DNA of 64,000 nt, taken from positions 32,001-96,000 of the forward strand of contig CAWDDT010000010.1 of the NCBI GenBank assembly GCA_963801165.1, read 5' to 3'. Each line of letters begins with the position of its first letter. Position 1 is the first letter of the stretch. The stretch comes from an uncultured bacterium. GTDB lineage: Bacteria; Actinomycetota; Acidimicrobiia; Spongiisociales; UBA5794. The position numbers and the translations under genes are program-made. The notes under the pieces were generated by a model. That model had not been told where the DNA came from. It ran no database searches and was given only the letters and a program-made list of their open reading frames with translations. Positions 1-64,000 of the stretch are shown here, piece by piece.

Positions 1-211
1 GCGGGACGTCGAGGCCCTATTCGGCCGCTTCGGTAAGGTCCATCAGGCGACTGTTATCACCGACAGGCGCACCGGCCGGTCCAAGGGATATGGCTTTGTC
101 GACATGGCGGACACCTCCGCCCGAGAGGCTCTGGCCGCGTTGAACGGCTCATCCATGAATGGCCGGGACCTCATGGTCAAGTTCGCTGAGCCGCGCCGCT
201 TCGGTGGGTGA
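1..211 (+). CDS. RNA-binding protein, RRM domain (5' partial)
   Basis: Not in the ORF track. The frame from nt 2 reads RDVEALFGRFGKVHQATVITDRRTGRSKGYGFVDM...LNGSSMNGRDLMVKFAEPRRFGG*, containing the RNP1 motif KGYGFV. Confidence 0.9.
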   Translation, partial: RDVEALFGRFGKVHQATVITDRRTGRSKGYGFVDMADTSAREALAALNGSSMNGRDLMVKFAEPRRFGG

Positions 212-229
212 CGCAGTCCGCACGACGGC

Positions 230-338
230 GTAACTGCGAAGAGCGGTAACTGCGAAGAGCGGTAACTGCGAAGAGCGGTAACTACGAAGAGCCGTAACTA
301 CGAAGAGCCGTAACTACGAAGAGCCGTAACTACGAAGA
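230..338. repeat. 16-bp tandem repeat GTAACT(G/A)CGAAGAGC(G/C), about 7 copies
   Basis: Read directly. Three copies of one variant are followed by four of a second (last truncated); there are no spacers. Confidence 0.95.
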
Positions 339-359
339 AATGAATCAAAGGAATACCGA

Positions 360-572
360 ATGACGGTAGAACACACCTCGCGCTCACGCGCCGACCTCAA
401 CAACCTCCGCAGGGGGACCACATACATCGCCACCACGGCCACGGGCACAACCGTCGGTGAGTATCTCGGGATGGAGGCGCCCTACGGCGCCCGTGCCGTT
501 TTGCTCCGCGACCCGGCCGGGACGGAGTCGATCAACCAAAACGAGATCGTGTCCATCGAACCTGCCGCCTAG
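360..572 (+). CDS. small hypothetical protein (70 aa)
   Basis: AAGGA upstream of the ATG, GC-rich codon usage, fills the gap between neighbours. Confidence 0.6.
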   Translation: MTVEHTSRSRADLNNLRRGTTYIATTATGTTVGEYLGMEAPYGARAVLLRDPAGTESINQNEIVSIEPAA

Positions 573-603
573 CGGGTGCCTGCCCGCGTAGTGTGGGTAT
601 CGC

Positions 604-1112
604 ATGATTCGCGCCTACGTCGATGACGACCTGGACGAGCTGCTCGGTGTCTGGTACGCGGTATCGGTGAGCGCACACTCATTTCTCACCGAAGAGTTCC
701 TTGCGACGGAGCGGCGCCAGATTGCCGAGCGCTGGCTCCCCATCTCCGAGACGATGGTCCACGACACCGGGGGACGTGTTGTCGGGTTCCTCTCGCTGAT
801 CGGCACCGAGGTCGGCGGTATCTTCGTCGATCCCGACTGCCAGCGACGGGGTATCGCCACGGCCCTCTGGACGCCGCTCTCGTCACATGCCCGGTCCTCG
901 AACTGAGCGTGTTCGAAGCCAACGCGATCGGCCGCAGCTTCTACGAGGCATATGGCTTCGAGCCGGTAGACAGACGGATCAATGAGGAGACGGGGTACCC
1001 CGAGCTGCGTCTCCGTTACGAACCAGACGACCTGAATCGCCCGGCCGCCGACCGCCCAGCCCGCGGGCGCTTTCGCGGGCTATCCGGCGGTGGGCTCGCT
1101 GGGGGCAGGTAG
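604..1112 (+). pseudogene. GNAT acetyltransferase split by a 1-nt frameshift near 867 (possible assembly error)
   Basis: The N part has IFVDPDCQRRGIATAL (acetyl-CoA motif A). A shifted frame continues DAALVTCPVLELSVFEANAIGRSFYEAYGF (motif B). Confidence 0.75.
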
Positions 1113-1874
1113 ATCGACACCGCTGAGCCGGGCGCACGCCTCCACCAGTCCATGTTGGGACGCCTCGACCGTAGCCGGTCCGGGAAAGCTCAACCCGGCC
1201 ATGTGCCGCATGAACCGCCCGGAGCGAAGGGCAGCCGGATCGTCGCTCGTGGCCAGCCACACCTGGGTCGCTGCTCCCGTGCGGACATCGGTTGGAGCGC
1301 CGGCGCCACCCATCCGTGTCTTCACCCAGCCCGGGCAGACGGCGGATACCAAGGTGTCGGGATACCGCCGGGCGATCGCCAGCGACAGTGCCAGCAGACA
1401 CACCTTCGAGTCCTGGTAGGCGCCTGTTCCCGACCAGGGGCGGTGATCTCTTTGCAGGTCGTCGAGCACGATGTCGCCGCCGGACGCCATGCCCGACGAG
1501 ATGTAGATGAGGCGGGACGGGAGCGGGATGCGGCCGGTGAGCACATACGGGGCAAGCACGTTGACCTGAAATGTGCGCTCCAGCCCGTCGTCCGTGTCGA
1601 CCCGCCCGCCCGATTCGTATACCCCGGCGTTGTGTATCACGGCGTCGAGCGGCCCGTAGGTCTCGATCGCCTCGGCGACAGCGCTTGTCTCGACCAGGCT
1701 CGTCAGATCGCCAATGATCACGGGCGTATCGAGCGAAGCGCGGACATCCGCAGCTCGCTCGTCGTTGCGGGCATGCACGATGGCTCTGTGGCCTGATTCG
1801 AGAAGCATCTCGGCCGTCGCCAGGCCGATGCCCTCCGTTGAGCCGGTTACGAAGACCGTCTTGGTGGAACTCAC
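1080..1874 (-). CDS. SDR family oxidoreductase
   Basis: TGSTEGIG, HNAG and YQDSK motifs. The GTG start overlaps the upstream stop (GTGA). Confidence 0.85.
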   Translation of the reverse strand: MSSTKTVFVTGSTEGIGLATAEMLLESGHRAIVHARNDERAADVRASLDTPVIIGDLTSLVETSAVAEAIETYGPLDAVIHNAGVYESGGRVDTDDGLERTFQVNVLAPYVLTGRIPLPSRLIYISSGMASGGDIVLDDLQRDHRPWSGTGAYQDSKVCLLALSLAIARRYPDTLVSAVCPGWVKTRMGGAGAPTDVRTGAATQVWLATSDDPAALRSGRFMRHMAGLSFPGPATVEASQHGLVEACARLSGVDLPAPSEPTAG

Positions 1875-2578
1875 ACCTTGCCGAACACGGGGATGGTCGC
1901 GCCGTTGATGATCTCCGACGCAGGGCTGAGCAGGAAGTCGAGTACCTCGGCGATCTCGCCCGGCTTGGGCCAGTGCATGTAGTCGGCGTAGGGGAGTGCC
2001 CGCCTCGTCGCCTGGGTATCGATGAGCGAAGGCACCAGCACATTGGCCGTCACGTTCGTGTCGTCGAGCTCCTTGGCCAGCGTCTGCACAAGGGAGGTGA
2101 CAGCCGCCTTGGACGCATTGAACATGGCCTGTCCGGCGGGATTGTCGGTAGCAGCCCGGCTCCCGATGGCGACGATCCGACCCCACTCCACGTCGCGGAT
2201 GTACGGCAGGGCCGCCCGCAAGACATAGAAGGTCGACCTGAGGTTGAGGTCGATCATCCTGTCGAAACGGACCGGGTCGGTCTCGGCAACGTCGCGGCCC
2301 CCCGCCCACCCCCCGACGAGTGCAGTCACCACGTTCGGCGGTCCGAAGATCGCGACGACGTCTTTGAACATGGACTCGACCGCCTCGGCGTCGGTGCAAT
2401 CACAGCGGCGCAGGATCAGGCGGTCCTCATCGAGATCGAGCTCGTCCTCGAGCTTGCGAGCTTCTTCTGGAATCAGGTACGTGGCGGCGATCTTGAAGTC
2501 GCGCCGTACGAGATAGGGGATAAGAGCGCGGCCGACACCTCCGGTGCCGCCGGTGACGACAGCTACGTTCTCTTGCAT
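1871..2578 (-). CDS. SDR family oxidoreductase
   Basis: MQENVAVVTGGTGGVG start. The YxxxK position reads FNASK. Confidence 0.85.
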   Translation of the reverse strand: MQENVAVVTGGTGGVGRALIPYLVRRDFKIAATYLIPEEARKLEDELDLDEDRLILRRCDCTDAEAVESMFKDVVAIFGPPNVVTALVGGWAGGRDVAETDPVRFDRMIDLNLRSTFYVLRAALPYIRDVEWGRIVAIGSRAATDNPAGQAMFNASKAAVTSLVQTLAKELDDTNVTANVLVPSLIDTQATRRALPYADYMHWPKPGEIAEVLDFLLSPASEIINGATIPVFGKV

Positions 2579-2619
2579 GGCAGACAGCCTAGTGGCGCAG
2601 GCAAAAACCGCACGCTTGC

Positions 2620-3720
2620 CTACACGTCGATGGCAACAATCCCCAACCGCGCCAGTGCGGACTCGAGCAAATCGGGATCGGCCACCGAGTGCATCGCAGC
2701 GGCACCACGGAACTGGTTGGTCCCTGCTGTGATCATGTCGCACAGAGCCGTCGCCGGAAATGCCGTCGTCCGGGCGAGCGAAGAAAACCGATCGTCGCTA
2801 CGGGCTTCAACTCGACGCTCGCGGCGATAGCCGGGCGCCGACGCTACGACACTGATCAACGTGACGTCGGGAGCCCCGGACGGGAGGTTCTCGGTCAGCA
2901 ATTCGATCAGCAAGTCCCGCGGTGCGACACCGTTGGCGCGTTGCTCGGTCGCAAAGAAACCGATCTCGCGGAGCGCGGCGAACACGACCCCGTGGCCCCA
3001 GTACCGGATTGTCTTGTACTCGAGGCCGTTGAGTCGGCCCTGGTACTCGAGACACATGGTCGAGGTTCCACCGGCGGTCGAGAAAGCCTCCAACTCCCCG
3101 AAGCCCGGCCAGATGACGCGTTCGGTGCGCCCGAGCGGTTCGACGGTCGTTGCCACGCCGCCGGCGATGATCTCGCATGGCTCGGCATATTCGTTGATCA
3201 GACCTCCGGCATAGAACGCCAGTTGATAGCCGAGGCTGCCGATCGGCTCTTGCGGGAGCACTCCTACCCGGATCTGGACGTCGAGGCCCTCGGCCGGCGC
3301 CCCGGCAATCATGCCGGCGGCGAGGACGTTGGCGTAGCCGGGTGCCAGCCCGCAGTCGGGAACCACGGCAACATTCGCATCACGAGCCGCAGTGTCCAGC
3401 CGGAGTTGCCGTTGGACGATGCTCGGGTTGCCGCCGAAGTCGAAATAGTGGCACCCGTTGCCGACTGCCGCAGTCGCCAGACCTTCGCCGTACAGATACG
3501 GAACTGCCGAGACGACACAGTCGACGGCAGCCAGCGCCTCATCGATGGCCGCGGAGTCGGTGACGTCGACCTGACTCCATGCTACCCCCAGCTCGTCGCC
3601 GACGTCCCGGGCCGCTTCTAGAGAGACGTCTGCGACGGTGACTTCGTGTCCCCGACGATCGAGATCCGAGGCGGCTGCTCTGCCAACGATCCCGGCACCG
3701 AGTACCAATGACCGGGTCAC
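2620..3720 (-). CDS. saccharopine dehydrogenase / lysine 6-dehydrogenase family protein
   Basis: LGAGIVG Rossmann fold, DCGLAPG, GLINEY and YKTIRY motifs. Confidence 0.85.
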   Translation of the reverse strand: MTRSLVLGAGIVGRAAASDLDRRGHEVTVADVSLEAARDVGDELGVAWSQVDVTDSAAIDEALAAVDCVVSAVPYLYGEGLATAAVGNGCHYFDFGGNPSIVQRQLRLDTAARDANVAVVPDCGLAPGYANVLAAGMIAGAPAEGLDVQIRVGVLPQEPIGSLGYQLAFYAGGLINEYAEPCEIIAGGVATTVEPLGRTERVIWPGFGELEAFSTAGGTSTMCLEYQGRLNGLEYKTIRYWGHGVVFAALREIGFFATEQRANGVAPRDLLIELLTENLPSGAPDVTLISVVASAPGYRRERRVEARSDDRFSSLARTTAFPATALCDMITAGTNQFRGAAAMHSVADPDLLESALARLGIVAIDV

Positions 3721-4481
3721 GGTGTGATCCTTTTGAACGACTCTGCGGCGCCGAGACCCACAGCCGCACCCTGGTTGCGCGCCCACTCGGTCATCCTGGC
3801 GACGAATACGTCCCGATTCTCGTCGCTTAGCTCGGCCCCGCCCATCGTCGTTGTGCCCTGCGAGGAATGGCAGAGAAGCGCCGCGATCTTGTCATCGAAG
3901 GCCATAGTGATGTCCTCCCAGTGGTCGGGTTCGTCGGCCGACCAGAGTAGGACCGCGGCGGGCCGGTGGGCGGGCAAATCCAGCTCGGGGAAAAAGAGGT
4001 GATCGCGAGCGGCGATGACACCGTCCATGACGGCCCAGCCGGTGGCGCGATGGTCGGGGTGCAGCTGGTATCGCTGCCACGGATCGTGGCTCAGTACCAC
4101 ATCCGGTCGCACCTCCCGGATCTGCCGGCACATCTCCCGGCGCAAATCCATCGAGTACTCGAGCTCGCCGTCGACGCGCTCGAGGTGGCGCACCTCGTGA
4201 GCGCCGAGCCGATCGGCGGCGGCCTTTTGTTCAGCAATGCGGGTTGCTGCCAGTTCGGCCGGGTCGGTCTGGGGATCCCAGGAACCCTTGGAGCCATCGG
4301 TGACGACCAGCATGGTGACCCGGCAACCGGCGGCGGCCCACTTGGCGAGGGTGCCTCCCGAACCGAACTCGATGTCGTCGGGGTGTGCCCCGATAGCGAG
4401 GGCGCGGTCCGGGACCGCGAGTGGAGCCGGGCGCTTGTCGAGCTCGTCGTAGACACCGGTTCCGGCAGATGTATCGGTCAT
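3717..4481 (-). CDS. PIG-L/LmbE family deacetylase
   Basis: AHPDD, HPDH and HSSQ motifs. Confidence 0.9.
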   Translation of the reverse strand: MTDTSAGTGVYDELDKRPAPLAVPDRALAIGAHPDDIEFGSGGTLAKWAAAGCRVTMLVVTDGSKGSWDPQTDPAELAATRIAEQKAAADRLGAHEVRHLERVDGELEYSMDLRREMCRQIREVRPDVVLSHDPWQRYQLHPDHRATGWAVMDGVIAARDHLFFPELDLPAHRPAAVLLWSADEPDHWEDITMAFDDKIAALLCHSSQGTTTMGGAELSDENRDVFVARMTEWARNQGAAVGLGAAESFKRITP

Positions 4482-4504
4482 GGGCGGAGGCTAGTGCGAA
4501 AGCC

Positions 4505-5108
4505 CTACACCAGCGCCCGCAGCCAGCGACCTGAGGGCAGGGCCAGCGCCCTGCTCAGATCGTGCGACGTGTCGAGATCGAGCGCCAATTGCGGATTGAC
4601 CTCCACCGATACCGGAGCGTTGTATGCCAGGTGACGATGGAAGCTGCCGTCGCCGTAGGCGAAGCGGAACTCCGCGTCGTGACCGGCGATGATATTCGTG
4701 CCGCCGTTGTAGGAAGGGACGAGAACCGTGCGGGTACGGCACCGATCGAACACCGCTGCGAGCGCCCCTGGAGTCACGAGCGGCAAATCGGCGTGGATGA
4801 CTGCCCACGGACGCTGTCGCCGCACCGCCTCGATCACGACGGATTCTGCGGCGCCGTCGAGACCGCTCTGCCCCGAGAGTCTCTCGTCGATAACGAGGTA
4901 CCCGTTGCTGCGGGCCCAGGAGGAGACGCCGGCGTCGCCGGTGACGATGGCGACAAGCGCTCCGGCATCGGTTGCGGCCGCGGCCGTATGCGCCGCCACG
5001 GCTCGTCCCAGACGGGAGCGTGTCGCGCTCGTCGAGCCGGTCACCCAGCCGGCGTTTGGCGACACCGAATGGCTTGACGGGGAGGGCCGCCAGGATCGCT
5101 TTGCTCAT
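4505..5108 (-). pseudogene. cofC: CofC-like 2-phospho-L-lactate/PEP guanylyltransferase with a frameshift near 5027 (possible assembly error)
   Basis: The N-terminus LPVKPFGVAKRRL is in one frame. ADLP, GGTN, YGDGSF.RH and DLDT are in the next. Confidence 0.75.
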
Positions 5109-5148
5109 CGGACGAAGACTATATCCAGTGTCGGGCGCTTGGTTGGGT

Positions 5149-6594
5149 ATGGTTCGGGCCGTGAGAAAGACAAAGATCATCGCAACGCTCGGTCCTGCCG
5201 TCTCCAGCTATGAGGCGATCCGGGAACTGGTCGCTGCCGGCATGGACGTTGCCCGGCTCAATTTTTCCCACGGTGACTACGGCGCACATCGCCGATTCAC
5301 CGATTGGGTGCGCGGGGCCGCCGCCGAGCTGAACAAGTCGGTGGCGATACTTCAGGACATCCAGGGCCCCCGCATCAGGGTCGGGACGTTTCCCGGCGGC
5401 TCTGTCACGCTGGAGCCGGGAAGTGAGGTCGTCCTTCGTGCCGGTGTGGCCCAAGGCTCGGCCCAGGAGGTACACATCGAGAATCTCCACGCGGCTCGTC
5501 TCAGCCCCGGCTCTTCGGTCCTGATGTCTGATGGGCTCATCTCTGTCCGCGTCAAGTCCTGGGACGGGGAAACGGCGCATGGCGAGGTGGTCGAGGGCGG
5601 GCTTCTGCGTGATCACAAGGGGGTCGCGTTCCCGGGAGCGATCATCGATGTGCCGGCCGTTTCCGATAAGGATGTCGCCGATCTGGCTTTCGGGCGAACC
5701 CTCGAGGTCGACTATGTGGCGGCGTCGTTCGTGTCGTCGGGTCTGGACGTCAAACGGGTCAAGAACCTGGTTCCCGGGACACCGGTGATCGCCAAGATCG
5801 AGAGTGTCGTGGGGTTAGGAAACCTCGACGACATTCTCAGCGAGGCGTACGGGGCGATGGTGGCCAGGGGAGACCTCGGTGTCGAGCTCTCTTATGCGGC
5901 GGTGCCGAGGGCACAGAAGGCGATCCTCAACAAAAGCAACGCCAGGGCCAAAATCTCAATCACGGCAACCGAGATGCTGGAGTCGATGAACACCTCGCCC
6001 CGACCGACCCGGGCCGAGGTGAGCGACGTGGCTACCGCGGTCCTCGACGGCAGCGATGCGGTGATGCTGTCTTCCGAAACCGCGGTTGGCAAGTACCCGA
6101 CCCGGGCGGTGGCGGCCATGGCGAGCATCTGCGTCGAGGCGGAGGCGAGCCCGGATTACGGGCGGGGTCCTGAGATCCATTTCCTCGAAGACCGCGCCCG
6201 GTTCGCTTCGGCGACTGCGCAGGCATGTGTCGACGCCGCAGAGAACCTCGACCTGAGGGCCATTGTCGCCTTCACCGAATCCGGCAGCACCGCCCGGCTC
6301 ATCTCGAAGTACCGCCCCCACACCGACATATTCGCCTACACGCCCCGGGAGGGGACCTACCGGCGCATGGCGCTCTACTCGGGCGTCACCCCGCTGCGGT
6401 TCGGCGGGGTGGACTCAACGGACCTCATGATCGAGCACGCTGAGACGAGTCTGCTCGAGCTGGGGATCGTGCAACCGGGCGACGGTGTCGTCATCGCTGC
6501 GGGCATCCCACCCAACCAGGCGGCGACGACGAACCTGATGAAGCTGCATTCGATAGGCGCCTCGACCGCAACGGTCAATCAACCGCCGGTTTAG
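5149..6594 (+). CDS. pyk: pyruvate kinase
   Basis: RKTKIIATLGP, ARLNFSHG, MVARGDLGVE, PTRAEVSDVA and DAVMLS motifs. Confidence 0.97.
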   Translation: MVRAVRKTKIIATLGPAVSSYEAIRELVAAGMDVARLNFSHGDYGAHRRFTDWVRGAAAELNKSVAILQDIQGPRIRVGTFPGGSVTLEPGSEVVLRAGVAQGSAQEVHIENLHAARLSPGSSVLMSDGLISVRVKSWDGETAHGEVVEGGLLRDHKGVAFPGAIIDVPAVSDKDVADLAFGRTLEVDYVAASFVSSGLDVKRVKNLVPGTPVIAKIESVVGLGNLDDILSEAYGAMVARGDLGVELSYAAVPRAQKAILNKSNARAKISITATEMLESMNTSPRPTRAEVSDVATAVLDGSDAVMLSSETAVGKYPTRAVAAMASICVEAEASPDYGRGPEIHFLEDRARFASATAQACVDAAENLDLRAIVAFTESGSTARLISKYRPHTDIFAYTPREGTYRRMALYSGVTPLRFGGVDSTDLMIEHAETSLLELGIVQPGDGVVIAAGIPPNQAATTNLMKLHSIGASTATVNQPPV

Positions 6595-7615
6595 CACCAT
6601 TCGGGGCGATCTCACCCGAGCCCCGCTCGATTAGCGGGTGCCCGACGATGATCTGCTGCCGCGGTTGGCTGCCGCCGTCGATCTGGCCGAAGAGAAGCTC
6701 GGCCGCCTGCCGTCCCAACTCCTTCGGTTTCTGTGGAATCACCGAGATGGCGGGTTCGACCACTTCAGCGAAGTCGATGTCGTCGAATCCGACCACAGCG
6801 ATCTCGTGTTGGAGACCGAGGTCGTGGAGTGCTGTGACGACACCCATCGTGACCAGGTTCTGTGCCGTGAAGACCGCGGTGATGTGCGAGTCCGAGCGGA
6901 GCAGGTCGGTACCTATGACCCGCCAATCCGCGTCGGTGTGGCTGCCGGCCAGAATGCGATGATCGGGGACCTCGACCCCTGCCGCTGCCATGGCATCGGC
7001 GAATCCGCGGAGCCGGTGTCGCGCCGACATGATGTCCGGATTGTCACCCAGGTAGGCGATGTTGCGGTGGCCATGGCCGAGTAGGTGCTCGGTAGCCGTC
7101 CGGGCGCCTCCGTAGTGATCGCTGCGAACGAGGTCGACGGATTGCTCGAACTCGATGTCGAGGTCGACCAGCACCACCGGCGAGCCGCGCTCGATCTCGG
7201 CGCGGAGCAGATCATCGCCACCACCGGAGGGGATGACGACCATGCCGTCGACCCGGCGCCCGATGAAGCGCTCGACGAGTTGCCGCTCTCTGGTGGGGGA
7301 GCCGTCGGTGCTCCCGGCGAGTACCAGATAGTCGCGAGCACTTGCCACCTCTTCGATGCCGCGCAAGATCGATGAGAAGAACGGGTTGGCCACGTCGGCG
7401 AGAACGAACCCGATAGTGCCGGTTCTGGCTGCCGACTGGCGCAGACGCCGGGCTCGATCGTCCGGCCGGTAGTCGAGCTCGGCGACGGCAGCTTCGACCC
7501 GCCTGGTGAAGTCGGGGCTGACGCCGCCCTCGCCGTTAACTACCCGCGACACGGTCTTGAGACTCACACCGGCCCTGCGAGCGACATCGTGCATTGTGGG
7601 GCGTCTTGACGGCAT
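6575..7615 (-). CDS. LacI family transcriptional regulator
   Basis: TMHDVARRAGVSLKTVSRVVN helix-turn-helix plus a periplasmic-binding-like domain. Confidence 0.95.
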   Translation of the reverse strand: MPSRRPTMHDVARRAGVSLKTVSRVVNGEGGVSPDFTRRVEAAVAELDYRPDDRARRLRQSAARTGTIGFVLADVANPFFSSILRGIEEVASARDYLVLAGSTDGSPTRERQLVERFIGRRVDGMVVIPSGGGDDLLRAEIERGSPVVLVDLDIEFEQSVDLVRSDHYGGARTATEHLLGHGHRNIAYLGDNPDIMSARHRLRGFADAMAAAGVEVPDHRILAGSHTDADWRVIGTDLLRSDSHITAVFTAQNLVTMGVVTALHDLGLQHEIAVVGFDDIDFAEVVEPAISVIPQKPKELGRQAAELLFGQIDGGSQPRQQIIVGHPLIERGSGEIAPNGAKPAVD

Positions 7616-7666
7616 GGTCGACAGAACCGGCTTTCGGGTGGATATATGTAGCAAGGTTCGCAAAGT

Positions 7667-7715
7667 TTGACAACGTTGTCAATGTATTCGTATGATTGCG
7701 CTGACAACGTTGTCA
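7667..7715. promoter_or_regulatory. two LacI-type operators: TTGACAACGTTGTCAA (7667-7682) and TGACAACGTTGTCA (7702-7715)
   Basis: Perfect palindromes with a central CG, between the divergent LacI gene and the ABC operon. Confidence 0.85.
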
Positions 7716-7750
7716 AAGACACGTTGCAAAGCTCAATTGGGAGGAAACAA

Positions 7751-8887
7751 ATGAGCAACGTCCCCACGTCGAAGCTATCGTGGCGCCTCGCCGCAATGGT
7801 CTTCGCTCTGGTGATGGCGATCGCGGCATGTGGCGGTGACGACACGGCGTCCACCACGACAACCGCGGCGCCTGCGGATGGAGGAAGCGCAACGACGCAA
7901 GCCACGGGTGGCACCGTCGGCGTTTCGCTCATCCTCAAGAACACCAGCAATCCGTTCTTCGTGTCTATGGCCGATTCGGCGCAGGCAGAAGCCGATTCGA
8001 TCGGCGTCAGCCTGACCGTTGCGGCCGGCAAGGAAGACGGTGACACGCAGAGCCAGATCGATGCGATCGAGGCCGCAGTCGCCCGTGGCGACAAGGGCAT
8101 CCTGATCACCCCGAGCGGCCCGGCAGTCGTCCCTGCCCTCGATTCGGCACGGGCAGCCGGTCTGTATGTGATCGCCCTCGACACGCCACCGGATCCGGCG
8201 ACAGCAGTCGACATCACGTTCGCTACTGACAACTATCTGGCCGGTCAGTTGATTGGTCAATGGACCGCGGGAACCCTCAACGGAGAGAAGGCGACAATCG
8301 CCATGCTCGACCTGTTCAACGATCAGGTCGTCTCCGTCGACTACTACCGGGATCAGGGATTCCTCAACGGCATGGGCATCGTCGACTCGGTCGACACCAG
8401 CGGCAACGGTCACGAGCCGGCCACCGGCAGCTACAGCGGTGGCGACTATGAGGTCGTTTGCCACGAGCCCACCAACGGTGCCGTAGACGGCGGCAAGTCC
8501 GCTATGGAGACCTGTCTGGCGCAGAACCCCGACATCAACGTCGTGTACACCATCAACGAGCCGGCGGCACAGGGCGCCGAGGATGCGTTGACTGCAGCCG
8601 GTGCTGCCGAGGGTGTCATCATCGTGTCGGTCGACGGTGGCTGTGAGCCCGGTCTTCGTCTCGTGTCCGAGGGCGTCATCGGCGCCACGTCACAGCAATA
8701 TCCCGGCAAGATGGCCACGCTGGGTATGCAGGCGATCAAGACTCTGGCCGACGGCGGCGCAGCTCCTGAGGTGACTCCCGGTCTCGACTTCTACAACACG
8801 GGCGTCAACCTCGTCACGGATGCACCGGTTGCCGGTGTCGACAGCATCTCCGTAGCCGAGGGCCAGGGGATCTGCTGGGGCGGATGA
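7751..8887 (+). CDS. sugar ABC transporter substrate-binding lipoprotein (FrcB-like, fructose/mannose/ribose type)
   Basis: Lipobox IAAC, NPFFVSM, ATDNY and VYTINEP motifs. Confidence 0.9.
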   Translation: MSNVPTSKLSWRLAAMVFALVMAIAACGGDDTASTTTTAAPADGGSATTQATGGTVGVSLILKNTSNPFFVSMADSAQAEADSIGVSLTVAAGKEDGDTQSQIDAIEAAVARGDKGILITPSGPAVVPALDSARAAGLYVIALDTPPDPATAVDITFATDNYLAGQLIGQWTAGTLNGEKATIAMLDLFNDQVVSVDYYRDQGFLNGMGIVDSVDTSGNGHEPATGSYSGGDYEVVCHEPTNGAVDGGKSAMETCLAQNPDINVVYTINEPAAQGAEDALTAAGAAEGVIIVSVDGGCEPGLRLVSEGVIGATSQQYPGKMATLGMQAIKTLADGGAAPEVTPGLDFYNTGVNLVTDAPVAGVDSISVAEGQGICWGG

Positions 8888-8910
8888 GCCATTAGCTAGC
8901 ACGTAAACAC

Positions 8911-8953
8911 GAGCAGGGCGGTTCAACGGCCCTCCGGTTGCACCGCCCTGCTC
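8911..8953 (+). terminator. stem-loop after the binding-protein gene
   Basis: GAGCAGGGCGGT...ACCGCCCTGCTC inverted repeat. Such hairpins often stabilise binding-protein mRNA. Confidence 0.6.
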
Positions 8954-8999
8954 AATCTCTGTACGCTCACGCACATGTTCGCGTGGATGTGGGAGTCCA

Positions 9000-10058
9000 A
9001 TGGATAGCAACCCGACTGCGGATAGCAAACCGAGTGCGGACGACACCCTTGCCAGCCTGACCCATCAACCCAGGACGGTGCTCGACCGTATCCAGCACCT
9101 CCTCCACCGTTACCCGGTCATCAGCCCGGCGTTCGTACTGTTCGGGTCGGCGATCGTGTTCACGATTATGGGCAATGGGCGCTTCCAGCGTCCCGAGACG
9201 ATTGGCATCATCCTTCAGCAGACGGCCGTCATGGCGACGCTCGCCGTCGGCCAAACCCTCATCATTCTCACTGCCGGCATCGACCTCGCCGTTGGCACGG
9301 GCATGCTGCTCACCCATCTGGTTATCGCCAAGCTGGTGGCCGACCAGGGTGTGGCTCCAATCCTCGCTCTTCTGATCGGCGCCCTGGTCGGGCTGGGCTT
9401 GGGTGCGTTCCATGGCTTTGTCGTCACCAAGGTGAGGCTGCCGCCGTTCATCGTCACCCTCGGCACGTTCTACATCTTCAACTCGATCGGTCTGGTCTAC
9501 AGCAAGGCCCAGACCACCTCCAAGGAAGCGCTCGGAGGTCAGAAGTCCTTGCTGCTGTTCACCGGGAGGCAGATAAGCCTCGGTTCGATGCGGATCACCT
9601 GGGGGGTGATCATCGCACTCGGCCTCTACATCCTGGTCGCATACGTACTGGCAAACACTTCCTGGGGTCTTCACGTCTACGCCACCGGTGACGATCCGGA
9701 GGCGGCACGGCTCGCCGGTATCAATGTGAACCGTGTGCTATTCAGCGTTTACGTGGTTGCCGGTCTCATCTACGCCCTCGGCGGTTGGGTGCAACTCGGC
9801 AGGTCTCTCTCGGCAAGCTCGAACGCCGCCACCGACGTCAACCTGGAGACCATCACCGCAGTTGTCATCGGCGGCACCAGCCTGTTCGGCGGCCGGGGCC
9901 GCATCTGGGGTACCTTGGTCGGAGCGCTGATCGTGACGGTGTTCAGGATCGGCCTCAAGCTGGGCGGTGTCGACGCCTACTACCAGAACTTCGCCATCGG
10001 CTCGCTGATTCTCATCGCCGTGGCGCTCGACCAGTGGATTAGGAGGGTAGGGAGATGA
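9000..10058 (+). CDS. sugar ABC transporter permease (FrcC/RbsC-like)
   Basis: GIDL, PPFIVTLG and AVVIGGTSLFGG motifs, hydrophobic. Confidence 0.93.
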   Translation: MDSNPTADSKPSADDTLASLTHQPRTVLDRIQHLLHRYPVISPAFVLFGSAIVFTIMGNGRFQRPETIGIILQQTAVMATLAVGQTLIILTAGIDLAVGTGMLLTHLVIAKLVADQGVAPILALLIGALVGLGLGAFHGFVVTKVRLPPFIVTLGTFYIFNSIGLVYSKAQTTSKEALGGQKSLLLFTGRQISLGSMRITWGVIIALGLYILVAYVLANTSWGLHVYATGDDPEAARLAGINVNRVLFSVYVVAGLIYALGGWVQLGRSLSASSNAATDVNLETITAVVIGGTSLFGGRGRIWGTLVGALIVTVFRIGLKLGGVDAYYQNFAIGSLILIAVALDQWIRRVGR

Positions 10059-10825
10059 GCGACGGAACCCGTGAGCCCATCCTGACAGCACAGGGCCTGG
10101 TCAAACGGTTCGGGCGGGTCGTCGCCCTCGACGGCTCCGACCTCGAGCTTTACGCGGGCGAGGTGCTCGCCGTCATCGGTGACAACGGCGCCGGTAAATC
10201 GACACTGATCAAGTGTCTGTCGGGGGCGATGGTTCCGGAAGAGGGCACCATGTACCTCGACGGCAAGCAGCTGCATTTCCGCCGGCCGACCGATGCGCGA
10301 GAAGCCGGCATAGAAACGGTATACCAGACACTGGCCGTGGCGCCGGCACTCGACATCGCCACCAACCTGTTTCTAGGGAGGGAGCGTCGCCGTGCCGGGA
10401 TGGTCGGCTCAGTGTTTCGGATGGTGGACAAAGCAGGGATGCGGAGAGACGCCAAGAACGCGCTCGACGAGCTCGGTATCGGGACGCTGCAGGACATTAC
10501 CCAGGCTGTGGAAACACTCTCCGGTGGTCAGCGGCAGGCCGTAGCCGTCGCCCGCGCCGCCGCATTCGGCAGCAGGGTGGTCATACTCGACGAGCCGACG
10601 GCGGCGCTCGGTGTCCGCGAATCGGGTCAGGTGTTGCAACTTATCCGTGATCTACGTGATCGGGGCCTTCCGGTGATCCTGATCAGCCACAACATGCCCC
10701 ACGTGTTCGAGGTCGCCGACCGGATTCACATCCAACGGCTCGGTAAACGAACCGCGATAGTCACTCCGCAGACCCATACGATGTCGGAGGCCGTCGCTAT
10801 CATGACCGGCGCCGCAGCCGCCTAG
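10055..10825 (+). CDS. sugar ABC transporter ATP-binding protein (FrcA-like)
   Basis: GDNGAGKST, LSGGQ and ILDEPT motifs. Confidence 0.95.
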   Translation: MSDGTREPILTAQGLVKRFGRVVALDGSDLELYAGEVLAVIGDNGAGKSTLIKCLSGAMVPEEGTMYLDGKQLHFRRPTDAREAGIETVYQTLAVAPALDIATNLFLGRERRRAGMVGSVFRMVDKAGMRRDAKNALDELGIGTLQDITQAVETLSGGQRQAVAVARAAAFGSRVVILDEPTAALGVRESGQVLQLIRDLRDRGLPVILISHNMPHVFEVADRIHIQRLGKRTAIVTPQTHTMSEAVAIMTGAAAA

Positions 10826-10956
10826 GACGGCGGTGATTGATCGCCGAGGAGGGTCGCATGCCCCGACACATCTGTGTGTCGATCAGGGGCGTGAGCCAGC
10901 GCCGGGTTCAATCAGAACGCTTCTAGAACACGGCTGCGCCGTGCCGAGGAGGACCG

Positions 10957-11280
10957 ATGGGCCAGACGATAAGTGTCGCCGCCAAGAGGATCGACGATTT
11001 CTGCGTGTTTACGACCGACCGTGTGCTGACCGGCCAGGACGGAGTGCGCTACGAGTCGGTGGGGGCGGCTGAGGCGGGGGATGGCTTTCTTGCTCTGTTG
11101 GCGCAACGCCTGTTCGGGTCGGACGCCGGAGTCGAGAGCGTGTGGGTGGCGTCCAGCGAGGTCATCGTCGGCCGATCCGACGGCTGGGATCCCGACAGAA
11201 TGGCGGCCGCCCAGCAGACGATCACCGATCTCTATCGGTTCTACCCACCCTCACCGGGTGGCGGCTCCGGGGCGACGTAA
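10957..11280 (+). CDS. hypothetical protein, possibly NifU/Nfu N-terminal-like
   Basis: GAGGAGG RBS. The LAQRLF...GVESVWV pattern resembles Nfu_N. Confidence 0.6.
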   Translation: MGQTISVAAKRIDDFCVFTTDRVLTGQDGVRYESVGAAEAGDGFLALLAQRLFGSDAGVESVWVASSEVIVGRSDGWDPDRMAAAQQTITDLYRFYPPSPGGGSGAT

Positions 11281-13244
11281 ACGCCGACGTTCACTGTGAC
11301 CGCAGACCCGGCGTCAACCCAGGAATTCGCACCCGGTGTCATCGACACGATGAGGCCGTCGGAGCCCTGCTCGCTGATCTCGACCGTCGGCCCCTCGACC
11401 AGGCTCAACCCGACACCCTGAAGCACAGCCCGGGCATTCTCGACCGAGCCACCGATGACCGACGGCACCTTGATCGGGCACTCGACTGTGGAGTCGGGAA
11501 CCATGCACGGGTGCACCTCGATGATCTTCGGCTCGGCGTGATAGGTCCACTGATATTCCTTTTCCTCAACCCGCCCGTCGGGCCATGTCATGACCCGCTT
11601 GACGGTATTGGAGAAGCCGCCGAATCCGTTCTGGGTGACACGTTGCTCGTCGGGGTTGAGATCATCGGCTGCGACGTATTGCTCCTCTGGTTGCGTGAAG
11701 TTGTACCGGCTCCCCAGCTGACGCTCGACCTGGCAACCGCCGTTGTTCCCATAGAACTCGACCGTGATATCCGTCGCCGTGTAATGCGTCTTGATGATGA
11801 CGACTGTATCGGTGTTGTTCTTGAAGATCAGATTGGGCTCCGGCCAGGAGACGGTCGCCTCATTGACCTCCGGGTAGCGGCTGAAGTAGTAGCTGTGCGG
11901 TTTGTGGGTCACGTCCTCGTAGCATCCGTAGAAGACCGCGTTGTAGAAGGTGGTGGCAAACTGGCTCACACCGCCGCCCACGTCGTCGACGAGTTCGCCG
12001 CCCAGGATCATCGGAGCCGAGACGTAGCCTTTCTCCGCGGTCCGCTGGCCCACGTACTCGTTGAGTGAGAATTCCTCGCCCGGCATCACCATGGCGCCAT
12101 CCACGGTGTCGGCGATCGTGTGGATGTTGGTTACGCGAGGCTGGCCCGCCGGATGCGATGTCGTGAATCCTGATACGTACCCGATGTCGCCCATCGCCTC
12201 GGCGTCGGCGGTCGTGAAATCGGCCTCCGCGCCCTTGCCAAACGGAAAGACGCCCGAATTGGTGGATGAGGCTGCGGCCTTCTCCAACGCGTCGGTCACG
12301 AGACCGGCGTCCATCAGCGTGGCGTCCCGTGACGGCAACAGGCTCACCTCTCTTGTGTCCTCGTTGATCAGGAACTGCGCGTCGCGGGCGGGTTGCTCGA
12401 TCTCGCTCTTGTGCGGTGCCAGCAGCGACTCGATCTTGGCCTGGTCGAACGACACCTCGAGCCGGACAGGCGAGTCCTTGGTGACCTTGGAGACCAACGC
12501 GTTGGCGAGTTCCTCCCGGGCGAAGGTAATGGACACCTCCGGGTCGTCGGAGGCCAGGGTCACCGGCTCGTCGATCAAGCGGGCGGCCTCGGTGGTTGCC
12601 GCGTCGATGTCGTCCCGCGTCAGCTCGGGCTGCAGCTGGGTGGTTTCGAGCGTCACGGGTGATCTGTCGATCGACTCGACGGAAGCCAGTACCTCTTGGT
12701 AGGCCTGATCGCGGTCGATACCCTCACCGGGTCGCGGATAATCGGGGAGGATGCGGGTGTCCTCGACGATGATTCCACCGTCATACGCCGGCATGGCAAT
12801 AGCCTTGGTCTGCCACTCGCTCAGTACCTCGTCGAGCAGCTCCGAATCAATGGTCACCGGAATGTCGAGCTCGATGTGGTCTCCGAAGCTTCCGAACCAG
12901 GAGAAGAAGCTGCCCGGGAATCCCTTGTCCCGGCGCTGCTGCATCGCTTCGGTCACAATCGCCTGTTCGTCGATGTTGAGGCCGATGGTTGCCGGAATGA
13001 GCGTGAATTGGGTGTTTGCGACGGTGAAGATCGCAGGGGTGTTGGCCAGCTCGGTCTCGTATTCGCGGAGCGCAGCGATCGCATCTTCCTCGCCGAGCCC
13101 GCCGAGCTGAACCCCGGCTGCCGACACGTTGCGCGCGATCTCGCCGGACGTTCGTGCGCCGTCGATGGCGAATAGGAGCACTGGCAGCAGCACGACGGCC
13201 GCCACAGCACCGATAATTATCCACCGTCGAAGTTGATGAGTCAT
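11241..13244 (-). CDS. VanW family protein with PG-binding domains and a C-terminal PASTA domain
   Basis: N-terminal TM segment, PGEEFSLN, GGGVSQFATT.YNA, HS.Y..RYP..EAT and VPSVIG (PASTA) motifs. Confidence 0.9.
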   Translation of the reverse strand: MTHQLRRWIIIGAVAAVVLLPVLLFAIDGARTSGEIARNVSAAGVQLGGLGEEDAIAALREYETELANTPAIFTVANTQFTLIPATIGLNIDEQAIVTEAMQQRRDKGFPGSFFSWFGSFGDHIELDIPVTIDSELLDEVLSEWQTKAIAMPAYDGGIIVEDTRILPDYPRPGEGIDRDQAYQEVLASVESIDRSPVTLETTQLQPELTRDDIDAATTEAARLIDEPVTLASDDPEVSITFAREELANALVSKVTKDSPVRLEVSFDQAKIESLLAPHKSEIEQPARDAQFLINEDTREVSLLPSRDATLMDAGLVTDALEKAAASSTNSGVFPFGKGAEADFTTADAEAMGDIGYVSGFTTSHPAGQPRVTNIHTIADTVDGAMVMPGEEFSLNEYVGQRTAEKGYVSAPMILGGELVDDVGGGVSQFATTFYNAVFYGCYEDVTHKPHSYYFSRYPEVNEATVSWPEPNLIFKNNTDTVVIIKTHYTATDITVEFYGNNGGCQVERQLGSRYNFTQPEEQYVAADDLNPDEQRVTQNGFGGFSNTVKRVMTWPDGRVEEKEYQWTYHAEPKIIEVHPCMVPDSTVECPIKVPSVIGGSVENARAVLQGVGLSLVEGPTVEISEQGSDGLIVSMTPGANSWVDAGSAVTVNVGVYVAPEPPPGEGG

Positions 13245-13414
13245 GTAGAAAAAGAAGAGCGGAGCGAATCCGGAATGTAATGTGCCGGCTGCCAACCGGC
13301 TCTTGTCTATCGAGCCTCCGGCAACACCAGCCCGGCGGAACGGAGCGTAGCAGCTACGCAACCGAACGCGGTCACACACCCGGCAGGCGAGTCGGAGGCG
13401 ATACCATCGGGCTC

Positions 13415-14188
13415 GTGCTCTCGTTTCCACGTGTTGCCCCGGGCAAGGCGCTCAGCATATCTGCAACGTTGTACGTCACGTTCACCCGGTGTCCTGACCA
13501 GGCGCTGGGTCGCGTACACGGTGTCTACCCCGAAGAAACGATTGCATCGTTTCGTGGAGGTCTCGCCCACCGCGTCTTCGCTCGCCATCTCGAGCGAGGT
13601 CCCATCGGGAGCGACGAGTTCGAGAAGGTATGCCGTGAGGAGATAGGCACCGGGCTGAACCCGAGCTTGGGAGCGTTGGGGCTGCGGCCGTCTCAGCTCG
13701 CTCCGGTGGTCAAGGAGGTGGGCGACCTATACCAGCGATTCAAGGCCGTCATCCGCGAGGGCTTTCGGGACGCAGACGTCTTCATCGAGCTCGAACCTGC
13801 CGCAGGCGTGACGTTGCGCGGCTCGATCGATGCCGTCTTCGACGATGCCGGCGGCGTCTGTCTCGTTGACTGGAAGACCGGTGGTCTCCACGAAATCGGA
13901 TCGCAGCTCGGGTTCTACGCGATGTTGTGGGCTCTCGATCGGGGCGAACTCCCGACGCGGGTCGAGGCGTTGTCGATAGCGTCCGGCGAGCGTTTCGAGG
14001 CCGAGCCGTCTCTGGCGTCGGTCACCGAGACTGCCGCGTCGGTCGCGGCGATGGTCACCATGCTCCGGCGAGCGGCCGATGAGGGCCGTGACGAGCTGGA
14101 GCGGATCGGCGGGCCCTGGTGCTCTTTTTGCCCGCTACTCGACTCCTGTGCCGAGGGCGCCGCCGCGGTCAAGATCACGACGGCGTGA
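13415..14188 (+). CDS. PD-(D/E)XK nuclease (RecB/AddB/Cas4-like)
   Basis: RGSIDAV, VDWKTG and QLGFYA motifs, with an N-terminal CP and C-terminal CSFCPLLDSC. Start is approximate. Confidence 0.8.
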   Translation: MLSFPRVAPGKALSISATLYVTFTRCPDQALGRVHGVYPEETIASFRGGLAHRVFARHLERGPIGSDEFEKVCREEIGTGLNPSLGALGLRPSQLAPVVKEVGDLYQRFKAVIREGFRDADVFIELEPAAGVTLRGSIDAVFDDAGGVCLVDWKTGGLHEIGSQLGFYAMLWALDRGELPTRVEALSIASGERFEAEPSLASVTETAASVAAMVTMLRRAADEGRDELERIGGPWCSFCPLLDSCAEGAAAVKITTA

Positions 14189-14309
14189 CAACCCTGTGCC
14201 CGGGTGTGTGCCGGGCGGCTCCAGCCCAGGCCTGGCATCGGTGACGCAAAATGGTGATGCATCGGGCCCGGCGACCCTTCACGCGATCAAGCAGCGCCCC
14301 TCCCATGCC

Positions 14310-15584
14310 CTATGCAACCCGCCGCTCCGCAGGAGGCTGCGGATGGAGCGCTCGTGCCGCATCGTCGACCAAATCGAGCAATTCGCGGCGCAGCGAGTCG
14401 AGTTCCTCGCGCACCGAATCGAGCCCGGTCTGCGCAGTTGTGAGCACCTTCTTGCTGCGAGAGAAGTGCTGGGCCAGCCCCCTGATCCGCTCCAGCGTGT
14501 CGAGAGCGGCGCAGGTGTCGATGCTCTCGACATGACCTGACGTGCCACGTGCCGCCGCGGTGATCCAACGAAGGGCCACTCTGGCGAGTGTTCCGTCGCC
14601 GGGATCGACGACGAGAAGCCGATTCCCATAGACGCCGAAGCTTCCCACTTCGTACGGGAAGGCGTCTTCGTGGGAGATGCACAACGCCCAGGTGGCGTTG
14701 CGGTTGTCCATCGCCCGGTCCAGCTCGCACAAGATGCCGGAAGCTCCACCCAGCGCGATCCGGGAGCTGTTCTTGACCTCGATTGCGATCCGGGTGCCGT
14801 CGGGGAGCGTCAGCGCAAAATCACCGACCCTGGCGTCGGGTCCCAACGTCCCGGACAGATTGCCGGTTCGCTCGACGATACATCCGGCCATGCTCCGCGC
14901 TTCAGCACGCAGCATGTCCTCAACCGCGTCCTCGAACTCGACACCCTTGGCCGTTCCCTTCGCCGCTTCCTGACGGCGCTCCTGCTCACCTACCAGCAGG
15001 TCGCGCAATTCGCGAAAGCGGCGCTCGAAGGTGTCGATCAATCGCCCGAGACCGTGGTCGGCCTCTGCGGAGTCGAAGACGTCGGTAAGTCGCTGTGCCA
15101 GCGGCCCGCCGGGACCCAGTATGTCTTCGATGGCGTCAACGAGCTTGGCCGTATGGCTGTCCGCACGATCGGGGTCGAGCCGGGCGAGCGTCTCCTGATG
15201 CAGTTGTGCGAGCTCTGCGAGGGTCCGGTAAGTCAGCGACGAGCGGACCTCCGGATCCAGTTGTGCCATGAGCTCATTTCGCCCGGTCCGCATCGCGTCT
15301 CCGAAATGGGTCTCGGCGGCGGTCGCCGCAGAGACGAGAATGTCGCGCACCCGATTCTCCATCTCGTCCACAGTCGCCCGCATCGTGGCCGTCGCCAGAC
15401 CGTGCAGCCCGATACCGATGGCTCTCGTCAGCTCGGCAGCTCGCTGCTCGGGATGGAGTGAACCGAGATGCTCGACCACCGCAGGCTCGGTCAGCACGAG
15501 GTTGGAGACGATGACCCGGTCGTGATCAACCGTGACGGTTGCGCCGGGCATCTGGTGGTTTGGGGAAGCCTCTGTTGTGTCCAT
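14310..15584 (-). CDS. coiled-coil protein with a restriction-endonuclease-like domain (RmuC/DUF2130-like)
   Basis: Helical N- and C-terminal parts flank KGVEFE...GDF...IAIEVKN. Confidence 0.65.
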   Translation of the reverse strand: MDTTEASPNHQMPGATVTVDHDRVIVSNLVLTEPAVVEHLGSLHPEQRAAELTRAIGIGLHGLATATMRATVDEMENRVRDILVSAATAAETHFGDAMRTGRNELMAQLDPEVRSSLTYRTLAELAQLHQETLARLDPDRADSHTAKLVDAIEDILGPGGPLAQRLTDVFDSAEADHGLGRLIDTFERRFRELRDLLVGEQERRQEAAKGTAKGVEFEDAVEDMLRAEARSMAGCIVERTGNLSGTLGPDARVGDFALTLPDGTRIAIEVKNSSRIALGGASGILCELDRAMDNRNATWALCISHEDAFPYEVGSFGVYGNRLLVVDPGDGTLARVALRWITAAARGTSGHVESIDTCAALDTLERIRGLAQHFSRSKKVLTTAQTGLDSVREELDSLRRELLDLVDDAARALHPQPPAERRVA

Positions 15585-15687
15585 ACCGGCAACTTACCGG
15601 GCGGGTGTGACACGTTTCGCGGTCGTTTGAGGGTCGCCGCCGAGCCGGAGTACCAGTCATCGGCTCGCGATGTGGTGTAATCGTCTC

Positions 15688-17289
15688 ATGCAGGCAGACG
15701 CCGTGGCGATCACCGCGCTCCGACCGAGGCTCGAAAAGCTGGCCGAACTGCTCGACAGTGTCGAGTTCAGTCTTCCGACCCAGGGCCGGGACGACGCCGA
15801 GCGTGTTCGCACCGCGGTCATCCGCACGGTTCAGGAGTACCTGATTCCCCGGCTGGACGAGCCGGAGGCGCCCGTGGTCGCTGCGGTGATCGGTGCATCG
15901 GGCACGGGTAAGTCGACGATCGTCAACTCGCTCGCCAACGACAGGATCAGCGACGTCGGTCCGTTGCGCCCGACCACCAGGAACGCGGTTCTCTGGGCTC
16001 ATCGCGAGCACGGTTCACGCTATTGGTCCGAGTTCGTGGCCCGGGTGCGGGACCGTGTCGGTCCGACAGTCGAGGTGGTGATCGGGGATGATGAGCTGAT
16101 CGGCGACCTCACGATCATCGACACCCCGCCCGCCGAGTACGTTGCCCCATCCGGAAGGCGACCAGCGGTTGATGCTCTTGCCCTTGCCGACCTTTGCGTG
16201 TTCGTCACCAGCCCGTCGCGATATGCGGATATCTCGGCTTGGGAGTTCCTCCGCGAGATCCGCTGGCGAGGCGTACCGATGCTGTTCGTCCTGAACCGGC
16301 TCCCGTCGGATCGGGACGTGGCCGCGTCGCTGTTGAACGACTTTGCCCGTCGCCTCCACGACAACGGGTTGTTGCTCGAACCCGACGCCGCCATGGTGTT
16401 CGGTGTCGACGAAGCGGTAGGAGACCGCTGGCATGGGGGTCTCGACCCGAGTGCGGTTGGGGCGCTACGCAACGAGCTCGGTGCCGTTTCGAACACCGGG
16501 TACCGCAACACGCTTGTCGCAATGACCGCATACACCACTGGTCGCAACCTGGTCGATCGGTGCCGGGTGATCAGCGACGAGTTCGCTGACATCGCGGCGA
16601 TCTCCACCGAGCTCGACTCGGCGGTGAGCGACGCATACGGCAACCAGGTCGCAGAGATCACGCGGTTGGTTGCCGACGGTGCTCTCAGCGACATGGCGCG
16701 TCACAAGACCTGGTCCGAAGCGGCCGTCGACCTGACCGCGATCGTAACCAGAAGGGCGGGGGTTGCCGCCCAGGAAACGGCCGGCATATGGATGAGTCAC
16801 GAGACGGGCGACGCGTTGCTCGCCGGCAAGGGGACCTCGCTGTGGAGGCACACGGAGGACACGTCCTGGGACGTTCAGGGCCGTCTCGAGGAATGGCAGG
16901 AGGCTCTGGCACAGGTCGTGTCCAGAAACTCCAAGAAGGGGTCTCTGGGGCCACGTCCGGCAGCGCGGCTCGCCCGCAAGGCCTGGCGAGTCGTTGTCGA
17001 TCCCGCAACGGCACCGCCCCGGGCGGTGCGACGAAGGTTCAAGCACAAGCTCGACGCTTTCATCGAGGATGCCCAGAGCAGCCTGTCGGCCGTTGTCGCC
17101 GAGGCACTCGAGTTCGATGCGAGCAGGTTCCGTGGCCACTTGAGCGATCCAGCCCGGACGGCGGCGAGACTGGAGCGGCAACTGGCTGCGATCTCGTCGT
17201 TACTCGAGGGTGACCAGCAGGGGCAGCTGCTCGAGTCCGTGCTCGATGTCGGAGAGTCGCTCACGGGTGGCGGTGACGACGATGCGTGA
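15688..17289 (+). CDS. dynamin-like GTPase
   Basis: G1 GASGTGKST, PTTR, DTP, SRY and VLNR motifs, followed by a long helical C-terminus. Confidence 0.8.
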   Translation: MQADAVAITALRPRLEKLAELLDSVEFSLPTQGRDDAERVRTAVIRTVQEYLIPRLDEPEAPVVAAVIGASGTGKSTIVNSLANDRISDVGPLRPTTRNAVLWAHREHGSRYWSEFVARVRDRVGPTVEVVIGDDELIGDLTIIDTPPAEYVAPSGRRPAVDALALADLCVFVTSPSRYADISAWEFLREIRWRGVPMLFVLNRLPSDRDVAASLLNDFARRLHDNGLLLEPDAAMVFGVDEAVGDRWHGGLDPSAVGALRNELGAVSNTGYRNTLVAMTAYTTGRNLVDRCRVISDEFADIAAISTELDSAVSDAYGNQVAEITRLVADGALSDMARHKTWSEAAVDLTAIVTRRAGVAAQETAGIWMSHETGDALLAGKGTSLWRHTEDTSWDVQGRLEEWQEALAQVVSRNSKKGSLGPRPAARLARKAWRVVVDPATAPPRAVRRRFKHKLDAFIEDAQSSLSAVVAEALEFDASRFRGHLSDPARTAARLERQLAAISSLLEGDQQGQLLESVLDVGESLTGGGDDDA

Positions 17290-18559
17290 CGTGCCGGAGC
17301 TGCTTGACGCGATCGACCTGGTTCTCGCTCGTGCCGGAGGAATCGTGCCGCAGGGTGTTCTCGACCAGGCGCGCCAATTTGCAGGTGAGATAAGAGAGCG
17401 GCGTGGCTTTCTCGGCGAGACGCTGGTGTTGGCGATCGCCGGGGGTACCGGGACCGGCAAGTCCAGCCTGGTCAACGCTCTCGCCGGTGAGGTGATCACC
17501 TCGGTCAGCGTGCTGCGGCCCCACACCGACGAGCCGTTTGCGGTGGTGCCGCAGAATCCAGAGCCTGCTGTGACGGTCCTCCTCGACACACTAGGTGTTG
17601 CCTACCGTCATGAGCACGCGGGGTTCACTCGCACCGCGATCATCGACCTGCCGGATATCGACTCGATAGCGGACTGGCATCGTGAGCGGGTTGAGGATCT
17701 GATTCCCCGGGTCGATGGCGTCATCTGGCTATTCGATCCCGATAAGTACCGCGACCCGATTGTCCACGACGAGTTCCTCACACAGCTTGCGGTGCACAAG
17801 AGCCAGTTCATCTTCGCTCTCAACAAGATCGACAAGCTGCGCCCGGACGACCTCCAGACGGTTCGGCAAGACCTGATCGACACGCTGGCAGCGGACGGCT
17901 ATCCACGACCGGCGTTGTTTGCTTTGGCGGCCGATCCACCGGGTGCGTCTCCGCGTGGCATCGACTTGTTCCGAGAGTACGTAACCGAGAGGATCGACAC
18001 CAAGACGGTCATGCTGGGCAAGGTCATACGAGACGGCGCCCGGATCGTGCGTGCGATCGGTATCGAGGCCGGTGTGTGGGAAGGGGCCTCGCTCGACTTT
18101 GACAAGGCATGGGCGAGAGTCCGTCGAGAGGTGCTGGCCGGGGTCGGCTCCGAATCGACGCATGCAGATCGCGAGGATGCGCTATGCCGTCTCGAAGACC
18201 TGACCGCGGCCATTGCCGTCAAGGCAGGTCCGCTACTGGGAAACAGGATTCGGGCTGCGGCAGATCGCGACACGATCGAAGCCCTCGTCGCCGACCTCGC
18301 GACGGCCGGTCCGGCTGATCGAGAGCAGAGCCAGGGTCTCTGGCAACGCCTCACCGGAGCGGACGACGAGAAGCCGCCACCCGGCCCGCGGGCGCAGTTG
18401 CTGGATCGGGTGCTCGGCGAGCCCCTACGCGAGATCTTGTGGAAGCGTGCCCTCCTTGGTGCCACCGTCACGCACGCGGTCGTCGGTGCCGCCCAGCTCG
18501 AGGAAAAGTTGCGACGGAGTCGGCGGGTCGACGATGAGGGGGACCCTCAGCGAGACTGA
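17282..18559 (+). CDS. dynamin-like/YfjP-like GTPase
   Basis: GGTGTGKSS, DLPDIDS, DPDKY and NKID motifs. Overlaps the upstream gene. Confidence 0.8.
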   Translation: MRDVPELLDAIDLVLARAGGIVPQGVLDQARQFAGEIRERRGFLGETLVLAIAGGTGTGKSSLVNALAGEVITSVSVLRPHTDEPFAVVPQNPEPAVTVLLDTLGVAYRHEHAGFTRTAIIDLPDIDSIADWHRERVEDLIPRVDGVIWLFDPDKYRDPIVHDEFLTQLAVHKSQFIFALNKIDKLRPDDLQTVRQDLIDTLAADGYPRPALFALAADPPGASPRGIDLFREYVTERIDTKTVMLGKVIRDGARIVRAIGIEAGVWEGASLDFDKAWARVRREVLAGVGSESTHADREDALCRLEDLTAAIAVKAGPLLGNRIRAAADRDTIEALVADLATAGPADREQSQGLWQRLTGADDEKPPPGPRAQLLDRVLGEPLREILWKRALLGATVTHAVVGAAQLEEKLRRSRRVDDEGDPQRD

Positions 18560-19476
18560 CGGCCGGGGACGACAACCGTGAGGGCATCATATGCCGGCGT
18601 TATCTCCACCGAATCAGCAGTGCCCAGCAACTCCCCGTCGGCCTGGAAGCGCGCCGGCGGTTCTGCTTCGATGATCAGCTTGTCGAACCCGGTGAACACG
18701 TGTGCTCCCGTCCGGCGGGCCATCGGCCGTCGGAGTAGCCCCCGGGCGACGAGACCGATGGCCGAGGTTGGCGAGACACGCTCGATGGCAACTGCGGTCA
18801 GCCCGTCGATCGGCTCGGGGTCGATGCGGAGTGGCACTCGACCCCAGTAGGTGTACGAGTCGTGGATCTGGACCAGCACGGTTGCAGCGTGGACCCGGGC
18901 GCCTTCACATTGGACGAGCATGTCGGGGAGCCGGGTCCGGTACTTGCCGAGCACCTGTCCCGTGACGATGGCGGCGAAGTTAAGCGACGAGAAGTGATAT
19001 TTCGCGGTGGGGCGCTGATCCGAGATGGCAACGACGTCGGCGTCGAGGCCCATTCCCAGCGAGAACACGGCATATTCCGAGCGAGCCGCCAGTGGATTCT
19101 CGGTTGCGATGTGGGCGAGGGTGAGCAGTCGCGGTCTGCCCGAGATGAGACGGGAGGCTGCCTTACCCGCGTTGGTGGGAATGCCGAGGATACGGGCAAC
19201 CACGTTGGTGGTTCCCGTGGGGATCACACCGAGCGCGGTTCCGGTGAACGCCAAACCGTTCGCTACGTGGTGGACGACACCATCTCCTCCCATCGCCGCG
19301 ACAACCGAGTAGCCGGCGGCGGCGGCGTCTGCAGCGGCCTGGCGTGACTCGGCGGGGCTGTTTGGCCACGCCGTGGTTACTGCGTAGGAGGTGGCCAGCG
19401 TCGTTTCAACCTCGCGAAGAGCCGCCCCGGTGAATCCGGATGCCGAAGGGTTGGCGATGAGCAGGAGCCGGCGCAT
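18547..19476 (-). CDS. diacylglycerol/lipid kinase family protein
   Basis: NPSA, GGDG, PTGTTN and QADGE motifs. Confidence 0.9.
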   Translation of the reverse strand: MRRLLLIANPSASGFTGAALREVETTLATSYAVTTAWPNSPAESRQAAADAAAAGYSVVAAMGGDGVVHHVANGLAFTGTALGVIPTGTTNVVARILGIPTNAGKAASRLISGRPRLLTLAHIATENPLAARSEYAVFSLGMGLDADVVAISDQRPTAKYHFSSLNFAAIVTGQVLGKYRTRLPDMLVQCEGARVHAATVLVQIHDSYTYWGRVPLRIDPEPIDGLTAVAIERVSPTSAIGLVARGLLRRPMARRTGAHVFTGFDKLIIEAEPPARFQADGELLGTADSVEITPAYDALTVVVPGRQSR

Positions 19477-19508
19477 ACCCGGGGGACGATACAGGTACGC
19501 TTGGTGCT

Positions 19509-20147
19509 ATGAGATATGTTGACCGGGCAGACGCCGGTCGCATTCTGGCCGGGAATGTCGCCGAAGTGCTGGCCCAGATGGGGGAGACGTCGTCGCCGCT
19601 CGTCCTCGGCATCCCCCGCGGTGGGGTCGTCGTTGCCGGACCCGTGGCGCGGCGCCTGGGCGGAGATCTCAACGTCGCGCTCGCCAGGAAGATGGGCGCC
19701 CCGGGCCAGCCCGAGCTGGCGCTCGGAGCCGTAGGGGAGACCGGGACGGTCGTGTTGGTCGACGACATCGTTCGAGCTTTCGGGGTCTCGGCCGCGACAC
19801 TCGACGACTTGACCCGGACCGCACAGCACGAGCTTGCCGAGCGATTGGCGGTGTACCGCGCGGTGAAGCCGGCACCCGAGGTCGCCGGGAGAGTGGTTGT
19901 CGTAGTCGATGACGGGGTCGCGACCGGTGCGACCTTTCGTGCCACCTTGCAGACGATTCGCAAGAGCGGTCCGGGCCTGCTGGTGGGTGCGATACCGGTC
20001 GGGCCAATCGATGCGACCGCCGGGCTCGAGTCAGAGGCGGATGTTCTGGTGTGCCCGCAGCGTCCGCGCTGGTTTCGTTCTGTCGGGCAGTGGTACGAGA
20101 TATTTACCCAGGTCGACGATGAGGAAGTGGTGGCGCTGTTGGTGTGA
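19509..20147 (+). CDS. phosphoribosyltransferase
   Basis: PRGG and VVVDDGVATGAT PRPP-binding loop. Confidence 0.9.
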   Translation: MRYVDRADAGRILAGNVAEVLAQMGETSSPLVLGIPRGGVVVAGPVARRLGGDLNVALARKMGAPGQPELALGAVGETGTVVLVDDIVRAFGVSAATLDDLTRTAQHELAERLAVYRAVKPAPEVAGRVVVVVDDGVATGATFRATLQTIRKSGPGLLVGAIPVGPIDATAGLESEADVLVCPQRPRWFRSVGQWYEIFTQVDDEEVVALLV

Positions 20148-20157
20148 GGAGGTGGCG

Positions 20158-20526
20158 CTACGAGGCGATCATCTTGGCGACGCGATCGCGCAGGTCGGTA
20201 GGACGGAAAGGCTTCGTCATGAAGTCATCCGCACCCCCCTCCTGTGCCTGAACGGCCACCTCGGGTTGGGCGTGTGCGGTGAGAATCAGAACCTTGGTGT
20301 CACGAGTGGCGTCGTCGGCCCGCAATCTCCGCAGGACCTCCCAGCCATCCATGCCGGGCAGCCCGATATCGAGGACGATGGCAGTCGGCAGGATCTCCCT
20401 CGCGGCTTGGAGACCGGCGATGCCGTCGGCCGCGCCGATGATGTTCAGGCTCAACTCGCGTAGGCAGACTTCGATAAGCCGGCGAACGCTTGCAGAGTCT
20501 TCAACAATCAGGATTGAGTCGCTCAC
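20158..20526 (-). CDS. single-domain response regulator
   Basis: ILIVED, LDIGLPGMDG and TKPF motifs. GTG start inferred. Confidence 0.88.
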   Translation of the reverse strand: MSDSILIVEDSASVRRLIEVCLRELSLNIIGAADGIAGLQAAREILPTAIVLDIGLPGMDGWEVLRRLRADDATRDTKVLILTAHAQPEVAVQAQEGGADDFMTKPFRPTDLRDRVAKMIAS

Positions 20527-20622
20527 CCCGACAGTATCGGCTGATTGGCGTCCCACTGCAGCGGTTTTTTCATTGTTCGGCTCCACGGCGTGTGTCGGTG
20601 CAAGGGTCGTCCGTGGCACAAC

Positions 20623-20668
20623 GATGATTTCCCACGTAGCCTTGAGATGATTTCCCACGTAGCCTTGA
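20623..20668. repeat. 23-bp perfect tandem duplication GATGATTTCCCACGTAGCCTTGA x2
   Basis: Read directly in the divergent intergenic region. Confidence 0.9.
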
Positions 20669-20701
20669 TATATGCGATCCGGCGAGCAAAGGACACCTGC
20701 G

Positions 20702-22249
20702 ATGGAGCCGTTCCGAAACGAGCCGTACTCCGACTTCACCGTCTCCGAACCACAACGCGCCTACCGGCAAGCTCTCGACGTCGTGGAGTCCAAGCTTGGC
20801 GGTCATGTACCGCTCGTGATCGGCGGCAAGCCGGTCGACACGGACGAGCGCATCGTCTCCCGCAACCCGGCCAAGCCGGAGGAAGTAGTGGGGACGACGG
20901 CATGCGCATCGGAGGCCGAGGCGCAGCTAGCGCTTGATGCGGCCACGACCGCATATGTGGACTGGTCGCGGCGGCCGTCGGCAGAACGGGCTGAGCTGGT
21001 GCACCGGATCGGAGACTTGATCGCAGAACGCAAGCTCGAGATGTCCGCGTGGATGACGCTGGAGGCCGGCAAGAACTGGGCGGAGGCGGAGGCCGATGTG
21101 GCCGAGGCAATCGACTTCTGCCGCTACTACGCCCACGAGGCCGTGCGACTCGATGAACCGGTACCCGTTCATGCATATCCCGGCGAGACGAACGAGTCGT
21201 TCCTGTTGCCGATCGGCCCGGGGGTAGTGATCCCGCCGTGGAACTTCCCGCTGGCGATTCTCGTTGGGATGACCGTAGGCCCGGTTGCCGCAGGCAACAC
21301 GGTGGTGTTGAAGCCGGCGTCCAACACCCCCGTTCTCGGAGCGCATTTCATGGACATTGCGACCGAGGCGGGACTCCCCGAGGGTGTCATCAACTTCCTG
21401 CCCGGCCCCGGTTCCGAAGTCGGCGACTTCCTGGTCGACCACTCCGCGACGCGATTCGTCAACTTCACCGGTTCCAAGGAGGTTGGGCTCCGCATCTCGG
21501 AGCGGGCGGCAGCGGTTCACCCCGGCCAGCGTTGGCTCAAGCGCGCCTACATGGAGATGGGCGGCAAAGACGGCATGATTGTCGACGAAACCGCCGACCT
21601 CGATCTGGCGGCCGACGCCATCGTGCGCAGCGCCTACGGGTACCAGGGCCAGAAGTGCTCGGCTTGTTCCCGAACGATGGTGGTGGCGTCCGTTCACGAC
21701 GATCTGCTCGATCGAGTTGTGGCGAAGGCCGCCGCGCTGGAGATCGGCCCCGCTGTCGAGAACAAACCGGTCGGGCCCGTTATCTCCGCTACCCAACGCA
21801 GGACGATCCTCGACGAAATCGAACGTGGTCGCTCAGAAGGCACCCTTGTACTCGGCGGCACCGGTGTCGACATGGACGGTGGTTACTACATCGAGCCGAC
21901 GATCTTCGCCGGAGTCGAGCCCCAGCACCGGCTGGCTCAGCACGAGATCTTCGGTCCGGTGCTGTCCTTCCTCCGTGCTGCCGACTTCGACGAGGCGCTC
22001 AGGATGGCGAACGACACCGAGTACGGGCTCACCGGTGGTCTCATCTCGAGTGACCAGGAGCGGATCGATCGGGTGATCCGTGAGTTCCACGTCGGGAACC
22101 TGTACATCAACCGCAAGATCACGGGCGCCCTGGTTGGTGTGCAGCCGTTCGGTGGGTTCAAGATGTCGGGCTCGAACGCCAAGGCAGGCGGCCCCGACTA
22201 CTTGCGCCTCTTCATGGAGATGAAGACGGTGGCGATCCGGGAACTGTGA
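20702..22249 (+). CDS. pruA: L-glutamate gamma-semialdehyde (P5C) dehydrogenase
   Basis: PFRNEP, EAIDF, PWNFP, EMGGK, GQKCSACS, EIFGP and GNLYINR motifs. Confidence 0.95.
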   Translation: MEPFRNEPYSDFTVSEPQRAYRQALDVVESKLGGHVPLVIGGKPVDTDERIVSRNPAKPEEVVGTTACASEAEAQLALDAATTAYVDWSRRPSAERAELVHRIGDLIAERKLEMSAWMTLEAGKNWAEAEADVAEAIDFCRYYAHEAVRLDEPVPVHAYPGETNESFLLPIGPGVVIPPWNFPLAILVGMTVGPVAAGNTVVLKPASNTPVLGAHFMDIATEAGLPEGVINFLPGPGSEVGDFLVDHSATRFVNFTGSKEVGLRISERAAAVHPGQRWLKRAYMEMGGKDGMIVDETADLDLAADAIVRSAYGYQGQKCSACSRTMVVASVHDDLLDRVVAKAAALEIGPAVENKPVGPVISATQRRTILDEIERGRSEGTLVLGGTGVDMDGGYYIEPTIFAGVEPQHRLAQHEIFGPVLSFLRAADFDEALRMANDTEYGLTGGLISSDQERIDRVIREFHVGNLYINRKITGALVGVQPFGGFKMSGSNAKAGGPDYLRLFMEMKTVAIREL

Positions 22250-22323
22250 GCCGCCTGTGAAATCCCCGGGGTAACGCACCGGCGGTGCGACAATGGTCCC
22301 AACCGCCTTCCCCGGGTGAACAT

Positions 22324-23499
22324 ATGGACCTACATCTCGATGGTCGCGGTCGACCGATACTGGTCGCCCTGGCGGTCGCAGCTGCGGTTGCCCTCATTGC
22401 CGTCGTGACTTCCACCGTGGGAGTCCGCACCGCCGAGGCCGCACCGGCGACGACCGTGGCACCGCAACAAACCGATCCGGCTACGTCCGCCGCGCCCGCC
22501 GGTATTGCAGCAGTGCCTGCCGGAGGTGTCGAGCTGTGGGAGGGCCCGAACCGCAACGCCTACTTCACACTCGCCGAGGGCGTCCTCCTGCCGTACCTGT
22601 ATCGCCGCGACGGCTGGCTGCTGGTGACGACGATGTGCAACGATACCGCTTGGGTCAACGCCTCCGACGTCGTGGTGGAGGACCAACAGGCGACGCCGAA
22701 GACGCCGGGGCCTGGATTCGACATCTCTCAGGCAACCATCGTCGTCGACCCCGGGCACGGATCTCGTGACTGGGGCGGAGTCGGACCGACCGGGCTGACC
22801 GAGAAGGAGACCAACCTCGACATCGCTGTCAGGGTGCAGGACCTGATGTCGGCGTCACGTGATGTCGACTGGACGACAGGAACTGTCACCGCCGGTAGCG
22901 CGGTACCCGCGTTTGGCCATGTCGTGCTCACCAGGAGCCCGGGCGGGCCCAACCAGGGGGACTACGAGCTGGGGCTCGGGTATCGGGCCACCGTCGCCGA
23001 TGCCGCCGGTGCCGATGCACTCGTGTCCATCCACGACAATACGCTGCCGCGATCTCAGACCGACATACCAGGATCCGAGGTCTATTACTCGATCGGAGCC
23101 GAGGGATCGGATCGTCTCGCCGGTTTGATCTACCAGGAGCTGCTGCTGAGCTTCTCGCCCTACGATGTCGCCTGGACCGGGGGAGAGGAGCTGGGCGCGA
23201 GAGCCCGGATCGACCCGGAGACGGGTGACGACTACTACGGTCTGCTCCGCCGGGCCACGATGCCCGCGGTGATCGTAGAGGGCGTGTACATCTCCGAGGC
23301 CGAGCAGGAGGCTCTGCTTGCCACCCCCGAGTTCCGCCAATCGTACGCCGAAGCCGTGTATCGCGGACTAGTGCGCTTTCTGACCACGAACGACAGCGGC
23401 ACGGGGGTACACGATCCCGAGATGTTCTATCAGGATGCCGGGACCGTGACCGGTAACGGATGTGAGCTTCCGGCGCAGCCGGCCGCCGCCGGTCAATAG
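22324..23499 (+). CDS. N-acetylmuramoyl-L-alanine amidase (Amidase_3), exported
   Basis: VDPGHG, EKETNL, SIH and PAVIVEG motifs, N-terminal hydrophobic segment. Confidence 0.88.
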   Translation: MDLHLDGRGRPILVALAVAAAVALIAVVTSTVGVRTAEAAPATTVAPQQTDPATSAAPAGIAAVPAGGVELWEGPNRNAYFTLAEGVLLPYLYRRDGWLLVTTMCNDTAWVNASDVVVEDQQATPKTPGPGFDISQATIVVDPGHGSRDWGGVGPTGLTEKETNLDIAVRVQDLMSASRDVDWTTGTVTAGSAVPAFGHVVLTRSPGGPNQGDYELGLGYRATVADAAGADALVSIHDNTLPRSQTDIPGSEVYYSIGAEGSDRLAGLIYQELLLSFSPYDVAWTGGEELGARARIDPETGDDYYGLLRRATMPAVIVEGVYISEAEQEALLATPEFRQSYAEAVYRGLVRFLTTNDSGTGVHDPEMFYQDAGTVTGNGCELPAQPAAAGQ

Positions 23500-23533
23500 C
23501 CGACTTGCGCTGTCAGAGCATTAGATTGGGGGG

Positions 23534-24772
23534 ATGCACAAAGCCCCCTTCGTGGTTGCGCTCGTCCTTGTGCTGACCGCATGCTCGGGCACCGAGGTAG
23601 CGCCAACGACTACGGCCGCCGAGCTGACGCCGCTACCGCCGGCGACGACACAGGTAACGACGCCCACCACAACCAGCACGACCACGACGATCGTCCCGGT
23701 TCCGCTCGGGGTGCCCGCCGACCCCGACCCACCTGCCCCCGCTCCGGAGCCGCGGTTGCTCGACGGGTTCACCGGGAGAGGGGTTGTGACCATTGCGGCC
23801 GGGGGAGCCGAGCTGTACGACGACATCGGTGGAGAGCCGTTCGTCGTCGCCCGCGAAGGTCTCATCTTCGCCGCGGAGACCATGCAGGACGACTGGATCC
23901 AGGTATTCACATCGTGCGACGCTACGGCCTGGGTGAAAGCCTCCCGGGTCCTGGCACAACCCCCGGCCGCGTCTGGCGAGATCGGAGCGGGGTTCGACTT
24001 CGGCAACGCCACCATCGTCATCGATCCGGGACACGGAGGGCCGTGGAACACCGGTGCGGCCAGCCCATCCGGGCTCGTCGAGAAGACGATCAACCTGGAC
24101 ATCGCCAGGCGGGTCGTCGATCTGCTCCGCGCGCCCCACAGTGTCGACTGGAACACGGGTGAGATCTTCGTTGGCGACGAGGTCCCGGCGGCCGGGTGGG
24201 TGCTGATCACCCGTGTCGGCGACGCCGAGACCGGGGACTACGAGGCAGGGCTGACATTTCGTTCCGAGCTGGCCAATGCCGCCAACGCCGACGCCATGGT
24301 GGCGATCCACAACAACGCCGGATGGGAGGTCCGCCTCGACCATCCCGGTTCCGACGTCTACTACCAGTCTCAGATCGTCGAGTCCCGGCGGTTTGCCAGG
24401 ATCATGGTTCAGGAGCTGCTGCGCAGCTTCTCGTCGTTCGCAGCTGACTGGGTTGGGGCGAATGTCGCAGGAGCAAAGTCCCGTCTCAGCCCGCATGAGG
24501 GTAACCCGCAGTACTACGGCATTCTTCGTCGCAGCGAGATGCCGACCGTGATCACCGAGGGTGCCTATATCGCAAACCAGTCGGAAGCCGATCTGCTGGC
24601 CACGGCGGATTTCCGTCAGGCCTACGCCACGGCCGTCTACCGGGCCCTCATCCGCTTTCTCACCACCGACGACACGGGGACGGCGAGCGACTCCGATCCG
24701 GAGATCTGGAACGGCGATGCAGGTAGCGGTGACGCACGACCGCAGTGCGTCATCCCCGAACAGGATCAGTAG
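23534..24772 (+). CDS. N-acetylmuramoyl-L-alanine amidase (Amidase_3), lipoprotein
   Basis: Lipobox LTAC, Thr/Pro linker, IDPGHGG, EKTINL, AIHNN and PTVITEG motifs. Confidence 0.88.
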   Translation: MHKAPFVVALVLVLTACSGTEVAPTTTAAELTPLPPATTQVTTPTTTSTTTTIVPVPLGVPADPDPPAPAPEPRLLDGFTGRGVVTIAAGGAELYDDIGGEPFVVAREGLIFAAETMQDDWIQVFTSCDATAWVKASRVLAQPPAASGEIGAGFDFGNATIVIDPGHGGPWNTGAASPSGLVEKTINLDIARRVVDLLRAPHSVDWNTGEIFVGDEVPAAGWVLITRVGDAETGDYEAGLTFRSELANAANADAMVAIHNNAGWEVRLDHPGSDVYYQSQIVESRRFARIMVQELLRSFSSFAADWVGANVAGAKSRLSPHEGNPQYYGILRRSEMPTVITEGAYIANQSEADLLATADFRQAYATAVYRALIRFLTTDDTGTASDSDPEIWNGDAGSGDARPQCVIPEQDQ

Positions 24773-24813
24773 CGACAACCGCCTTGGCGTGTCTGTGTCC
24801 GCCCTCGTTCAGC

Positions 24814-26187
24814 TCACTCGCGGAAGATCCAGCCACGCTGCTCGGCGAGTTCCCTTGCTTCCTCGTCGGTCATCCGCACGACGGCGCCGTAGCGGAGGCT
24901 GCCGCGCTCGATCATCCGGACGAACGCCTCGACCATGTCGGGATCGAACTGGGCGCCGGCGCCTTCGCGGAGTTCGTTGAACGCTTCGTCCTGGGTGAGC
25001 GCCATCCGGTAGGGCCGGTTGCTGGTCATGGCGTCGAAGGCATCGGCGATCGCAAGGACTCGCGACTCTTGTTTTGGAGTGTCGCCTTCGCTCGTGTGCG
25101 AGCCGTGGTACCCGCCTCCGTCGAAGTGAGCGTGATGGTCCGACGCGATGCGGACCAGTGGGTGGAGCCATTCGACGTCGTTGAGCAGCGCATCGATATG
25201 GTGGACGTGGCCGCGCATAGTCGCCGTTTCCTCGGGTGTGAGACGTCCCCGCTTCTTGAGGAGATCGCGTGGCACGGCCAGCTTGCCGAGGTCGTGGATG
25301 AGGGCCGAGTGGCGAATCCGCTCCTGCATATCACCACCGAGCCCGAGCTCCTGGGCGAGTTGGACTGCGAATCTGGCTACACGCTCGGTGTGGCCTCGTG
25401 TGTAGAGGTCCTTGGCCTCCAGCGTCTTGACCAGCGTTGCCAGCATGCCCTCGCGGGCAACTCGCAGCTTGGCCAACGAGGCGTAGAACAGCCGGCTCAT
25501 CAGCAACATGCCGATGACCAGGATCAGCATGGCGTTGTAGGTGCCATGATCGGCCGCATAACTGATATATGCGTACCCAAGGAGGCCGCCTACGGCTCCG
25601 AGTCCTACGAAGCTGAGGAGGATCTGTGCGAGATTGGACCAGGGCCCAGCGAGTTTGGATCCGTACACCTGTCGGATCGCAGTACGAGTGATGACCACGC
25701 TCGCAAAGTCAGCGAAACCCGCGGCGAGCGCTCCAGCGGCGACGAATCGCCACATCGGTAACGCGTTCAAGTCACCTGGGAGCATGACGGCGAGGGTGAG
25801 TGCTGCGGTTCCTGCGTTGATCGTGCCGATGCCCAGATTGGCGACAGGTTCAAACACCCTTCGTTGGGCGAAGTCTCGTGGCTGGAGAAAACCGACGACT
25901 GCCATCGCCAGCAGCCCGCCAGCTGCATTAGCGGGCCCGAGCGCGATCCCGGCAGTTGCGAGGACAGCGGCACTGGACGAAGTCATCATCCGGTCGTTGA
26001 CTTCGACCGCATAGAACTCGAGTGCAAGAAACGTGGCCGCAAAGACCGCCCACAGCCCCACGTGTTCCGGGAACCCGTATGCGTAGATCGTGCCTGCCGG
26101 TAAGGCAGCGCCTACCAAGCCGAGGAGCGCACCGTAGATGCGCTTGCGTCGGCGTTGGACTGGATAGGGGGTTTCGTAGAAGGCCAT
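24814..26187 (-). CDS. membrane-anchored HD-GYP phosphodiesterase
   Basis: Multiple TM segments, then KDLYTRGH..RV, HDLGK, HH...DGGGY and ADAFDAMTS.RPYR. Confidence 0.9.
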   Translation of the reverse strand: MAFYETPYPVQRRRKRIYGALLGLVGAALPAGTIYAYGFPEHVGLWAVFAATFLALEFYAVEVNDRMMTSSSAAVLATAGIALGPANAAGGLLAMAVVGFLQPRDFAQRRVFEPVANLGIGTINAGTAALTLAVMLPGDLNALPMWRFVAAGALAAGFADFASVVITRTAIRQVYGSKLAGPWSNLAQILLSFVGLGAVGGLLGYAYISYAADHGTYNAMLILVIGMLLMSRLFYASLAKLRVAREGMLATLVKTLEAKDLYTRGHTERVARFAVQLAQELGLGGDMQERIRHSALIHDLGKLAVPRDLLKKRGRLTPEETATMRGHVHHIDALLNDVEWLHPLVRIASDHHAHFDGGGYHGSHTSEGDTPKQESRVLAIADAFDAMTSNRPYRMALTQDEAFNELREGAGAQFDPDMVEAFVRMIERGSLRYGAVVRMTDEEARELAEQRGWIFRE

Positions 26188-26860
26188 AGTTGGACGTAGG
26201 CACCAACAGTAGACAGAATCGTGGAGGGTCGGGTCGAGATTCGCGGTGGGTCAGCCGATCTTGACGCCGTAGCCAATCTTGACACCCTGCATGAGATCAC
26301 GTCCGATCAGGTTTCTCCGTGTGAAACATGGTTTTACACAGGGGTATTGCGCTTCGCTCGGAAAGGATCACCCGGCCCGGACCGCTCCACAAACCTTCAT
26401 TGTCTAGGTGCCGATCATGCCCCATGCCAGAGAAAACGCTGTGCGAGTTCTCTGGTTTCCGCCCGTAGACCTCAAGTATGTTGCTGTGAGATTAAGTGAC
26501 TTCGTGTTCTTAATGCAAGAATGCTTTTCGCGGCAGACAGAATATGGAGTGATTTGCTGTTGTTTTGAGCAGGATGCGCCGTGTCCAGTCGGCGCCGGCG
26601 TCGCTAGAAGTCCCCGGAATAACGGTCGCGGGCGACAACGGTGTCGTCGGGGAGTTGCAGGATCACAGTGTCCCCGCCGTTGGACCCTACGGGACCGTCG
26701 GCGCAGCCGTCCGTACTGGTAGGTGTCCTCGCCGTCGGCGACGAGGGTTGGGTCACCGGCGGCGAGTAGCCGTTCCAGTTTGCTCCTAGCGGCGTCGAGC
26801 AGCGCGGCGAGCGCGAGTGACCTCATCTCGGGAGCGTAGGCGCGGGCAGGTACGGAGGCC

Positions 26861-27280
26861 TTACTGCTCGAGCGGTTGTCCGGCCGAATACCATGCCTGG
26901 ATGCCGCCGTCGAGCTCGTATACCTCCTGGAACCCGATCGAGTCCATCAGCGGCAGGGCATTGGCCGAGCGGTTGCCCGAGTTGCAGTACATCACGTATG
27001 GCACTTGGAGGTCGAGCGTGCGCAGCTTCTGTTCGAAGTCGGGGGAGTAGTAGTCGATATTGATGGCGCCGGGAATATGCCCGGCGGCAAACTCGTCAGG
27101 TGTGCGAATGTCGAGAATCAGCAGACCATCGGGCGGTGATGCGACGATGTCGGCCACGTCCGACACGGCGGTCAGCTCCAGCCTCGCCTTGGTTGCGGCT
27201 GAGCCACCGGTGTCACCGCATGCACCGAGCAGGAGAACAGCGGCGAGCAGGGCGGCGACGGGGGCGTATATCTGTCTCAT
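26861..27280 (-). CDS. rhodanese-like lipoprotein
   Basis: Lipobox LGAC, DIRTPDEF..GHIPGA and YCNSGNRS motifs. Confidence 0.88.
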   Translation of the reverse strand: MRQIYAPVAALLAAVLLLGACGDTGGSAATKARLELTAVSDVADIVASPPDGLLILDIRTPDEFAAGHIPGAINIDYYSPDFEQKLRTLDLQVPYVMYCNSGNRSANALPLMDSIGFQEVYELDGGIQAWYSAGQPLEQ

Positions 27281-27576
27281 GTGGCAAGTCCGATGGCGAT
27301 GAGTCCGCCCTTCAGGTTGGCGGCACGGTATCCGTTTCGTTGCAAGAAGCCCGCAGCCATCATGCTGCGGTTGCCCGAGCGGCACACCACGAGGATCGGT
27401 CGGTCGACATCGAAGCGACTCAGGCTGCCCGGCAGGAACGCCAGCGAGACCGCAAGGCTTTCCGGGAGCATGCCCTGTGCCCACTCGTTTGGCTCGCGCA
27501 CGTCGAGCAGGATCCCATCGTTCTGATCGAGCCACGTTTCCCAGTCACCCGCGGCGACCTGCTCGATGGGGTTCAT
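27277..27576 (-). CDS. rhodanese-like protein
   Basis: DVREPNEW, VCRSGNRS and NLKGG motifs. Confidence 0.88.
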   Translation of the reverse strand: MNPIEQVAAGDWETWLDQNDGILLDVREPNEWAQGMLPESLAVSLAFLPGSLSRFDVDRPILVVCRSGNRSMMAAGFLQRNGYRAANLKGGLIAIGLAT

Positions 27577-27703
27577 TTGCCAGCCACGCACAGCAACTCC
27601 TTGATTCTGCGGCGGCCGAATCTACCACAGCACGCATGCGTAGATTCGCATATGCGCGGTCGTAACCGCGGGCTGTCCCGGGCGGGTCCTGGTGACCAAG
27701 CGC

Positions 27704-27717
27704 AGTACTATAGTACT
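27704..27717. promoter_or_regulatory. palindrome AGTACTATAGTACT, putative RHH operator
   Basis: Perfect AT-rich palindrome 8 nt upstream of the RHH gene start. Confidence 0.55.
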
Positions 27718-27725
27718 ATAAGACT

Positions 27726-27884
27726 ATGGCTGAAGAGGTGAAGCAATTCAAGGTCTACCTGTCTTCGGACCTGATCCGCCTGTTGAAGCACGCCGCGGTC
27801 GAAACCGAGCAGTCGCTCTCTTCGTTCGTGGCCGACGCGATCCGGGCGTACCTCGACCAGCTGAGTGCGGAACGAGACTCATGA
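27726..27884 (+). CDS. CopG/ribbon-helix-helix regulator (52 aa, below the ORF-track cutoff)
   Basis: MAEEVKQFKVYLSSDLIRLLKHAAVETEQSLSSFVADAIRAYLDQLSAERDS* has a beta-strand-helix-helix pattern. Confidence 0.85.
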   Translation: MAEEVKQFKVYLSSDLIRLLKHAAVETEQSLSSFVADAIRAYLDQLSAERDS

Positions 27885-27899
27885 ACGGGAGGTCTGGCG

Positions 27900-28253
27900 A
27901 TGGCAGTTGATGGGATCGAGTATCTCTACCTGGAGACCCGGAACTGGGGGAAAAGCGTTAAGTTCTGGCAACGCCTCGGCTGGAAGCTGGTGCTCGACCT
28001 GGGCAGTTCCGGACGGCTCGAGCCACCGGGCGGAGGTCCCGGAGTGTTTCTCGAGGAGGTGTCGCCCGAAGCGCCGCTAGCCGAGGGTGTCTACCTGCGC
28101 CTCAACGATTCCGAGGCGCCGATCAGTCCACCGGTTGACCTCGTAGGAACGCCCATCGCCAGCCACTGGGGCACAACGCTGTACACGATCCGCGACCCCG
28201 ACGGACGGGAGTTCGTCCTCCAATACACACCCGATCGGTCCGAAACGGGCTAG
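27900..28253 (+). CDS. VOC/glyoxalase family protein
   Basis: FWQRLGW and HWGT...RDPDGR motifs. Confidence 0.85.
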
Positions 28254-29527
28254 AACTGAGCCTCCTCGGTCGACCCGGTGAGCGCAAGTGTGGAGGCCTT
28301 GCCGGCGCTGATGGCGGTCGCAACCAGGTCGAAGTACCCGGCGCCCACCTCCCGCTGATGCCTGGTCGCCGTGTAGCCGGAAGATTCCATGGCGAACTCC
28401 TCCTCCTGGAGCCGGACGTAAGCCGACATGCCGTCTGCCACATAACCTCTGGCCAGGTCGAACATGGCCGCGTTCAGGGCGTGGAATCCCGCCAGGGTGA
28501 TGAACTGGAAGCGATAACCCATCGCTCCCAGCTCCTTCTGGAAGGAGGCGATCTGGTCGTCGCTCAGGTGCGCCCTCCAGTTGAACGATGGTGAGCAGTT
28601 GTACGCCAGCATCTTGTCCGGGTACTCCGCCTTGATGGCGGCGGCGAAACGGGCAGCCTCACCGAGATCGGGCACGGACGTCTCGCACCAGATGAGGTCG
28701 GCGTACGGTGCGTACGCCAGGCCACGTGCGATGGCCGCATCCGGGCCGTTGCGTACGGCGTAGAAGCCTTCGCTGGTGCGTTCCCCCGTGAGGAACGGCC
28801 GGTCGACGTCGTCGATGTCGCTGGTGAGCAACGTTGCCGCCAGCGAGTCGGTACGGGCGACGATGAGCGTGGGCACACCCAGCACGTCGGCGGCGAGACG
28901 CGCCGAGGTCAGGGTCCGCACGTGTTGGGAGGTCGGCACCAACACCTTTCCCCCCATATGGCCGCACTTCTTCTCAGCGGCGAGCTGATCCTCGTAGTGG
29001 ATTCCGGCCGCGCCGGCGGTGATGAGGCTCTTGGCCAGCTCGAAGGCATTCAGGTTGCCACCGAACCCGGCTTCTGCGTCGGCGACGATCGGGAGGAAGA
29101 AGTTGTGATCACGTCTGCCTTCGGCCCATTCCACCTCGTCGAGCCGGGTGAAAGCGTTGTTGATGCGACGCACCAGCGACGGTGCCGAGTTGGCCGGGTA
29201 GAGAGACTGGTCGGGATAGACCTGCTCGGCGAGGTTGGCGTCTCCGGCCACCTGCCACCCCGACAGGTAGATAGCCTGTAAACCCGCCTTGGCCATCTGC
29301 ACGGCCTGCATGCCGGTCATCGCACCGAGTGCGTTGACGTAGTCCTCGGTGGCGAGAAGGTCCCATAGCCGCACGGCGCCACGCTCGGCGAGAGTGTGCG
29401 CCACCGTGAACGACCCCTGGAGGCGGACCACGTCTTCGGGCGTGTAGTCCCTGGTCACACCGTTCCAGCGCGGGTTGTTCGCCCAATCGTTGCGGATCGA
29501 CTCGACCCGCTCTTCGAACGTGTTCAT
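28250..29527 (-). CDS. aceA: isocitrate lyase
   Basis: [30 protein letters not shown] and HQREVG motifs. Confidence 0.98.
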
Positions 29528-29543
29528 TTCGTCTCCTCCGTGG

Positions 29544-31127
29544 TCAGTCGATCAGCTCGTAAGCGGGCAGGGTCAAGAATTCCGGGAACTCGTCGGAAAT
29601 GGCGACGTCCTCGAGAAGTCGCCTCGCTTCCTCGAAGCGGCCCGCGGCAAAGTTCGTCTCGCCGTGTTCGGCTCGCATTCCAGCCAGCACCTCATCCGCA
29701 ATCCGGTGGATCGAGGACGCGGTGACCGGTGTTCCCTCCGCGGTGACGGCGTCGTTGTGCAGCCACTGCCAGAGTTGGGAGCGGGAGATCTCGGCGGTAG
29801 CGGCGTCCTCCATCAGGTTGTAGATGCCGACTGCACCGTTCCCCCTCAGCCATGAGGCCAGGTATTGGATCGCCACGTCGACGTTCATGTGCACGCCGGC
29901 GTCGGTGATTGTCCCGCCGGGCACCGTGACATCGAGCAGATCGTCGGCGCTCACCGCGACGTCGTCGCGCTGTCGCTCGATCTGGTTGGGCCGGTCTCCG
30001 AGGACCTCGGTGAACACCTCGTCGGCCAGAGGCACGAGATCGGGGTGAGCGACCCAGGTACCGTCGTGGCCGTTCCGGGACTCGAGCTCCTTGTCGGCAC
30101 GGACCTTGGCGAACGCCTTGCGGTTCACGTCCTCGTCGCGGCGGCTCGGGATGAACGCCGCCATGCCACCCATGGCGTGTGCGCCCCGCTTGTGGCACGT
30201 CTTGATCAGCAGCTCGGTGTACGACTTCATGAACGGGACCGTCATCGTCACCTGAGAACGGTCGGGGAGCACCATCTCGGGCCGGTTGCGGAACTTCTTG
30301 ATGATGGAGAACTGGTAGTCCCAGCGGCCGGCGTTGAGACCAGCCGAATGCTCACGCAGCTCGAACAGGATCTCCTCCATCTCGAAGGCCGCGAGGATCG
30401 TCTCGATCAGGACGGTCGCCCGGATGGTTCCTCGATCGATGCCGAGCATGTCCTGGGCGGTGACGAACACGTCATTCCACAGTCGGGCCTCTTGATGGCT
30501 CTCCAGCTTGGGGAGGTAAAAGTAAGGGCCGGTGCCGCGCTCGATCAGCTCGATGGCGTTGTGGAAGAAATAGAGCCCGAAGTCGAAAAGACTGCCGGAG
30601 ATCGGCCGGTTGCCCACGACAACGTGCTTCTCCGGGAGGTGCCACCCCCGGGGCCGCACCATGAGCGTCGCCGTATTCTCGTCGAGCCGGTACTGCTTGC
30701 CGTCGGGGGCGTCGTAGGCGATGGTTCGCCGCACCGCTTCGATGAGGTTGACCTGACCTTGCACGATGTTCGACCAGGTGGGTGAGGCGCTGTCCTCGAA
30801 GTCGGCCATGAACACCCTTGCGCCCGAGTTGAGCGCGTTGATCATCATCTTGCGTTCGACGGGTCCGGTTATCTCGACTCTGCGGTCCGTGAGATCCGTC
30901 GCAGGGGGTGCCACCCGCCAGTCACCGGAGCGGGCCTCGCTCGTGTCGGGCAGGAAGTCCGGTCGGTCGCCGTTGTCGAAGGCGATCTGACGGGTACGTC
31001 TCGCCTTGAGAAGCGCCATCCGGCGATCATCGAACCGTTCGTGAAGTGCGGCAACGAAGTCGAGAGCTTTCGGTGTCAGTACCTCTTCGTGGCGGGGTCC
31101 GGGTGGCCCGAAGATCTCGACATTCAT
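29544..31127 (-). CDS. aceB: malate synthase A
   Basis: [23 protein letters not shown] and [12 protein letters not shown] motifs. Confidence 0.97.
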
Positions 31128-31194
31128 GGTGCTGCTCCTCCTGTGGTTGCGCACATTCCACCACCAGCACGAAAGATAACAAGAAATGTTGCTC

Positions 31195-31214
31195 ATAAGA
31201 ACATGACTTCTTAT
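31195..31214. promoter_or_regulatory. inverted repeat ATAAGAA-N6-TTCTTAT, putative operator of the aceBA regulator
   Basis: Perfect 7-bp arms in the AT-rich divergent promoter region. Confidence 0.55.
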
Positions 31215-31244
31215 AATCTACGACACTTATGGTTAGGATTAGAC

Positions 31245-32684
31245 GTGCATGACGGCATCGATCCGCTCGTTTTTGGGCACCGGGTGCGGCATTTTCGCCA
31301 TGTCGCTGGGCTCACTCTCGATGAATTGGGGGAGAGAGTGCGCAAGCCCGCCCCGTTTCTTTCGCTGCTCGAGAACGGGAAGCGTGAGCCACGCCTCGGG
31401 CTGATCAATGCGCTCGCCGGGGCGCTCGATGTGTCGGTCTCGGAACTGCTGCTCCCGGACGCACCGAATCGTCGCTCCCGGTTGGAGATCGGCGTGGTGC
31501 GGGCTCAAGACGATCCGATCTACCGGGATCTCGAACTACCAATGCTCAAACCGGGTGCCAGGGTGCCAGATCTCGTTCTCGAGCACATCATGGCCCTGTT
31601 CGGTAAGCTCAAGGGAAGGGAGCAGGTGACGATGGCCACCCGCGAGGAGGCTCGGATCGCCAACTCCGAACTGCGCGCCGAGATGCGGGAACGAGGCAAC
31701 TACTTCGAGGAGATCGAGAAGGTGGCCGCCGAGGCGGTAGCCGCGGCCGGTTACGGCGGCGGCGGATTCACCGAGGGCACCATGCAGGCAATGGCAGCCC
31801 ATTTCGGTTTCGCCGTTCAGCGCTCGCGGGATCTGCCGACCTCTGTCCGATCGTTGACCGACCTGCGCAATCGGCGCATATACATCCCGCAGCGGGATTC
31901 CATCTCGGTGCGCGCAAGCCGTTCCGTCGTGCTGCAGACCCTCGGCCATTTTGCCCTCGACCATCCCGAGCCGCGCGACTTCGCCGACTTTCTCCGCCAG
32001 CGGGTGGAGGCGAACTACTTTGCCGGAGCGGCGCTGATGCCCGAGGTGTCGCTGGTGCCGTTCCTGCAACGAGCTAAGGACGAGCGGAATCTCGCTGTTG
32101 CCGACGTCAGGGACTCGTTCTACGTCTCCTACGAGATGGCGGCGCACCGGTTCACCAACCTCGCCACCAAGCACCTGGGGATTCCGGTCCACTTTGTCAG
32201 ATCCGACGAGCGAGGGATCATCTGGAAGGCATACGAGAACAACGGCGTCCCATTTCCGCGCAATTCCGTAGGTGCCATCGAGGGACAGCGGCTGTGCAGG
32301 CAATGGGGCACCCGTCAGGCCTTCAAGTCGGAAGACCGCTACTCGATCCGGTTCCAGTACACCGACACTCCCCTCGGGACGTTCTGGTGCGCAACCCGGG
32401 TCGAGGAGGCACCCGCGCCGGCGCATGCGGTCACAGTCGGAGTGGCTTTCAAGGATGCCCAGTACTTCCGGGGACGGGAAACGGAGCACCGCTCGGTGTC
32501 GCGGTGTCCCGAGGGCCCGTGCTGTCGCCGGCCGAGCGATGAGCTTGCGGCCAGGTGGGATGGTTGGGCGTTTCCGTCGGTGCGTCCCAACAGCCACGTC
32601 CTCGCCGCTATGCCGGTCGAGACGATTCCGGGCGTCGACACCACGGAGATCTACGAGTTCCTCGACACCCATTCCAGAGACTGA
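31245..32684 (+). CDS. XRE-family regulator with an IrrE/M78-like domain (RamB/ScfR-like glyoxylate-shunt regulator)
   Basis: N-terminal HTH (LSLLENGKREP), EANYFAGA.LMP and a Cys-rich C-terminus. Divergent from aceBA. Confidence 0.85.
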   Translation: MHDGIDPLVFGHRVRHFRHVAGLTLDELGERVRKPAPFLSLLENGKREPRLGLINALAGALDVSVSELLLPDAPNRRSRLEIGVVRAQDDPIYRDLELPMLKPGARVPDLVLEHIMALFGKLKGREQVTMATREEARIANSELRAEMRERGNYFEEIEKVAAEAVAAAGYGGGGFTEGTMQAMAAHFGFAVQRSRDLPTSVRSLTDLRNRRIYIPQRDSISVRASRSVVLQTLGHFALDHPEPRDFADFLRQRVEANYFAGAALMPEVSLVPFLQRAKDERNLAVADVRDSFYVSYEMAAHRFTNLATKHLGIPVHFVRSDERGIIWKAYENNGVPFPRNSVGAIEGQRLCRQWGTRQAFKSEDRYSIRFQYTDTPLGTFWCATRVEEAPAPAHAVTVGVAFKDAQYFRGRETEHRSVSRCPEGPCCRRPSDELAARWDGWAFPSVRPNSHVLAAMPVETIPGVDTTEIYEFLDTHSRD

Positions 32685-32758
32685 ACGGTCCGCTCACCCG
32701 GGAGGAAGTCGCTGCATAGATGCGTGAATTCGCGTCTCGAGTTGCCGACGAGTAAGGG

Positions 32759-34468
32759 ATGACTCCGGTTCTGATAAGACGTGTAGGTGTCGCACTCGCC
32801 GCCGTTGGGGGCGCTGTCGCGTTCGCCCTTGCGTTCGGCATGCTCTCCGCCGACGCCTCGGTCGTGGCGAGCGACGTGGTGTATCCGGTTGTCGCCATCG
32901 GTGCCGGTTTGCTGTTGATCGCGGGTGCCTTCAACAGGACCGGGGCGGAGCGGGTTTCATGGCTATTAATCGGATCTGGTGTCGTCCTGCTCGGGCTCGG
33001 CGAGCTCACATGGATCTGGTACGAGCTGGTGCTCGACAGCGAACCGCCGTTCCCCGGGCTCCCCGACATCTTCTACCTTGCAGCGTACCCCGTGCTGGTG
33101 AGCGCCATGTTGGTGACACCCCGGCTCGCAGCCAACCGTTACCAGCGCAGTCAGCAGCTGATAGATGGCGTGGTCATTACGGCAGGTTTGTCTTTCATCA
33201 CCTGGGTCGTGGTGCTCGGGCCGATGTACCGGGCGGCCGGGGAGGGCACACTGGCCGAGTTCATCGTCGGGGCTGCTTACCCCGTGGGCGATGTGCTGGT
33301 CGTGGCCGCTGCGGTGACCATCGGGATAAGAAGGAGCTGGCGTCTCCGCGACCGATCGCTGTGGTGTGTTGTCGGGGCATTGCTGGTGACTGCGATCGGA
33401 GACCTCGTCTACCTCACGGAGAGCTGGTCGGACTCTTACGTGTCCGGCTCGTGGGTAGATGCCACGTGGCTGGGCGCGTACGCGTTGTTTGCCCTCGCGG
33501 CAGTATGGCTCCCGGATGCCGTTGAACGGCGCCGACCTCGTGAGCGGCGGCTGCCGCTTGCTCACGTCCTGATCCCGGCCGCCGTTGTGTTTCTCATTGT
33601 CGGCGTCTATGTCGGCAAGAAGGTGATGGCGGGCGATGTGTCGGGTCTGCCCTACGAGATCGGATTCTCGGTGCTCGGGATGTTCGTCATTGCGCGGATA
33701 CTGGTTGCAGTCGCCGAGGATCGGCATCTCCTCGACACCGAGCGAACCCAGCTCGTATCAGTCGTCTCCCATGAGTTGCGCACCCCTCTGACAGCAGTGC
33801 AGGGGTATTTGGATCTGGTACTGGAGGACTGGGAAGCGCTCTCGGACGCAGAACGCATCGAGATGGTCGGGATCGCCAGAGACGAAGCCGGCCTGGTCAC
33901 TAGGATCGTCACCGATCTCATCGCAACGAGCCGCGACGACCTGCACGCGACGGAGCTGACCATCGAGCCGGTCGACGTTGGTGCTGTCGTGTCCGAGATT
34001 GCGCTTGTTGCGGTCCGGAGGCTGCGGGTCGATATCGAGGTACCGGTCGGAACGACGGTGGGTGCCGACCGGGAACGATTTGCGCAAATCGTCACCAACT
34101 TGCTCAGCAACGCCGATAGGTACGGTGCCAGCCGGGTGGTGTGCGAAGCGCGTCGGGTCAACGGGCATGTCGAGATCGCAGTGCACGACGATGGGTCCGG
34201 TGTCCCGCCGCGGTATCAGGACAGCGTGTGGGAGCTGTTCGAGCGTGGATCGCACCGGTTCGACGCGGCGACGCCCGGCTCCGGTCTCGGTCTTGGCATC
34301 GTGAGATCGCTCGTAGCGGCGCACAGCGGGCAGGTCGGCTATCGCACGTCGGAGATCCTGGGGGGCGCCTGCTTCTGGGTGAGGCTCCCGGCATTGACCG
34401 GGCCGAGCGAGGATCGGGTGGCCGTTGCGGCTGCTGCGGGGTCGCCACGCGTTGCGGCAGACGGGTAG
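32759..34468 (+). CDS. multi-TM sensor histidine kinase
   Basis: SHELRTPL, NLLSNA, DDGSG and GSGLGL motifs. Confidence 0.93.
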   Translation: MTPVLIRRVGVALAAVGGAVAFALAFGMLSADASVVASDVVYPVVAIGAGLLLIAGAFNRTGAERVSWLLIGSGVVLLGLGELTWIWYELVLDSEPPFPGLPDIFYLAAYPVLVSAMLVTPRLAANRYQRSQQLIDGVVITAGLSFITWVVVLGPMYRAAGEGTLAEFIVGAAYPVGDVLVVAAAVTIGIRRSWRLRDRSLWCVVGALLVTAIGDLVYLTESWSDSYVSGSWVDATWLGAYALFALAAVWLPDAVERRRPRERRLPLAHVLIPAAVVFLIVGVYVGKKVMAGDVSGLPYEIGFSVLGMFVIARILVAVAEDRHLLDTERTQLVSVVSHELRTPLTAVQGYLDLVLEDWEALSDAERIEMVGIARDEAGLVTRIVTDLIATSRDDLHATELTIEPVDVGAVVSEIALVAVRRLRVDIEVPVGTTVGADRERFAQIVTNLLSNADRYGASRVVCEARRVNGHVEIAVHDDGSGVPPRYQDSVWELFERGSHRFDAATPGSGLGLGIVRSLVAAHSGQVGYRTSEILGGACFWVRLPALTGPSEDRVAVAAAAGSPRVAADG

Positions 34469-34496
34469 CCGGCACCCGACCCCGGCGTATCCCTCG

Positions 34497-34560
34497 GTCG
34501 TAGTGTGAAACCGTCGTAGTGTGAAACCGTCGTAGTGTGAAACCGTCGTAGTGTGAAACG
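34497..34560. repeat. 16-bp tandem repeat GTCGTAGTGTGAAACC x4
   Basis: Read directly, intergenic. Confidence 0.95.
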
Positions 34561-34587
34561 TCCCTTGGCCTGCCTACAGTGGCCGAT

Positions 34588-35013
34588 ATGGAAGCGATGG
34601 TTGCCGTCGAAGTGCCGCTGATCGGCGACGCCCGGCTCAAGAACTGGGCAAAAGTCGTTGCCAACGTCGACGAATCGAAGGCAAATGGATGGGCCTTCGA
34701 CGGCGAGTTCATAGCGGCCGGGGGCATCCAGGACGTACCGGTCGGGTCGGTTGTGATGGTCTACGGTGAGCGTGGATCGCGCGTCAACCCGCAAATCGAG
34801 GCAAGCGTGTTCGTCGCCAACGGTGACGGGACTCTGTCACTCATCCAGTCGGCGAGTGGGCGGGCTTGGGCGAGAACTCTACGAGACCGCACCGCCGAGC
34901 TGCTGACCGATCGGGCCGATTCGTGGCCGAGTGGTCTGGCCTGGGACGAGAGCTTGATCCATTACAGCGACGGTGCGATTCTCGAAGAGCTGCGCCGTCG
35001 CGGCCTGACATAG
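34588..35013 (+). CDS. hypothetical protein
   Basis: Good codon usage, with a TACAGT -10 hexamer 7 nt before the ATG. Confidence 0.7.
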   Translation: MEAMVAVEVPLIGDARLKNWAKVVANVDESKANGWAFDGEFIAAGGIQDVPVGSVVMVYGERGSRVNPQIEASVFVANGDGTLSLIQSASGRAWARTLRDRTAELLTDRADSWPSGLAWDESLIHYSDGAILEELRRRGLT

Positions 35014-35024
35014 GGGTGCGGGAT

Positions 35025-35810
35025 ATGCCATACGCCGAGTTCGATGATGTCCGGCTCCACATAAGACAGCGCGGATCAGGTCCGGTTGCCGTCTTCATCC
35101 ATGGGTTCCCGTTCGACTCGACGATGTGGATCGAGCAACTGGCGGCGCTGGAGGGCTTGCGCCGCTGCATCGCCGTCGACCTGCGTGGCTTCGGGCGCTC
35201 GTCTCCCGTGAGCGGTGATCCGCTGACTATGGAAAGTCACGCGGAAGATCTCGCAGCGGTGCTCGACATCGTTTCGGAGGAGCGCGCTGACATCGTCGGC
35301 CTCTCCATGGGCGGATACGTTGCTCTGGCGTTTGCCGAGTCATACCCGGACCGGATGCGGAGCCTGGCGCTCATCGACACCCGGGCAGGAGCGGACAGCC
35401 CGGAAGGCAAAGCGGGTCGTGATGCGATGGCTCGGCGGGTAGTCAGCGAGGGCAGAGCGGCGTTCGCCGAGTCGATGCAGGCCACCCTCCTCGGCCCGAA
35501 TGCATCGCTGAACGCACGGGCTCGTTTCCGCACGATGGTCGAAGGATGCCCATACGAGACATTGATCGGTGCACTGGCCGGCATGCGTGACCGGCCAGAC
35601 CGGACCTCGACATTGGGCTCGGTGGCGGTGCCGGCGATGGTCATGGTGGGGGACCAGGACGCCGTCACGCCACCCGAGCAGGCCGCCGAGATGGCGGCGG
35701 CGATTCCCGGGGCCACCCTGGTGACAATCGCCGACGCGGGGCATCTGACGCCGGTGGAGCAACCGCAAGCTGTCAGCACGGCTCTCGCCGAGTTTTACCG
35801 GCGAATCTGA
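35025..35810 (+). CDS. alpha/beta hydrolase (PcaD-like)
   Basis: HGFP, DLRGFG, GLSMGG and AGH motifs. Confidence 0.9.
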   Translation: MPYAEFDDVRLHIRQRGSGPVAVFIHGFPFDSTMWIEQLAALEGLRRCIAVDLRGFGRSSPVSGDPLTMESHAEDLAAVLDIVSEERADIVGLSMGGYVALAFAESYPDRMRSLALIDTRAGADSPEGKAGRDAMARRVVSEGRAAFAESMQATLLGPNASLNARARFRTMVEGCPYETLIGALAGMRDRPDRTSTLGSVAVPAMVMVGDQDAVTPPEQAAEMAAAIPGATLVTIADAGHLTPVEQPQAVSTALAEFYRRI

Positions 35811-35882
35811 CCGGCGAAGAATGCTTGCGGCATCCACCCTTCGGTATTTACGCTGCGCCCGTCGCTTGCCTGCTGTCGGCCG

Positions 35883-37232
35883 ATGAATGGAGTGGGGTTG
35901 AAGAACGACAAACGCACCATTTTCGGCTGGGCGATGTACGACTGGGCGAACTCGGCGTACATCACCACGGCGGGGGCGATCATCGCCGCATTCTTCACGG
36001 GTGAGATCGTCTCAGACCAGGGTTGGCACGGTCTGAGTGGGGAGACTCTGTGGGCATGGGTGGTCTCGGCGGGGGCGTTGCTCTTGTTCCTGGCAATGCC
36101 GGTCCTCGGTGCGGTTGCAGACTTCAGTGCGGCGAAACGGCGTTACCTGCGCGCCTTTGCTTTCTTCGGCGCCGCGACAACTGTGGTGCTGGCGACGGTA
36201 CCTGCCAACTCGGTGGTGGCATTTCTCGGCGTCTTCCTGCTCACCAATATCGGGTTTGTCGGCGCCAACGTGTTCTATGACGGCTTCCTACCCGACATCT
36301 CGACCGACGCGACGATCGACCGGGTGTCCTCGAAGGGCTATGCGTTCGGCTACATCGGTGGTGGCCTCTATGTGGCGCTGGCGTTTGTGGCGATCAGCCT
36401 CACCAAGAACGATCTCGGTGACGTTCGTCCCGCGATGGTCCGATTGGCCATCGCCGGAGCGGGGGTTTGGTGGGTGGGCTGGTCTCTCTATTGCCTGCGG
36501 TTGTTGCCGGACTCGGGTGAGGCCCAACCGTTGCCCGCCGAGCTGGCAGGAGTTTCAACGGTGGTGGCATACGCCCGGATCGGGTTTGGCCGGACCATGG
36601 CAACCGCCCGCAAGCTGCTCGGTTTCAAGCAGCTCCTACTGTTCGTCATCGCCTTCATGATCTACAACGATGGGACCCAGACTGTCATCAATGTCAGTGG
36701 CGCATACGCCGAGGACACTCTCGGACTCGACACAACCCAGATCATCGTTGCGTTTCTGATCGTCCAGTTCATCGCCTTCGGCGGCGCCCTCTGGTTCGGC
36801 TACCTCTCCGATCGCATCGGGCCGAAGCGCTCCATCCTCATCGCCCTTGTCGTCTGGACCGCTATCGCGATCGGCGGCTACTTCCTCCCGGAAGGCAACG
36901 CCGTGCCGCTCTATCTCCTGGCGGTGGTGATCGGATTCGTGTTGGGTGGCGTCCAGGCGCTTTCCCGTAGTCTGTACGGATCGATGATCCCCGAGGAGGC
37001 TTCTGCGGAGTTCTTCGGGTTCTTCACCGTCTTCTCGAAGTTCTCGGCAATCTGGGGACCGCTGTTGTTTGGCATCGTCAGTGCAGCCACCGACTCGGGT
37101 CGGCCCGCCATCATCTCGATCGTCGTGTTCTTTGCGGTCGGTGGAGTACTGCTGAGCAGAGTGGACATCGACGCCGCCAGACAGTCCAGAGATCGCTGGT
37201 CGTTCGAAGGGGCTACAGCCGAGGCCGAGTAA
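35883..37232 (+). CDS. MFS transporter (UMF1/Atg22 family)
   Basis: WAMYDWANSA, QALSRS and EFFGFF motifs. Confidence 0.9.
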   Translation: MNGVGLKNDKRTIFGWAMYDWANSAYITTAGAIIAAFFTGEIVSDQGWHGLSGETLWAWVVSAGALLLFLAMPVLGAVADFSAAKRRYLRAFAFFGAATTVVLATVPANSVVAFLGVFLLTNIGFVGANVFYDGFLPDISTDATIDRVSSKGYAFGYIGGGLYVALAFVAISLTKNDLGDVRPAMVRLAIAGAGVWWVGWSLYCLRLLPDSGEAQPLPAELAGVSTVVAYARIGFGRTMATARKLLGFKQLLLFVIAFMIYNDGTQTVINVSGAYAEDTLGLDTTQIIVAFLIVQFIAFGGALWFGYLSDRIGPKRSILIALVVWTAIAIGGYFLPEGNAVPLYLLAVVIGFVLGGVQALSRSLYGSMIPEEASAEFFGFFTVFSKFSAIWGPLLFGIVSAATDSGRPAIISIVVFFAVGGVLLSRVDIDAARQSRDRWSFEGATAEAE

Positions 37233-37259
37233 ACCGCCAGACACGGTACCGTGCCTCGC

Positions 37260-38483
37260 ATGCGGAAACTGGTCGCGATGATTCTCCCCGCCGTGCTGGC
37301 CGCGGCCTGCAGCAGCGGCGAGACCCCGGCGTCGTCGAGCTCTCTGAACACGACAACCGTATCCTCTGGAACGGCGGCCACGACGTCAACTTCCGCTCCC
37401 GATTCCACCACGGCAGGGTCAACGGCGACCACCGCCGCGACGACACAGGCGCTCCGTCCCCTGGCCGACATCGTGCTCGGGAGCACGGAAGTGTGGAACG
37501 GGTTCGAATCGCCTGTATTGATGCTGACGCCACCCAACGACTCGCGGCTGTTTGTCGTGGAACAGCCGGGACGGGTGGACGTGATAGATGGGGGAGCCCC
37601 CGAGGTGTTCTTTGACATCACCGACCGGGTTCGGTTCCAGGGCGAGCAGGGCCTGCTCGGTCTCGCCTTTCCCCCGGATTTTGCAGATAGTGACGTCTTT
37701 TACCTGGACTACGTCAACAACGACGGCGACACAGTCATCGCGTCGATGCGGGCCGATGGCAACGTTGGGCTGGTCGGCTCCCTCACCGAGATATTGCGCA
37801 TCGATCAGCCCGCGGCGAACCACAACGGCGGAATGGTCCAGTTCGGTCCTGACGGCAATCTGTGGATCGGCATGGGTGACGGTGGCGGCGCCAATGATCA
37901 GTTCGGTAACGGGCAGCGGGAAGAGACACCTCTGGCGGCTCTTCTCCGCATCACGGTGGGTCCCGGCGTTGACGGCTATCAGATACCCGGCGGCAACCGG
38001 GCGGGCGAGGTTTGGGCAATCGGCCTGCGCAACCCGTGGCGATGGACCTTCGATGGTAACGATCTGTGGATCGCCGACGTCGGGCAGAACCGTATCGAAG
38101 AGGTGGACCTGATCGATTGGCGAGACGGAACCCCCAACTTCGGTTGGTCGATACAGGAAGGCTCGTCGTGTTTCGGTGGCGGCGACTGTGACAAGACCGG
38201 GCTCGTCCAACCACTGTATGAGTACACCCACGACGAGGGCTGCTCGATCACCGGTGGTTCGGTGTACCACGGCACCGCCATTCCGGAACTGGCCGGTCAG
38301 TTCTTTTTCGGCGACTATTGCGGCGGCTGGGTGCGCAGCATCGACAAGAGCGGCAACGTCAAGGAGTGGTTCCCCGCCCGTACCTTCCCGGGCACGATCG
38401 GCTTCGGGGTCGATGCAGCGGGGGAGATCTACGTGCTGACCAATCAGGGCACGATCAACCGGCTCGTGGAGGCCGGGAACTGA
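37260..38483 (+). CDS. PQQ-dependent glucose/sorbosone dehydrogenase family lipoprotein
   Basis: Lipobox AAAC, EQGLLGLAF, NHNGG, GDGG and GLRNPWR motifs. Confidence 0.9.
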   Translation: MRKLVAMILPAVLAAACSSGETPASSSSLNTTTVSSGTAATTSTSAPDSTTAGSTATTAATTQALRPLADIVLGSTEVWNGFESPVLMLTPPNDSRLFVVEQPGRVDVIDGGAPEVFFDITDRVRFQGEQGLLGLAFPPDFADSDVFYLDYVNNDGDTVIASMRADGNVGLVGSLTEILRIDQPAANHNGGMVQFGPDGNLWIGMGDGGGANDQFGNGQREETPLAALLRITVGPGVDGYQIPGGNRAGEVWAIGLRNPWRWTFDGNDLWIADVGQNRIEEVDLIDWRDGTPNFGWSIQEGSSCFGGGDCDKTGLVQPLYEYTHDEGCSITGGSVYHGTAIPELAGQFFFGDYCGGWVRSIDKSGNVKEWFPARTFPGTIGFGVDAAGEIYVLTNQGTINRLVEAGN

Positions 38484-38486
38484 GCT

Positions 38487-39137
38487 CTATTCGGCGACCT
38501 CGAGATCGCTGATCGCCGCTCGGAATGCGGCGGCCTCCGCCCTCCGGCTCATGTCGAGCTTGTGCAGCAGCGCCGACACGTAGTTTTTGACGGTCTTCTC
38601 CGCCAGATTCAGCTCGTCTGCGATCTGGCGGTTGGTGAGCCCGTCGGCAATGAGCGAGAGGACCCGACGCTCCTGTGGGGAGAGACGATCTAGCCGTTCG
38701 GCGAGCTGCGCCTCGGCCCCGCCCGTAACGAGGGCAGCTTCTGCCTTTTCGTCGATCACGAGGTCCTCACCGGCAACGACCCTGCGTATGGTGTCGACGA
38801 GCGACTTGAGCGCCATCCGCTTGACCAGATAGCCGGAGGCACCGGCGTCGATGGCGTCGCGGAGCAAATCGAGATCCGCATACGTGGTGAAGATCACGAC
38901 CTTTGTGGCCGGGTGGCTCTCCCTGATCTTGCGAGTCGCATCGATACCGGATCCGTCACCGAGCCGGATGTCCATCAACACGACATCGGGTTCGAGACGA
39001 TCGACGCAGTCGAGAGCGTCGGCACAGTTGCCCGCTTCCGCCACGAGAGTCATATCGCTCTGGCTATCGATGTATGAGGCGACACCCGCCCTGACTACGT
39101 AGTGGTCGTCGACGACCAGAACCCGAATTGCTGCCAT
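38487..39137 (-). CDS. NarL/DosR-like response regulator
   Basis: Receiver domain plus LuxR HTH (GLTNRQIA..LAEKTVKNYVS). Confidence 0.92.
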   Translation of the reverse strand: MAAIRVLVVDDHYVVRAGVASYIDSQSDMTLVAEAGNCADALDCVDRLEPDVVLMDIRLGDGSGIDATRKIRESHPATKVVIFTTYADLDLLRDAIDAGASGYLVKRMALKSLVDTIRRVVAGEDLVIDEKAEAALVTGGAEAQLAERLDRLSPQERRVLSLIADGLTNRQIADELNLAEKTVKNYVSALLHKLDMSRRAEAAAFRAAISDLEVAE

Positions 39138-39212
39138 ATAGCCATGACCCTAACGCGGGAATAGGCACTTCCGACACCACCACATGCAATTCGGTTTATG
39201 TGAGCGGTCCGG

Positions 39213-39881
39213 CTACTCGTCCGGCCATTCCTCTGCGGGGTATTTTGCGTCGCGATCGGCGATGTGTCGCGCCATGTAGGCCGCCGCCTCGTTGCGGTTG
39301 CGCAGACCGAGTTTTGCCAGAAGCCGGGAAATGTAGTTCTTGACTGTCTTCTCGGCGAGGAACACCCGGTCGGCGATCTCGCGGTTGGTGAGACCGTCGG
39401 CTATGAGCTCCAGGATGCGGATCTCCCGCTCGGAGAGTTGTGAGAACACCGGGTCGCCGACACTGTGGCCCCGTATCTGGTTGAAGAGTTTCGCCGTAGC
39501 CGCCGGGTCGATTACCGAGGTGCCCTCGTTGACGCTGCGGACGGCTTCGACGATACGGCCACCGTCGATTCGCTTCACTAGATACCCGGAGGCACCTGCC
39601 AGGATCGCCTCGTGGACCGTTTCCTCGTCAACGTGCGAGGACAGCATTAGAACCCGAACGTCGGGGAAGCGCTCGACGATCGTACGGCATGCGGTGACAC
39701 CGCTCATGTCGGGCAGACGAACATCCATGATCACGACGTCGGGTGAGTCATAGCCGGCACGGCGGATCGCCGAAGCGCCTGTGGCGGCCTCGCCTGCGAC
39801 TTCGATGTCGTCCTGGGACGAGAGAAGAGCCCGGAGACCCTCTCGCACCACGGGATGATCGTCTACTACCAATACACGCAA
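39213..39881 (-). CDS. NarL/DosR-like response regulator
   Basis: Receiver domain plus GLTNREIA..LAEKTVKNY. TTG start inferred from a GAGGA RBS. Confidence 0.92.
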   Translation of the reverse strand: MRVLVVDDHPVVREGLRALLSSQDDIEVAGEAATGASAIRRAGYDSPDVVIMDVRLPDMSGVTACRTIVERFPDVRVLMLSSHVDEETVHEAILAGASGYLVKRIDGGRIVEAVRSVNEGTSVIDPAATAKLFNQIRGHSVGDPVFSQLSEREIRILELIADGLTNREIADRVFLAEKTVKNYISRLLAKLGLRNRNEAAAYMARHIADRDAKYPAEEWPDE

Positions 39882-39954
39882 AGTGTTTCCTCTCGCTCCG
39901 TTCCACGCTAGCCAAATGCCCGAACCGCAGTACGTGCCATCCGCCCCGAACCGG

Positions 39955-39968
39955 GGGACATTCGGCCC
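39955..39968. promoter_or_regulatory. DosR/DevR-type box GGGACATTCGGCCC
   Basis: Fits GGGAC-N4-G(T/G)CCC, between the divergent regulator and kinase genes. Confidence 0.7.
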
Positions 39969-39997
39969 CAACCAGAACGGCGAGGTATCGTTCGTCC

Positions 39998-41107
39998 ATG
40001 GAATCTACCGCCGAGCGTGACCGCTTCGCCGCATTGCTCGATGCTGCCGCCCAGGTATCGGAGCAGGAAGAGCTACATGGGCTCCTCGAGTCTCTGGTCG
40101 ACATAGCGATGGGTCTTACCGGTGCCGCCTTCGGGGCACTCGGAGTCGTTGGCGCCCACGGCTTCCTCGTCGACTTCATCCACAAGGGGATGCCGAAGGA
40201 GGACGTAGATGCGATCGGTCATCTCCCCCTCGGTCTCGGTTTGCTCGGTGCCATCACCCGTGGCGAGACCATCCGGGTCGACCAGATCTCGTCCCACCCG
40301 GATTCGGCCGGAATGCCGGCGGGCCATCCGGACATGCAGACGTTTCTCGGTGTGCCCTTGCGAACCCGCAACGAGGCGTTTGGGAATATCTACCTGGCGG
40401 GCAAAGCGGACGGCTTCACCGACGACGACGAGCGAACGATCGAAACGTTGTCACTCATTGCAAGTGCCGCAGTGGCCAACGTGCGGATCCACCGCCGGCT
40501 CCGGGAAGCGGCGGTTGCCGAGGATCGCGCCCGGATTGCCCGGGACGTGCACGATGACATCATCCAGGATCTCTTCGCCGTCGGCTTGTCACTGCAGGGT
40601 CTGGCGGATTCGCTCGAAGACGAAAGTGCCAGGAGGGTGGTTGGGACACAGGTCGAGCGCGTTGACGACTGCATAACGTCTTTGCGTCAGTTCATCTTCA
40701 ATCTGCGGCAACCAGGGTCCCACTCGCGCGACCTTGAGATCGAGGTGACCGAGCTTGTAGAGGAGCTAGCTGAGCCCTACTCGGCCGAGGTCGAGGTCGC
40801 CGTCGATTCGCTTGCCGACCGCTTCAGCACCGACATCACCGATGCGGTTCTACACATAGTGAAGGAAGCCACGAGCAACGCGCTCAGACACAGCAACAGC
40901 CCGCTCGTGCGTGTCCTCGTCACCGGAGGGTTCAGCAACCTGTCCGTCTCGGTGATCGACCACGGGATCGGCTTCGACGCCAACCGGTCTCACGAGGGGA
41001 TGGGTCTGGCGAACCTGCAGCAGCGGGCGGCCGATGTCGGCGGCGAGCTCGCAGTCAAGAGCAGCGACAACGGCACGACTGTGAGCCTCGTTCTGCCCAT
41101 TCGCTAG
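39998..41107 (+). CDS. DosS/DosT-like GAF sensor histidine kinase (HisKA_3)
   Basis: GAF segment HPDSAGMPAGHPDMQTFLGVP resembles the DosS heme-binding GAF-A. RIARDVHDDIIQ and GMGLANL motifs. Confidence 0.9.
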   Translation: MESTAERDRFAALLDAAAQVSEQEELHGLLESLVDIAMGLTGAAFGALGVVGAHGFLVDFIHKGMPKEDVDAIGHLPLGLGLLGAITRGETIRVDQISSHPDSAGMPAGHPDMQTFLGVPLRTRNEAFGNIYLAGKADGFTDDDERTIETLSLIASAAVANVRIHRRLREAAVAEDRARIARDVHDDIIQDLFAVGLSLQGLADSLEDESARRVVGTQVERVDDCITSLRQFIFNLRQPGSHSRDLEIEVTELVEELAEPYSAEVEVAVDSLADRFSTDITDAVLHIVKEATSNALRHSNSPLVRVLVTGGFSNLSVSVIDHGIGFDANRSHEGMGLANLQQRAADVGGELAVKSSDNGTTVSLVLPIR

Positions 41108-41296
41108 TGGTCTGTCGTTCAAGTGGTGCCGGGTATCGCCGTGATGAGCGCCCAGCCCTGCATCGCCGTTGTGGACCACGTCCCGGGGCTGGACCGGAGT
41201 TGTGCAGCACACTCCTCGCACCGCCGGTGCCTTGCCCGTCGTCGTTCTGAGACCGGCCGGAGGGTGTTTGCGAGACCCGTTATCGGGACGAGAAAT

Positions 41297-41341
41297 GGGA
41301 CTTTTGGGACTTTCGTCCCTGGCGGAAGGGACCAAAAGACT
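41297..41341. promoter_or_regulatory. cluster of DosR-type boxes upstream of the ba3 oxidase operon
   Basis: GGGACTTTCGTCCC at 41306-41319, plus weaker GGGAC sites at 41297 and 41328. Confidence 0.75.
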
Positions 41342-41437
41342 CACCCTCGGGGTATATGCAGGCTCTAATGTAACGCCCGTCGCGACAAGTTGCGACCATG
41401 ATTGTCGACAAAGCCGATCGAGTGAGTGGGGAGGACC

Positions 41438-41587
41438 ATGACAAGTGAAGGCGAGAGCGGCAACGAGACCCAGGAGGAGTTCAAGCCCAGGGGCACCGTT
41501 GCTGTCACTGCCGCATTCGTAGTGGTGATGCTGATCCTCTGGTTCAGCGTTTACGCCATTTTGCTCTCTCGAGGGGCGACGATATGA
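41438..41587 (+). CDS. cbaD: ba3-type cytochrome c oxidase subunit IIa (49 aa, below the ORF-track cutoff)
   Basis: MTSEGESGNETQEEFKPRGTVAVTAAFVVVMLILWFSVYAILLSRGATI* has KPxGT, one TM and WFxVY..RG. GGGAGG RBS; ATGA overlap with subunit II. Confidence 0.85.
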   Translation: MTSEGESGNETQEEFKPRGTVAVTAAFVVVMLILWFSVYAILLSRGATI

Positions 41588-42141
41588 GTGCGGACGCAGG
41601 CGGCGAGAAGCAGAAGATGCACATCGACGCAACGGAGATGAGCTGGATCCGTACCTCGATCATCGTGCTCGTGCTCTTTGCGATCGCCATCGCCATCGCC
41701 GGTTTCATGCTCGGGATCCAGGTCCCGACCCGGGAGAAGCGGGTCGACCCGAACACGATTGCCAACTCCGCCCCCTGGGCGGCGCCAACCGCCGATGATG
41801 TCGGCGATCCTCGCATCCAGGAGCTGGAACCGGGTGCGAAATACAACATCTACATCGTCGCCCAGATGTGGTTCTACACCCCGAACCAGATTCCGACACC
41901 GGAGTCGGGTATCACGATTCCCAAGGGGTCCGAAGTCACCTTCTACGTGACCTCGAAGGATGTCCAGCACGGGTTCCGGATCGAAGGCACAAACGTCAAC
42001 TTCATGCTGATCCCGGGTCAGGTTTCCACGCTGAAGCACACCTTCGATGAGGCGGGCACATACAACTTCATCTGCACCGAGTACTGCGGTACCGGCCACG
42101 CAGGTATGTCCGGCACGATCACGATCTCTGATACCGAGTAG
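41584..42141 (+). CDS. cbaB: ba3-type cytochrome c oxidase subunit II (CuA)
   Basis: Single TM segment, DVQHGF and CTEYCGTGHAGM motifs. Confidence 0.93.
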   Translation: MSADAGGEKQKMHIDATEMSWIRTSIIVLVLFAIAIAIAGFMLGIQVPTREKRVDPNTIANSAPWAAPTADDVGDPRIQELEPGAKYNIYIVAQMWFYTPNQIPTPESGITIPKGSEVTFYVTSKDVQHGFRIEGTNVNFMLIPGQVSTLKHTFDEAGTYNFICTEYCGTGHAGMSGTITISDTE

Positions 42142-42154
42142 AGAGGAGGCTCGA

Positions 42155-43864
42155 ATGGTTACTGAAACAACGGCGGCTCCTGTCTACGAGATCAGCAAGA
42201 CGGACAAGAGGTTCATCGGCTGGCACATCTTCATTGCGGTGACCGCACTGACAATCGGGAGCCTCTTTGGCCCACTGCAGGCTCTGGAGCAGGCAGGGAT
42301 AGATCTCTATCCGAAGCTCGACTTCCTGTTCATCCACATGAACGCGATGCCGTCGGCGTACTACCAGGGTCTCACGCTGCATGGGGTGCTGAACGCGCTG
42401 ATTTGGACGACGTTCTTCATCACAGGGTTCTCCACTCTTGCCGTGATCAGGGGTCTGAAGCGTGAGCTGGCGTACCCGCTGCTGAACCGGATCGGGTTCT
42501 GGACGATGGTGGTCGGTCTCGTCACCGCGGCGATCCCGCTGCTGGGCGACAAGGCCAGCGTCCTTTACACGTTCTACCCGCCCCTGCAGGCAGACAAGCT
42601 GTTCTACATCGGTCTGGTTCTGGTGGTTGTCGGGAGCTGGACGGAGGGTTGGGGGTTCTACTTCACCGTCGGCAAGTGGCGTAAGGAGCACCCGGGCGAG
42701 AAGCTGCCGTTTATCACGCTGGCCGTCGTGATCAACATGGTCATGTGGCAAATCGCCACCGTCGGCATCGCCGCCGAGATTCTCGGCCTCATCCTGCCGT
42801 GGGCATTCAACCTGTCAGGCGGTATCGACCCACAAATGTCCCGGACGTTCTTCTGGTTCACCGGACACCCACTTGTGTACTTCTGGCTGCTACCGGCCTA
42901 TGCGTCCTGGTACGGGATGCTTCCCAAGCAGGTCGGCGGCAAGCTATTCAGCAATACGCTGGCGAAACTGGCCTTCTGGCTCTTCCTCCTGCTGTCTGTG
43001 CCCCTCGGCTTCCACCACCAGTTCGTGGATCCGGGCGTTCCGGCCGGATGGAAGTTCATCCACTCGATGCTGACGCTTGGCGTGTTCTTCCCGTCGCTGC
43101 TGACGCTGTTCACCGTGGTGGCGTCGTTGGAATACGGCGCCAGGAAACGCGGAGGAAAGGGCCTCTTTGGGTGGATCCGGGCGCTGCCGTGGGGCGATCC
43201 GTCGGTGGCCGCCCAGCTGCTGGCAGGAATCCTGTTCATGTTCGGAGGCATTAGCGGTCTCGCCAATGCCTCATACAACGTGAACCTGGTGCTGCACAAC
43301 ACCACCTGGGTCCCCGGCCACTTCCACCTGACCGTGGCGTCGGCCGTGACCCTGTCGTTCGTCGGGATGTCGTACTGGCTCGTTCCTCACATCACGGGTA
43401 AACCTCTATGGCGTCCCAAGCTGGCAGTGGCCGGGGCCTGGACGTACTTCGGCGGCATGCTGATCTTTTCGAACGCGATGCACACAGTCGGGCTGCTCGG
43501 GGCGCCGCGGCGCACCCCGCTCGGGCTGGCTCCTTATGTTCCCAGCGAATGGAACGGCCACCTTTTCCGGGTAGCCGTCGGTGGGGCGATCATGTGGATC
43601 GGGCTGATGACGTTCGTCGTTGTCATCGCCGTCACCGCTTTCCAGCGGAAGCGGCTGCCTGCCGGCGAGTTCGTCGATATCCCGGTCGCCGAGTCGCTGG
43701 ACGATCCCAACAACATTCCATTGTGGCTCGACCGATTCAAGCCGTGGCTGATCGCAGCCGCCGTGCTGATCATTCTCGCCTACGGACCCCAGATGTTGGA
43801 TCAGATCTTCGGAATACAGTTGACGTCACCGGGATACATTCCCACATCCCCGGCGTCATTGTGA
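42155..43864 (+). CDS. cbaA: b(o/a)3-type (family B) heme-copper oxidase subunit I
   Basis: YYQGLTLHG, WFTGHPLVYFW, GFHHQ, HNTTWVPGHFH and GAPRR motifs. Confidence 0.95.
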   Translation: MVTETTAAPVYEISKTDKRFIGWHIFIAVTALTIGSLFGPLQALEQAGIDLYPKLDFLFIHMNAMPSAYYQGLTLHGVLNALIWTTFFITGFSTLAVIRGLKRELAYPLLNRIGFWTMVVGLVTAAIPLLGDKASVLYTFYPPLQADKLFYIGLVLVVVGSWTEGWGFYFTVGKWRKEHPGEKLPFITLAVVINMVMWQIATVGIAAEILGLILPWAFNLSGGIDPQMSRTFFWFTGHPLVYFWLLPAYASWYGMLPKQVGGKLFSNTLAKLAFWLFLLLSVPLGFHHQFVDPGVPAGWKFIHSMLTLGVFFPSLLTLFTVVASLEYGARKRGGKGLFGWIRALPWGDPSVAAQLLAGILFMFGGISGLANASYNVNLVLHNTTWVPGHFHLTVASAVTLSFVGMSYWLVPHITGKPLWRPKLAVAGAWTYFGGMLIFSNAMHTVGLLGAPRRTPLGLAPYVPSEWNGHLFRVAVGGAIMWIGLMTFVVVIAVTAFQRKRLPAGEFVDIPVAESLDDPNNIPLWLDRFKPWLIAAAVLIILAYGPQMLDQIFGIQLTSPGYIPTSPASL

Positions 43865-43891
43865 GCCCTGCGGTCTGGAAGAAACAAGAGC

Positions 43892-46213
43892 TTGAGTAAA
43901 CGCGACGAAGTCCCGCTGGACGGGCCATCAGTCGACTGGCCGCTCCGCACCCGGAACAGGGTACGGAGCGGCTTGCGCGTGCTGGAGCGTTTGAGCCTGA
44001 AAGCGGAACGACCCGTGGGCAAGGCGGTTGGCTCACCCCGTCTCAACCCCTTCTACCACACGGGGACGATCTCGGTCTTTCTGTTTGGGGTGGTGCTGGT
44101 CACCGGGATCTACCTCACCGCGTTCTACCAGTATGGCTTCGCCGACTCCTACAAGGCGGTCGCCGCCATCGAGGCGAACGTGGCCGGCAGGATGGTGCGG
44201 GCGGTTCATCGGTACGCCTCGGTGGCGCTCGTCGTGACGTCTCTGCTCCACGGCTGGCGAACGTTCTTCCAGGATCGGTTCCGTGGCTCGCGTTGGGTCG
44301 CCTGGGTATCGGGTGTGGGGATGATGCTGCTCCTCTGGGTGATCGGCGTCACCGGGTACTGGCTCATATGGGACGAGCGGGCCGAGGTCATCAACCGGGT
44401 GTTTATCAGGGCGATCGACGGGATGACTCTCGGGCTCGACTTCGTCATCGACAGCGTCGTCTCGCCGGTGGCCGGCACGGGCTGGCCCTTCCTGCTGCTG
44501 ATATTCCTGATCCACTTCGGTTTGTCGATGCTGGCCGGCGTCCTCATCTGGGTACACGTCAAGCGTCTCAACCGCGCCAAACTGCTGCCGCCACGTTTCT
44601 GGATGATCCTCATCGGCGGTGCCATCGTGATCGCGGCGGTGGTATGGCCGGTCGGGATGCTGGGCTCGTTTGATCCCAACCGGCTGCCCGGAACCTTCCC
44701 CGTGGACCCGTTCTACCTGTTCTTGATGCCGCTCGGGCTCCGGTGGTCTCCGGGTTGGCTCTGGGGCGGCGTCGTAGTGGTGAGTGCTTTGGTGACCGGG
44801 ATTCCCTGGCTGCTGCGACGCCAACCGCTCGACCCCATCGTCGTGAATGCCGATCGCTGCACGGGGTGCACCCTCTGTGTCGCCGACTGCCCCTACAAGG
44901 CGCTCGAGATGGTGCCTCGCGAGGACGACACGAAGTACCGCCAACTCGCCGTGGTGCTCGAGGATCTATGCGTGGCGTGCGGTATCTGCGTCGGCAGCTG
45001 TCCGACCGAGGCGCTAACGCTGGGCGATCAGCCCGCTGAGGCGTTGTGGGACGAAGTGCGCCATCTCGCCGGGACGGGTGACAGCCCCCGAATCGTGTTG
45101 ACCTGCGAGCGGCACGCGCTACAAGGTGCCGCGACACACGTCGGTGAGGGGGGTCTGGACATCGACGGCAAGCCGGGCCACGTCGTAGCGGTGCCCTGCG
45201 TGGGCATGATTCACCCGGGGCTGGTGGGAGCGGCCCTCGAGGCCGGGGCAGGTGACGTCCAGATCATCGGGTGCCCTCCGGCCGACTGCACCAACCGGGA
45301 GGGAAACGACTGGTTGCAGGCGCGGCTCGACCGGGAGCGGGTCCCCCGTCTCAAACGTGAGTACGTAGACGCACGGATCACCACAGACTGGATACCGCCC
45401 GACTCGTTCGGCGAGGCCGTCGCCAACCCGGGCGGACAGCCGATCGCCGATCCCGAGGAGCGGCCGGATCGGCGCCGTCAGATACCGGCGCTCATCCTCG
45501 TGACCGTCGTCACGCTCGTTTCGATTGCGCTGACCAACATCAGGTTCACTCCGGCTACGGCAGGCGAGACTGTGATCGCTCTCGCCGTCGACCACGAGGG
45601 CGGGGAGCCGCTGATGGGGTTCGAGAACATGAAGCCTGCGGTAGAGGAAGGCATCCCGCCGCGACTCGTTGTCGAGCTAGACGGACGGTCGGTGTTCGAC
45701 AAGACCTATGACGTAGTGCATGCCGACGGTGGTGAGACCGCTCTCGGCTACGACCTGATCGAGGTCGAGCCCGGCCAGCACCAGGTCAAGGTCACCATGT
45801 TTGACCGATCCGACCAACCGGGGGGCTTCGTCGTGTTCGACGACGTCGTTGGGCTGAAGGTCGGTCAGATCTTCAACGTTGCGTTGAACGACGAACCGGT
45901 GACCACAGAGGCCGACGCGGGGCGTTCTCTGTTCATGGAGAACACGTTCGGCGTCAACACGGGGTGCCGGCTGTGCCACTCGCTCGAACCCGGCGTCGTG
46001 TTGGTTGGTCCTTCGCTCGCAGGGGTTGCCACCCGAGCCGAAACCCGGGTGCCCGGCTTGACGGCCGCTGAGTACCTGCGCCAGTCGATCGTCGACCCCA
46101 ACGCTTACGTCGTCGACGGATTCCCCAAAGGTCAGATGTTCCAGAACTTTGCCCAGGTGCTGACCGGGGAGCAGATCGATAGCCTCGTCGCGTTCCTGCT
46201 GACTCTCAAGTAG
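43892..46213 (+). CDS. multidomain redox protein: cytochrome b + 2x[4Fe-4S] ferredoxin + MvhD/FlpD-like Fe-S domain + C-terminal cytochrome c
   Basis: Cyt b His pairs (HRYAS/LLHGW, IHFG/VHVK), CTGCTLCVADCP and CVACGICVGSCP, TC..VPCVG..GCPPADC..REG, a TM segment, then CRLCH...GQM. Confidence 0.88.
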   Translation: MSKRDEVPLDGPSVDWPLRTRNRVRSGLRVLERLSLKAERPVGKAVGSPRLNPFYHTGTISVFLFGVVLVTGIYLTAFYQYGFADSYKAVAAIEANVAGRMVRAVHRYASVALVVTSLLHGWRTFFQDRFRGSRWVAWVSGVGMMLLLWVIGVTGYWLIWDERAEVINRVFIRAIDGMTLGLDFVIDSVVSPVAGTGWPFLLLIFLIHFGLSMLAGVLIWVHVKRLNRAKLLPPRFWMILIGGAIVIAAVVWPVGMLGSFDPNRLPGTFPVDPFYLFLMPLGLRWSPGWLWGGVVVVSALVTGIPWLLRRQPLDPIVVNADRCTGCTLCVADCPYKALEMVPREDDTKYRQLAVVLEDLCVACGICVGSCPTEALTLGDQPAEALWDEVRHLAGTGDSPRIVLTCERHALQGAATHVGEGGLDIDGKPGHVVAVPCVGMIHPGLVGAALEAGAGDVQIIGCPPADCTNREGNDWLQARLDRERVPRLKREYVDARITTDWIPPDSFGEAVANPGGQPIADPEERPDRRRQIPALILVTVVTLVSIALTNIRFTPATAGETVIALAVDHEGGEPLMGFENMKPAVEEGIPPRLVVELDGRSVFDKTYDVVHADGGETALGYDLIEVEPGQHQVKVTMFDRSDQPGGFVVFDDVVGLKVGQIFNVALNDEPVTTEADAGRSLFMENTFGVNTGCRLCHSLEPGVVLVGPSLAGVATRAETRVPGLTAAEYLRQSIVDPNAYVVDGFPKGQMFQNFAQVLTGEQIDSLVAFLLTLK

Positions 46214-46215
46214 CT

Positions 46216-46650
46216 ATGACGTCGATGCGGGCGACGTCGATGCGGGCGAGGTCGATGCGGGCGGCGGCGGCGGCTCTGGTGCTCCTGGTGACCGGATGTG
46301 GGGGAGGCTCCGCCCCGGCTGCGACGGTAGACGTACCGGTGGCGACGCCGCGACCGGTGGAGACGCTTGGCAGAGAGCTCTTTGCTGAGAGGGTGATCGG
46401 CACGAACCCGGGGTGTGTCACCTGTCATTCGCTCGAGGAGGGTGTCACCCTTGTCGGCCCGTCGCTGGCTGGCGTGTCATCACGCATCGAAGGAATGAGC
46501 GATTCCGACTACGTCCGGCAATCCATCGTCGACCCCGATGCCTATGTCGTCCCGGGGTTCACTGCCGGCCAGATGAGTCAGAACTGGGGCGAAGTCCTCA
46601 CCGAGGAGCAGGTCGACAGCCTGGTCGATTTCCTGGTGACGAGCGGCTGA
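46216..46650 (+). CDS. monoheme cytochrome c lipoprotein
   Basis: Lipobox VTGC, CVTCH and GQM. Very similar to the C-terminal domain of the upstream fusion. The 5' end has a 15-bp x3 repeat, so the true start may be a later ATG. Confidence 0.9.
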   Translation: MTSMRATSMRARSMRAAAAALVLLVTGCGGGSAPAATVDVPVATPRPVETLGRELFAERVIGTNPGCVTCHSLEEGVTLVGPSLAGVSSRIEGMSDSDYVRQSIVDPDAYVVPGFTAGQMSQNWGEVLTEEQVDSLVDFLVTSG

Positions 46651-46704
46651 CGGGTCCTGGTCCGCCCTCTAGCCGGGCAAGGCACCCGGCCCCCCCCATG
46701 CCGG

Positions 46705-47133
46705 CTACTTGACCGGGAATGCCTCTTCGGTGCCGCTGGCGCCCTCTCCGGCGACCGTGCGCTCGCCGTGCAGCTCGCCATCGTCGTTGATTTCGTAGCG
46801 GGCGGTACCTTGTGAGGCCGAGTCGAATCCCTGCCACTCGACATCCAACTCGGTGCCGGTGACCGTTCCCTTTCCCGTCTGGATGCTCCCGGTGATGATC
46901 CACTGCATGTTGACGACGTCGGGTTGATCGGTGGCGACGATCTCGAGGGTGCCCCCGTATTCGGTGCCTTCCGGGTCCACCCCGTTTACGTAGTAAGTGC
47001 CGACAAGACTGCCGTCGAAACCCTGCTGCGGGAAGGCGCACGCGGATGCGGTGATGGCGACCAGCAGAGCTAACGTAATAGGAGCCCGTAGCAAGCGGTT
47101 GCGGCGCGGACGCGTTTGGTTGGCAGGGGCCAT
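46705..47133 (-). CDS. hypothetical lipoprotein (small beta-rich domain)
   Basis: Lipobox-like ASAC and a GTYYVNG..PEG..YGG.LEI segment. Confidence 0.65.
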   Translation of the reverse strand: MAPANQTRPRRNRLLRAPITLALLVAITASACAFPQQGFDGSLVGTYYVNGVDPEGTEYGGTLEIVATDQPDVVNMQWIITGSIQTGKGTVTGTELDVEWQGFDSASQGTARYEINDDGELHGERTVAGEGASGTEEAFPVK

Positions 47134-47203
47134 CGGGTCTCCGGATCGATTGCAGTCGGGGAGTATATATGGAGCCCCGGATGGTGCTTCCACGAGGAGA
47201 CGC

Positions 47204-47872
47204 ATGCGCAAGAAGGTGATCATCGGCTCGGCCATTCCGGTGGTTCTGATCATCGGTGCCGCGGTTGCGTTCGCCGTTTTCCAGCCCATCCAGGTGCTGC
47301 CTCGTATCCGGTTGGCGCCGGGCTATCTGCTGGTGAACCAGGATGGTGAGACCGTGTCCTCCGAGGACGTTCGCGGTGACATCGTCCTCTACGACTTCAC
47401 CTACAGCGGTTGCGGCGACGAGTGCGCAGCGATGAATGACACCATGGCCGCAATTCAGAGCCGTCTCGACGAGATCGACGCCGGCGACACGGATATCAGG
47501 TTCATGACGGTCTCATTCGACCCGGAGCATGACACGCCCGGCGTATTGCGCGACTACGCCGCCACACTCGGCGCCAATACCGCGCAATGGCAGTTCGTCA
47601 CCGGCGACCCGATCCACGTGACCAATGTCGTGAAATCCGGTTTCGAGGTCTATTACCAGCCGCAGCCTGACGGCACGTACACGTTCGCTCCCGTGTTCGT
47701 CCTGGTGGATGGGTGGGGAGTGATCAGGGGTGAGTACCGCTACCAGACCAATGCCTCCGATGCCGACAAGATCGTGCACCACATGGACATCCTCGGCGAG
47801 GAGGTGCGCAATGCACACGGTGCCGCCGCCCTGGCATACGAGGCAGCCCACTTCTTCCTCTGCTACCCATGA
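47204..47872 (+). CDS. SCO family protein (atypical)
   Basis: FTYSGCGDEC and VSFDPEHDT motifs. The usual Cu-ligand His is not evident. Confidence 0.85.
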   Translation: MRKKVIIGSAIPVVLIIGAAVAFAVFQPIQVLPRIRLAPGYLLVNQDGETVSSEDVRGDIVLYDFTYSGCGDECAAMNDTMAAIQSRLDEIDAGDTDIRFMTVSFDPEHDTPGVLRDYAATLGANTAQWQFVTGDPIHVTNVVKSGFEVYYQPQPDGTYTFAPVFVLVDGWGVIRGEYRYQTNASDADKIVHHMDILGEEVRNAHGAAALAYEAAHFFLCYP

Positions 47873-48483
47873 AAGGTAGGCGTCTCTGGACGGGTATTGC
47901 GGTCGGGCTGCTCGGCGTGCTGGTGGCGTGGTTCGTGATCTTGCCGCATTTCGTCAACAGGGTCCGCCCCCACATCTTCGGGGGGACCGTTGTCCAGTCG
48001 AACCAGAAGGTCCCCAACACCGAGCTCATGTCGGCCAACGGACCGGTCCGGCTCTCCGATTTCGCCGGCAAGTTGCTGGTTGTGTACTTCGGCTACACCT
48101 ACTGCCCGGACGTCTGCCCGGCGACCCTGAGCAAGCTGGCCGATTCCATGGAAATCGTGGGTGACAAGGCAGACGACGTCCAGGTGATAATGGTGTCGAT
48201 CGACCCGGCGCGGGACACACCAGATGTCATACAGGACTACGTGACCCACTTCGATCCCGATTTCCTCGGACTGACCGGTGACGAGGCTTCGGTCAACCTC
48301 GTGGCTACGCTCTTCGGCGTCACCTACCAGCGGGTCGACAATGCAGAGGCCACCAGCTACACGATGGATCACACCTCAACCGTTATCCTCGTCGACCGTG
48401 AGGGATACCTGAAGCTCGTGCTCCCCTTCGAAGGATCAGCGGAGCAGATCGCATCCGACATCGACTTCTTCCTGAGCAAATGA
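47869..48483 (+). CDS. SCO family copper chaperone
   Basis: FGYTYCPDVCP, DPARDT and MDHT motifs. Confidence 0.93.
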   Translation: MKGRRLWTGIAVGLLGVLVAWFVILPHFVNRVRPHIFGGTVVQSNQKVPNTELMSANGPVRLSDFAGKLLVVYFGYTYCPDVCPATLSKLADSMEIVGDKADDVQVIMVSIDPARDTPDVIQDYVTHFDPDFLGLTGDEASVNLVATLFGVTYQRVDNAEATSYTMDHTSTVILVDREGYLKLVLPFEGSAEQIASDIDFFLSK

Positions 48484-49079
48484 ACACAAGACGCTGGATG
48501 ATCCCGGTTGCCGCCCTCCTGGGGGTTCTCGTTGCTTTGCTCGCGCTCTCACTGCGCAGCAAGCCGCACGAGTTCATCGGGACCGTGTTTGCCGATGAGG
48601 AGGTAGCGCCTGATTTCACACTCACCGCAGACAGTGGGGAACCGGCGTCACTCAGCGACTATCGGGGCGACGTTGTCCTGCTCTATTTCGGGTACACGTA
48701 CTGTCCGGACGTCTGCCCGACCGTGCTGGCGAATCTGGCGGCGGTGCGGGAGACGCTGAGTCAAACCGATCGGGATCGGGTCCAGGTGGTGATGGTCTCG
48801 GTCGATCCCGCCCGGGATACTCCGGATGTCTTGCATACGTACCTGGAGCATTTTGATCCTTCGTTTGTGGGGTTCACCGGCTCGAGCGATGAGATCGCCA
48901 AGGTTGCCGCCGCATACAACGTCACCTACGAGGCGCACGAGGGTACCGCCGCAACCGGGTACCTCGTCGATCATTGGGCCGGGTTCTACCTCGTTGATCC
49001 CGGGGGGAACCTGGTCGAGTCATTCAGCTACGGTACGCCTGCTGTAGACGTCGCCGCCGATGTCAGGGAGTGGCTGTGA
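48480..49079 (+). CDS. SCO family copper chaperone
   Basis: FGYTYCPDVCP, DPARDT and VDHW motifs. Confidence 0.93.
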   Translation: MNTRRWMIPVAALLGVLVALLALSLRSKPHEFIGTVFADEEVAPDFTLTADSGEPASLSDYRGDVVLLYFGYTYCPDVCPTVLANLAAVRETLSQTDRDRVQVVMVSVDPARDTPDVLHTYLEHFDPSFVGFTGSSDEIAKVAAAYNVTYEAHEGTAATGYLVDHWAGFYLVDPGGNLVESFSYGTPAVDVAADVREWL

Positions 49080-50014
49080 TGCGAAGAGTGATTCTCGACA
49101 CCGATCCGGGTCAGGACGACGCGTTTGCGATTCTGCTCGCGGTCGCCTCGCCCGAGGATATCGAGCTCCAGGCGCTCACCACCGCCGCCGGCAACGTCAC
49201 CGTGGACAAGACCACCCGCAACGCATTACGACTTCTCGAGCTTGCCGGGGCACCCCAGATCCCGGTGTACCGGGGGTGTTCCCGGCCGATGGTCAACGAG
49301 CTGTTCACGGCCGAGTACGTACACGGGGTGACCGGGCTAGACGGACCCGATCTTCCCGAGCCGCGGTCGGTGGCCGCGTCATTACACGCGGTCGACTATC
49401 TGATCACCGGGCTGACGGCTGCCGGGCCACGATCGGTGACAGTCTGTCTGATCGGTCCGATGACCAATATGGCGATGGCGCTGGTCATGGAGCCCGGGAT
49501 CGCGGACCGGATCGACGAGTTCGTGATCATGGGGGGTAGCTTCCACGCCGGGGGGAACGTCACTCCCGCCGCCGAATTCAACGTGTTTGTCGACCCGCAC
49601 GCCGCCCACGTGGTGCTGACCAGTGGGGTGCCGATCACGATCATGCCGCTCGACGCTACCCACCAGGTACAAGCCACTCCGTCTCGCGCCGCGCGATTCC
49701 GCGAGCTGGGTTCGCCGGTTGGCGAAGCAGTGACGGCAATGCTCGACTTTGCCTCCCGCCATGACATCGCCGAGCGCGGGTTCGGCGGCTACCCGCTTCA
49801 CGATCCGACCGTGATCGCCTATCTGATTGCGCCCGACATCTTCGAGTCTCGTCGGGCGCACGTCTCGGTGGTCACCGACACCGGTCCCGGCCATGGCCAG
49901 ACCATCGCCGATTGGTGGGGCCAAACCGGGATGGAGCCAAACGCCAAGGTGGTCACCTCCGTTGACGCCGACCGGTTTTTCGACCTGCTCACGGAGCGTC
50001 TCGCCCGGTATTGA
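49079..50014 (+). CDS. nucleoside hydrolase (IU-NH family)
   Basis: DTDPGQDD, AEFN..DP and LHDP motifs. Confidence 0.93.
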   Translation: MRRVILDTDPGQDDAFAILLAVASPEDIELQALTTAAGNVTVDKTTRNALRLLELAGAPQIPVYRGCSRPMVNELFTAEYVHGVTGLDGPDLPEPRSVAASLHAVDYLITGLTAAGPRSVTVCLIGPMTNMAMALVMEPGIADRIDEFVIMGGSFHAGGNVTPAAEFNVFVDPHAAHVVLTSGVPITIMPLDATHQVQATPSRAARFRELGSPVGEAVTAMLDFASRHDIAERGFGGYPLHDPTVIAYLIAPDIFESRRAHVSVVTDTGPGHGQTIADWWGQTGMEPNAKVVTSVDADRFFDLLTERLARY

Positions 50015-50107
50015 ATCCCGGTGCCGACGGCTCGCGCCGGGCAACGCGACAATACGGTTTCGTGTCGGAGGGCCCCATTACCATCGCTATCTATGGGATC
50101 GCTATCT

Positions 50108-51064
50108 ATGGGTCAGCTCTTTGTGGAAGGATGGGCTCCGGAGTACGGAAGCCCTTATGAGGCCGATGACGCCCTTGCCGATGAGGGAAAGGTGGACGAG
50201 TCGGTCGAAGCCGACGGTCCCTGGGTTCCCATACCCGGGGTAGACGACGGCGTTGCCGAGGTGGCAATCGTCGATGGTGTTCGGCGCATCGACGCCCGGC
50301 TCACCATCGACGAACCGGCCGGTCCTATTCCCGGGATATGCGGAAGCTACGGTGTCGGTGCCGTGATCTGGAATCGGCCCGAGGCAAGGTCGGCGTTCAC
50401 CGAGATCCAGATCGAGCGGCTGGCGGTGTTCGGCAACGGGGCCGGCGCTCCTATCCCCGCCGATGGGCCCGTTATCTACCGATCGGAATCGGTGCCCGAC
50501 TCGGATCCCGGGGCGCTCATCAGACACTTCCACGGTGCGATGCGCAAGGCGGAAGCGCGGTTGTCGGAGCGGTTGGGCCAATCGGGCCTGTTCGTAGTCG
50601 CCGACGGGCCGATCAACGACCTCTCCGCAACAGAGAAGGTCGGCTACATCAAGTCGCACCGGGCCCCGTACCTGTCGGAGCAACGAGCGCCGGTGATCGG
50701 CAGAGTGCGGGCGGGGGAGCGGACGCCGCTGTTCGTTATCGGCAAGGGCGGGCAGTACGAGCGCTACTCGTGGTACCAGCGTCTCGCCGATCTCCCCGGC
50801 GGGCACTCGTGGACCGGGGTGGTCAGGTGTGAGGTGTCGAGCGCACTCCGGCTCGCTCAAGCGATTGCGATCGCCAACCGGACGACGGCGTTGCTGCCGC
50901 TGCTTGCGTCGCAGGCCCACATAGATCCACGGGCTCCGCAGAACCTCGTGCCGATCGCCGCACTCGAGCGCGAATTGAGAAGACGCCTCGGCGACTCCGG
51001 TTTCGTCTACCGTGCTCTGAGGACCGCGGTAGCCGCCGGCAGCAGGGAGGCTCGTGATGGTTGA
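50108..51064 (+). CDS. NurA-like nuclease
   Basis: VDGVRR, VADGP, GYIKSH and PRAPQNL.PI..LE motifs. Directly upstream of the HerA-like gene. Confidence 0.78.
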   Translation: MGQLFVEGWAPEYGSPYEADDALADEGKVDESVEADGPWVPIPGVDDGVAEVAIVDGVRRIDARLTIDEPAGPIPGICGSYGVGAVIWNRPEARSAFTEIQIERLAVFGNGAGAPIPADGPVIYRSESVPDSDPGALIRHFHGAMRKAEARLSERLGQSGLFVVADGPINDLSATEKVGYIKSHRAPYLSEQRAPVIGRVRAGERTPLFVIGKGGQYERYSWYQRLADLPGGHSWTGVVRCEVSSALRLAQAIAIANRTTALLPLLASQAHIDPRAPQNLVPIAALERELRRRLGDSGFVYRALRTAVAAGSREARDG

Positions 51065-52793
51065 CAGCAGCAGCAACGACAACGGGGTCGGGCGAGTCCT
51101 CGGTACCGAGCACACTTCCACCCGCGAGTTCCGTGTTGTCCTCGACGAGACCGAATACCTGCAACTCGACGATCTCGTGGTTGTCCGGACCCAGGTCCCC
51201 AAACAGGGGGAGGTCCGCACCTACGGTGTCGTCACCGAGGTCGCGGCCGTTTACGAGGGCGCCACGTTCGAGAGTGACACGCACCGGATCGCAGTCGACG
51301 GCACGATGCCAGGGGCCAAGGTGAGATCGGCGGAGGTAGCCATCACCCGGGTGGACCCTGAGCTGTGGGTATCCCCCGACCCCGGCGAGAAGGTCGAGCG
51401 GGCCCGGGGGCTGGAGCGGGACAAGGCTCTCTACGTTGATGAGATGGGGCGACCGCTCCCCATCGGCTTGGGACGAGACGGTGAGCCGGTGTTCGTCGAT
51501 CTCGATTTCTTCGACGGTCGCAAGGGCGGCCACATGTCGATCTCGGGGATAAGCGGTGTCGCCACCAAGACCTCGTTTGCCCTGTTCTTTCTGCGCCTCC
51601 TGGCGGCCCGACCCGATGTTCTCGGCGAGGGTGCCGCCAACCTGCGAATCCTCGTCTTCAACGTCAAGGGCGAGGACTTGCTCTGGCTCGACAAGAAGAA
51701 CCGGTACTTCGACCCCGGCGACGCCGACACCTGGCATAGCCTCGGCGTCGAGCCCGGCCCGTTCCCCTCCGTGTCGTTCTGGGCGCCACCGCGGGTGCAG
51801 ACCGGTGACGTAGTCATCCCCGATACCGGCGGACGTCAGGAAGGCGTGGACGCTTTCGGGTGGACGCCACGCGAGTTCATCGACGACGGGTTGTTGCGCT
51901 TCTTGTTCACCGACGCCAGCGACAGTCGCAACCAGATCCCGTTCATAGAGGAGCGCGTGCGGGCGCAGTTGCAGAGGTACGCCGTCGATGTCGCCGGCCG
52001 GCCGGGCGCCGTCGTGCTGCGCGACCCGGTCGAAGGGCACGCCCCCGGAGCCAGCGTCGTGCCCAACCGGGGCGAGCGGATCATCACGGAACTGCGCACG
52101 CTGGTCGACGCGGTCGAGGAGTTCGTCGACCCCGAAGACGGGGAGCCCGATCAGCGTTGGACCGGGCGGGTCCAGGCAGGCACCGTTTCGGCGTTTGTCC
52201 GCCGGCTGCACTCGGCGGCCCATCGTCTCGGGCACCTGGTCAGGGCCGGTGACAGCCGGCAGATCGACCGCAGAGCGGCTCAGGTCACCGTGGTGGCCAT
52301 CCAGACGCTCCACGACCTCGGTCAGCGGTTCGTGGTGGGTGCACTGCTGGCGGAGACGTTTGCCGAGAAGGAGCAAACCGGGCAGCGCCTTCCGCTCTCG
52401 GTGATCGTGCTCGATGAGTTGAACAAATACGCCCCCAGGGAGGGCAGCAGCCCGCTCAAGGAGATGTTGATCGATATTGCCCAGCGGGGGCGGTCGCTGG
52501 GTGTGCTCCTGGTCGGGGCGCAGCAGACCGCGTCGCGGGTGGCTTCGGAGGTGATGGAGAACGCGGCGCTCAGGGTGGCGGGGCGTCTCGACGCCGCCGA
52601 GGCGGAGCGCTCCGAGTACGGCTGGATGCTGCCGTCGACCCGGGCACGGGCACGTCTTCTCAAACCGGGGACGATGGTGGTCAGTCAACCGGCGCTTCCG
52701 GTTCCTCTCGTCGTCGAGTTCCCGTTCCCGCCTTGGGCGACGCGTAAGGAGGAGGTCGACACGGCCGATAGCGACCCGTTTGCCGGGCTGTGA
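51057..52793 (+). CDS. HerA-like ATPase (HAS barrel + FtsK/HerA P-loop)
   Basis: N-terminal HAS-barrel-like region, GISGVATKT, FNVKGED, LDELNKY and RGRSLG..GAQQ motifs. Confidence 0.85.
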   Translation: MVDSSSNDNGVGRVLGTEHTSTREFRVVLDETEYLQLDDLVVVRTQVPKQGEVRTYGVVTEVAAVYEGATFESDTHRIAVDGTMPGAKVRSAEVAITRVDPELWVSPDPGEKVERARGLERDKALYVDEMGRPLPIGLGRDGEPVFVDLDFFDGRKGGHMSISGISGVATKTSFALFFLRLLAARPDVLGEGAANLRILVFNVKGEDLLWLDKKNRYFDPGDADTWHSLGVEPGPFPSVSFWAPPRVQTGDVVIPDTGGRQEGVDAFGWTPREFIDDGLLRFLFTDASDSRNQIPFIEERVRAQLQRYAVDVAGRPGAVVLRDPVEGHAPGASVVPNRGERIITELRTLVDAVEEFVDPEDGEPDQRWTGRVQAGTVSAFVRRLHSAAHRLGHLVRAGDSRQIDRRAAQVTVVAIQTLHDLGQRFVVGALLAETFAEKEQTGQRLPLSVIVLDELNKYAPREGSSPLKEMLIDIAQRGRSLGVLLVGAQQTASRVASEVMENAALRVAGRLDAAEAERSEYGWMLPSTRARARLLKPGTMVVSQPALPVPLVVEFPFPPWATRKEEVDTADSDPFAGL

Positions 52794-53959
52794 AGGTTCT
52801 GCACACCTCGGACTGGCACGTCGGGAAGAGGCTCGGCCGCTATGACCGGAGCGACGAGTATCGCTCCGTCATCAATGAGGTTGTCACCATCGCCGACGAC
52901 GAGGCGGTTGATCTGGTTCTCCATTCCGGGGACCTCTTCGACCGCCCGGTGCCGCCGATCGAGGCATTGGAGATTGGTCTCACCGGCCTCGTGCAACTCA
53001 CCTCCGGCGGGCGCCGACCCGTGGTCGTCATTGCGGGCAACCATGACTCGTCGGGATTGTTCGAGGCCCTGGCGCCATTCCTGCGTGGGCAGAACATCCA
53101 TCTGGTCGGCAAGATCAAGAGGCCCGAGGGCGGTGGTGTCCTCGACATCGACACCCCGGGTGGTCGTGCGGTCGTCAGTTGCTTCCCGTTCCTGCGCGAG
53201 GGCCGCGCTTTCCACGTCTGGGACGAAGTGTCCGAGCACTACAAGAAGTACGCGGACCGGTTGCGCGCCATCTCCGAGGCATACTCCGCTCATGCGGGCA
53301 AGCTGGCAGGCTCCGACGCTGTGCAGTTCCTTGTGGCCCACTTCCTCGTCGGGGACGTCAGGGTGCACGGTCACGGCGCGCCCCGCGGGGAGCGCTTGTT
53401 GCACATGGGCGAGGCGTACACCGCCACCAGCGAAGCGATCCCTCCCGGTCCCCAGTACGTGGCGATGGGTCACATTCATGCTCCGCAACCGGTTCCCGGC
53501 GCAAAGGTCCCCGCCGAGTATGCCGGCTCGTTGTTGGAGCTCGACTTCGGCGAGGCGGGGGAGAAGAAGCGGGTCGTCATCGTGGAGGCAGAACCAGGGC
53601 GACCTGCGACGGTGCGGTCGGTGCCGCTGTCCGCGGGGAGACGGCTGCTCCGGCTCAACGGGGAGTGGTCAGACCTGATCGGCCGCGACGACGTGTACGA
53701 CAGCTATCTCGATGTCACGGTAGAGACGGCGGGTCCCGATCCCGGGCTGGTTGATCGGGTGCGTGAGGAGTTCGACTACGTGGTCCATGTGCGCGCCGAG
53801 TATCCACGGGCGGAATCCGATGCAGGTCTGCGGGCGGGGAAATCGCTTGTCGAGCTGTACGGTGAGTACTACCTGGAGACCGAAGGCGTTGCGGCCCCCG
53901 ACGAGCTCATCGCCGGGTTCCGCGAGGTCATGGAGGAGGCAGGCTATGCGTCCTCTTGA
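52790..53959 (+). CDS. sbcD: SbcD/Mre11 nuclease
   Basis: HTSDWH, GDLFD, GNHD, GHIH and YAGS motifs. Confidence 0.93.
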   Translation: MKVLHTSDWHVGKRLGRYDRSDEYRSVINEVVTIADDEAVDLVLHSGDLFDRPVPPIEALEIGLTGLVQLTSGGRRPVVVIAGNHDSSGLFEALAPFLRGQNIHLVGKIKRPEGGGVLDIDTPGGRAVVSCFPFLREGRAFHVWDEVSEHYKKYADRLRAISEAYSAHAGKLAGSDAVQFLVAHFLVGDVRVHGHGAPRGERLLHMGEAYTATSEAIPPGPQYVAMGHIHAPQPVPGAKVPAEYAGSLLELDFGEAGEKKRVVIVEAEPGRPATVRSVPLSAGRRLLRLNGEWSDLIGRDDVYDSYLDVTVETAGPDPGLVDRVREEFDYVVHVRAEYPRAESDAGLRAGKSLVELYGEYYLETEGVAAPDELIAGFREVMEEAGYASS

Positions 53960-56447
53960 GCTGCGGGTACGCAACTTCCGGTCGTATTCCGGGGAGCACG
54001 TCTTCGATTTCGCCGACAGGCATCTCGTTGCGATCGTGGGCCCGATCGGGAGCGGCAAGTCGTCGATTCTCGATGCGATCGTCTTCGCTCTCTACGGGCG
54101 GACCCCGCGACTCGGCACCAATACGAAGGCCTTGATCAACCAGCGCGCCGCCGATGCGGCTGTCTCGCTGCGGTTCGAGGTAGAGGGCGAGCTGTGGGAG
54201 GTAACCCGCTCGATACGGATCAAGGGTGCCAGCCGTCATGCGATGTACCGCTACGAGGATCCGGACGGCGAACCGGTCGAGAAGCTGACGATGGAATCCG
54301 AAGTGAGCGAGAAGGTCGTCGAGCTGCTCGGCCTCGAATACAGCGCGTTCGAACGGTCCGTCCTTCTTGCTCAAGGACGCTTCGCCGAATTTCTTCAGGC
54401 ACCGCCACGGGATCGGGATCGGGTTCTCAAGGGCGTCTTTGGTCACGATCGTGTTGATCGGATGAAGGCGTTGGCAAAGGAACGCAGCGAGCTTGCCGGG
54501 GCCGAGCTCGACAAGGTGGGTGTGAGGCTGGAGAGGTTCGACGAGATCGCTGAGCGCCTCGAGCGAAATAATGTCGAGCTCGGTGAGGTACGCGAAAGCC
54601 ACCAGCGGCTTGTCGGCATTGCCGCCACCGACGCCGAGTTGGCCGAGCGGAGCGAAAAGGCAGGTAGGACACTGGACGCAGTGGTAAAACGCCGCACGAT
54701 GCTCGAGGAGCAGGTCACCCGGCTCCCCGACATCGGGACGACGGAGCGTGCGATTTCAGAGGCGAGCGCCGCGGGGCGACGCCGTGCGGACTTTGCCAAA
54801 GCCCTCGAAGAGGCCCAGCAACGGCTCCAGGCCGCCGATGGGGCTCTGCAAAGGGCGAACGAGCAGGACGAGCCGGTGGTACTGGAGCGAGCGGCCGGTC
54901 TTCTTGCCGCCGGTGAGCCGCAACTCAAGGCCGTCGTCGAAGCCGACCGGAGGGCCAAGCGGGCCGAAGCGGATCTCGCCGAGGCGGCGAAGAGGGAGGA
55001 GGCCGCGGCCGGGGAGCTTCACGAGGTGGAGCACCGCCGGGACGTCACTCTGGGCAGGGCGGCCGAGGCCGCCAAGATCTTCGAGGAGGCCGGGGCGGCG
55101 CTCGAGCGGGGTCGTCACGCCAACATGGCGGCGACGCTGCGCGCCGGTCTCGAGGTGGAGGAGCCCTGTCCGGTCTGCCACCAGACCGTCGTCGAGATAC
55201 CCGACCTTCCCGAGGACTCCAGGCTCGAGGAGTTGGAGGACGTCTTTGCGTCTGCGCGGCGCACGAAGGGCGATATGGACAAGGCGCACACGGATGCGCT
55301 GACCGCACTCGAGCGGGTCAAGGGCGGTGTTCGGTCGGCACACGATGGGGTGGAGGCCGCCCGAGCCCGGTTAGCCGGTGCCCGCGACGACGCCACCCGG
55401 GCGCGAGGCGATCTGGAGGAGACCAACCTCCGGCTGGAGAAGATTCTCGGTTCGGGCGATGCGAGTGAGCACCTGGAGAGGAGAAAGCGTGCTTACAACG
55501 ATCTGGTAGCTGCGCGAGACGCCGCCCAGCGCCGGGCCGACCAGATACGCGGCGATCACAACCAGGCGATCCTCGACGAGCAGAACGCAGCGAGGTCGCT
55601 CCAGGATCTGAGCATGCTGCTCAGCGACCTGGCGGCCCGGCTCGAGGTCGACGTCGAGATCGGAGACAGCCCACAATCGCTTGCGGACGCGCTGGTCGCC
55701 TTGCGCACAACGTGGTCCGAGCTGACCACCAGCCTGCGCACCGAGCAGACCGATGCGGAATCCGAGCTGACCGGGATCGCCCGGGAGCGGGCCGAGTTGT
55801 ACGCCGCTGCCGGCGTCACCGGCGACATCCCCTCGGCCGTTGCGGTCGCCGCCGATCGGATCGAACGCCTGGAGAGCGCGATCAGCGCAGACGAGACCGA
55901 GCTCGGCAAGGCGGCTGACCTTGTTGCCGCCCGGGCCACGCTGCAGAGCACGGCCGAAGTCTTCTCGAGGATCAACCGCGACTTGACCGACTCGCGTTTT
56001 GTCCGCTTTCTACTCGACGACGAGCGAGCCCGCCTCGCCGAGCTGGGCAGCGAGCACTTCCAGCGCCTGTCGGCAGGCAGGTATCGGTTCGCCGACGACC
56101 AGTTTGCCATTCTCGACCTCACCGCGGCCGACGCAACCCGGCGCGCCGACAGTCTCTCGGGTGGCGAGACGTTCCTGGCCTCTCTTGGGCTGGCGCTCGC
56201 CCTCGCCGAGATGGTCGCCGGGACGGGTGGGCGGCTTGACGCCTTCTTCCTCGACGAGGGGTTCGGCACCCTCGATCCGGAGCATCTCGACCTGGCGATG
56301 GAGGGGGTCGAGACCCTGGTCGCCGAGCGTTCCGACCGGCTGGTGGTCCTCGTCAGCCACGTCCCCGAGTTGCGGGAGCGCATCGAGGATCTGATCGTTT
56401 TGGAGCGCAACCCCGTCACTGGAGATACCAGGGTCCTGAGCGGCTAA
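53946..56447 (+). CDS. sbcC: SbcC/Rad50 SMC-like ATPase
   Basis: GPIGSGKSS, AQG.F, zinc hook CPVC, LSGGE and LDEGFGTLD motifs. Confidence 0.93.
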   Translation: MRPLELRVRNFRSYSGEHVFDFADRHLVAIVGPIGSGKSSILDAIVFALYGRTPRLGTNTKALINQRAADAAVSLRFEVEGELWEVTRSIRIKGASRHAMYRYEDPDGEPVEKLTMESEVSEKVVELLGLEYSAFERSVLLAQGRFAEFLQAPPRDRDRVLKGVFGHDRVDRMKALAKERSELAGAELDKVGVRLERFDEIAERLERNNVELGEVRESHQRLVGIAATDAELAERSEKAGRTLDAVVKRRTMLEEQVTRLPDIGTTERAISEASAAGRRRADFAKALEEAQQRLQAADGALQRANEQDEPVVLERAAGLLAAGEPQLKAVVEADRRAKRAEADLAEAAKREEAAAGELHEVEHRRDVTLGRAAEAAKIFEEAGAALERGRHANMAATLRAGLEVEEPCPVCHQTVVEIPDLPEDSRLEELEDVFASARRTKGDMDKAHTDALTALERVKGGVRSAHDGVEAARARLAGARDDATRARGDLEETNLRLEKILGSGDASEHLERRKRAYNDLVAARDAAQRRADQIRGDHNQAILDEQNAARSLQDLSMLLSDLAARLEVDVEIGDSPQSLADALVALRTTWSELTTSLRTEQTDAESELTGIARERAELYAAAGVTGDIPSAVAVAADRIERLESAISADETELGKAADLVAARATLQSTAEVFSRINRDLTDSRFVRFLLDDERARLAELGSEHFQRLSAGRYRFADDQFAILDLTAADATRRADSLSGGETFLASLGLALALAEMVAGTGGRLDAFFLDEGFGTLDPEHLDLAMEGVETLVAERSDRLVVLVSHVPELRERIEDLIVLERNPVTGDTRVLSG

Positions 56448-56477
56448 TCGCTCCGCGGTGCCGGTGAGCGATCTACT

Positions 56478-57923
56478 ATGCAAATGATGCAGAAGCCCGA
56501 GTTCCCCATCATTATCCAAGGCGGCATGGGAGTCGCCGTCTCCAATTGGCGTCTCGCCAATGCGGTGTCCCGTCTCGGACAGATGGGGGTGGTTTCCGGG
56601 ACCGCACTCGACGTTGTTCTGGTGCGCCGCTTGCAGACCGGTGATATCGGCGGGCACCTACGCCGGGCTGCGGCGCAATTCCCGGTGCCTGATGTGGTCA
56701 AACGCGTGTTCGACAGGTACTTCATCGAGGGTGGCAAGCAACTCAAGGAGCGCTTCAAGAGCAACCCGATGGGTCGGTTGAGGCCTTCCCGTAACGTGCT
56801 CGACCTCCAGGTCCTTTCCAACTTCATCGAGGTGTTTCTGGCCAAGGAGGGCCACGACGGGATGGTAGGCGTCAACCTGCTCACCAAGATCCAGGGCCCG
56901 ACCATCCCCTCGCTCTACGGGGCGATGCTGGCCGGGGTCGACGCGGTGCTGATGGGTGCCGGGATCCCCAGGGAGATCCCGGGTGTGCTCGATAGGTTGG
57001 CCGACGGAGAGCCGGCGGAAATCAAGCTCGATGTCAAGGATGCGGACAAGGAAAAGCCTTTCCGGCTGCGCTTCGACCCTGCAGAGTATTGGAACGCCAT
57101 TGCCCCCAAGCTGAAGCGCCCCAAGTTCTTCCCCATCATCTCATCGGCTGTTCTCGCCAAGATGCTCGCAAAGAACGCGACCGGGGAGGTCGAAGGGTTC
57201 ATCGTCGAGGGTCCCACCGCGGGCGGTCACAACGCACCACCACGCGGCAAGCTCGAGTTGTCAGACGAGGGCGAGCCCGTATACGGCGAGCGGGACGTTG
57301 CCGACCTCGAGGCGATCGCCAAGGTCGGTCTTCCGTTCTGGCTGGCCGGTGGCTACGCCGAGCCAGAGCGTGTCGCGGAAGCGCTTGCCGCCGGAGCGAC
57401 CGGCGTGCAGGTGGGAACGGCGTTTGCCTATTCCGAGGAATCGGGGTTCTCCGAAGAGATCAAGAGATCGGTGATCGCCAAGAGCCGGCAGGGTACGGTG
57501 GGTGTCTTCACCGACCCGCTCGCCTCGCCGACCGGCTTCCCATTCAAGGTCGTTCCCCTGGTCGACACGATGTCCGAGGAGACCATCTATGCCAAGAGGG
57601 AGCGGGTCTGCGACCTCGGGTATCTCCGAACCCCGTACAAGATCGACGACGAGACCGTGGGTTGGAGATGCCCCGCCGAGCCGATACGTGATTTCGTGCG
57701 CAAGGGCGGCGACGAAGCCGACACGGTCGGTAGGAAATGCGTCTGCAACGCACTGCTCGCAAGCATCGAGTTCGGCCAGACCCAGGTGAGTGGTGAGCCG
57801 GAGTTGCCGCTGGTAACTTCCGGTGACGATGTCGCAGAAGTTGCACGATTTCTCAAGCCGGGCGCCGACACTTACACGGCTGCCGACGTGATCGACTACC
57901 TGCTACGGGACGTCACCGTCTGA
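56478..57923 (+). CDS. nitronate monooxygenase / FabK-like FMN enzyme family
   Basis: IIQGGMG, AGGH, GVQVGT motifs and a Cys-containing C-terminus (CDLG, CP, CVCN). Confidence 0.85.
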   Translation: MQMMQKPEFPIIIQGGMGVAVSNWRLANAVSRLGQMGVVSGTALDVVLVRRLQTGDIGGHLRRAAAQFPVPDVVKRVFDRYFIEGGKQLKERFKSNPMGRLRPSRNVLDLQVLSNFIEVFLAKEGHDGMVGVNLLTKIQGPTIPSLYGAMLAGVDAVLMGAGIPREIPGVLDRLADGEPAEIKLDVKDADKEKPFRLRFDPAEYWNAIAPKLKRPKFFPIISSAVLAKMLAKNATGEVEGFIVEGPTAGGHNAPPRGKLELSDEGEPVYGERDVADLEAIAKVGLPFWLAGGYAEPERVAEALAAGATGVQVGTAFAYSEESGFSEEIKRSVIAKSRQGTVGVFTDPLASPTGFPFKVVPLVDTMSEETIYAKRERVCDLGYLRTPYKIDDETVGWRCPAEPIRDFVRKGGDEADTVGRKCVCNALLASIEFGQTQVSGEPELPLVTSGDDVAEVARFLKPGADTYTAADVIDYLLRDVTV

Positions 57924-57926
57924 GGG

Positions 57927-59063
57927 ATGGGACCACTAGCAGGCGTCCGTGTCATCGAACTTGCGGGTATCGGCCCCGCCCCGTTTGCGGCCATGCTGCT
58001 CGGCGATTTGGGCGCCGATGTCGTCCGGGTCGACAGGCCCGGTCCCGCCGCATTCACCGGCCTGGAGAGCGTCACCGGGCGGAACCGACGCTCGATCGCT
58101 TTGGATTTGAAGAACCCCCAGGCGATTGAGGTCGCTCTGGACCTGGTGGCAACTGCCGACGTTCTCCTCGAGGGCATGCGCCCCGGGGTCACCGAGCGGC
58201 TCGGGCTCGGGCCCGAGCGGTGTATGGAACGCAACCCGGGACTCGTGTACGGAAGAATGACCGGTTGGGGTCAGCAGGGTCCTAACCAGGACCGGGCGGG
58301 TCACGACATCAACTACATCGCGCTCGCCGGTGCCCTGGGAGCGATAACAGGAAGTGACGGCAAGCCCGTGGTTCCCCTCAATCTGGTCGGTGACTTCGGT
58401 GGTGGATCTCTGTTTCTCGTGGTGGGTGTGCTGGCGGCATTGGTCGAGCGCGGCTCTTCGGGGCGTGGTCAGGTGATCGACGCTGCAATGGTCGATGGTG
58501 TCGCTTCGCTCACGACCATGTTCCACGAGTTGCGGGCGCTGGGTCTGTGGGGCGAGAAACCAGGGAACAACCTCCTCGACGGGGGGGCACCCTTCTACGA
58601 CACATACGAGACAGCGGACGGTAGCTGGATGTCGGTCGGAGCCCTGGAGCCGCAGTTCTTTGCGGTCCTGCTCGAACGTCTTGCGATAGAGGGGTTCCCG
58701 GTAGCCGCCCAGTACGACCGGACACGCTGGCCGGAGTTGCGTCACCAGATCGATACGGTGTTTCGAACCCACACCCGCGATGAGTGGGCAACGATCTTCG
58801 GTGACAGCGATGCCTGCGTGTGGCCCGTGCTTGCTCTCGAGGAGGCTCCCGCCCATCCAGCGAACGTAGCGCGCGGTGTGTTCGCCGACGTTGCCGGCGT
58901 TGTCCAGCCGGGGGTGGCACCGCGATTCTCGCGGAGCAGTGATCGCACACTTCGACCGGCGCCCGATCCGGGTGCGGATACCGGGACGTTGCTGTCCGGG
59001 CTGGGATACGCACCGGATCGGATCGCCGACCTGCATGCCACGGGTGCTGTCTTCTCGGCGTGA
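57927..59063 (+). CDS. CaiB/BaiF family III CoA-transferase (alpha-methylacyl-CoA racemase-like)
   Basis: GIGPAPF, RPGV.ERLGLGP, GHDINY and GDFGGG motifs. Confidence 0.92.
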   Translation: MGPLAGVRVIELAGIGPAPFAAMLLGDLGADVVRVDRPGPAAFTGLESVTGRNRRSIALDLKNPQAIEVALDLVATADVLLEGMRPGVTERLGLGPERCMERNPGLVYGRMTGWGQQGPNQDRAGHDINYIALAGALGAITGSDGKPVVPLNLVGDFGGGSLFLVVGVLAALVERGSSGRGQVIDAAMVDGVASLTTMFHELRALGLWGEKPGNNLLDGGAPFYDTYETADGSWMSVGALEPQFFAVLLERLAIEGFPVAAQYDRTRWPELRHQIDTVFRTHTRDEWATIFGDSDACVWPVLALEEAPAHPANVARGVFADVAGVVQPGVAPRFSRSSDRTLRPAPDPGADTGTLLSGLGYAPDRIADLHATGAVFSA

Positions 59064-59120
59064 CCTCCCGACGATCCAGGGGCATGCGCCACCGGTAGCA
59101 TGGAGCGAAAGGAGGCCTCT

Positions 59121-60518
59121 GTGAGACGCATTCTCATCAAGGGCGGCACGGTTGTCACCGCTGCCGAGACCATGCGAGCAGACGTGCTCATCGAGGGGGA
59201 GAAGGTCGTGGCCCTACTCGGCGAGGAGGCGCTCGACGTGACCGGAGCCGAGATCATTGCCGCTTCGGGCAAGCTCGTGTTTCCCGGCTCGGTGGATGCG
59301 CATACGCACATGGAGATACCCTTCGGGGCGGCCACCTCGAAAGACACATTCGAGACGGGAACACGGGCCGCGGTCTGGGGCGGCACTACCACGATCATCG
59401 ACTTCCCCATTCAGATGAAGGGCGACTCACTGATCGGGAGTTTCGAGGAGACGATGGCCAAAGCGGCCGCTGGCTCGGCGATCGACTTCGGTCTGCACCA
59501 GATTGTCGGCGACGTCAACGAAGAGTCGCTGGCGGAGCTCGACGTGGTGTTCAAGGAGGGTGTCACCTCATACAAGCTCTTTACCGCATACCCGGGTGTG
59601 TATTACTCAACGGATGCCGAGGTGGTCCAGGTCATGCAGTGGGCCGCGGGCAACGGCTCCACGATCCTGATGCATGCCGAGAACGGGTCGGTGATCGATC
59701 TACTGCGCGAGCAGGCGGTTGCGCGGGGCGACACGGCTCCGCTATACCACGCGTTGACCCGTCCCGCCGAGCTCGAGGGTGAGGCCGCTCATCGCACGAT
59801 CTTGCTCGCGGAGTTGACCGGTGCTCCGCTGTATATCGTTCACATCAGCGCCAAACAGGTGGTTGCGGAGATCGCTGCCGCCCGGGCGCGGGGGAGCTAC
59901 GTATTCGGCGAGACCTGCCCGCAATACCTGTTCCTCGAGCTGTCGATGCTGGACCAGGGTTTCGAGGGTGCGAAATACGTCTGCTCACCGCCGCTGCGGG
60001 ATCCTGCGGACGGGCACCAGGCCGCATTGTGGCGTGCTCTCGCCAACAACGACCTCCAGGTGGTGGCGACGGACCACTGCCCGTTCGATTTCGAAGGGCA
60101 GAAGACGCTGGGCAGGCATGATTTCACCAAGATCCCGAACGGGTTGCCTGTCGTCGAGCACCGCTTTCCGTTGATGATCCACGCCGCCCTGGCCGAAAAG
60201 CGGTTCACGCTCAACCGCATGGTTGATGTCTCGGCGACGGCGCCGGCCAAGATGTTTGGCCTCTACCCCCGGAAGGGCACGATCGCCGTTGGATCGGACG
60301 CGGACCTGGTCATCGTCGATCCCGATGCAACCGACACCATCTCTGTCGCAACCCACCACATGAACGTTGACTACTCGTGCTTCGAAGGCATGGAGCTGAC
60401 GGGGAGGATAGAGACGGTGGTATCCCGGGGGGATGTCCTCGTCTCCGACGGCGAATATCACGGCCGGCCGGGACGTGGCCGCTACCTGAAGAGAGGTCCC
60501 AATCAGCTCGTGCCGTGA
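59121..60518 (+). CDS. hydA: dihydropyrimidinase / D-hydantoinase
   Basis: DAHTH, GGTTT, MHAENG, ETCPQYL, TDHCPF and IPNG motifs. AGGAGG RBS. Confidence 0.93.
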   Translation: MRRILIKGGTVVTAAETMRADVLIEGEKVVALLGEEALDVTGAEIIAASGKLVFPGSVDAHTHMEIPFGAATSKDTFETGTRAAVWGGTTTIIDFPIQMKGDSLIGSFEETMAKAAAGSAIDFGLHQIVGDVNEESLAELDVVFKEGVTSYKLFTAYPGVYYSTDAEVVQVMQWAAGNGSTILMHAENGSVIDLLREQAVARGDTAPLYHALTRPAELEGEAAHRTILLAELTGAPLYIVHISAKQVVAEIAAARARGSYVFGETCPQYLFLELSMLDQGFEGAKYVCSPPLRDPADGHQAALWRALANNDLQVVATDHCPFDFEGQKTLGRHDFTKIPNGLPVVEHRFPLMIHAALAEKRFTLNRMVDVSATAPAKMFGLYPRKGTIAVGSDADLVIVDPDATDTISVATHHMNVDYSCFEGMELTGRIETVVSRGDVLVSDGEYHGRPGRGRYLKRGPNQLVP

Positions 60519-60561
60519 CCGGGGTTCAAGAAATCCTGCCGGAAATGCCGATAGCGATTTC

Positions 60562-60696
60562 GTGGAAGCAATGCAGCGGGTCATGAGATTGTCAGTGCTG
60601 GCCAGGACGGTAGCCGCCGGTCACTACCAGGTGCCGGCCGAATATGTCGCGGATGCGATTTTGGCGGGCAAATGGAGAAACGACCCTGACGAGTAG
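60562..60696 (+). CDS. putative 44-aa mini-protein resembling the FlgM anti-sigma-28 C-terminal motif
   Basis: VEAMQRVMRLSVLARTVAAGHYQVPAEYVADAILAGKWRNDPDE*, preceded by TCAAG-N16-GCCGATAG. Confidence 0.5.
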   Translation: MEAMQRVMRLSVLARTVAAGHYQVPAEYVADAILAGKWRNDPDE

Positions 60697-60723
60697 CGCC
60701 GTCTTTGCGAATCTGCGAAGCGA

Positions 60724-61644
60724 TTACCCGACCCGTTCCGGCGTCTCGCTGCTCGCAGGGACCCGTTCCCCCAGCTTGCCAAGGGCGATGACGAGACCGA
60801 AGGCGATTACGGCGAGCGCAGTCACGCCGACCGCGTTCGCGCCCGGTGCCCCGAGGACCGTGCTGTCCAACCCGTCGGGCCACGGCCACAGGACGCGCAT
60901 CGAGCCCGCCATCAGACCGATCAGGGCGGCAACGATCGTGTCGTGGTGATGCTCGAGCGACCAGCTCAGCACCTGGGAGAAGAGCGCGAGACCCAGCACC
61001 ATGCCGGCCGCAAACACGATCAGCGTCACCAGCGACCTGTCGTTGACGGCAGCGATCACGGGCCCATACATCCCGAGGATCACGAGGAGGAACGACCCGC
61101 TTATTCCGGGGAGGATCATGGCGCAGATGGCCACAGCCCCCGACAGGAAGAACGCCCACAACGCCGGGTTGGTGAGCTGGCCCACGGTTTCCTCCGAGGT
61201 GCCCTCACGGAGCCCGAGCAATACGAACATGATGACCGCGACCGCTACCAGGATGCCTACCGTCCTCGCGTCCCACCGTTTGACGAGTCTCCAGGCGATG
61301 ACGACGGAGCCTGCGATGAGGCCGGAGAACAACCCGGCCATCTCCTCGGGGTGGTCCTGGAGCAGGTTCGAGATGAGCTTGGCGAGCGTCAACACAGCGA
61401 GGAGGATCCCGGTGACCAGCGGAACGAGGAACCACCAATCGACCCTCTTGGCCCAGTGACGGGCCCCGGCGAGGTCGCCCCGCACCATCTTCCCGAGCGC
61501 CGAGCTACCGGAGCGGATCGAATCGATGAGACGCTCGTATATACCGAGAACGAGGGCGATCGTTCCGCCGGAAACGCCGGGAACGACATCGGCGGCCCCC
61601 ATCAGGAAGCCGCGCACAACATGTAACGGGGTTTTGCGGATCAC
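60724..61644 (-). CDS. DUF368 membrane protein (undecaprenyl-phosphate translocase family)
   Basis: MGAADVVPGVSGGT and MILPGISGS motifs. Confidence 0.9.
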   Translation of the reverse strand: MIRKTPLHVVRGFLMGAADVVPGVSGGTIALVLGIYERLIDSIRSGSSALGKMVRGDLAGARHWAKRVDWWFLVPLVTGILLAVLTLAKLISNLLQDHPEEMAGLFSGLIAGSVVIAWRLVKRWDARTVGILVAVAVIMFVLLGLREGTSEETVGQLTNPALWAFFLSGAVAICAMILPGISGSFLLVILGMYGPVIAAVNDRSLVTLIVFAAGMVLGLALFSQVLSWSLEHHHDTIVAALIGLMAGSMRVLWPWPDGLDSTVLGAPGANAVGVTALAVIAFGLVIALGKLGERVPASSETPERVG

Positions 61645-61657
61645 GAGTGAGGATTGT

Positions 61658-61690
61658 AGAGGTGGCGCCGGCACATGCGGCGCCACCTCT
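61658..61690 (-). terminator. stem-loop downstream of the spondin-domain gene
   Basis: AGAGGTGGCGCCG-N7-CGGCGCCACCTCT perfect 13-bp stem. Confidence 0.7.
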
Positions 61691-61722
61691 GACCGGTAAT
61701 GGGCGAATCGTTGCTGTAGGAG

Positions 61723-62669
61723 TCAGCCATTGGTGATAGTCACCGTGACCGCTCCGGCGTAGCCGTCGACTGCAGTGATCGGGGCACCCTGGTCGTCGCC
61801 CGTGTTGGGAGCCGCCTGGCGGGGACCTTGATTGGCGCCCTGCCCGGGTGTCTCGTCGACCTCGGTTCCGGCGTCCCAGAGCGAGACCATGTCGCTGATG
61901 TCGCCGGTGATCGGCGTCCCATCGTCGGCGAACAGGGCAATGCCGCTGGAGTCGGGAGCAAAGAACCAGTCATTGGATTCGATGAACATAGTTGCGAATG
62001 ACAGGTAGTCGCCGGGTGTGGCATCGAAGGTGAAGCTGTAGCTACCACCAGGAAGGGCGGGGCCCGGCTCGGCTGCGCCGTCCGGAGTGTTGAACACTGC
62101 GGCAACAGCAACGGTGCTCACGTCGGACAGGGTGGCAACGAGAGTGCTCGGGTCGCCGTCCTCAGCCAGCGACTCCAGCCCCTCGCCGCGATCGGCCGTT
62201 CCTTCGGCGAAGAGGGTATCCATCGATGTATGCACGACGTACGCCCCGGGAGCCAACGGGGTAGCCAACCCGGCACTATCGGAGTTATTCGTGATAGTGA
62301 CTGTGAACGCGGCGGCGTCGTGACTATCATTGATCCATCGGCCATTGATCCATCGGCCATTGATTCGTCGGCCATTGATTCGTCGGTCATTGATTCGTCG
62401 GCCATTGATTCGTCGGTCATGGTGTCGTCGGTCATGGTGTCGTCGGTCATGGTGTCGTCGGTCATGTTGTCGTCGGTCATGGTGTCGTCGGTCATGTTGT
62501 CGTCGGTCATGTTGTCGTCGGTCATCTGATCGCTTGCCGTGGTCGTGTTCTGATTACTCGCCGCTGCGGTGGTTGTTGTTGTGGTGGTGGACTGGGAACC
62601 GCTATCGCTCGTTCCCCCACACGCGGCGAGAAGCAGAACTACGGCGAGAATCAATGCGAGTCTTCGCAT
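61723..62669 (-). pseudogene. spondin_N-domain lipoprotein with a Met/Asp-rich repeat linker; 1-nt frameshift near 62327 (possible assembly error)
   Basis: Lipobox LAAC and (M-T/A-D-D/E/G-x)n linker. A shifted frame continues DSHDAAAFTVTITN..TPLAPG..LAEDG..ATMFIESNDWF..WDAGTE. Confidence 0.8.
62330..62525. repeat. 15-bp coding tandem repeat, about 13 units (MTDDN/MTDDT/MADES/MADGS)
   Basis: Read directly in the DNA and the translation. Confidence 0.9.
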
Positions 62670-62750
62670 GGCACCTCCTGGTTTGGTGCGCTGCATGATC
62701 GAGCGGGGAGGTTGCCGGACTCTTACCGGCTCATTGCTGTTCGGTTAACG

Positions 62751-63929
62751 TCAGTTTGGGAGATCGAATTCGACCACGCCGCCCGGTCCCGGCTCTGCGT
62801 GAATGGCGCCGCCGAGTGCGGTCACGAAGCGGTGTGCGATGGCCAGACCCAGGCCGGTGCCGGCACCGTCCCTCGTGCGAGCCGCGTCGGCTCGCGTAAA
62901 GCTGTCGAACGCACGATCGACGAAGTTCGCGGGGAAGCCGTCACCGTTGTCGGTGACCCGGACTAAGACCCGATCGGCGGCGCCCAGGGTCACGACCACG
63001 TGCCCGGCGGAGTGGCGAATTGCATTGTCGATGAGGTTGCGCATCACCCGGCCCAGAGCCTCAGGGGCCGTCACGGTCGTGATGGACCCGGGTGCATCGA
63101 GTTCTACGACGACGCCTAGTCGTCGCGCCGTCGGTCTGAGGACCTCGATCGCCTCGTCGGCGACTTCGGTCACATCGACGGGCTGCAAGTTCAGTTCCAC
63201 GGCTCCCGCCTCGAGGCGGGCCAGAAGGAAGATATCGTCGACGAGTCGGTGCAGCGCAGTGACATCGCGTTCCATCGACTTGAGATATCGGTCGGTGTCT
63301 GTGGCTACGCCGTCTTGAAGGGCTTCAACAGCCGCCTGGAGCGATCCGAGCGGGCTGCGCAGATCGTGACCCACCGCGGTGAGGAACTCGCGGCGAGCTG
63401 CCTCGTCGCTCTCTCGGCGACGCTGCGCCGTGTGGAGATCTGCCGCCATGGCATCGAATGCTCCGGCCAGTGACCCGACCTCATCCGATCTGGCAACGGA
63501 GGTGGTCGCCTCGAAGTTGCCGGAGGCTACCTGCTGTGCCGCCGACGCGATCTGGCGGAGGTCGGAGGTCATCGGGCGGGACACTGCGTATGCGAACCCG
63601 AATGAGGCTACGAAACCGAAGCCAATAACCACCAGCAACAACTGGAGATCGTGTGGCGACAAGAACATCTCACGCGCCGCGAGCACCGCGGTACCGGCCA
63701 CGATGAGGAAAGACGTCATTCCTATCGCAACCATAGAGAAGCGGATGGATCTGACCCGGCGTGACCAGCGGGGCAGGAGGAGTACGGCGAGTGCGGCAAC
63801 CGCGGCCAGGGCGAGAAACACCGACGCGAGCCGGATCCGCTCCGGTGGCGATGGGTGCATCGTGATCTCGAAGAGCCAGAGTGCAAACACCACGGCTGCC
63901 GGTAGCCAGAGGAAGCCTTTGTATCTCAT
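62751..63929 (-). CDS. HAMP-domain sensor histidine kinase
   Basis: HDLRSPL, NLIDNA, DNGDG and GTGLGL motifs. Confidence 0.93.
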   Translation of the reverse strand: MRYKGFLWLPAAVVFALWLFEITMHPSPPERIRLASVFLALAAVAALAVLLLPRWSRRVRSIRFSMVAIGMTSFLIVAGTAVLAAREMFLSPHDLQLLLVVIGFGFVASFGFAYAVSRPMTSDLRQIASAAQQVASGNFEATTSVARSDEVGSLAGAFDAMAADLHTAQRRRESDEAARREFLTAVGHDLRSPLGSLQAAVEALQDGVATDTDRYLKSMERDVTALHRLVDDIFLLARLEAGAVELNLQPVDVTEVADEAIEVLRPTARRLGVVVELDAPGSITTVTAPEALGRVMRNLIDNAIRHSAGHVVVTLGAADRVLVRVTDNGDGFPANFVDRAFDSFTRADAARTRDGAGTGLGLAIAHRFVTALGGAIHAEPGPGGVVEFDLPN

Positions 63930-64000
63930 CGTTTGCAATATTTCATCGTTTGCAATATTTCATCGTTGGAAATATTTCATCGTTGGAAATATTTCATCGT
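63926..64000. repeat. 17-bp AT-rich tandem repeat TCATCGTT(TGC/GGA)AATATT, at least 4.4 copies, running off the window edge
   Basis: Read directly. It overlaps the kinase start, and each unit contains ATGA on the minus strand. Confidence 0.9.

Follow-up and report, generated by a model that had tools for sequence, protein, structure and literature searches.

The question raised by this locus is how a high-affinity oxidase obtains its electrons when the gene behind it encodes a cytochrome b, iron-sulfur domains and a cytochrome c in a single chain. In the usual view, cytochrome c oxidases receive their electrons from bc1/b6f-type complexes or from alternative complex III. The gene, here called the fusion gene, lies in a stretch of 64,000 nucleotides from an uncultured bacterium of the class Acidimicrobiia; this whole stretch is referred to below as the window. 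The fusion gene and its neighbors are as follows.

38487-39137 and 39213-39971, both minus strand: two LuxR-type response regulators (Pfam)
39743-41107, plus strand: GAF-HisKA_3 sensor kinase (Pfam)
41584..42141, plus strand: cbaB, CuA-containing oxidase subunit II (Pfam COX2)
42047..43864, plus strand: cbaA, subunit I of a B-family (ba3-type) oxidase (match to T. thermophilus ba3 subunit I); translation probably begins at the ATG at 42167
43892..46213, plus strand: fusion gene, 773 aa, TTG start
46216..46650, plus strand: lipoprotein cytochrome c, 144 aa (Pfam; lipobox LLVTGC)
46705..47133, minus strand: small conserved lipoprotein, about 142 aa (lipobox)
46997..49079, plus strand: three tandem SCO1/SenC copper-chaperone genes with ends at 47872, 48483 and 49079 (Pfam SCO1-SenC); the first probably starts near 47200

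CbaA matched subunit I of the T. thermophilus ba3 oxidase with an E-value of 3e-143. It contains the motif HPLVY (His274...Tyr278) and His323/His324, which supply the CuB histidines and the cross-link tyrosine, and the O2-reductase tyrosine motif GHPLVY was present in subunit I at 70 of 71 loci. The CuA ligands of CbaB (H129, C164, E166, C168, H172 and M175) were invariant in 24 homologues. The preliminary description had placed the start of the fusion gene 27 nt after cbaA and had linked the two functionally. The stop and start codons (TGA at 43862-43864, TTG at 43892) give exactly this gap, and a survey of related loci showed the linkage to be both tight and wide, with cbaB-cbaA directly upstream of the fusion gene at 63 of the 66 informative loci from Acidimicrobiia and Chloroflexota. 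The three genes make up a conserved cbaB-cbaA-X operon, with the fusion gene in third place.

The lipoprotein cytochrome c gene begins 2 nt past the fusion stop codon. Its product is paralogous to the cytochrome c domain of the fusion, sharing 62% identity with fusion residues 677-771 over 95 aa. A homologue of the small lipoprotein adjoined the fusion at 62 of 80 loci; its only family signal was a weak, sub-threshold match to LIC10280_fam. We considered whether this small ORF was a diverged hemerythrin, found no BLAST similarity, and classified it as a lipoprotein. SCO1 genes flanked the fusion operon at most loci, and the sensor kinase and LuxR regulators were also found upstream at the Acidimicrobiia-type loci L010, L014, L018, L020, L034 and L082. 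A 479-aa flavoprotein was encoded downstream at only 17 of 80 loci, and no gene for a cytoplasmic electron donor was conserved beside the operon at the loci surveyed.

The fusion gene belongs to a large family. Its homologues start at the same point (MSKRDE...), and with at least 599 full-length relatives, and with 400 clusters at 50% identity (E <= 1e-30), a chance open reading frame is excluded. The automatic name "hydrogenase iron-sulfur subunit" is misleading for this family. A search for forms of the main branch divided between two genes returned 85 shorter matches, mostly labelled partial or located at contig ends, with no clear split among them. For the main branch, 98 relatives with 45-83% identity were aligned. 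All of the cofactor ligands were invariant in this alignment except the haem c ligand Met749 (conserved in at least 90%), and the haem b histidines and Fe-S cysteines of the core were also invariant in a wider-family alignment of 41 sequences. That the haems and clusters are actually bound is inferred from these ligand residues. The structure model of the protein had a pLDDT of 88.2 and a pTM of 0.82. The order of its domains is as follows, all on the plus strand.

44036..44827: cytochrome b helices A-F, residues 49-312 (Pfam; VIA Z 23.2; secondary structure of the model)
44837..45019: 2x[4Fe-4S] ferredoxin domain, residues 316-376, predicted cytoplasmic (Pfam Fer4/Fer4_7, two Fer4 stretches)
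45095..45403: MvhD/FlpD-like domain, residues 402-504, predicted cytoplasmic (Pfam FlpD; likeness to HdrA2)
45470..45532: seventh transmembrane helix, residues 527-547, at the place of helix G (hydropathy; model helix; alignment with mitochondrial cytochrome b)
45545..45901: Ig-like beta-sandwich, residues 552-670, predicted periplasmic (structure models; invariant His568)
45917..46210: class-I cytochrome c domain, residues 676-773 (CxxCH; fold matches)

The preliminary description had listed all of these except the beta-sandwich in one 773-aa ORF, and Pfam matches to Cytochrome_B, Fer4 and FlpD, together with the presence in the translation of every motif it named, bore this out. Both Cytochrome_B (PF00033; residues 48-223, 47.4 bits, cut-off 27.2) and FlpD (PF02662; residues 402-504, 40.3 bits, cut-off 22.3) scored above their cut-offs, and Cytochrom_C (residues 676-773, 20.5 bits) fell 0.8 bit below its cut-off of 21.3.

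The membrane part was examined by sequence and by fold. Cytochrome b6 chains in the PDB matched the fusion at E of about 1e-15. The four haem ligands pair as H106/H208 and H120/H222, with the histidines 14 positions apart on helices B (His106/His120) and D (His208/His222). In the fold search, residues 49..312 of the model superimposed on residues 34..357 of actinobacterial QcrB (Z 23.2, rmsd 2.8 A, 256 residues), and residues 25..343 of mitochondrial cytochrome b aligned to model residues 49..555. As modelled, therefore, the fusion spans the membrane with a complete two-haem cytochrome b of the bc1/b6f superfamily, with all seven helices (A-G). That the fusion contains a whole cytochrome b with the Fe-S module inserted into it had been missed previously and is new here. 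Because the match includes helices E, F and G, the Fe-S module should be suspended from the F-G loop on the n side, which is that of haem bH, and the haem c that follows helix G should lie on the p side, which is that of haem bL. The equivalence of helices E-F to PetD was found only by the fold search; in sequence comparisons, hhalign gave the PetD/cytochrome b C-terminal domain a probability of 0.07 against the genome's own subunit IV, and a profile alignment with the genome's own QcrB covered helices A-D only.

The fusion thus shares with QcrB, or with PetB plus PetD, the Cytochrome_B family match, the four histidines, the seven-helix superposition and the cd and ef elements. It differs from the cytochromes b of bc1, b6f and bcc complexes in four ways: no Rieske partner is encoded in its operon, the F-G loop carries the 210-residue Fe-S insert, helix H is replaced by the periplasmic beta-sandwich and cytochrome c, and the putative Qo motif reads VDPFY. 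The model contains helices cd1/cd2 and an ef helix and loop. The aspartate of VDPFY, Asp272, was invariant in the 98 relatives and conserved in at least 90% of the superfamily. The ranges of the structural alignment place VDPFY in the ef loop; the genome's own QcrB carries PDWY in that loop. This region is unaligned in the sequence profiles. A Qo-like pocket appears to be retained in the modelled fold. In a tree, the cytochrome b domain of the fusion stood apart from six Rieske-linked cytochromes b with support of 100/99.

The ferredoxin and MvhD domains together form the 210-residue insert in the cytoplasmic F-G loop. The ferredoxin cysteines (C323-C326-C329-C333-P and C360-C363-C366-C370-P) were all invariant in the 41-sequence superfamily alignment, and the four MvhD-type cysteines (TC405, VPC436VG and GC461PPADC466) in the 98 relatives; a [2Fe-2S] cluster is predicted for the MvhD-type domain. 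Fusion residues 317-501 aligned to positions 573-749 in the C-terminal part of HdrA2, and the FlpD domain and its four cysteines are further points in common with MvhD and the ferredoxin-MvhD module of HdrA2. In contrast to that module, the fusion domain is held at the membrane as part of a cytochrome, in an aerobic organism, and no HdrA or [NiFe] hydrogenase gene was found in the gene neighborhoods of the window or of related loci. It is also far more divergent than the genome's stand-alone MvhD (43.9 versus 187.8 bits), which belongs to an Mvh-Hdr-type cluster on another contig, C4.

At the C-terminus, the invariant C692RLC695H696 motif and Met749 would ligate haem c. The cytochrome c domain is secure despite its Pfam score, as it matched PDB entries in sequence (7zs0, E 3.8e-10; 1w2l, E 2e-6) and in fold (Kuenenia Kustd1711, Z 8.8; the caa3 oxidase cytochrome c domain 1w2l, Z 8.6) and has the invariant CxxCH. 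As modelled, it is similar to the cytochrome c domain that donates electrons to CuA in caa3 oxidases, where it is part of subunit II. The tail was fused at 76 of 80 loci, and a separate cytochrome c gene lay downstream at only 31 of 69. Two further possibilities were examined and dropped: the beta-sandwich gave only generic matches (Z <= 7.7), with no named redox or metal-binding family, and the tail did not co-vary with CuA, the CuA motif being present at 63 of 63 main-branch and 41 of 43 distant-branch loci.

Hydropathy analysis gave six peaks plus the amphipathic helix B, and the K+R-rich segments are the N-terminus and the D-E loop. This pattern, with which the model agrees, predicts an N-in/C-out topology that would place the Fe-S domains in the cytoplasm and haem c outside.

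The preliminary description had presented the protein as a Rieske-free replacement for the actinobacterial bcc complex and had called for a search for qcrCAB. The genome was searched for complex III genes. The assembly is 98% complete and gave five Rieske matches. None was on the contig that carries the fusion (C10), so the window does lack a Rieske gene, as first noted. The replacement itself did not survive: ctaE-qcrC-qcrA-qcrB is present on contig C5, two further Rieske/cytochrome b6 clusters lie on contigs C9 and C11, and Rieske/cytochrome b pairs were found in all five of the other fusion-carrying genomes searched. The genome encodes three oxidases, each with its own cytochrome b module. 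Near the fusion operon, Rieske genes occurred only in a separate neighboring cluster, at 11 of 80 loci, where they accompany an n-side NAD(P)/Fe-S module. We therefore rejected the fusion as a substitute for complex III.

A cytochrome b joined to interior Fe-S domains and an outward cytochrome c, beside an oxidase, is probably an undescribed way of feeding a high-affinity oxidase with electrons. Our preferred reading, which we hold tentatively and at slightly under an even chance, is that the fusion is a private electron-input module of the ba3-type O2 reductase, with the path cytoplasmic Fe-S chain, bH, bL, haem c and CuA. The donor, the direction of flow and the contact with the oxidase are all part of this interpretation. 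A cytoplasmic reductant (candidates are ferredoxin, a docking flavoprotein or a hydrogenase) would load the Fe-S chain; electrons would then cross the membrane through haem bH and haem bL to the haem c of the fusion, from which they would reach CuA without an intermediary or by way of the lipoprotein cytochrome c encoded alongside. Electrons run energetically downhill along the sequence Fe-S, haem b, haem c, and the membrane potential favors outward movement of electrons. Such a route would bypass the quinone pool and serve under low oxygen as a low-yield, high-affinity O2 outlet for cytoplasmic reducing power. The earlier proposal of a single-chain wire is retained in its domain order, topology and oxidase linkage, whereas its Rieske-free framing is not. 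The Tmc/Hmc/DsrMKJOP-type complexes of sulfate reducers follow the same transmembrane logic, in which a di-haem cytochrome b in the membrane connects a cytochrome c in the periplasm with an Fe-S protein in the cytoplasm; these have a NarI-type cytochrome b and CCG-type Fe-S proteins in separate subunits, and their electrons go inward to sulfite reduction.

A cytoplasmic input is favored over a second quinol:cytochrome c reductase because this genome and the five other carriers already have Rieske/cytochrome b complexes. Against it, no conserved cytoplasmic donor gene accompanies the operon, and the Qo-like architecture (cd1/cd2, ef helix and an invariant Asp at the apparent PEWY position) would be needless for a pure wire. 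A hydrogenase was considered as a universal donor and rejected; Mvh-type hydrogenase clusters, with a stand-alone MvhD beside the NiFe hydrogenase, occurred in four of six carrier genomes examined (this one and three of the five others) and were absent from G003 and G005. Since the Qo-like pocket is seemingly kept, menaquinol may be a second input.

Menaquinol could also be the principal donor, which we regard as possible but doubtful. The fusion would then be a Rieske-less menaquinol:cytochrome c oxidoreductase, in which the tethered haem c replaces the Rieske head at a Qo-type pocket and passes one electron to ba3, the other electron travels through bL and bH, and the n-side Fe-S chain either drains it to a cytoplasmic acceptor or feeds a Qi-like site. 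Retention of the whole cytochrome b fold with its cd1/cd2 and ef elements, and of the invariant Asp272 in the ef loop, is consistent with this, as is the position of the cytochrome c after helix G. In the Bacillus-type b6c complex, QcrC is a fusion of subunit IV and cytochrome c, and the cytochrome c likewise comes after the final subunit-IV helix and faces outward; our protein differs in being one chain, with an Ig-like spacer and the Fe-S insert, and in having no QcrA Rieske protein. Two other b6-type clusters in the genome also bear n-side Fe-S or NAD(P) modules. The one on contig C9 is of the anammox type, which like the fusion has a cytoplasmic Fe-S/flavin module on a b6-type cytochrome, but has a Rieske protein, split b6 and subunit IV, and a separate GltD-like module. 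In anammox bacteria, such n-side modules are proposed, in part of PMC12954380, to make NAD(P)H. Rieske-free quinol oxidoreductases built from b- and c-type modules, CbcL and CbcBA, are described from Geobacter in sections of 10.1101/2021.04.15.440034; they lead electrons from the membrane to periplasmic carriers, and CbcL is itself a b-c fusion. According to those sections, their b domains are of another type, related to hydrogenase membrane anchors, and no cytoplasmic Fe-S module is described there for them. Their c domains are multihaem, and they have no link to an oxidase. The lack of a Rieske gene in the operon, the failure of profiles to detect the PetD domain and the Rieske/cytochrome b complexes that carriers already own weigh against menaquinol as the principal donor.

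A further reading would be an oxidase-coupled, Rieske-less bifurcating cytochrome bc, in which the tethered cytochrome c, swinging as a Rieske head does, takes the first menaquinol electron from a Qo-type site to ba3 and the second passes via bL and bH into the Fe-S chain, reducing a low-potential cytoplasmic acceptor such as ferredoxin or NAD(P)+. We consider this distinctly unlikely. If true, aerobes would make strong reductant from quinol at the cost of O2 reduction, and the branch without cytochrome c described below would do likewise for NOR-like enzymes.

The family was confirmed in at least 540 stretches of a one-genome-per-species collection and was present in soil and salt-marsh metagenomes; the 80 genome records behind the loci were labelled as MAGs in all but two cases, L020, which is given simply as "bacterium", and L069. 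Relatives were also found in MAGs of Nitrospinae and Nitrospira. Nitrite-oxidizing organisms need reverse electron flow, and the same wire could in principle run both ways, with periplasmic cytochrome c electrons pushed inward via the b haems at the expense of the membrane potential to make a low-potential Fe-S reductant. This seems very improbable, because the step is strongly uphill, the constant neighbor is a terminal oxidase and not a periplasmic dehydrogenase, and Acidimicrobiia and Anaerolineae are mostly organotrophs.

A distant branch of the family lacks the cytochrome c tail and adjoins NOR-like heme-copper enzymes that lack the tyrosine. Its genes run in the order subunit II, subunit I, ctaB, senC and core; ctaA lies close by, and its core proteins have two conserved periplasmic cysteines. 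Because the core accompanies NOR-like enzymes as well, we conclude that it is a general accessory of B-type heme-copper operons; this link had been missed previously. As no more than a side lead, "orf1" of the norSY-senC-orf1 cluster of ammonia oxidizers might be a relative; the nature of orf1 is not stated in the portions covered of PMC4940428, PMC4964001 and bioRxiv 10.1101/765727.

The position of the distant-branch core after ctaB and senC also fits a role in biogenesis. The protein would then serve the biogenesis or upkeep of B-type heme-copper enzymes, exporting electrons with which the enzyme is made or repaired, for example by supporting haem A synthesis or by keeping CuA, SCO1 thiols or copper reduced. 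Assembly genes accompany the core in both branches (one to three SCO1 genes in the main branch, with CtaA at some loci), and the two conserved periplasmic cysteines of the branch without cytochrome c would suit such a function. Nevertheless, we think it unlikely: at this locus the fusion follows the catalytic subunits by only 27 nt and is itself followed within 2 nt by another cytochrome c gene, assembly would be a costly use for a complete chain of five cofactors with a caa3-like cytochrome c at its end, and to our knowledge the established CuA and haem A assembly systems require no such protein.

Literature searches found no description in print of a cytochrome b-Fe-S-cytochrome c fusion, in agreement with the earlier statement that no biochemical characterization was known. 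The only trace was in PMC8756737, where an appendix table gives the domains of one accession as cytochrome b6, DMSOR_beta-like and FlpD. The text and seven supplement files of PMC11214002, as far as covered, name no ferredoxin, cytochrome b, FlpD or hemerythrin partner, and no description of the fusion was found in parts of PMC8446752 and PMC3578206.

Beside the two kinds of complex thought to feed cytochrome c oxidases, the fusion would represent a third, widespread module, hard-wired to B-type heme-copper enzymes, and recognizing it corrects the misleading name given by automatic annotation. If Fe-S reducing power does reach the oxidase through it, estimates of how much energy the abundant Chloroflexota and Acidimicrobiia gain, and of how they scavenge O2, would change, the retention of oxidases by nominally anaerobic Anaerolineae would have an explanation, and the electron supply of the N2O-making NOR-like enzymes would become clearer.

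The open reading frame at 43892-46213 (+) was real. It is 773 codons long and begins with TTG, in agreement with the starts of its homologues. The preliminary description had read it as a fusion of cytochrome b, ferredoxin, MvhD and cytochrome c, and Pfam located all of these on the one frame, the last just under its cut-off:

Fusion residues 48-223, Cytochrome_B (47.4 bits; cut-off 27.2)
Fusion residues 316-376, two 4Fe-4S ferredoxin motifs
Fusion residues 402-504, FlpD/MvhD (40.3 bits; cut-off 22.3)
Fusion residues 676-773, Cytochrom_C (20.5 bits, just below the 21.3 cut-off)

Assignment of the tail as a cytochrome c was secured by matches to PDB sequences (a dihaem cytochrome from Kuenenia at E 3.8e-10, and at E 2e-6 the cytochrome c domain from a caa3 oxidase), by fold matches (Z 8.8 and 8.6), and by its invariant CxxCH. 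Each ligand set named earlier was found in the translation. In an alignment of 98 relatives with 45-83% identity, the following were invariant: His106, His120, His208 and His222; all eight ferredoxin Cys; Cys405, Cys436, Cys461 and Cys466; and Cys692, Cys695 and His696 of the CxxCH motif. Met749 was conserved at ≥90%. The fusion is a full chain of conserved ligand sets across the membrane, with Fe-S inside, two b haems, and haem c outside.

The fusion was modeled with AlphaFold2 on the 98-sequence alignment (mean pLDDT 88.2, pTM 0.82). The closest structural matches were actinobacterial QcrB and bc1 cytochromes b; model residues 49..312 matched QcrB 34..357 (Z 23.2, rmsd 2.8 Å, 256 residues), and 49..555 aligned to mitochondrial cytochrome b 25..343. 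Because these alignments include the later helices, the membrane part is predicted to be a whole cytochrome b, extending beyond the four-helix N-terminal domain. Helices E and F were present, and the model also contained:

Fusion residues 162-175 and 179-190, cd1/cd2 helices
Fusion residues 269-284, ef element
Fusion residues 527-547, seventh helix, in the place of helix G

Sequence profiles aligned helices A-D only and did not detect the equivalence of E-G, which rests on the predicted fold. Since the 527-547 helix stands in for helix G, the model makes the ferredoxin-MvhD module (316-504) an insertion in the cytochrome b F-G loop, which lies on the n (cytoplasmic) side. A beta-sandwich (552-670) and then the cytochrome c come after helix G, on the p (outer) side; the sandwich gave generic fold matches only (Z ≤ 7.7), and no named family was found for it. 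Hydropathy and the positive-inside pattern agreed with this arrangement (N-in, Fe-S in, C-terminus out).

The ef loop contains the motif VDPFY (271-275); QcrB of this genome reads PDWY there. Asp272 of VDPFY was invariant in the 98 sequences and kept in ≥90% of an alignment of 41 superfamily sequences, and the model offers as a lead its equivalence to the acid of the Qo (quinol-oxidation) motif. If such a pocket is retained, the protein could be a Rieske-less menaquinol oxidase whose Fe-S chain is an n-side sink or source; we regard this main alternative as rather unlikely.

As described earlier, the fusion begins 27 nt past the cbaA stop. GGAAG precedes its start, and the downstream cytochrome c gene begins 2 nt past its stop. 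Its neighbors in the window were:

38487-41107, further upstream, a sensor kinase (GAF-HisKA_3) plus two response regulators of LuxR type
Upstream of the fusion, oxidase subunit II (cbaB) with CuA
Upstream of the fusion, oxidase subunit I (cbaA), E 3e-143 to Thermus ba3, with HPLVY and the HH pair
First gene downstream, lipoprotein cytochrome c that shares 62% identity with the cytochrome c domain of the fusion
46705-47133 (-), second gene downstream, opposite strand, small conserved lipoprotein
46997-49079 (+), three tandem SCO1/SenC paralogues, behind one oxidase operon

Two ORFs without a Pfam family (347 and 579 aa) were also seen at 50021-52793 (+), the first of which is kept downstream in Acidimicrobiia-type loci (71-80% identity).

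At least 599 full-length relatives were found, named in the sources either "ferredoxin" or "hydrogenase iron-sulfur subunit". When representatives at 50% identity were searched exhaustively, 400 proteins matched at E ≤ 1e-30, and at least 540 stretches were confirmed in a one-genome-per-species collection. The 80 loci drawn from these comprised, by record titles, 60 Chloroflexota, 19 Actinomycetota (mostly Acidimicrobiia) and one unassigned. Linkage to the oxidase held in this survey: cbaB-cbaA lay immediately upstream on the same strand in 63 of the 66 loci that extended 2.4 kb or more in that direction. The exceptions were L075, with a 300-codon ORF between oxidase genes and fusion relative; L085, with the oxidase about 6 kb upstream; and L080, where no oxidase was found within 3.5 kb. 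Subunit I carried GHPLVY in 70/71 loci, and the fused cytochrome c tail was present in 76/80. The fusion gene is fixed to CuA-bearing, Tyr-bearing B-family oxidase genes, and its chain would deliver electrons to the adjoining ba3-type oxidase.

A separate cytochrome c gene came next in 31/69 loci and a 479-aa flavoprotein gene in 17/80; a cluster of GltD-like NAD(P)H module, b6, subunit IV, Rieske and cytochrome c adjoined the operon in 11/80. Homologues of the 46705-47133 lipoprotein, whose only family signal was a sub-threshold LIC10280_fam match, adjoined the fusion on either strand in 62/80. The kinase and two LuxR-type regulators, which we take to recall the DosS/DosR hypoxia sensors, were kept upstream in Acidimicrobiia-type loci; Anaerolineales-type loci had an Rrf2 regulator instead (26/80). 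Related loci held one to three SCO1/SenC copies. The company of SCO1, CtaA and CtaB would suit a role in biogenesis, but the caa3-like cytochrome c and the gene position right behind the catalytic subunits fit it poorly, and we consider it improbable.

Many representatives at 25-45% identity lacked the cytochrome c. Among 26 scanned, Cytochrome_B and Fer4 were present in all, FlpD in 25, and Cytochrom_C in none. In a tree of the cytochrome b domain (47 rows, covering roughly the first 232 residues), all 41 Fe-S-bearing proteins stood apart from six Rieske-linked cytochromes b (support 100/99), and the cytochrome c-tailed group was nested within the tail-less relatives. If the Rieske-linked sequences are the outgroup, this separation and nesting point to an Fe-S insert that arose once and a tail that was acquired afterwards.

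One tail-less branch was sampled at 78 metagenome loci. Of these, 53 carried a heme-copper subunit I with about 30% identity to CbaA, usually in the order subunit II, subunit I, ctaB, senC, core (cytochrome b plus Fe-S part), periplasmic domain. GHSSQQ replaced the cross-link Tyr region of O2 reductases in 51 of these 53 subunits, and CuA was retained in 41/43 loci. These enzymes derive from the B family, lack the Tyr and belong to a kind for which NO reduction has been proposed (PMC11214002); the text and seven supplement files searched for that source named no core-type partner. A bacteriohemerythrin gene followed the tail-less relative, beside GHSSQQ enzymes, at L108 10028-10453 (97.9 bits; cut-off 84) and L163 10032-10457. 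L108 additionally held a small cytochrome c and NnrS. In L108 (7977-10047), L140, L114, L095 and L142, the core (about 510-530 aa) and helix G plus beta-sandwich (about 180-217 aa) were separate overlapping ORFs, which may be a natural split where the periplasmic part starts. Clusters of norSY-senC-orf1 are known from ammonia oxidisers (PMC4940428, PMC4964001, 10.1101/765727), and their orf1 is a candidate counterpart of the tail-less core.

The fusion protein itself was not described in the literature searched; the sole trace of its type was one accession with three domain names in an appendix table (PMC8756737). Its component modules are already known. What is new is that they are joined in a cytochrome b-c that lacks Rieske and bears an Fe-S insert on its n side, and the fixed link of the family to B-type heme-copper enzymes.

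The genome (4.55 Mb, 13 contigs, 98% complete) did not bear out the Rieske-free setting proposed earlier, as contig C5 carries ctaE-qcrC-qcrA-qcrB and two further contigs carry Rieske clusters. These, and a hydrogenase cluster, were:

C11 259361-267419 (L090 3362-11420), b6-type cluster adjoining a fused COX1+FixO oxidase gene
C9 35856-40641 (L091 3857-8642), cupredoxin, 676-aa GltD-like NAD(P)H oxidoreductase with Fe-S domains, cytochrome b6, subunit IV, Rieske, cytochrome c
C4 580890-587679 (L171 3890-10679), Mvh-Hdr-type: CCG-domain protein, HdrA-like flavoprotein, canonical MvhD, small and large [NiFe]-hydrogenase subunits, maturation protease

The C11 operon is divergent from the cbb3-like oxidase gene (664 aa). 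Its products are an unknown protein of 204 aa, a 2x[4Fe-4S] ferredoxin of 147 aa, cytochrome b6, a subunit IV-like protein of 311 aa, Rieske and a cytochrome c of 532 aa; this is a second complex of b6 type that has an Fe-S partner on the n side. The C9 cluster is a Rieske/cytochrome b complex of the anammox style, equipped with an NAD(P) module, here in an Acidimicrobiia-like genome; it is of the type that adjoins the fusion operon in 11/80 loci. The C4 cluster has its own MvhD, and the genome has three oxidases besides, each heme-copper subunit I with its own cytochrome b module nearby. Among five other carrier genomes, all had Rieske/cytochrome b pairs and three had Mvh-Hdr-like clusters.

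Because carriers already own quinol:cytochrome c reductases, and because the Fe-S insert is the family's defining, invariant feature, we tentatively favor electron input from the cytoplasm, at slightly less than an even chance. Electrons moving from Fe-S through haem b to haem c would run downhill, with help from the membrane potential, which also favors this direction; reverse electron flow through the same chain would be uphill, and we think it very improbable. Cytoplasmic input would conserve little energy and would fit the scavenging of oxygen or the balancing of redox state when O2 is low, a role with which the kinase/LuxR pair and the Rrf2 regulators are compatible.
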